From Candidatus Methylomirabilis limnetica (lineage in GTDB: Bacteria > Methylomirabilota > Methylomirabilia > Methylomirabilales > Methylomirabilaceae), in contig NZ_NVQC01000014.1 of the NCBI RefSeq assembly GCF_003044035.1, positions 1 to 7,405 of the forward strand: a DNA stretch of 7,405 nucleotides, written 5' to 3'. The position numbers and the translations under genes are program-made. Numbering within the stretch: the first letter of the stretch is position 1; each line of letters begins with the position of its first letter. The notes beneath the pieces were generated by a model. The model was given only the letters and a program-made list of their open reading frames with translations, was not told the DNA's origin and did not search any database. Shown here piece after piece: positions 1-7,405 of this stretch.

Positions 1-541
1 AGGCTCGGGTGTGGCCATCGAAGAACATCTCCTGTCGCTCGTACGGATAGGCCCGCACAAAGGGCATGCCCGAATAGCGCGATCGCATACAGAAGAGCTT
101 GACCTGCCGCTCCTCTCCTGCCATGCGGACCCAGGCAGCTCCCCAGTCGACTTCCGCCTCCTGCGCGAGCTCCGGGTCTAAGGGGATGACCGCTGTGACT
201 GTCGGCCATCCCAGCCGAGCCTTCTGCTCCCGCACCCATCGTCTAACTGTCGACTCCGCACCCGGAAAGGCATACTCTTCGACCAGTCGGGTCCAGATCC
301 GGTGCGCCGTGTGGCGATGCTTCTTGGGGGTCTCCTGATCCGTGCGGAGCCAGCCCTCGATGATGGCGGCGACCGAGTCCATCACCCGGGAGGCCGGTTC
401 GTGCCTCCTCCGGTACTTAGGCTCCCAGCCAGCTAGAACCTTGCGGATCGTTTTGCGTGTATGCCCAGTCTCCCGCGCGATCTGACGAATACTCTTCTGA
501 TACACCCGAGCGGCCGTCCTGATGAGCTCGTACTGATCCAT
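1..541 (-). CDS. istA: IS21-family transposase IstA, N-terminal ~180 aa (remainder lies beyond the left edge)
   Basis: Hand translation of the reverse complement from ATG (541..539) has no stop down to position 1. It reads MDQYELIRTAARVYQKSIRQIARETGHTRKTIRKVLAGWEPKYRRRHEPASRVMDSVAAIIEGWLRTDQETPKKHRHTAHRIWTRLVEEYAFPGAESTVRRWVREQKARLGWPTVTAVIPLDPELAQEAEVDWGAAWVRMAGEERQVKLFCMRSRYSGMPFVRAYPYERQEMFFDGHTRA. The N-terminal HTH, the 'HRHTA.RIW..L.EE..F.G..STV.R.V' block and the start of the catalytic core (EVDWG...) match the IS21 IstA pattern as I know it. It is missing from the ORF track only because it is open at the window edge. Confidence 0.85.
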   Translation of the reverse strand, partial: MDQYELIRTAARVYQKSIRQIARETGHTRKTIRKVLAGWEPKYRRRHEPASRVMDSVAAIIEGWLRTDQETPKKHRHTAHRIWTRLVEEYAFPGAESTVRRWVREQKARLGWPTVTAVIPLDPELAQEAEVDWGAAWVRMAGEERQVKLFCMRSRYSGMPFVRAYPYERQEMFFDGHTRA

Positions 542-613
542 CCCTAGCACTCCTCTCCCTCCCTGTCTCTGGTGTGGTCTTGCTCGAACACACGAGAAAC
601 AGCGAGCGTATCA

Positions 614-662
614 GAGTGGGCTCCTTTTGCTCGATCATTGCCGTGTTAGGTGGGTCCCTTTT
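614..662. repeat. Two copies of a ~15-nt direct repeat in the IS21 subterminal region (GAGTGGGCTCCTTTT 614-628; AGGTGGGTCCCTTTT 648-662)
   Basis: 11 of 15 positions are identical, with a shared core GTGGG-YC-CTTTT. IS21-family ends are known to carry multiple subterminal repeats that serve as transposase binding sites. Confidence 0.4.
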
Positions 663-738
663 ACTCTAGCGAAATCAGAAGGCTGTTACACGTGGCCTCG
701 AAGAGCGCCCCACATTGAAAAAGACAGGCAATGTGTGG

Positions 739-1404
739 ATGAACGAGTTGCCCTTTACTTGGGAGTTGGTGAGCCTCAAACGAGTGTCAGAAATTCAGGG
801 CGGACTAACACTCGGCAAGGTATACGAAGGCCCACTCATCGAGCGGCCATATTTACGAGTTGCCAATGTCCAAGACGGGCACCTCAACCTGCAAGATGTA
901 ACAACCATTGAGGTGCCGGAGGAAGTCGCGCATCGTGTGGAGCTCCGCCCTGGGGACGTTCTGATGACCGAAGGTGGTGATCTTGACAAGCTTGGCAGGG
1001 GAACAGTTTGGAGCGGAGAGATCCCTAACTGCCTGCACCAGAACCACATCTTTGCAATCCGCTGCTTCAAGCATAAGCTGCTGTCGGCCTTTCTTGCCTA
1101 CCTGACTGCATCCCGATTCGGTCGCGATTATTTCGAGGCCACTGGAAAGCGAACAACCAACTTGGCTAGCACCAATTCGACAAAGGTCGGCCTGTTCCCA
1201 ATCCCGCGACCGTCAATTGAGGAGCAACGCGCGATTTGCAAATATCTCGACAATAAGCTCAATGACGTTACTCAGATCGTGAATGGCATTGAAGGCCAAA
1301 TTGCCACCCTCACTGCCTATCGCAAGTCGCTAATTCACGAATGCGTCACCGGCCAGCGGCGGATCGTGGAGGCGGACATCAACCGGGTCAAAACCCATGG
1401 CTAA
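739..1404 (+). CDS. hsdS: Type I restriction-modification specificity subunit HsdS, 5'-truncated: one target-recognition domain plus the C-terminal conserved helix (probable remnant or half-size S)
   Basis: The C-terminal LTAYRKSLIHECVTGQRRI is the conserved distal HsdS helix, and the TRD-like body includes YLRVANVQDG, GDVLMTEGGDLDKLGR and NHIFAIR. The frame is open from 670 upstream of any start codon and encodes RNQKAVTRGLEERPTLKKTGNVWMNELPFTWE. This looks like the central conserved region of a full-length two-TRD HsdS (AVTRGL....K.G..W...P..WE), so the gene is missing TRD1. Possible starts are TTG 715 (ORF track) or ATG 739. The stop TAA at 1402-1404 overlaps the hsdR ATG at 1397. Confidence 0.8.
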   Translation: MNELPFTWELVSLKRVSEIQGGLTLGKVYEGPLIERPYLRVANVQDGHLNLQDVTTIEVPEEVAHRVELRPGDVLMTEGGDLDKLGRGTVWSGEIPNCLHQNHIFAIRCFKHKLLSAFLAYLTASRFGRDYFEATGKRTTNLASTNSTKVGLFPIPRPSIEEQRAICKYLDNKLNDVTQIVNGIEGQIATLTAYRKSLIHECVTGQRRIVEADINRVKTHG

Positions 1405-4318
1405 GAAGAAGAAAGCCCTGGAGCTGACGTTTCAGCAGCACATTGCGGATTACCTCATCCGCGAGCACAAATATGGCGTGCTGGAGCAGTCCGACATCAC
1501 GGACAACGAGCACTTCATCGCGGAAGACCAGCTCTGGGCCTTCCTGAAAGCCAGTCAGGCTGACCAGCTGAAGAAGCTGGTGGACGATTACGGCACGGAC
1601 GCGCGGGAGGAAGTCTTCAAGGCACTGCGCAAGGAACTGGAGTACACGCCGCTATGGATGCTGTTCCGGCAGGGACTCAAAGTGCGCGGGCTGGAGTTCC
1701 GGCTCTTCTATCCCAAGCCGCGCTCCGCCGCGAGCGCCGCCGCTGCCAAGTATGCGGAGAACCGCATCACCTTCCGCCCCCACTTCTACTTCAGCGACGC
1801 GAATCACGAGATTGACTTCGTCTTCTACCTCAACGGCTTGCCCATCGTGGCGCTGGAGCTGAAGCACGAGGCCAACCAGAACGTCGAGCACGCCGTGGCG
1901 CAGTTTGTGGCCCGCGATCACACACATAAGATTTTCCAGCATCCCTTCCTCTATTTGGCTGTGGACACCTCGGAGGTGAAGGCTGCCACCGACCCGCACC
2001 GAGAGGAGAACTTCCGCTGGCACAACATGGGGCTGACCAACACGGCCACGAATGCCGCCGAGTACCCGGTCGAGTTCCTCTATCGCGAGGTGCTGTCGCA
2101 GGGGCAATTGCTGGAGGCGCTGTCGTTCTTCCTCGTCCGCGTGCCCGAGCGTGAAGCCGAGGACGACAAACCGGCGCGTCCGGCCTCCACGATCTTTCCG
2201 CGGTATCACCAAAGCCGACTGGTGCGGCGGGTGGCGGAGGACATCACGGCCCACTTCGCCACGGCGGGCGACATCGGCAAAAAGTATCTGGCCGACCATT
2301 CCGCCGGCAGCGGCAAGACGCTCTCCATCTGCTGGCTGGCCGACCGGTTGCACAGCCTCTTCAGGCCTGACACGAACGAGAAGCTGGTGGACATCACCTT
2401 CATCCTCACCGACCGCAAATCGCTCGACACGAACATCCGCGAGGACATCGACAAGTTCACCCACCTCAAGGATGTGGTGGGCATCGCGAAAAAAGCCGAC
2501 GACCTGCCGCGCTTCCTCAAGGAACGGAAATCGATCATTGTCACCACGCAGCAGAAGTTTGCCTGGGTGCTGGAGGAAATTCAGAAGAACCCGGAATTGA
2601 AGAAGCTGCGGGTGGCGTTCCTGATTGATGAAGCCCACCGCTCGCAGGAAGGCCAGATGGGCGCAGCCATCCGCCTGCCGTTCCGCAAGGAAGGCGAGCC
2701 GGACGAAGAAGCTCCCGATGAAGATCTCGAAGAGCAGATTGCCAAGGTCATCCGCGAGCACGACCTGAATCAGTTGTTCGTCGCCTTCACGGCCACACCG
2801 GCACCGGCCACCGTGTCGATGTTTGGCAAGCCGTTCGACAGCTACACCGAGGCGGAGGCCATCGCCGAGGGCTATATCGTGGACGTGGCGGCGAGCATTA
2901 TTTCCTACAAGACGCTCTATAACCTGCATTGCCCCATCGTCCCGCAGCCGGACGAGGAGAAGCTCTACCCCAAGGGCGTCGTGTCCAAGGCGCTCCAGAA
3001 CGTGGCGTTTCAGGACGACGGGCTGATCCAGTACAAGGCGGAGGTGATGCTGCGCATCTTCGAGAAGGATGTAAAGCCGCTCATCGGTGGACGTGCCAAG
3101 GCGATGATCGTCACCTCGTCCCGCGTGGCCGGGCTGCGGTATTTCAACATCATCAAGGAGAAGCTCAAGGAGCGCGGTGCCGACTACAAGGTGCTCTATG
3201 CGTTCTCTGATTTCGTTCATCCGGAGACGAACGAAGCAATCAGCGAATACGCCGTGAATGAGCTGCAGCCAGCCGAACTGATCGAGAACCGGTTCGAGGG
3301 CGACGACTACCGGATCATGGTCGTCGCGAACAAATTTCAGACCGGCTTCGACCAGCCCTTGCTCGCGGGAATGTTCCTCGACAAGCCGGTGCTGGATCGC
3401 AACGCCGTGCAGACGGTTTCGCGACTGAACCGCTGCTACCATGGCAAGAAGGATGTCGTAGTGGTCGACTTCACCAACAACGCGAAACAAATACTCAAAG
3501 CCTTTGCGAAGTATCGGAAGGGGACGCCGTTCGAGCCAGAGGAACCGGATCAAGAGACCTCCCCAAAGCTGCACACGGAGATTCTCGCTACGGGGGTCTT
3601 CACCCAGAAGGACGCCGCCGACGTGCTCGCGCTGCTCAGGAGCGGGACGGATGCGCAGGTGCAATTCCAGGTGAACGCCTTGCGGATGCGCTTTCAAGCG
3701 AAGCTCACCGGTTGGGAAGACCGCAAGGCGTTCGTCTATCTGCTGGCCCGCTTCGTGAAAAGTTTCCATTTCCTCGCCTGCTTCTTCACTTACTCGCCGC
3801 AGATTCAGGAGTTCGTCACCTTCGCTGAATGGGTCGGCCCGCAGCTCATCAAGGTCGGAACCGTATCCGACCTGATGAAGCAGATTCGCGCCACCGTGGT
3901 CACCAAGGTGGCGGTGCAGTATCAGGGCGTAACGACCAGCGGTGGCCCGGTGAAGCTACAGCCGGGCAAAGGAAAAGGCGGCGCAGGCCCGGTGCCAGTG
4001 AAGTCATCCGTGCAAGACATGATCGCGCAAATTCTCGCCAAACATCAAATCACCGACGAGGAAGCGCTCTACATCAAACAGGTGACGGAGGAGAAGATCG
4101 CCGACCCGGCCATCCGCACCACCGTCCAGGCGCACCGCGACGACCGCATGTATCTCGAAGGACCGTATCGCGGACAGGTCAACGGCGACATTCAGGAGAC
4201 CTACGATGCACGCGCGCGTTACGACGAACTCGCCGACCCGAAATACACCGACACCGGCGGCATCTTCGACATTATGGCCGTGACGGTTATTCAAACCCAT
4301 TTGTCCCTCGCTGCCTGA
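1397..4318 (+). CDS. hsdR: Type I restriction enzyme R subunit (HsdR), 973 aa
   Basis: N-terminal PD-(D/E)xK nuclease motif IDFVFYLNGLPIVALELKHE (D at ~1814, ELK at ~1856-1864). SF2 helicase motifs are present: Q-motif YHQSRLV, motif I HSAGSGKTLS (~2303-2320), motif II LIDEAHRSQ (~2621-2647), motif III FTATP, FQTGFDQPLL, and motif VI QTVSRLNR. The 8-nt overlap with hsdS (ATGGCTAA) suggests translational coupling. Confidence 0.88.
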   Translation: MAKKKKALELTFQQHIADYLIREHKYGVLEQSDITDNEHFIAEDQLWAFLKASQADQLKKLVDDYGTDAREEVFKALRKELEYTPLWMLFRQGLKVRGLEFRLFYPKPRSAASAAAAKYAENRITFRPHFYFSDANHEIDFVFYLNGLPIVALELKHEANQNVEHAVAQFVARDHTHKIFQHPFLYLAVDTSEVKAATDPHREENFRWHNMGLTNTATNAAEYPVEFLYREVLSQGQLLEALSFFLVRVPEREAEDDKPARPASTIFPRYHQSRLVRRVAEDITAHFATAGDIGKKYLADHSAGSGKTLSICWLADRLHSLFRPDTNEKLVDITFILTDRKSLDTNIREDIDKFTHLKDVVGIAKKADDLPRFLKERKSIIVTTQQKFAWVLEEIQKNPELKKLRVAFLIDEAHRSQEGQMGAAIRLPFRKEGEPDEEAPDEDLEEQIAKVIREHDLNQLFVAFTATPAPATVSMFGKPFDSYTEAEAIAEGYIVDVAASIISYKTLYNLHCPIVPQPDEEKLYPKGVVSKALQNVAFQDDGLIQYKAEVMLRIFEKDVKPLIGGRAKAMIVTSSRVAGLRYFNIIKEKLKERGADYKVLYAFSDFVHPETNEAISEYAVNELQPAELIENRFEGDDYRIMVVANKFQTGFDQPLLAGMFLDKPVLDRNAVQTVSRLNRCYHGKKDVVVVDFTNNAKQILKAFAKYRKGTPFEPEEPDQETSPKLHTEILATGVFTQKDAADVLALLRSGTDAQVQFQVNALRMRFQAKLTGWEDRKAFVYLLARFVKSFHFLACFFTYSPQIQEFVTFAEWVGPQLIKVGTVSDLMKQIRATVVTKVAVQYQGVTTSGGPVKLQPGKGKGGAGPVPVKSSVQDMIAQILAKHQITDEEALYIKQVTEEKIADPAIRTTVQAHRDDRMYLEGPYRGQVNGDIQETYDARARYDELADPKYTDTGGIFDIMAVTVIQTHLSLAA

Positions 4319-4322
4319 GGCC

Positions 4323-4985
4323 ATGAGCAAGACGATTCACGACATCCCCGAAGCCGACCGACCGCGCGAGAAGCTCCTGCGCAAAGGTGCGGCTGCACTG
4401 AGCGACCAGGAACTGCTTGCCGTGCTCCTCGGCAAAGGCACACCCGGTATGGACGTCATGACGCTGGCCTCCAAGCTGGCGCGACTCATTGACGAGAAGG
4501 GACTGGCCGTGAAGGCCGAGGATCTCTCGCAGTTTGCGGGCGTCGGTGACGCCAAGGCGACCTTGATCCTCGCGGCCATCGAGTTCGCCCGCCGCCGCAT
4601 CAAACCGGAAGGCGCGAAGATCGTGACCCCTGCCGACTTGCTGCCGCACGTCCGCCATTACGCCGACCGCAAGCAAGAGCATTTCCTATGCGCCAGCATC
4701 AACGGTGCCAACGAGATTCTGAACATCCGCGTGGTGTCCATTGGACTCATAGACCGCAGCCCCGTGCATCCGCGTGAAGTCTTCGCCGATGCCCTCTCCG
4801 ACCGCGCCTCCGCCGTCATCGTCGCCCACAATCACCCGAGCGGGGGGCTCGGACCATCGCCCAGCGACATCGCCATCACCGCACAACTCAAGGCGGCAGG
4901 TGCAGTCGTTGGCATTGAGTTGCTTGATCACATCATCTTCAACAGGACCGGATACTTCAGTTTTCTTGAAGAGGGCAAGCTGTAG
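4323..4985 (+). CDS. radC: RadC-family JAB/JAMM domain protein (UPF0758), 220 aa
   Basis: The N-terminal helix-hairpin-helix region has the typical LSDQELLAVLLGKG signature. The C-terminal JAMM motif is complete: E (HPREVF) ... HNHPSG (from ~4827) ... SPSD. The gene starts 4 nt after the hsdR TGA (4316-4318). Confidence 0.9.
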   Translation: MSKTIHDIPEADRPREKLLRKGAAALSDQELLAVLLGKGTPGMDVMTLASKLARLIDEKGLAVKAEDLSQFAGVGDAKATLILAAIEFARRRIKPEGAKIVTPADLLPHVRHYADRKQEHFLCASINGANEILNIRVVSIGLIDRSPVHPREVFADALSDRASAVIVAHNHPSGGLGPSPSDIAITAQLKAAGAVVGIELLDHIIFNRTGYFSFLEEGKL

Positions 4986-5017
4986 GGCGATCTGATGTCG
5001 CGCATATCAGCAGGGGC

Positions 5018-5072
5018 GCCTAACAACAGCATGCAGCTGACGGCGCTGCGCGCCGCAGCTGATGCTGGGCGT
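5018..5072 (+). repeat. Imperfect inverted repeat / long hairpin forming the 5' exon flank of the intron. It is attC-like once joined to 5815..5819, and could alternatively act as the radC terminator stem.
   Basis: GCCTAAC (5018-5024, fits RYYYAAC) is followed by spacer AAC. The stem is AGCAT(G)CAGCTG(A)CGGCGC (5028-5046), loop TGC, then GCGCCGCAGCTGATGCT (5050-5066). That gives 17 bp with two extrahelical bases, G5033 and A5040. Spacer GGGC follows, then GT (5071-5072). There is no downstream T-tract. Confidence 0.6.
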
Positions 5073-5740
5073 GTGTGCCGGGCATGGCACAGAACTGACG
5101 GGGTGCAAGTCCCCGTGCCAGGTTTAAGCAGAGCCGAAGGCTAGGAGAAGGGCAAGGGCGTCATCGTGAGGTGGGGTCCGAAGGAAGCCCAATCCAAAAG
5201 TGCGGGGCGACGAACAGGAACCGGATAGGGGGTGTGGTACGCTCGGGACGAGCGGGCACGTGACCGCGAAGTCCTCCATCTGCGATTGGGGCGTGCTTTA
5301 TAAATCCGGCGTCTACGCATGGAAAGCTCTGTGTCTTACCCCGGGAGGCCTGCACGGTGTCTACGGGAGTGATAGGGTATGCGCCTAGTGAGTCCTACGA
5401 ACGTGGAAACCCTGAAACAAGGTATGGCGAAACCTAAGTCACCCTGTTTGGACTGAGAGGGGAGCAATCCACTTTGACCGTCGTGCAGGAGTCAGCAGAG
5501 GGCATAGTAGGTACGAGGCAGGCGAGGCTAGTGAGGCACTCCAGAGCCGAAAGGCGGAGAAACAGATAGGCCAAGCCGCAACGTCTTGTACTGAAGGCCC
5601 GAACGGTTGAAAGGGTCAGTAAGCCCTGTGCCCAGTGTGCATAAAGCTGGCGGAAACGTCACTGCTCGAAAGAGCGATGTGCATGGTGGATAGAGGAGTC
5701 CGAACACCCGGTCGGCAGTCTTGCCGAAGTAATCAACCGA

Positions 5741-5774
5741 ACCGCCGTGGTACGTGATCCGTATGCCCGGTGGT
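5741..5774 (+). other. Group II intron domain V (34 nt) with CGC catalytic triad
   Basis: The sequence is ACCGCCGUGGUACGUGAUCCGUAUGCCCGGUGGU. The lower helix ACCGCCG.G pairs with C.CGGUGGU and includes the G.U wobble in the middle of CGC (5743-5745), as in IIC introns. The upper helix is (G)UACG/CGUA(U). The apical loop is not a canonical GNRA and the bulge is 1-2 nt, so the exact pairing needs computation. Confidence 0.75.
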
Positions 5775-5776
5775 GT

Positions 5777-5814
5777 GGGAGGGGGGAGGCCGTGAGGCCC
5801 CTCCCTATCCCGAT
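5777..5814 (+). other. Group II intron domain VI with GUGA tetraloop, bulged branch-point A5807, and 3' splice-site AU
   Basis: GGGAGGGGGGAGGCC (5777-5791), loop GUGA (5792-5795), then GGCCCCUCCCU-A-UCCC (5796-5811). A5807 is unpaired between A5780-U5806 and G5779.U5808. Seven nucleotides (UCCCGAU) follow it to the intron end at 5814, which is the canonical branch-site spacing. Confidence 0.75.
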
Positions 5815-5856
5815 TAGCCGCACTAATCATTTGTAAACACAAGGAAGGCGCCGCCA

Positions 5857-6837
5857 ATGCTTGAAATTAGCAACTGCAACAATATTGATAGCGGGAAAAT
5901 CAGCATTGAGAAGCTGAAGCTGAACATCAAATACGCGATGAACGGAATCGGTAAGAGTACCATTGCGCGTGCCATTGAGCTTCAATTACGAGGCGACGGA
6001 AGCATCAAGGAACTAACGCCTTTTAAGCTGCAGGAATCCGGAGTGGAAGACCAGCAGCCGCAAGTTGCGGGCCTTGATGATGTTAAGAGCGTCAAAGTTT
6101 TTAACGACGACTACATCAACCAATTCGCCTTCAAGCAGGACGAAGTGCTGGCCAATAGCTTTGAGATATTTATCAAAACCGCGGATTACGAAAAGCAGAT
6201 CAATGCAATCGAAGGGATCATCGCAAACATAAAGGAAACGTTCCGAGACTCAGAAGAGATTAACCAGGTCATTTCAGATCTAGCGACTCTCAGCGACAGT
6301 TTTGGAAAATCAAAATCAGGCTACTCTGAAGCAAGCGCTCTAGCGAAAGGAATCGGCAAGGGGAACAAAGTTTCCAACATTCCAGCGGGCCTGGAAAGTT
6401 ATACCGCATATCTGCAGAGCCCACAGAATTCAAAGTGGCTGAAGTGGCTTATGGACGGCAACACCTATTCGAGTCTGTCCGACAATTGCCCATACTGCAC
6501 TTCGCCGACGAAAGACAAGAAGGATGTCATATCGAAAGTGAGCAAGGAATTCGATGCGAAATCGATAGAGCATCTCAATAAAATAATTGCAGTACTCGAC
6601 AGTTTGGGGAAATATTTTTCAAAAGATGCCAATGAAAAGTTGCGCGCACTGACAAACAATATAAAAGGCCTTTCAAAAGAGCAGCTCAGCTACCTCGTCC
6701 GGATAAAGGACCAAGCAGATACGCTGAGATGGAGAATGGTCAACCTGAAGGGCATGACTTATTTCTCCATGAAAGATGCGGGGGAGGTTTCCGATTTCGG
6801 TCCTTCCGGAACGAGTGTGGGTGACCACAACCGGTAG
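5857..6837 (+). CDS. P-loop ATPase N-terminal fragment (AAA_13 / ABC-like, RloC/PrrC-like architecture suspected); native sequence ends ~6778 and the last ~19 codons are read-through into the ISL3 end
   Basis: Walker A in the typical AAA_13 context is LNIKYAMNGIGKSTIARAI (NGIGKST = 5941-5961). It is followed by a long helical, coiled-coil-like region and a CPYC motif (6487-6498) reminiscent of a zinc hook. No Walker B or signature motif appears before the stop, whereas related full-length proteins are, to my knowledge, about twice this size. The RBS AAGGAAGG (5841-5848) precedes the ATG at 5857. The gene is visibly AT-rich compared with its neighbours. Confidence 0.6.
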   Translation: MLEISNCNNIDSGKISIEKLKLNIKYAMNGIGKSTIARAIELQLRGDGSIKELTPFKLQESGVEDQQPQVAGLDDVKSVKVFNDDYINQFAFKQDEVLANSFEIFIKTADYEKQINAIEGIIANIKETFRDSEEINQVISDLATLSDSFGKSKSGYSEASALAKGIGKGNKVSNIPAGLESYTAYLQSPQNSKWLKWLMDGNTYSSLSDNCPYCTSPTKDKKDVISKVSKEFDAKSIEHLNKIIAVLDSLGKYFSKDANEKLRALTNNIKGLSKEQLSYLVRIKDQADTLRWRMVNLKGMTYFSMKDAGEVSDFGPSGTSVGDHNR

Positions 6838-7405
6838 TGGCTGGGTAAGGATGGATATTCGACATCAGGGAGCGATCCGACGAGACTCTTCTAGGGTCGA
6901 AGAGGAGACTGCGGCATGGAAGACAGGCTGTTGTATGCGAAGTTGCTTGGCATCGAGTTCCCGTGGCTGATCAGCAGAGTTCAAGTGGATATGCCGGCGG
7001 AGCGCATCGACGTTTGGGTCGAGGAGGCGTCGGGAGCGCGCTTTGCGTGCGCGGTGTGCCAACAGGACGCGCCGGTGTACGACCACACGCCGGAGCAAGC
7101 ATGGCGACATCTGGATACCTGCCAATGTCGAACCTACGTTCATGCAAGTCTGCCGCGAACCAATTGCCCCAAGGACGGGGTCAAGCAGGTTCGATCTCCG
7201 TGGGCGGAACCGAGGTCGCAGTTCACGCGGTTGTTTGAGATGCGAATGATCGACACGCTCAAGGAATGTGACGTGACGGGTGTGACGCGACTTACGGGAA
7301 CCTCGTGGGACGAGACCTGGGGCGTGATGATGCGTGCGGTCGACCGCGGACTGGCGCGGAAAGACCGGCGCGTGCCGGCGCGCATCGGCATTGACGAGAA
7401 GTCGG
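6780..7405 (+). mobile_element. ISL3-family insertion sequence, left end (boundary approximate, 6775..6790); continues beyond the right edge
   Basis: Composition switches abruptly from AT-rich ATPase coding sequence to GC-rich sequence at ~6778-6785 (…TTCTCCATGAAAGATGCG|GGGGAGGTTTCCGATTTCGG…). An ISL3 transposase gene begins about 135 nt downstream, which is the usual layout for this family. The inverted repeat was not verified. Confidence 0.6.
6916..7405 (+). CDS. ISL3-family transposase, N-terminal ~163 aa (runs off the right edge)
   Basis: Hand translation from ATG 6916 (RBS AGGAG at 6902-6906, in-frame TAG at 6892-6894 upstream) has no stop to 7405. It reads MEDRLLYAKLLGIEFPWLISRVQVDMPAERIDVWVEEASGARFACAVCQQDAPVYDHTPEQAWRHLDTCQCRTYVHASLPRTNCPKDGVKQVRSPWAEPRSQFTRLFEMRMIDTLKECDVTGVTRLTGTSWDETWGVMMRAVDRGLARKDRRVPARIGIDEKS. 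The N-terminal zinc-finger layout (C.VC....YDH....WRHLD......L...PR..CP..GV.QV..PWA...S.FT..FE) and the IGIDE motif are characteristic of ISL3 transposases. Confidence 0.85.
   Translation, partial: MEDRLLYAKLLGIEFPWLISRVQVDMPAERIDVWVEEASGARFACAVCQQDAPVYDHTPEQAWRHLDTCQCRTYVHASLPRTNCPKDGVKQVRSPWAEPRSQFTRLFEMRMIDTLKECDVTGVTRLTGTSWDETWGVMMRAVDRGLARKDRRVPARIGIDEKS

Follow-up and report, generated by a model that had tools for sequence, protein, structure and literature searches.

The window examined here, a 7,405-nucleotide stretch of DNA from Candidatus Methylomirabilis limnetica, is cut at both ends by insertion sequences, one of the IS21 family and one of the ISL3 family. Its forward strand carries a block of genes recognized by Pfam and NCBIfam models (positions 715 to 4985) that comprises an hsdS fragment (715-1404), hsdR (1397-4318) and radC (4323-4985). 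This type I restriction-modification and radC block has a GC content of 0.60-0.62 and is 77% identical over positions 1314-5072 to its counterpart in an intron-less contig, L087. It ends at an integron attC site that is split by a group II intron. Farther downstream is the gene for an AAA_13 ATPase (Pfam PF13166, 5857-6837, forward strand), which starts 42 nucleotides past the attC core and has lost its 3′ end to the ISL3 element, whose transposase begins at position 6916. The GC content of the AAA_13 gene is 0.454 versus about 0.61 upstream, and the break falls at the attC. With two IS insertions and with both hsdS and the AAA_13 gene truncated, the locus appears to be decaying. As a cassette, the restriction-modification and radC unit would be of unusual size, at several kilobases, and its boundary on the upstream side lies outside the view. 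An exact look-up of the RadC sequence returned the same contig alone.

A first-pass annotation of this DNA had proposed that removal of positions 5073-5814 restores a 60-nucleotide attC-like site from positions 5018-5072 and 5815-5819. Its coordinates and sequences were all correct when re-checked, and the restored element has the architecture of attC(aadA1), is matched by an attC covariance model and occurs with more than 100 cassettes. On the forward strand the site opens with the R″ box, or inverse core, GCCTAAC (5018-5024), which agrees with RYYYAAC at seven of seven positions and is followed by AA as in attC top strands. This sequence aligns with GTCTAAC of attC(aadA1), and it is the commonest R″ box among 117 intron-less sites of the same attC type. 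The 3′ heptamer, GTTAGCC, is assembled from GT upstream of the intron and the rest of the R′ core downstream (GT↓TAGCC, with the arrow marking the insertion site; 5815-5819, forward strand), the latter identified from intron-less sites. It agrees with GTTRRRY at six of seven positions and pairs with the 5′ heptamer at six of seven, as had been counted before. The R′ position of the intron-less sites reads NCGT-TAGNC, and exactly GTTAGCC in 7 of the 117; TTAGCC is the expected start of a next cassette.

Between the two boxes lies an imperfect stem-loop corresponding to the L″/L′ region (5027-5067), defined by DNA folding and covariation, with extrahelical G5033 and A5040 on the 5′ arm and a TGC loop at 5047-5049. 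Its stem had been described as 17 bp, but the fold gives 18 pairs through the addition of C5027-G5067. The stem is separated from the boxes by the unpaired spacers AA(C) (5025-5027) and GGC (5068-5070). The spliced 60-mer has a DNA folding energy of −23.5 kcal/mol (z = −4.7), which none of 200 shuffled sequences equals, and its length lies inside the attC range of about 57-141 nucleotides. Among 18 sites, compensatory changes occur at 13 of the 18 stem pairs, and 90% of stem cells are paired, compared with 28-40% when the partner strand is slid.

Sites of the attC class are recombined by the integron integrase on the folded bottom strand. The first extrahelical base of the window attC is a G on the top strand and hence a bottom-strand C, instead of the usual bottom-strand G found in attC(aadA1) (top-strand C); this is typical of the attC type to which the window site belongs. 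In other respects the likeness to attC(aadA1), a classical 59-base element, is close. Both sites are 60 nucleotides long, with R″ of the form xxCTAAC followed by AA and R′ of the form GTTAGxx, both have bulges at positions 16 and 23 and a three-nucleotide loop, and 38 of 60 positions are identical in an ungapped alignment. Relative to attC(aadA1), the window site has two extra pairs, leaving unpaired spacers of about 3 and 3-4 nucleotides.

A rule-based attC scan, with a background of 2 matches per 408 kb of shuffled DNA, returns one site in the spliced window, the rebuilt attC, and none in the unspliced window. We also used a covariance model (R2) as a stand-in for that of IntegronFinder. R2 was trained without this attC type, and it replaced a model (R1) that included the window site itself and therefore gave the window a score that is not independent. 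Intact sites of the type score 56-69 bits with R2, the L087 site 62.7 bits and the interrupted window site 48.4 bits (E = 1.5×10−9), with E values for the type of about 10−9 to 10−14. R2 matches nothing but this attC in the window and nothing in four non-integron control loci. Model alignments (A3 and A4) were restricted to attCs of 56-63 nucleotides, a MAFFT alignment of 56-84-nucleotide sites (A1) being too ragged, and part of the training sites of our own attC models were chosen by our own structural scan. The qacL attC is matched by R1, yet it is nearly identical to attC(aadA1) and is thus no independent positive control.

The exact 37-nucleotide core of this attC occurs in at least 120 metagenome contigs, uninterrupted in every one. 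Similarity among these contigs begins at RYYYAAC and stops at GTTRRRY, and the flanks outside R″ and R′ differ. Two or more same-strand attC-like sites are present in 50 of the 120 contigs (186 sites, versus 19 in shuffles); these counts come from a relaxed rule-based scan, a strict RYYYAAC version having given few flank sites. In three contigs (L163, L108 and L085) an intI gene lies divergently upstream of this attC type. Judged by these sequences, the attC type is widespread and highly conserved. The implication drawn earlier, that the element reflects cassette-type recombination, finds support in its recurrence as the boundary of over 100 distinct cassettes, both within arrays and adjoining intI. 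The first-pass annotation had also called for a search for additional attC sites or an intI gene around the site itself; neither an intI nor a second attC was found in the 7.4-kb window, truncated on either side by IS elements, by attC scan, covariance model or gene search. The integron context of this locus is drawn from other contigs. The locus probably belongs, or once belonged, to an integron array, and an active integron may be present.

The position of the intron is fixed by empty sites. The intron-less homologue L087, which has the order hsdS-hsdR-radC-attC, reads ...CGTTAGCCG at the junction (in longer form, ...GATGCTGGCCGTTAGCCG). In pR148, attC(aadA1) holds a related intron in the arrangement ...AAGCGT↓...↓TAGATG, and contigs L108 and L012 share 97.8% identity across 3 kb that stops exactly at ...GGGCGT. 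These comparisons put the insertion point in the core heptamer at GT↓T, as originally proposed, and they rule out a start two nucleotides earlier, at 5071, which the first-pass annotation had named as an outcome that would refute its proposal. A T on each side of the intron leaves only the usual one-nucleotide boundary ambiguity. Two contigs, L087 and L088, carry radC-attC without an intron and diverge downstream from the R′ position onward: L087 breaks exactly at R′, and in L088 the R′ box itself is degenerate and a ThsB-TIR gene comes next. The radC-attC unit is accordingly seen with three different downstream sequences. We also considered whether flanking DNA had been co-transferred, given the likeness of the 3′ exon TAGCCGCACTAATCA to the start of the class 1 3′-CS, TAGATGCACTAAGCA. 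Since what L087 and other sites have in common goes no further than extended R-box bases of the GTTAGCCG type, this likeness was taken as consensus or chance.

The interrupting sequence (5073-5814, forward strand) is an ORF-less group IIC intron of 742 nucleotides, GUGUG...GAU, identified by Rfam matches and by comparison with full-length relatives. The Rfam model group-II-D1D4-3 matches 5160-5334 with 124 bits and D1D4-1 gives 36 bits, while Intron_gpII scores 27 bits on domains V and VI (5740-5814), under the family gathering score of 40. Folding, alignment and Rfam together define a 34-nucleotide domain V with a CGC triad (5741-5774) and a domain VI (5776-5812) in which the bulged A5807 is the branch point; both domains (5741-5812, forward strand) show compensatory changes in an alignment of 15 relatives. 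The CGC triad marks class C. Identity to 1984-nucleotide full-length relatives is 88% over intron positions 1-535 and the last 82 nucleotides. Those relatives carry an intron-encoded protein (IEP) ORF of 452 amino acids at positions 569-1927, and full-length relatives as a group encode proteins of 444-452 amino acids annotated as group II RT/maturase. The ORF is absent from the window intron, and the IEP has no tblastn match in the window. In its place, domain IV contains about 125 nucleotides (5608-5732, forward strand) with no similarity to full-length relatives in a pairwise blastn comparison with the L049 intron. By sequence, the ribozyme is intact and the ORF lost, and the window intron is probably competent for splicing.

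The window intron is not alone in this condition. Independent ORF-less copies of 663-893 nucleotides recur in the lineage, and ORF-less or shortened copies account for several of the roughly 35 copies whose 3′ end can be placed by blastn. ORF-less bacterial group II introns that keep the ribozyme, have lost the IEP and have full-length kin for help in trans were described by Simon et al. (2008), as related in passages of PMC4424553. Such introns are called rare in those passages, whereas the lineage studied here has produced several independently.

The final nucleotides of the 5′ exon, (G)CGU (5069-5072, forward strand), form IBS1, as seen in 66 related intron copies, and GT at 5071-5072 doubles as the opening dinucleotide of the R′ core. 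The 5′ exons of these copies end in GCGT (45), ACGT (12), TCGT (5), CCGT (3) or ATGT (1); the CGU is invariant in 65 of the 66 and faces an invariant ACGU loop. This loop lies in a domain I hairpin, GCGG-GCACGUGA-CCGC (5252-5267, forward strand), with EBS1 at 5258-5261. Its sequence, GGCACGTGAC, is invariant in the lineage, and the stem covaries (GCGG/CCGC, GCTG/CAGC, GTGG/CCAC and GTTG/CAAC). One of the two EBS1 candidates put forward in the first-pass annotation is therefore upheld by loop conservation. The other, ACGC at 5239-5242, varies among relatives that share the same IBS1 and was discarded. IBS3 is a T in every lineage copy (T5815 in the window), and the end of the hairpin is 5 nucleotides from the insertion site. 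In the bottom-strand intron of pIMP-DS1516, GGCACAAGAC occupies the place of EBS1 and is complementary to a TTGT exon end.

The lineage comprises 70 genome loci, and most of its 5′ exons are attC top strands ending in NCGT. Its hosts include Marinobacter, Halomonas, Arhodomonas, Aquisalimonas, Thermoanaerobaculia and deltaproteobacterial MAGs. At three loci (L030, L018 and L068) intI lies divergently upstream of the intron, which is in the sense orientation. The window intron occupies the top strand and is co-directional with radC and AAA_13. A few lineage copies reside at sites without attC features, for example L061, L069 and L071. The introns in attC(aadA1/aadA2) of pR148 and pOXA436 are likewise in the top strand, oriented as aadA1/aadA2, and are about 80% identical to the window intron over domain I (5035-5360). 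They share with it the cassette orientation, the EBS1 loop and the junction ...GCGT↓GTGTG...CCCGAT↓TAG... in GTTRRRY. However, these copies encode a 444-amino-acid RT/maturase and occur in clinical class 1 integrons, whereas the window copy is ORF-less, derives from an environmental assembly and lies behind restriction-modification genes and radC. A IIC intron in the same direction as the cassettes of its attC was the subject of a 2012 report, as cited in a passage of PMC7923331. The association of an intron with an attC is an already known kind, and its same-direction form is the rarer one.

We consider it very probable that the 60-nucleotide element is a genuine integron attC split by an ORF-less class C group II intron lying in the same direction. 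As a rule, IIC introns integrate downstream of terminator hairpins (PMC4424553), and this habit, together with the few lineage copies at sites without attC features, would fit a terminator-like or REP-like palindrome behind radC that acted as a generic target and resembles attC by coincidence. Terminator-targeting introns of the B.h.I1 type indeed have much in common with the window intron, including the stem-loop, an IBS1 of 3-4 bp, a one-base IBS3, the lack of IBS2 and, as in its full-length relatives, an IEP without an endonuclease domain (PMC4424553, PMC7923331). Their stem-loop is an intrinsic terminator, but that of the window is an attC: the stem is followed in the spliced sequence by GGCGTTAGCCGCACTAATC with no T run, and no terminator-like call falls at the hairpin. 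Moreover, the architecture of attC(aadA1), the covariance-model E values and the presence of an element bounded by RYYYAAC and GTTRRRY behind more than 100 unrelated genes, in arrays and adjoining intI, make this explanation, and with it the terminator-like radC hairpin suggested at first, extremely improbable. Only slightly less improbable is an origin of the attC from the intron, through recombination between intron copies residing in an attC and behind radC. This would be an intermediate of the cassette-genesis model of Leon and Roy, which passages of PMC7923331 describe as proposed for IIC-attC introns. L012 and L108 match on the 5′ side of the intron site and differ on the 3′ side, as rearrangement at intron copies would produce. 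Against this, intron-less L087 already has radC with a complete attC, and in L088 radC is followed by the same attC type, again with no intron. Nearly the whole top-strand attC lies in the 5′ exon, and the attC therefore travels with radC and not with the intron.

The classical IIC-attC introns, such as S.ma.I2 and the Kl.pn.I3-like intron in attC of blaIMP-4 (L197), likewise have a class C ribozyme, use a folded attC strand as their upstream stem-loop and enter its 3′ heptamer (GTTRRRY) at GT↓T, splitting the attC. IEPs of full-length relatives of the window intron are about 46-48% identical to the latter intron's protein (46.5% for that of pR148). We nevertheless find membership in that subclass, to which the first-pass annotation had pointed, unlikely. 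Classical IIC-attC introns occupy the bottom strand at TTGT↓T and run against the cassettes (PMC3001079, PMC7923331), and the L197 intron follows this pattern, with the EBS1 loop ACAA. The window intron, in contrast, is in the top strand at (G or A)CGT↓T, in sense with its flanking genes, and pairs IBS1 GCGU with EBS1 ACGU. A weightier alternative, though one we doubt, is that the intron is a dead fossil that neither splices nor moves and merely disrupts the attC and its transcript. The window encodes no IEP, bacterial introns that lack an ORF are described as rare and probably short-lived (PMC4424553), and the locus bears the IS insertions and truncated hsdS and AAA_13 genes noted above. Yet domains I-III, V and VI are intact, with 88-89% identity to full-length copies and with compensatory changes in domains V and VI, and ORF-less copies have arisen repeatedly. 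This recurrence suggests that such copies persist, possibly with help in trans.

The history of the site may be reconstructed as follows. The intron probably reverse-spliced into the attC top strand, entering the R′ core GTTAGCC after its initial GT. The attC hairpin would have served as the upstream stem-loop that IIC introns require, and the target would have been recognized through 3-4 bp of IBS1-EBS1 pairing, (G)CGU with ACGU at 5258-5261, together with IBS3 (U5815). This copy has lost the RT/maturase ORF and kept the ribozyme; because the copy has no ORF of its own, a related protein acting in trans would presumably be needed for efficient splicing or further movement. The insertion lies a single base away from where the integrase crosses over and cuts the R′ box off from the remainder of the attC; for this reason it is predicted to block IntI recombination and to lock the neighboring units together. 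Once spliced, the sense transcript would nonetheless be a continuous RNA. A broader interpretation, possible but doubtful at present, is that sense-strand attC-specific IIC introns form a widespread environmental lineage matched to their strand by ACGU in place of ACAA, and that the lineage has repeatedly given rise to non-autonomous ORF-less mini-introns of about 660-890 nucleotides that freeze cassette boundaries while splicing keeps them invisible at the RNA level.

With its junction fixed, the locus is a clean example of an integron recombination site occupied by a group II intron that is reduced to its ribozyme. It also indicates that the rarely reported same-direction targeting of attC is common in environmental integrons and is no one-off of clinical plasmids. 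The EBS1 loop, which is ACGU here and ACAA in bottom-strand introns, offers a simple molecular explanation of strand choice: a two-base change in EBS1 matches the intron to the other strand of the same recombination site. The defense-type genes encountered, the type I restriction-modification and radC block along with AAA_13 and the ThsB-TIR gene of L088, are bounded by one conserved attC type, a pattern that fits the stocking of defense genes by integron arrays. Lying one base from the crossover, the intron should disable the attC, and such insertions may therefore fix cassette order. If the lineage-wide interpretation is true, ORF-less mini-introns would be non-autonomous retroelements, freezing in this instance the boundary between defense-gene units. 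These findings extend known biology and leave the understanding of integrons and group II introns unchanged.

The window opens with an istA fragment of the IS21 family on the minus strand (1-547, reading leftwards from 547). It continues on the plus strand with a truncated hsdS (715-1404), hsdR (1397-4318), radC (4323-4985, 4 nt from hsdR), a 55-nt palindromic element (5018-5072), a 742-nt group II intron with strong signatures (5073-5814) and an AAA_13 ATPase gene preceded by a short leader (5857-6837). This last gene is truncated by an ISL3-family element whose transposase starts at 6916. Two different IS elements bound the segment (1-640 and 6790-7405), truncating hsdS and the AAA_13 gene. 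The same DNA turned up only once elsewhere, in a 6.2-kb ENA metagenome contig that stops on each side close to the inner edge of the IS element.

Removal of the intron joins 5018-5072 to 5815-5819 and yields a 60-mer, GCCTAAC-AAC-stem-GGGC-GTTAGCC, which the first-pass annotation had described as an attC-like site with the intron at GT|T, every coordinate of the split element being correct. This junction fits two empty sites and one exon join. An intron-less hsdS-hsdR-radC-attC homologue (L087) is 77% identical to window positions 1314-5072; its similarity ends at 5072, where the contig continues with TAGCCG, reading ...GATGCTGGCCGTTAGCCG. Metagenome contig L108 is 97.8% identical over 3 kb to an Arhodomonas locus (L012) until ...TGGGCGT, after which L012 has the intron and L108 has TGAGG. 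The exons on plasmid pR148, when the intron is removed, give the known attC(aadA1)/3'-CS sequence AAGCGT|TAGATG. The residual ambiguity is a one-base T only. An intron start at 5071 would give GGGC|TAGCC, which matches none of L087, L108 and attC(aadA1). The 3' exon TAGCCGCACTAATCATTTG (5815-5838) agrees at 13 of 18 positions with the beginning of the class 1 3'-conserved segment, TAGATGCACTAAGCACATA (L002:7866-7890), a likeness that probably reflects an extended R-box consensus or chance.

The spliced 60-mer folds as DNA at -23.5 kcal/mol (z = -4.7), a value reached by none of 200 shuffles; its bulges are the single bases G5033 and A5040, and its loop is TGC. A rule-based scan requires a pair of heptamers, one enclosing hairpin and an excess of bulges on the 5' arm. 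It gives 2 matches in 408 kb of shuffled DNA, and returns this site only from the spliced window and none from the unspliced window. The element is the same length as attC(aadA1) (restored GTCTAAC...GTTAGAT), with which it aligns without gaps at 38 of 60 identical positions; both have bulges at positions 16 and 23 and loops of equal size, and stem changes are compensated. The two differ at the first extrahelical base, which on the bottom strand is G in attC(aadA1) and C in the window's attC type (at 5033, G on the top strand and so C on the recombining bottom strand). Across 18 attC sites, 87% of stem cells are paired, versus 28-40% when partners are slid, and both sides have changed in 13 of 18 stem pairs; some of the sites came from a fold-based scan, a choice that biases towards pairing but not towards compensatory change. 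We also applied a covariance model (R2) trained on attC(aadA1), attC(qacL), attCs of Marinobacter, Halomonas and other genomes, and 58-59-nt attCs from the same metagenome arrays, with no site of the window's type in the training set. The interrupted site is its sole match in the window, at 48.4 bits (E 1.5e-9); intact sites of this type score 56-69 bits, and none of four integron-free control loci is matched. The alternative that the intron simply uses a radC terminator-like hairpin is not borne out, as the stem lacks a downstream T run and a terminator scan calls nothing at this place. The aadA1-type architecture, the stem covariation, the R2 match and the wide occurrence of sites of the same type establish the element as a real attC.

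The 37-nt stem core GCATGCAGCTGACGGCGCTNCGCGCCGCAGCTGATGC, used to scan metagenome contigs, is exactly conserved in at least 120 of them (L077-L196; for example L085:4679-4738 and L163:2126-2185), and no intron is found in sites of this type among the 120 contigs listed. In these, similarity among sites starts at the R'' heptamer (GCCTAAC 39 times, GTCTAAC 24 times). Among the matches listed, it ends at R' (GTTAGGC, GTTATGC, GTTAGAC and, seven times, GTTAGCC), with flanks outside these limits unlike one another on both sides. One attC type bounds many different cassettes. At least two same-strand attC-like sites at cassette spacing occur in 50 of the 120 contigs listed (186 sites, versus 19 in shuffles), and L163, L108 and L085 have divergent integron integrases upstream, with 48-58% identity to IntI1.

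The intron matches the Rfam models group-II-D1D4-3 (124 bits, 5160-5334) and D1D4-1 (36 bits); the D5/D6 model match, at 27 bits, is below the gathering score of 40 and ends exactly at 5814. D5 (5741-5774) and D6 (5776-5812) are intact, as is the bulged A5807, and differences from relatives are compensated. Using a 28-mer from D1 and one genome per species, we collected 70 loci, with hosts that include Marinobacter, Halomonas, Arhodomonas, Aquisalimonas, Thermoanaerobaculia and a deltaproteobacterial MAG with at least eight copies. Copies start with GTGTG. The 5' exons of the 66 copies with a 5' flank end in NCGT (GCGT 45, ACGT 12, TCGT 5, CCGT 3), except for one ATGT. Where the 3' end can be placed, almost all 3' exons begin with T followed by AG, AT, CG or GG, the sole exception being L012, whose end call is doubtful. 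Most 5' exons are top-strand attC sites of 56-111 nt, with xxYTAAC followed by AA, bulges on the 5' arm and ...GCGT|TRRRY. An integrase gene lies divergently upstream in L030, L018 and L068, and therefore the intron runs in the direction of the cassettes, as it also does behind aadA1/aadA2 on plasmids pR148 and pOXA436.

Classical IIC-attC introns, by contrast, run against the cassettes, inserting at TTGT|T of the bottom strand (PMC3001079, PMC7923331); pIMP-DS1516 conforms to this, with the intron antisense to blaIMP-4 between ...GCTTTGT| and |TAGAAAT. The parallel drawn by the first-pass annotation with these introns thus holds for insertion into an attC at GT|T, but not for strand and target, two of the features that define the lineage. 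The closest known case is the top-strand IIC intron in attC(aadA1/aadA2) of class 1 integrons, for which the E. cloacae intron, as cited in PMC7923331, is a published precedent; the bottom-strand introns are one step further away.

Two EBS1 candidates had been proposed. One, ACGU at 5258-5261, lies in the loop GCACGUGA of a D1 hairpin (5252-5267); across the lineage this loop does not vary, while its stem covaries (GCGG/CCGC, GCTG/CAGC, GTGG/CCAC, GTTG/CAAC). It pairs with the (G/A)CGU exon end, and 57 of 66 copies have G or A at the fourth IBS1 position, which would be expected facing U; IBS3 is T in all copies. The bottom-strand intron of pIMP-DS1516 has GGCACAAGAC at the equivalent place, that is, ACAA facing TTGU. 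This difference between lineages supports ACGU as EBS1 and accounts for which strand is chosen. The second candidate, ACGC (5239-5242), is replaced by ACAT, ACAC or ACAG in copies with identical IBS1.

The nearest relatives of the window intron, L049 among them, measure 1984 nt; identity to these is 88% across intron positions 1-535 and 89% across the final 82 nt. Where they carry a 452-aa ORF (569-1927), the window intron has about 125 nt of sequence unrelated to it (5608-5732), and tblastn finds no trace of an intron-encoded protein in the window. By the tests applied, the window copy is a class C ribozyme in an attC site, without its protein. Other ORF-less or shortened copies measure 663 (L024), 685 (L019), 692 (L046), 852 (L020), 866 (L042) and 893 nt (L032), and L012 (about 1258 nt, 3' end call doubtful) and L041 (about 1451 nt) are further derivatives of this kind. 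Because deletion points differ between the ORF-less and shortened copies, the ORF was lost several times. Such derivatives are frequent in this lineage, whereas reviews describe ORF-less bacterial introns as rare and usually found together with relatives that may supply the protein in trans (PMC4424553). The copies in L076 (start about 2148) and L059 (start about 368) seem to stop about 130-150 nt past their 5' ends, and L076 has a further attC (GCCTAACAACAGCG...) at 2342-2417, about 200 nt past the intron start; these broken copies suggest that introns are places of deletion or recombination within arrays. More distant IIC copies on rhizobial plasmids (L004:2470-2930, L005:2500-3045), ORF-less or IS-disrupted, have the window intron's domain IV sequence (GGCTAGTGAGGCACTCCA...GAAAGGCGGAG) and follow ordinary short hairpins (CCCGCGTCAGCGGGTTAGTT|GTGTG), not attC sites.

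What follows radC and its attC varies: the AAA_13 gene in the window, unrelated DNA in L087, where hsdR and radC are arranged as in the window, and a ThsB-TIR gene in the intron-less homologue L088 (668-5130), where radC lies 21 nt after a fused N6-methylase/specificity gene and R' is decayed. The same attC type follows radC each time. In the window, GC content drops at the attC from 0.60-0.62 (hsdR, radC) to 0.454 (AAA_13). Cassette recombination would predict such a change of neighbour at R'. The defence-type genes appear to come in units of several genes with attC sites as their boundaries. Since the 7.4-kb window contains neither intI nor a second attC and ends in IS elements, we only infer an integron at this locus.

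Recombination of attC sites has its crossover point at G|TT. The intron lies one base from this point and cuts R' off from the rest of the attC, so that the site would be disabled and the two neighbouring units locked together. In its sense orientation, the intron could be removed by splicing when transcription reads through. Three points are possibly new: how widely this sense-strand lineage is spread in the environment, its EBS1 switch and its recurrent ORF-less copies.

Follow-up and report, generated by a model that had tools for sequence, protein, structure and literature searches.

Group IIC introns, their targeting of integron attC sites, one case of insertion into the attC top strand and ORF-less IIC ribozymes (HYERs) are already described. 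The crystallised IIC intron, O.i.I1 of O. iheyensis, carries a CGC triad, starts with GUGUG and has a short EBS1. HYERs, or hydrolytic endonucleolytic ribozymes, were reportedly presented by Liu et al. in 2024 (Science 383:eadh4859). The classical IIC-attC introns (S.ma.I2, E.c.I7 and Kl.pn.I1) encode an IEP and take the attC hairpin as their target (PMC3001079); they occupy the bottom strand at R'', where they insert at TTGT/T, and lie antisense to the cassettes (PMC3001079, PMC7923331). One top-strand attC intron, from E. cloacae, is on record (cited in PMC7923331). HYERs, according to PMC12990946, cleave RNA or ssDNA hydrolytically without any protein, and recognise their target through a 6-nt site. 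Finally, ORF-less bacterial group II introns can be served in trans by related IEPs, according to Simon et al. 2008 as summarised by PMC4424553, and the same is the case for the ORF-less copies of the Thermosynechococcus introns (PMC2882425).

Here we set against these systems a locus of Candidatus Methylomirabilis limnetica, contained in a 7,405-nt stretch of DNA (contig NZ_NVQC01000014.1, positions 1 to 7,405) to which we refer as the window; its features are collected in Table 1. Between radC and the gene for an ATPase that matches the candidate defence protein PDC-S06 and resembles RloC, a wobble nucleotide-excising tRNase, lies a gap of 871 nt. The sequence-only reading had proposed that this seemingly intergenic gap, free of any credible ORF, holds a complete group IIC ribozyme on the strand of the flanking genes, and that a gene-only annotation would miss it. 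Our analysis agrees on these points: the apparent intergenic DNA contains a 742-nt, ORF-less intron in which the six domains are present, as Rfam, covariation and the class C features indicate. The ORFs of the gap matched no Pfam family, and tblastn with a related intron RT as query detected no RT remnant in it; two of these ORFs, one of 109 aa in antisense (5528-5857) and one of 62 aa (5200-5388), neither with a Pfam match, were taken as chance. No RT-encoding intron copy was found within the window.

That 5073-5814 is a group II intron ribozyme is confirmed, with a signal far above chance. Of the Rfam models to which the sequence-only reading had pointed as a check, those for the first four domains gave significant scores: group-II-D1D4-3 (RF02001) matches 5160-5334 with 124.2 bits (E 5e-26; gathering cut-off 32), and group-II-D1D4-1 (RF01998) matches 5454-5555 with 36.4 bits, just above its cut-off of 35. 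Intron_gpII (RF00029, domains V/VI) matches 5740-5814 with 27.3 bits, under its cut-off of 40; this match comes from a permissive search of 4950-5900, and its E value of 0.004 refers to that 951-nt stretch. The sub-threshold score of RF00029 is explained by the bulged U and the pentaloop that D5 has in this intron lineage. All three matches lie on the + strand, in the order expected for a group II intron. Excision of exactly 5073-5814 yields a contiguous attC, which aligns colinearly with an intact site.

Table 1. Coordinates of the intron, its target site and the neighbouring genes in the window
Feature	Position	Strand	Basis or remark
IS21-family transposase, N-terminus	2-541	-	runs off left end of window
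hsdS	715-1404	+	only C-terminal half of S-subunit profile matched
radC (RadC-like JAB domain protein)	4323-4985	+	Pfam PF04002, E 1e-37
5' exon, 5' part of attC-type site	5018-5072	+	R'' GCCTAAC 5018-5024; imperfect palindrome 5027-5067; GT 5071-5072 opens R' core
IBS1	G5069-C5070-G5071-U5072	+	pairs with EBS1
Complete ORF-less group IIC intron	5073-5814	+	Rfam matches in order; ends fixed by alignment with related introns
Domain I	5073-5349 (3' limit approximate)	+	starts GUGUG; basal stem 5078-5082/5340-5344; RNAalifold, Rfam D1D4-3
EBS1 ACGU	5258-5261	+	within loop GCACGUGA 5256-5263, closed by 5252-5255/5264-5267
Domain II	5353-5482 (limits approximate)	+	~130 nt, expanded; MFE fold z -1.1, weak alone
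J2/3 and domain III	5487-5603 (limits approximate)	+	terminal extension 5508-5600; fold z -4.4; D1D4-1 covers 5454-5555
Domain IV, ORF-less	5604-5739	+	CGGUUGA 5604-5610 pairs with UCAACCG 5733-5739; encloses two internal hairpin regions
Domain V	5741-5774	+	34 nt; triad C5743-G5744-C5745; G5744-U5771 wobble; bulged U5748; AU bulge 5763-5764; UGAUC loop 5755-5759
Domain VI	5777-5811	+	4-bp basal helix; bulged U5806 and branch-point A5807; GUGA loop 5792-5795; then G5812-A5813-U5814 3' end
3' exon, remainder of attC R' core (TAGCC)	5815-5819	+	IBS3 = T5815; alignment with intact attC sites
AAA_13 / PDC-S06 (RloC-like) ATPase, N-terminal 45%	5857-6837	+	PADLOC PDC-S06 positions 3-313 of 693, E 4e-116; Pfam AAA_13
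ISL3 transposase gene	6916-7404	+	runs off right end of window

The group II hallmarks follow one another in the right order and at the positions first assigned to them, from the GUGUG start at 5073 through D5 (5741-5774) and A5807 to U5814. The same is true of the CGC triad with its central G.U wobble, and of a D6 with a GUGA loop and a bulged A 7 nt (UCCCGAU) before the end of the intron, which is AU (5813-5814). As for D5, its position and triad were borne out, and its first drawing was amended by the extra bulged U5748 and the UGAUC pentaloop. The loop of D5 in group II introns is usually a GNRA tetraloop; in the lineage described here it is a UGAUC pentaloop, and about three quarters of 92 sequences have the bulged U on the 5' strand of D5.

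Comparison with homologues, which had been suggested as a test of the domain V/VI pairings, found these pairings conserved and D6 covarying. Over 91 distinct sequences, 93.6% of the cells in D5/D6 are standard pairs, as against 44-52% when the 3' partner is slid, and the distal stem of D6 alternates among CG, AU, GC and UA pair types. For D5 the proportion of paired cells reaches 99.8% in the same 91 sequences, a near-invariance that is partly due to the search pattern, which had fixed most of D5. In D1, where GUGUG (5073-5077) is conserved across the intron family, the RNAalifold consensus of 31 family members comprises 80 pairs, with compensatory changes in 43 of them. The EBS1 loop is invariant among the family members, and in the window A5258-U5261 is complementary to G5069-U5072 over 4 bp (ACGU:GCGU); the 5' exons of the family end in CGT, which fits a 4-bp ACGU:RCGU pairing, and by a hand count about 37 of the 43 distinct family sites carry a purine at position -4. 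In the outgroups, loop and exon change together, with AACU facing AGUU in L002 and AAA facing UUU in L004. The first base of the 3' exon is T in nearly every family member.

The intermediate domains are larger than usual for the class and are also shared with relatives. D2 is about 80% identical to the matching segment of the RT-encoding copies L061 and L087, and the D3 extension (5508-5600) is common to L102, L116 and the RT-encoding L066. A nested insertion in D2 or D3 was considered and ruled out, these segments being present in RT-encoding relatives as well. D4 recurs with 90% identity in L088 (Thermodesulfobacteriota) and with about 85% in L127, the sole further copy obtained from a D4-specific metagenome scan, and the 3' exon differs at each site. 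The consensus fold of D4 keeps its helices, with one compensatory pair; the structure rests on a single such pair because only three sequences (window, L088 and L127) share this D4 variant. Its basal helix and 5' hairpin region can still be aligned with RT-encoding relatives.

Assignment of the intron to class IIC is supported by the CGC triad, the 4-bp EBS1-IBS1 pairing, the hairpin target and an endonuclease-less RT/maturase in a relative with ~79-88% identity. The hairpin (5027-5067) is directly upstream of the intron, where in this class it would take the place of an IBS2. The IEPs of L001 (444 aa) and L061 combine an RVT_1 with a GIIM domain and lack an HNH/endonuclease domain, as expected for class C. 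With 742 nt the element does not show the compactness of class IIC (~400 nt without ORF), which is a tendency of the class and not a strict criterion; its size is accounted for by the expanded D2 and D3 and by a D4 of 128 nt. It shares with O.i.I1 the CGC triad, the GUGUG start and the short EBS1. The two differ in target and in D6: the target of O.i.I1 is a terminator and its D6 base is of 3 bp (PMC4748821), whereas the window intron is found in an attC and has a D6 base of 4 bp.

The stem-loop upstream of the intron is an integron attC-type site, of which the intron splits the R' core (GGGCGT|TAGCC). Several observations speak for this: (i) the ends of the site are those of an attC, since R'' GCCTAAC fits RYYYAAC and GT|TAGCC fits GTTRRRY at 6 of 7 positions; (ii) a gap-free alignment is obtained with the 60-nt attC of aadA1, and also with an intact homologue in L052 (3159-3103), a locus where the intact attC is followed by a cassette of ~600 bp and by a second attC carrying an intron; (iii) the 5' arm of the hairpin has two single-base bulges, G5033 and A5040, 6 bp apart; and (iv) introns occupy the same type of attC in two further loci, L010 (Arhodomonas) and L089. 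The attC of L010 is almost identical to that of the window. The predicted folding energies of the window site are -36.9 kcal/mol for the top strand and -37.8 kcal/mol for the bottom strand, and the predicted junction of the ligated exons is GCTGGGCGT|TAGCCGCACTAA. Because the intron interrupts the 3' core of the attC, it is not merely placed after a hairpin.

It was on the hairpin that the sequence-only reading required revision: a long stem-loop is indeed there as the class C target, but it is of the attC type, not a terminator, and its 3' core is interrupted. The stem-loop might otherwise be regarded as the transcription terminator of radC, and the element as an ordinary terminator-targeting IIC intron, given that the majority of IIC introns are found 3' of Rho-independent terminators (PMC4424553), as is the intron of a distant relative, L004. 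However, no T-run is found 3' of the hairpin and no terminator-like site was called, while the RYYYAAC/GTTRRRY-like ends, the two spaced bulges and the alignments with the aadA1 attC and with the intact cassette-bounding attC sites of L052 all contradict a terminator. We find this explanation hardly credible.

In contrast to the classical IIC-attC introns, with which it shares the class, the folded attC hairpin as target and insertion between the GT and the T of an R-box, the window lineage appears to use the top strand at R', with RCGT/T as insertion site (GCGT/T in the window) and in sense to the genes. The strand was deduced from the bulges. Among 42 distinct family sites, 52 single-base bulges fall on the 5' arm and 6 on the 3' arm, and they are mostly A and C. 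The protruding bases of the recombinogenic bottom strand of attC sites are T and G. Bulges of A and C on the 5' arm are the complements of those bases, which places the family introns in the top strand at R'. In agreement with this placement, the introns of the window, L001 and L052 all read in the same direction as the genes beside them. Orientation with respect to the downstream ORF proved a weak test (sense in 78 of 118 cases, against 50% at random positions), and the bulge asymmetry was used instead.

The integron context of the site was searched for in the surroundings. Neither in the window nor in L010 did a strict motif scan, of a kind that would miss the GTTAGCC of the window itself, detect another attC, and among the window ORFs compared with Pfam or NCBIfam there was no integrase; both ends of the contig are occupied by IS elements. 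An orthologous empty site was sought upstream of the ATPase homologues L128-L130, where there is no attC and no intron.

Within the plasmid collection the relative with the best annotation is L001, an intron with ltrA that follows aadA1 in a class 1 integron of the E. coli plasmid pEC732_IMP14. The window matches it with ~79% identity over 5035-5360 and 88% over 5739-5829 (D5-D6 and the first 15 nt of the 3' exon), and both matches extend beyond the intron ends into the flanks. [quoted passage not shown] They differ in that L001 encodes a 444-aa RT/maturase and the window intron none, and in that the latter has the expanded D2 and D3 and the ORF-less D4. A resemblance is also seen in the 3' exons, where TAGCCGCACTAATCA (5815-5830) is similar, beyond the 7-nt attC core, to TAGATGCACTAAGCA (L001 5339-5353), with which the 3'-conserved segment / qacE cassette of class 1 integrons begins.

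The window intron belongs to a widespread environmental lineage in which some copies encode an RT and others are ORF-less. When genomes were scanned with a 33-nt D5/D6 pattern, at least 120 places matched, and the matches listed span Gammaproteobacteria, Desulfobacterota, Planctomycetota, KSB1, Acidobacteriota and other groups; viral contigs, scanned with the D5/D6 pattern, gave no match. Copies with both ends were defined by paired D1 and D5/D6 profile matches, and among the matches listed there are 47 of them, including that of the window's own contig (L003). These fall into three size ranges: 31 measure 1834-2037 nt, nearly all with ORFs of ~300-456 aa; 4 measure 1036-1396 nt and have partial ORFs; and 12, L003 included, measure 613-840 nt and have no ORF longer than 89 aa. 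Leaving the window's copy aside, ORF-less introns thus represent 11 of the 46 complete copies among the matches listed.

Some of these loci deserve individual mention. The 4 copies of intermediate size (L010, L016, L032 and L054, with partial ORFs of 79-221 aa) look like intermediates of ORF loss. A Sansalvadorimonas MAG (L009, L101) carries a 772-nt ORF-less variant with a long D4 insert, at at least two sites with different 3' exons. In the KSB1 MAG OFTM356, seven contigs (L037, L074, L092, L098, L114, L120 and L121) end ~137 nt inside the D5-D6 of the intron, and these ends look like assembly breaks at a multicopy intron. Nine D5-D6 matches (L012, L013, L033, L036, L065, L082, L091, L093 and L111) have no recognisable D1 within 5 kb upstream and may be fragments or have more divergent 5' halves. 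More distant ORF-less IIC introns of ~610-650 nt are carried by the rhizobial plasmids L004 (2396-3046) and L005; that of L004, located between csgH and a curlin gene, directly follows a classic terminator (AAAGGGGCGCCGG..CCGGCGTCCTTTTGCTTT|GTGCG). Introns of the L004/L005 type may, we presume, be the kind of source from which HYER1 (637 nt) came.

[quoted passage not shown] In such a scenario the intron would be co-transcribed with radC and the ATPase gene. EBS1 (A5258-U5261) would hold the end of the 5' exon (G5069-U5072), the CGC triad of D5 would form the metal-ion active site, and A5807 would attack the 5' splice site, with the 4-bp base of D6 and the 7-nt spacer favouring branching. Ligation of the exons would then restore the attC sequence in the RNA. 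Lacking a protein, the intron would need the maturase/RT of a related full-length intron in the same cell, acting in trans, both to splice efficiently and for reverse splicing into single-stranded attC top strands, if any takes place. It would thus be non-autonomous, a MITE-like derivative of its own intron lineage. We infer both the splicing and the trans-acting protein; the trans mode is supported by the recurrence of ORF-less lines at several sites and by their retention of D6 and of the D4 base. A parallel is provided by the ORF-less introns served in trans mentioned above: in both cases an intact ribozyme has lost its ORF and belongs to a lineage with RT-encoding copies, although those introns are of other classes and home to specific sites, whereas the window intron is of class IIC and is found in an attC.

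The state of the neighbourhood invites a less active interpretation, in which the intron would be an immobile relic, no longer mobilised after deletion of its ORF and possibly not even spliced, that persists in a decaying, IS-ridden defence island. The window is bounded by IS elements at both ends, and the loci on either side of the intron are cut by them: the ATPase gene was probably truncated by an IS, the ISL3 gene adjoining its 3' side, and the half hsdS and the lack of hsdM within the window make this look like a type I R-M locus cut by the IS21 element. With its flanking genes decayed and carrying IS21 and ISL3 insertions, the whole region may be under no selection. Moreover, the window has no IEP, the 1036-1396-nt intermediates with their partial ORFs show that ORF decay continues in the lineage, and reviews describe ORF-less bacterial introns as rare and short-lived (PMC4424553). 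On the other hand, all catalytic and exon-binding motifs of the window intron match the family consensus, and its D5-D6 is 100% identical to that of L118. Likewise, the presence of the same ORF-less D4 at three insertion sites, with 10-15% divergence and its structure kept, is unlike a one-off deletion. An immobile relic is therefore, in our opinion, unlikely. A second assembly carries a shorter version of the window, of 6231 nt, at a coverage of 670.

A different fate for an intron without protein would be that of an RNA-only enzyme of the HYER type, a protein-free, guided hydrolytic nuclease acting on RNA or ssDNA (for example a folded attC) and kept for this activity. HYERs are defined, in PMC11754743 and PMC12990946, as ORF-less class IIC introns with short guide pairing, and the window element is itself ORF-less, of class IIC, intact and located in a neighbourhood of defence genes; the 610-650-nt introns of the rhizobial plasmids are related ORF-less IIC elements too. 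HYER1, at 637 nt, and the window intron, at 742 nt, are both natural ORF-less class IIC introns of comparable size (PMC11754743, PMC12990946); the activity, guide length and dimerisation of HYERs are experimental properties. D6 points in another direction. In IIC introns 4 bp at the base of D6 are needed for efficient branching, and a 4-bp base with a 7-nt spacer goes with branching and not with hydrolysis (PMC4748821). The branch-point A and the 4-bp base are both kept in the ORF-less copies, which fits lariat formation and mobility and not hydrolysis only. In addition, our reading of the D3 fold reveals no evident palindrome for D3-mediated dimerisation. We consequently judge a HYER-like role quite improbable, and retain the non-autonomous intron acting through a related protein as the preferred explanation.

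What may be new in these results is how widely the lineage is distributed and how large a part of it is ORF-less. A broader proposal can be made, though we regard it as doubtful: that this is an undescribed, phylum-spanning IIC lineage which homes in sense into the top, non-recombinogenic strand of attC sites, about one quarter of whose complete copies, among the matches listed, are ORF-less mini-introns persisting and spreading as non-autonomous or RNA-only (HYER-like) elements, and that these may affect cassette expression or the availability of attC sites.

For Candidatus Methylomirabilis limnetica, the immediate consequence concerns annotation, since a 742-nt catalytic RNA and an attC site are hidden in what seemed to be empty intergenic DNA. 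Protein-based intron finders miss ORF-less copies such as this one. From the related loci it would seem that environmental bacteria contain ORF-less IIC introns more often than was indicated by surveys of genomes from culture. These loci also suggest that the whole lineage uses the attC top strand, by virtue of which the intron can be co-transcribed with the cassettes and spliced out. Finally, natural ORF-less IIC ribozymes are the raw material for RNA-only nucleases of the HYER type, and an intact and diverse set of them with a defined 4-nt guide would therefore be of practical interest.

Follow-up and report, generated by a model that had tools for sequence, protein, structure and literature searches.

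The locus and its gene content

The window, by which we mean the whole stretch of DNA that was analyzed, is an entire 7405-nt NCBI contig of Candidatus Methylomirabilis limnetica (NC10/Methylomirabilota) with IS elements at both ends, and the same locus was also assembled in two ENA metagenomes. It contains the following features.

2-541, minus strand: fragment of an IS transposase
715-1404, plus strand: HsdS C-terminal fragment, starting after the left IS (PADLOC, Pfam)
1397-4318, plus strand: HsdR (PADLOC, Pfam)
4323-4985, plus strand: RadC (PADLOC, Pfam)
5018-5072, plus strand: 5' part of an attC-like site, forming the 5' exon, with IBS1 ...GCGU
5073-5814, plus strand: ORF-less group IIC intron, GUGUGCC...CCCGAU, 742 nt (Rfam, relatives and empty sites)
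5815-5819, plus strand: rest of the attC R' core (TAGCC), the first bases of the 3' exon and downstream cassette
5857-6837, plus strand: N-terminal half of a PDC-S06/AAA_13 ATPase (PADLOC, E=4e-116; Pfam AAA_13)
6916-7405, plus strand: 5' part of an ISL3-family transposase gene (Pfam Zn_ribbon_ISL3, HTH_Tnp_ISL3)

The order along the contig is IS fragment, HsdS, HsdR, RadC, hairpin, intron, PDC-S06/AAA_13 ATPase and ISL3 transposase, and PADLOC and Pfam agree with the neighbours given in a preliminary description of this DNA, i.e., an HsdS fragment, HsdR and RadC on one side of the intron and an AAA_13 ATPase on the other. The Type I R-M system looks incomplete, since HsdS is present only as a fragment after the left IS and HsdM was absent from the 7405 nt of the window by both PADLOC and Pfam. 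The ATPase is 100% identical to the NCBI protein CLG94_03575 of Candidatus Methylomirabilis limnetica and covers positions 3-313 of the 693 in the profile of PDC-S06, a PADLOC candidate; some of its homologues carry the JGI label “wobble nucleotide-excising tRNase.” Its coding sequence ends just upstream of the transposase gene, which is consistent with a truncation of the PDC-S06 gene by the ISL3 element, and the complete gene (412 aa) is found in L167.

The intron splits an attC-like site

The 5' exon carries an R'' core (GCCTAAC, 5018-5024) and the GT of an R' core (5071-5072), and between them a palindrome of 18 bp (5027-5067), which is imperfect and has a 5' arm longer by two bases. When 5073-5814 is taken out in silico, the flanks join into a GCCTAAC...GTTAGCC hairpin of 60 nt (dG -36 kcal/mol), in which the R'' and R' cores and the imperfect palindrome are arranged as in an integron attC; we call it attC-like on the basis of these cores and the hairpin, and not of a formal attC model. 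The intron is on the same strand as RadC and PDC-S06 and is inserted at R' (GCGT/T, where the slash marks the insertion point), with the longer hairpin arm located 5' on the intron strand. Further attC-like sites are present at two loci that carry related copies (L155 and L161); no integrase gene was seen.

Two other loci fix the boundaries of the intron. A relative in pOXA436 (L022) interrupts a genuine aadA2 attC at ...GGCGT/TAGATGCAC, i.e., at the same position, and this junction places the 5' splice site at 5072/5073. An intron-less locus (L169) encodes a PDC-S06 homologue of 81% identity, before which it reads ...AATTGT/TAGCCGCACTAAC..., with a different sequence further upstream, and its junction GT/TAGCCGCACTAA confirms the intron boundaries. 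[quoted passage not shown] Judged by its sequence, the L169 junction is an empty site showing cassette-like behaviour. We infer that an attC split in this way should block integrase recombination at the RadC/PDC-S06 junction at the DNA level, and that the intron is probably co-transcribed with the flanking genes and spliced out.

A class C ribozyme without a reverse transcriptase

Three Rfam families match the intron: RF02001 at 5160-5334 (124 bits, E=5e-26), RF01998 at 5454-5555 (36 bits) and RF00029 at 5740-5814 (27 bits, under the gathering score of 40). The low RF00029 score is a trait of the lineage and not a sign of decay, since relatives that encode a reverse transcriptase (RT) also fall under the threshold, one (L022) scoring 38 and another (L123) giving no RF00029 match at E<=0.1. 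Assignment to class C is confirmed through the relatives, domain I being 81% identical to that of the integron IIC intron with ltrA in pOXA436. The termini, GUGUG at 5073-5077 and AU at 5813-5814, fit the group II consensus of 5' GUGYG and 3' AY, and insertion directly 3' of a DNA stem-loop with a short IBS1 is a group IIC trait.

None of the three intronic ORFs has a Pfam match. A tblastn search of domain IV with five related intron-encoded proteins (IEPs) gave a best E of 0.09, and its three-frame translation likewise held no IEP remnant; this domain of 136 nt contains no ORF with RT or X-domain similarity, i.e., the class C RT/maturase is absent. Rfam, the class IIC relatives and the empty Pfam and tblastn searches for an IEP agree with the earlier reading of this RNA as a class C ribozyme without an IEP. 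A search of the intron for a promoter or terminator of its own found nothing convincing.

Domain architecture

The consensus fold and the alignments give the following map, in which the limits of domains I and II are approximate.

5073-5346, plus strand: domain I (RF02001)
5258-5261, plus strand: candidate EBS1, ACGU, in the loop of the hairpin 5252-5267 (putative assignment)
5350-5488, plus strand: domain II (family alignment)
5491-5600, plus strand: J2/3 and domain III, with the conserved block 5491-5509 (RF01998; fold z=-4.76 against shuffles)
5604-5739, plus strand: domain IV without ORF, 136 nt (consensus fold of 16 unique copies)
5741-5774, plus strand: domain V, with a CGC triad, a 2-nt 3' bulge and the 5-nt loop UGAUC (Rfam alignment)
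5777-5811, plus strand: domain VI; A5807 is bulged and lies 7 nt from the 3' splice site at 5814 (alifold)

Across all the copies that we compared, the 5' exon always ends in GU, and EBS1-IBS1 pairing of 3-4 bp is possible with each flank. Domain II carries an extension of about 77 nt (5372-5448) that is missing from many family members, and its basal stem, CUGCACGG/CCGUCGUGCAG, covaries with the ACGCCG/CGGCGU of other copies. The preliminary description had placed GTCAGCAGAGGGCATAGTA at 5491-5509 and the start of domain V at 5741, and both positions are exact. The gap of about 230 nt that it noted between them also stands (231 nt). About 90 nt of this gap form a distal extension of domain III; the consensus fold puts 5511-5590 in domain III and rules out the whole of 5510-5740 as domain IV. 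This variable extension (5511-5590), which we class as type A, is closed by CUGAAGGCCC at 5591-5600, and the two distal types, A and B, are interchangeable and occur in ORF-less copies and full-length, RT-encoding relatives alike.

Domain IV is closed by a basal stem, CGGUUGA (5604-5610) with UCAACCG (5733-5739), found by alifold in 16 unique family members, and encloses the hairpins CG-GAAA-CG (5651-5658), GCUC-GAAA-GAGC (5664-5675) and CGGC-AGUCUU-GCCG (5713-5726); the fold is far better than that of shuffled sequences (z=-3.81). The small GNRA-capped hairpins reported earlier are present and kept in relatives, namely the first two of these and GCC-GAAA-GGC at about 5545-5554. The first 60 nt or so of domain IV align with the untranslated domain IV leader of RT-encoding relatives, and its last 12 nt or so match their stop-codon region, with a former stop-codon UAA at 5730-5732; the rest is not confidently alignable. 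Since the two ends of the domain match the leader and the stop-codon region of the relatives, the ORF has been removed almost exactly.

The catalytic triad of IIC domain V is CGC, as in O. iheyensis, and the bulged A of domain VI typically lies 7-8 nt before the 3' end of the intron, as A5807 does. Domain V of the RT-encoding relatives is identical to that of the window. Among the ORF-less copies one domain V pair is G-C in 10 copies, U-A in 3 and C-G in 3, and in domain VI four pairs change on both sides.

A dispersed family of ORF-less copies

A scan of JGI metagenomes with a pattern internal to domain IV identified 20 contigs, all ORF-less and all with the same architecture, and a Syntrophales MAG (L028) carries the same domain IV/domain V junction as the window at 80% identity. 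Complete copies measure 707-764 nt and are 75-86% identical to the window copy, and an alignment of 16 unique copies from domain IV to the 3' end contains only 1-nt indels within domain IV. Since every copy has the same domain IV breakpoints, these copies most likely go back to one ancestral deletion of the RT/maturase ORF. The alternative of a recent internal deletion, for which a near-identical full-length intron elsewhere would speak, found no such parent: none of the 20 metagenome hits has an ORF, although a pattern inside domain IV could overlook a full-length parent with other bases at these positions of its leader, and an nhmmer profile of domain IV matched only the ORF-less L028 among the 120 GTDB loci listed. 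The ORF-less form is kept in at least 21 other copies, with the same breakpoints and with changes that preserve structure.

A check for compensatory covariation, which had been proposed as evidence of selection on structure, was positive for domains V and VI. Pairing is kept in 98.4% of cells across the ORF-less copies, and 20 cells are changed on both sides as compared to 7.8 in shuffles, with none of 500 shuffles reaching 20; in a control with slid partners at most 4 cells were changed on both sides. Substitutions have no 3-nt codon periodicity (p=0.76). The pairing, the double changes and the lack of periodicity demonstrate selection on structure and not on coding. A stop-free antisense frame runs over domains IV to VI in every family member (95-150 codons; minus strand of the window, 5459-5812), and a hidden protein or antisense ORF was considered and rejected, since the phase of substitutions carries no coding signal; this frame is probably a by-product of the G+C-rich structure.

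All family members lie after a hairpin, at ...GT/T(R)(R) of the R' core and in sense orientation, and their surroundings are diverse, with at least 13 different flanking sequences on the 3' side and 10 on the 5' side. Three copies that are 99.4-99.9% identical to each other (L162, L163 and L166) have different flanks, and many contigs break inside the element, in line with a dispersed repeat. Two pairs of copies (L149/L155 and L162/L163) have a common 3' flank and differ in their 5' flanks, possibly as chimeric short-read assemblies across a 0.7-kb repeat; we did not count flank combinations as separate insertions because assemblies across a repeat of 0.7-2 kb can be chimeric. The neighbours of the other copies are a PemK toxin, MNT and AbiEii-like nucleotidyltransferases, two TIR-domain proteins, YnfA, DUF3089 and NrpR, i.e., typical cassette cargo.

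Even its closest sibling shares just 86% identity with the window copy, and the window insertion may thus be old and now immobile. The window copy has five private changes at near-invariant core columns, the same number as the RT-encoding L123 and fewer than L036 or L051. Two private substitutions lie in single-stranded, otherwise invariant motifs of domain I, U5179C (UCUGAAGGAA to UCCGAAGGAA) and A5230G (AUAUGAGG to AUAGGGGG), where they may affect tertiary contacts. Damage is seen in two other copies, L165 having a 5-nt insertion in domain VI and a duplicated CCCTAT at its 3' end (around 200-250) and L028 running into GC-rich repeats without the 3' strand of domain VI (150-200).

RT-encoding relatives and candidate helpers

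A genome scan with a domain V pattern returned, among the matches listed (at least 120), mostly full-length introns with an IEP, in which the distance from domain III to domain V is 1410-1530 nt; several independent ORF-less or partly deleted copies were also among the matches listed. The full-length relatives have the same first 18 nt as the family members and are 84-88% identical to them in domains I to III and 87-95% in domains V and VI. They are inserted at ...GT/T after attC-like hairpins, and once after a terminator, and introns of this kind are abundant in metagenomes. Their IEPs recur in identical form, on 22 to 36 contigs or index blocks, and this suggests that they are active.

Searches for a helper in the same cells or samples gave the following. 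Candidatus M. oxyfera, the sister species, is listed with an intron of the IIC-attC lineage and its IEP (PMC3001079). A homology search with the L123 IEP produced 8000 hits, none attributable to Candidatus M. limnetica, and in two look-ups with common IEPs the samples did not overlap those with ORF-less copies. The analysis covered 7405 nt of the Candidatus M. limnetica genome, in which a resident helper is thus putative. The domain IV leader of the closest RT-encoding relatives has a CCCUGAGAAGGG hairpin that is missing from the ORF-less family, so that conservation of an IEP binding site is only putative. Plasmids searched in distant mode gave no match to the 3' half of domain IV, the only match being that of the domain III extension to rhizobial introns, and among viral contigs the domain III motif found 18 distant introns and the domain III extension pattern none.

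The same broad IIC lineage contains independent ORF-less derivatives with unrelated domain IV fillings (L020, 3001-3536; L021, 3001-3550; L122; L125/L031; L045), their hosts being Sinorhizobium fredii NGR234 (pNGR234b), a Rhizobium leguminosarum plasmid, a gammaproteobacterial MAG, a Sansalvadorimonas MAG (two copies) and a Thermodesulfobacteriota MAG; loss of the ORF seems to be recurrent in this broad lineage. In one further locus (L083) an IS is inserted into an ORF-less copy. On Bradyrhizobium/Mesorhizobium plasmids (L024, L025 and L026; ~2100-5100) full-length relatives are always located just downstream of, and in the opposite orientation to, a pair of an IS91-family transposase and a tyrosine recombinase, which suggests that the hairpin at the end of the IS91-type element is their preferred target. 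Four loci (L037, L042, L054 and L066) hold isolated fragments of domains V and VI, about 100 nt around the domain V match and preceded by unrelated sequence, and these resemble insertions truncated at the 5' end, of the kind that incomplete reverse transcription would be expected to leave. A relative with an identical 453-aa IEP (L181-L184, and L186-L189) has the same terminator-type 5' flank with two different 3' flanks, each of which is also found behind a different attC-like 5' flank. Leon and Roy reportedly proposed an exchange of flanks for cassette formation; the flank swap could be an exchange of this type if it is real, and equally a chimeric assembly across a 2-kb repeat.

Comparison with known systems

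Classical group IIC-attC introns (S.ma.I2 and relatives) encode an IEP and use the bottom strand, where they insert at R'' (TTGT/T) and run antisense to the cassettes (PMC3001079, PMC7923331). Like them, the window family is a IIC ribozyme that interrupts an attC hairpin at a ...GT/T junction, and its settings are likewise cassette arrays and CALIN-like; but it has no IEP and uses the top strand, at R' (mostly CGT/T), with the orientation of the cassette genes. A single case of top-strand IIC-attC insertion has been reported (PMC3001079, PMC7923331), and PMC7923331 cites an “unusual” top-strand IIC intron in Enterobacter integrons. The ltrA intron of L022, present in the class 1 integron of pOXA436 and on other resistance plasmids of Shewanella, Aeromonas, E. 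coli, Klebsiella and Vibrio, would on our reading be this published E. cloacae top-strand intron. It is like the window intron in its insertion at GT/T of R', its orientation, its 5' end and its domain I (81% identity), but introns of this type encode a 445-aa RT/maturase and their domain IV is essentially just the ORF.

The ORF-less TeI3 introns of Thermosynechococcus elongatus have one deletion origin and are mobilized by IEPs in trans (PMC2882425). Like them, the window family consists of many ORF-less copies with the same breakpoints, from one ancestor, that have spread to new sites; the features seen in TeI3 are present here as the same breakpoints in 16 unique copies and as insertions at many different sites that fit the target rule. 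TeI3 is, however, group IIB/CL and confined to a single genome, with mobilization in trans shown experimentally (PMC2882425), whereas the window family is IIC, targets attC, is present in many metagenomes and would depend on a putative helper.

HYERs are, as described in PMC11754743 and PMC12990946 (Liu et al., Science 2024), ORF-less class IIC ribozymes with hydrolytic endonucleolytic activity. By these descriptions the window intron is similar in class, in the lack of an ORF and in size (742 nt as compared to 637 nt for HYER1), and both have short EBS1/EBS3-type target recognition. Unlike HYERs as so described, the window family inserts like a mobile intron at attC and keeps the branch-site domain.

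Origin and maintenance of the family

We consider the window element to be, with reasonable probability, one copy of a dispersed, non-autonomous family of ORF-less IIC introns that is mobilized in trans. What we observe directly is that the family exists, with common breakpoints, a conserved structure and many attC-type sites, and that its RT-encoding relatives follow the same target rule. The common breakpoints show that one ancestral intron most likely lost its RT/maturase ORF almost exactly, so that its domain IV retained the basal stem together with most of the 5' leader and the region of the stop codon; the ORF-less derivative then spread to many attC-like sites, in sense orientation at GT/T of the R' core. 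From this we infer the mechanism: the RNA appears to keep everything needed for splicing and reverse splicing, and related full-length IIC introns that use the same target would provide the RT/maturase in trans. In the window the intron would split the attC between the HsdR-RadC unit and the PDC-S06 cassette.

The preliminary description left open two alternatives, dependence on an IEP in trans and retention for its own ribozyme function, and the behaviour of the family as a mobile intron at attC, together with RT-encoding relatives that use the same target, favours the former on sequence grounds. Retention would mean a HYER-like ribozyme that hydrolyzes EBS1/EBS3-paired DNA or RNA without protein and serves the host in defence or cassette dynamics. 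To its credit the intron has two sequence-level features of HYERs as these are described in PMC11754743 and PMC12990946, i.e., class IIC and no ORF; conservation and structure of the ORF-less form fit as well; the searches described above found no IEP partner; and some copies adjoin defence-type genes, namely PDC-S06 in the window and TIR-domain proteins in L155 and L153. However, the copies act as a mobile element, at many attC sites that match the rule common to the RT-encoding relatives, and truncated or damaged copies are common (L028, L147, L158 and L165). The bulged A of domain VI and both splice boundaries are conserved and covary, and are needed for splicing and lariat mobility and not for a hydrolytic nuclease; the same applies to the 5' GUGUG and the 3-4 bp EBS1-IBS1 match, which serve splicing and reverse splicing and not a stand-alone hydrolytic nuclease, and this argues against domestication. 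Nor does the idea of a role tied to the defence locus fit what we found: the intron lies at GT/T of an attC-like site, as do all family members and RT-encoding relatives, other copies flank heterogeneous, unrelated cassette genes, and a homologous PDC-S06 cassette exists without the intron (L169). Defence genes are its neighbours because it lives in cassette arrays, and they do not count as evidence that the RNA acts in defence; the available HYER descriptions (PMC11754743, PMC12990946) mention no natural defence role. On this evidence a retained HYER-like function would be quite improbable. A more specific and still less probable form of it is that the family is a natural HYER-type RNA, a protein-free and hydrolytic RNA-guided nuclease that recognizes folded attC-like hairpins ending in CGT/T and is kept in bacteria with cassette arrays. 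If true, its targets for cutting or invasion might be single-stranded DNA that comes in, such as conjugating plasmids, phage or excised cassettes, or it might occupy R' cores and thereby control the recombination of cassettes, and it would be an RNA-only player in integron dynamics or defence.

It is unlikely, although of the alternatives it keeps the best chance, that the intron is immobile and only splices, persisting as a harmless splicer (alone or with host factors) whose contexts arose by vertical descent, cassette shuffling and homologous recombination. According to reviews, a bacterial intron that lacks an IEP usually does no more than splice (PMC4424553), and recombination could produce the two pairs of copies with a shared 3' flank and different 5' flanks (L149/L155 and L162/L163). 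This does not sit well with 13 different 3' and 10 different 5' flanks, with copies of 99.4-99.9% identity in different sites, or with the 5'-truncated fragments, typical of incomplete retromobility, that are common in the wider lineage; in addition, the R' core is split 1 nt from the crossover, so that integrase should not carry the intron between attC sites. That the window copy is a decaying relic, a dead remnant of a full-length intron with no activity left, is the least probable reading. The five private substitutions at near-invariant positions (including U5179C in UCUGAAGGAA, and A5230G), the non-GNRA loop of the hairpin 5713-5726 where most copies have GNRA and the damage to the locus by two IS elements point that way, but the number of private changes is the same as in an RT-encoding relative, all the helices of domains IV to VI are still paired, and the termini, the domain V triad and bulge and the branch A are intact.

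Mobilization in trans of an ORF-less IIC family, the reading that we prefer, would provide a IIC counterpart of the “driver IEP” system of T. elongatus, and it makes a defence role for the window RNA unnecessary. The family is conserved without an ORF in many environmental metagenomes and belongs to the class that gave the HYER genome-editing ribozymes, and it offers a natural series of compact IIC ribozymes (707-764 nt) whose target sites are known. With insertion in sense orientation at the R' core, these introns should be transcribed with the cassettes and the attC is split, and they may in this way lock adjacent cassettes together.
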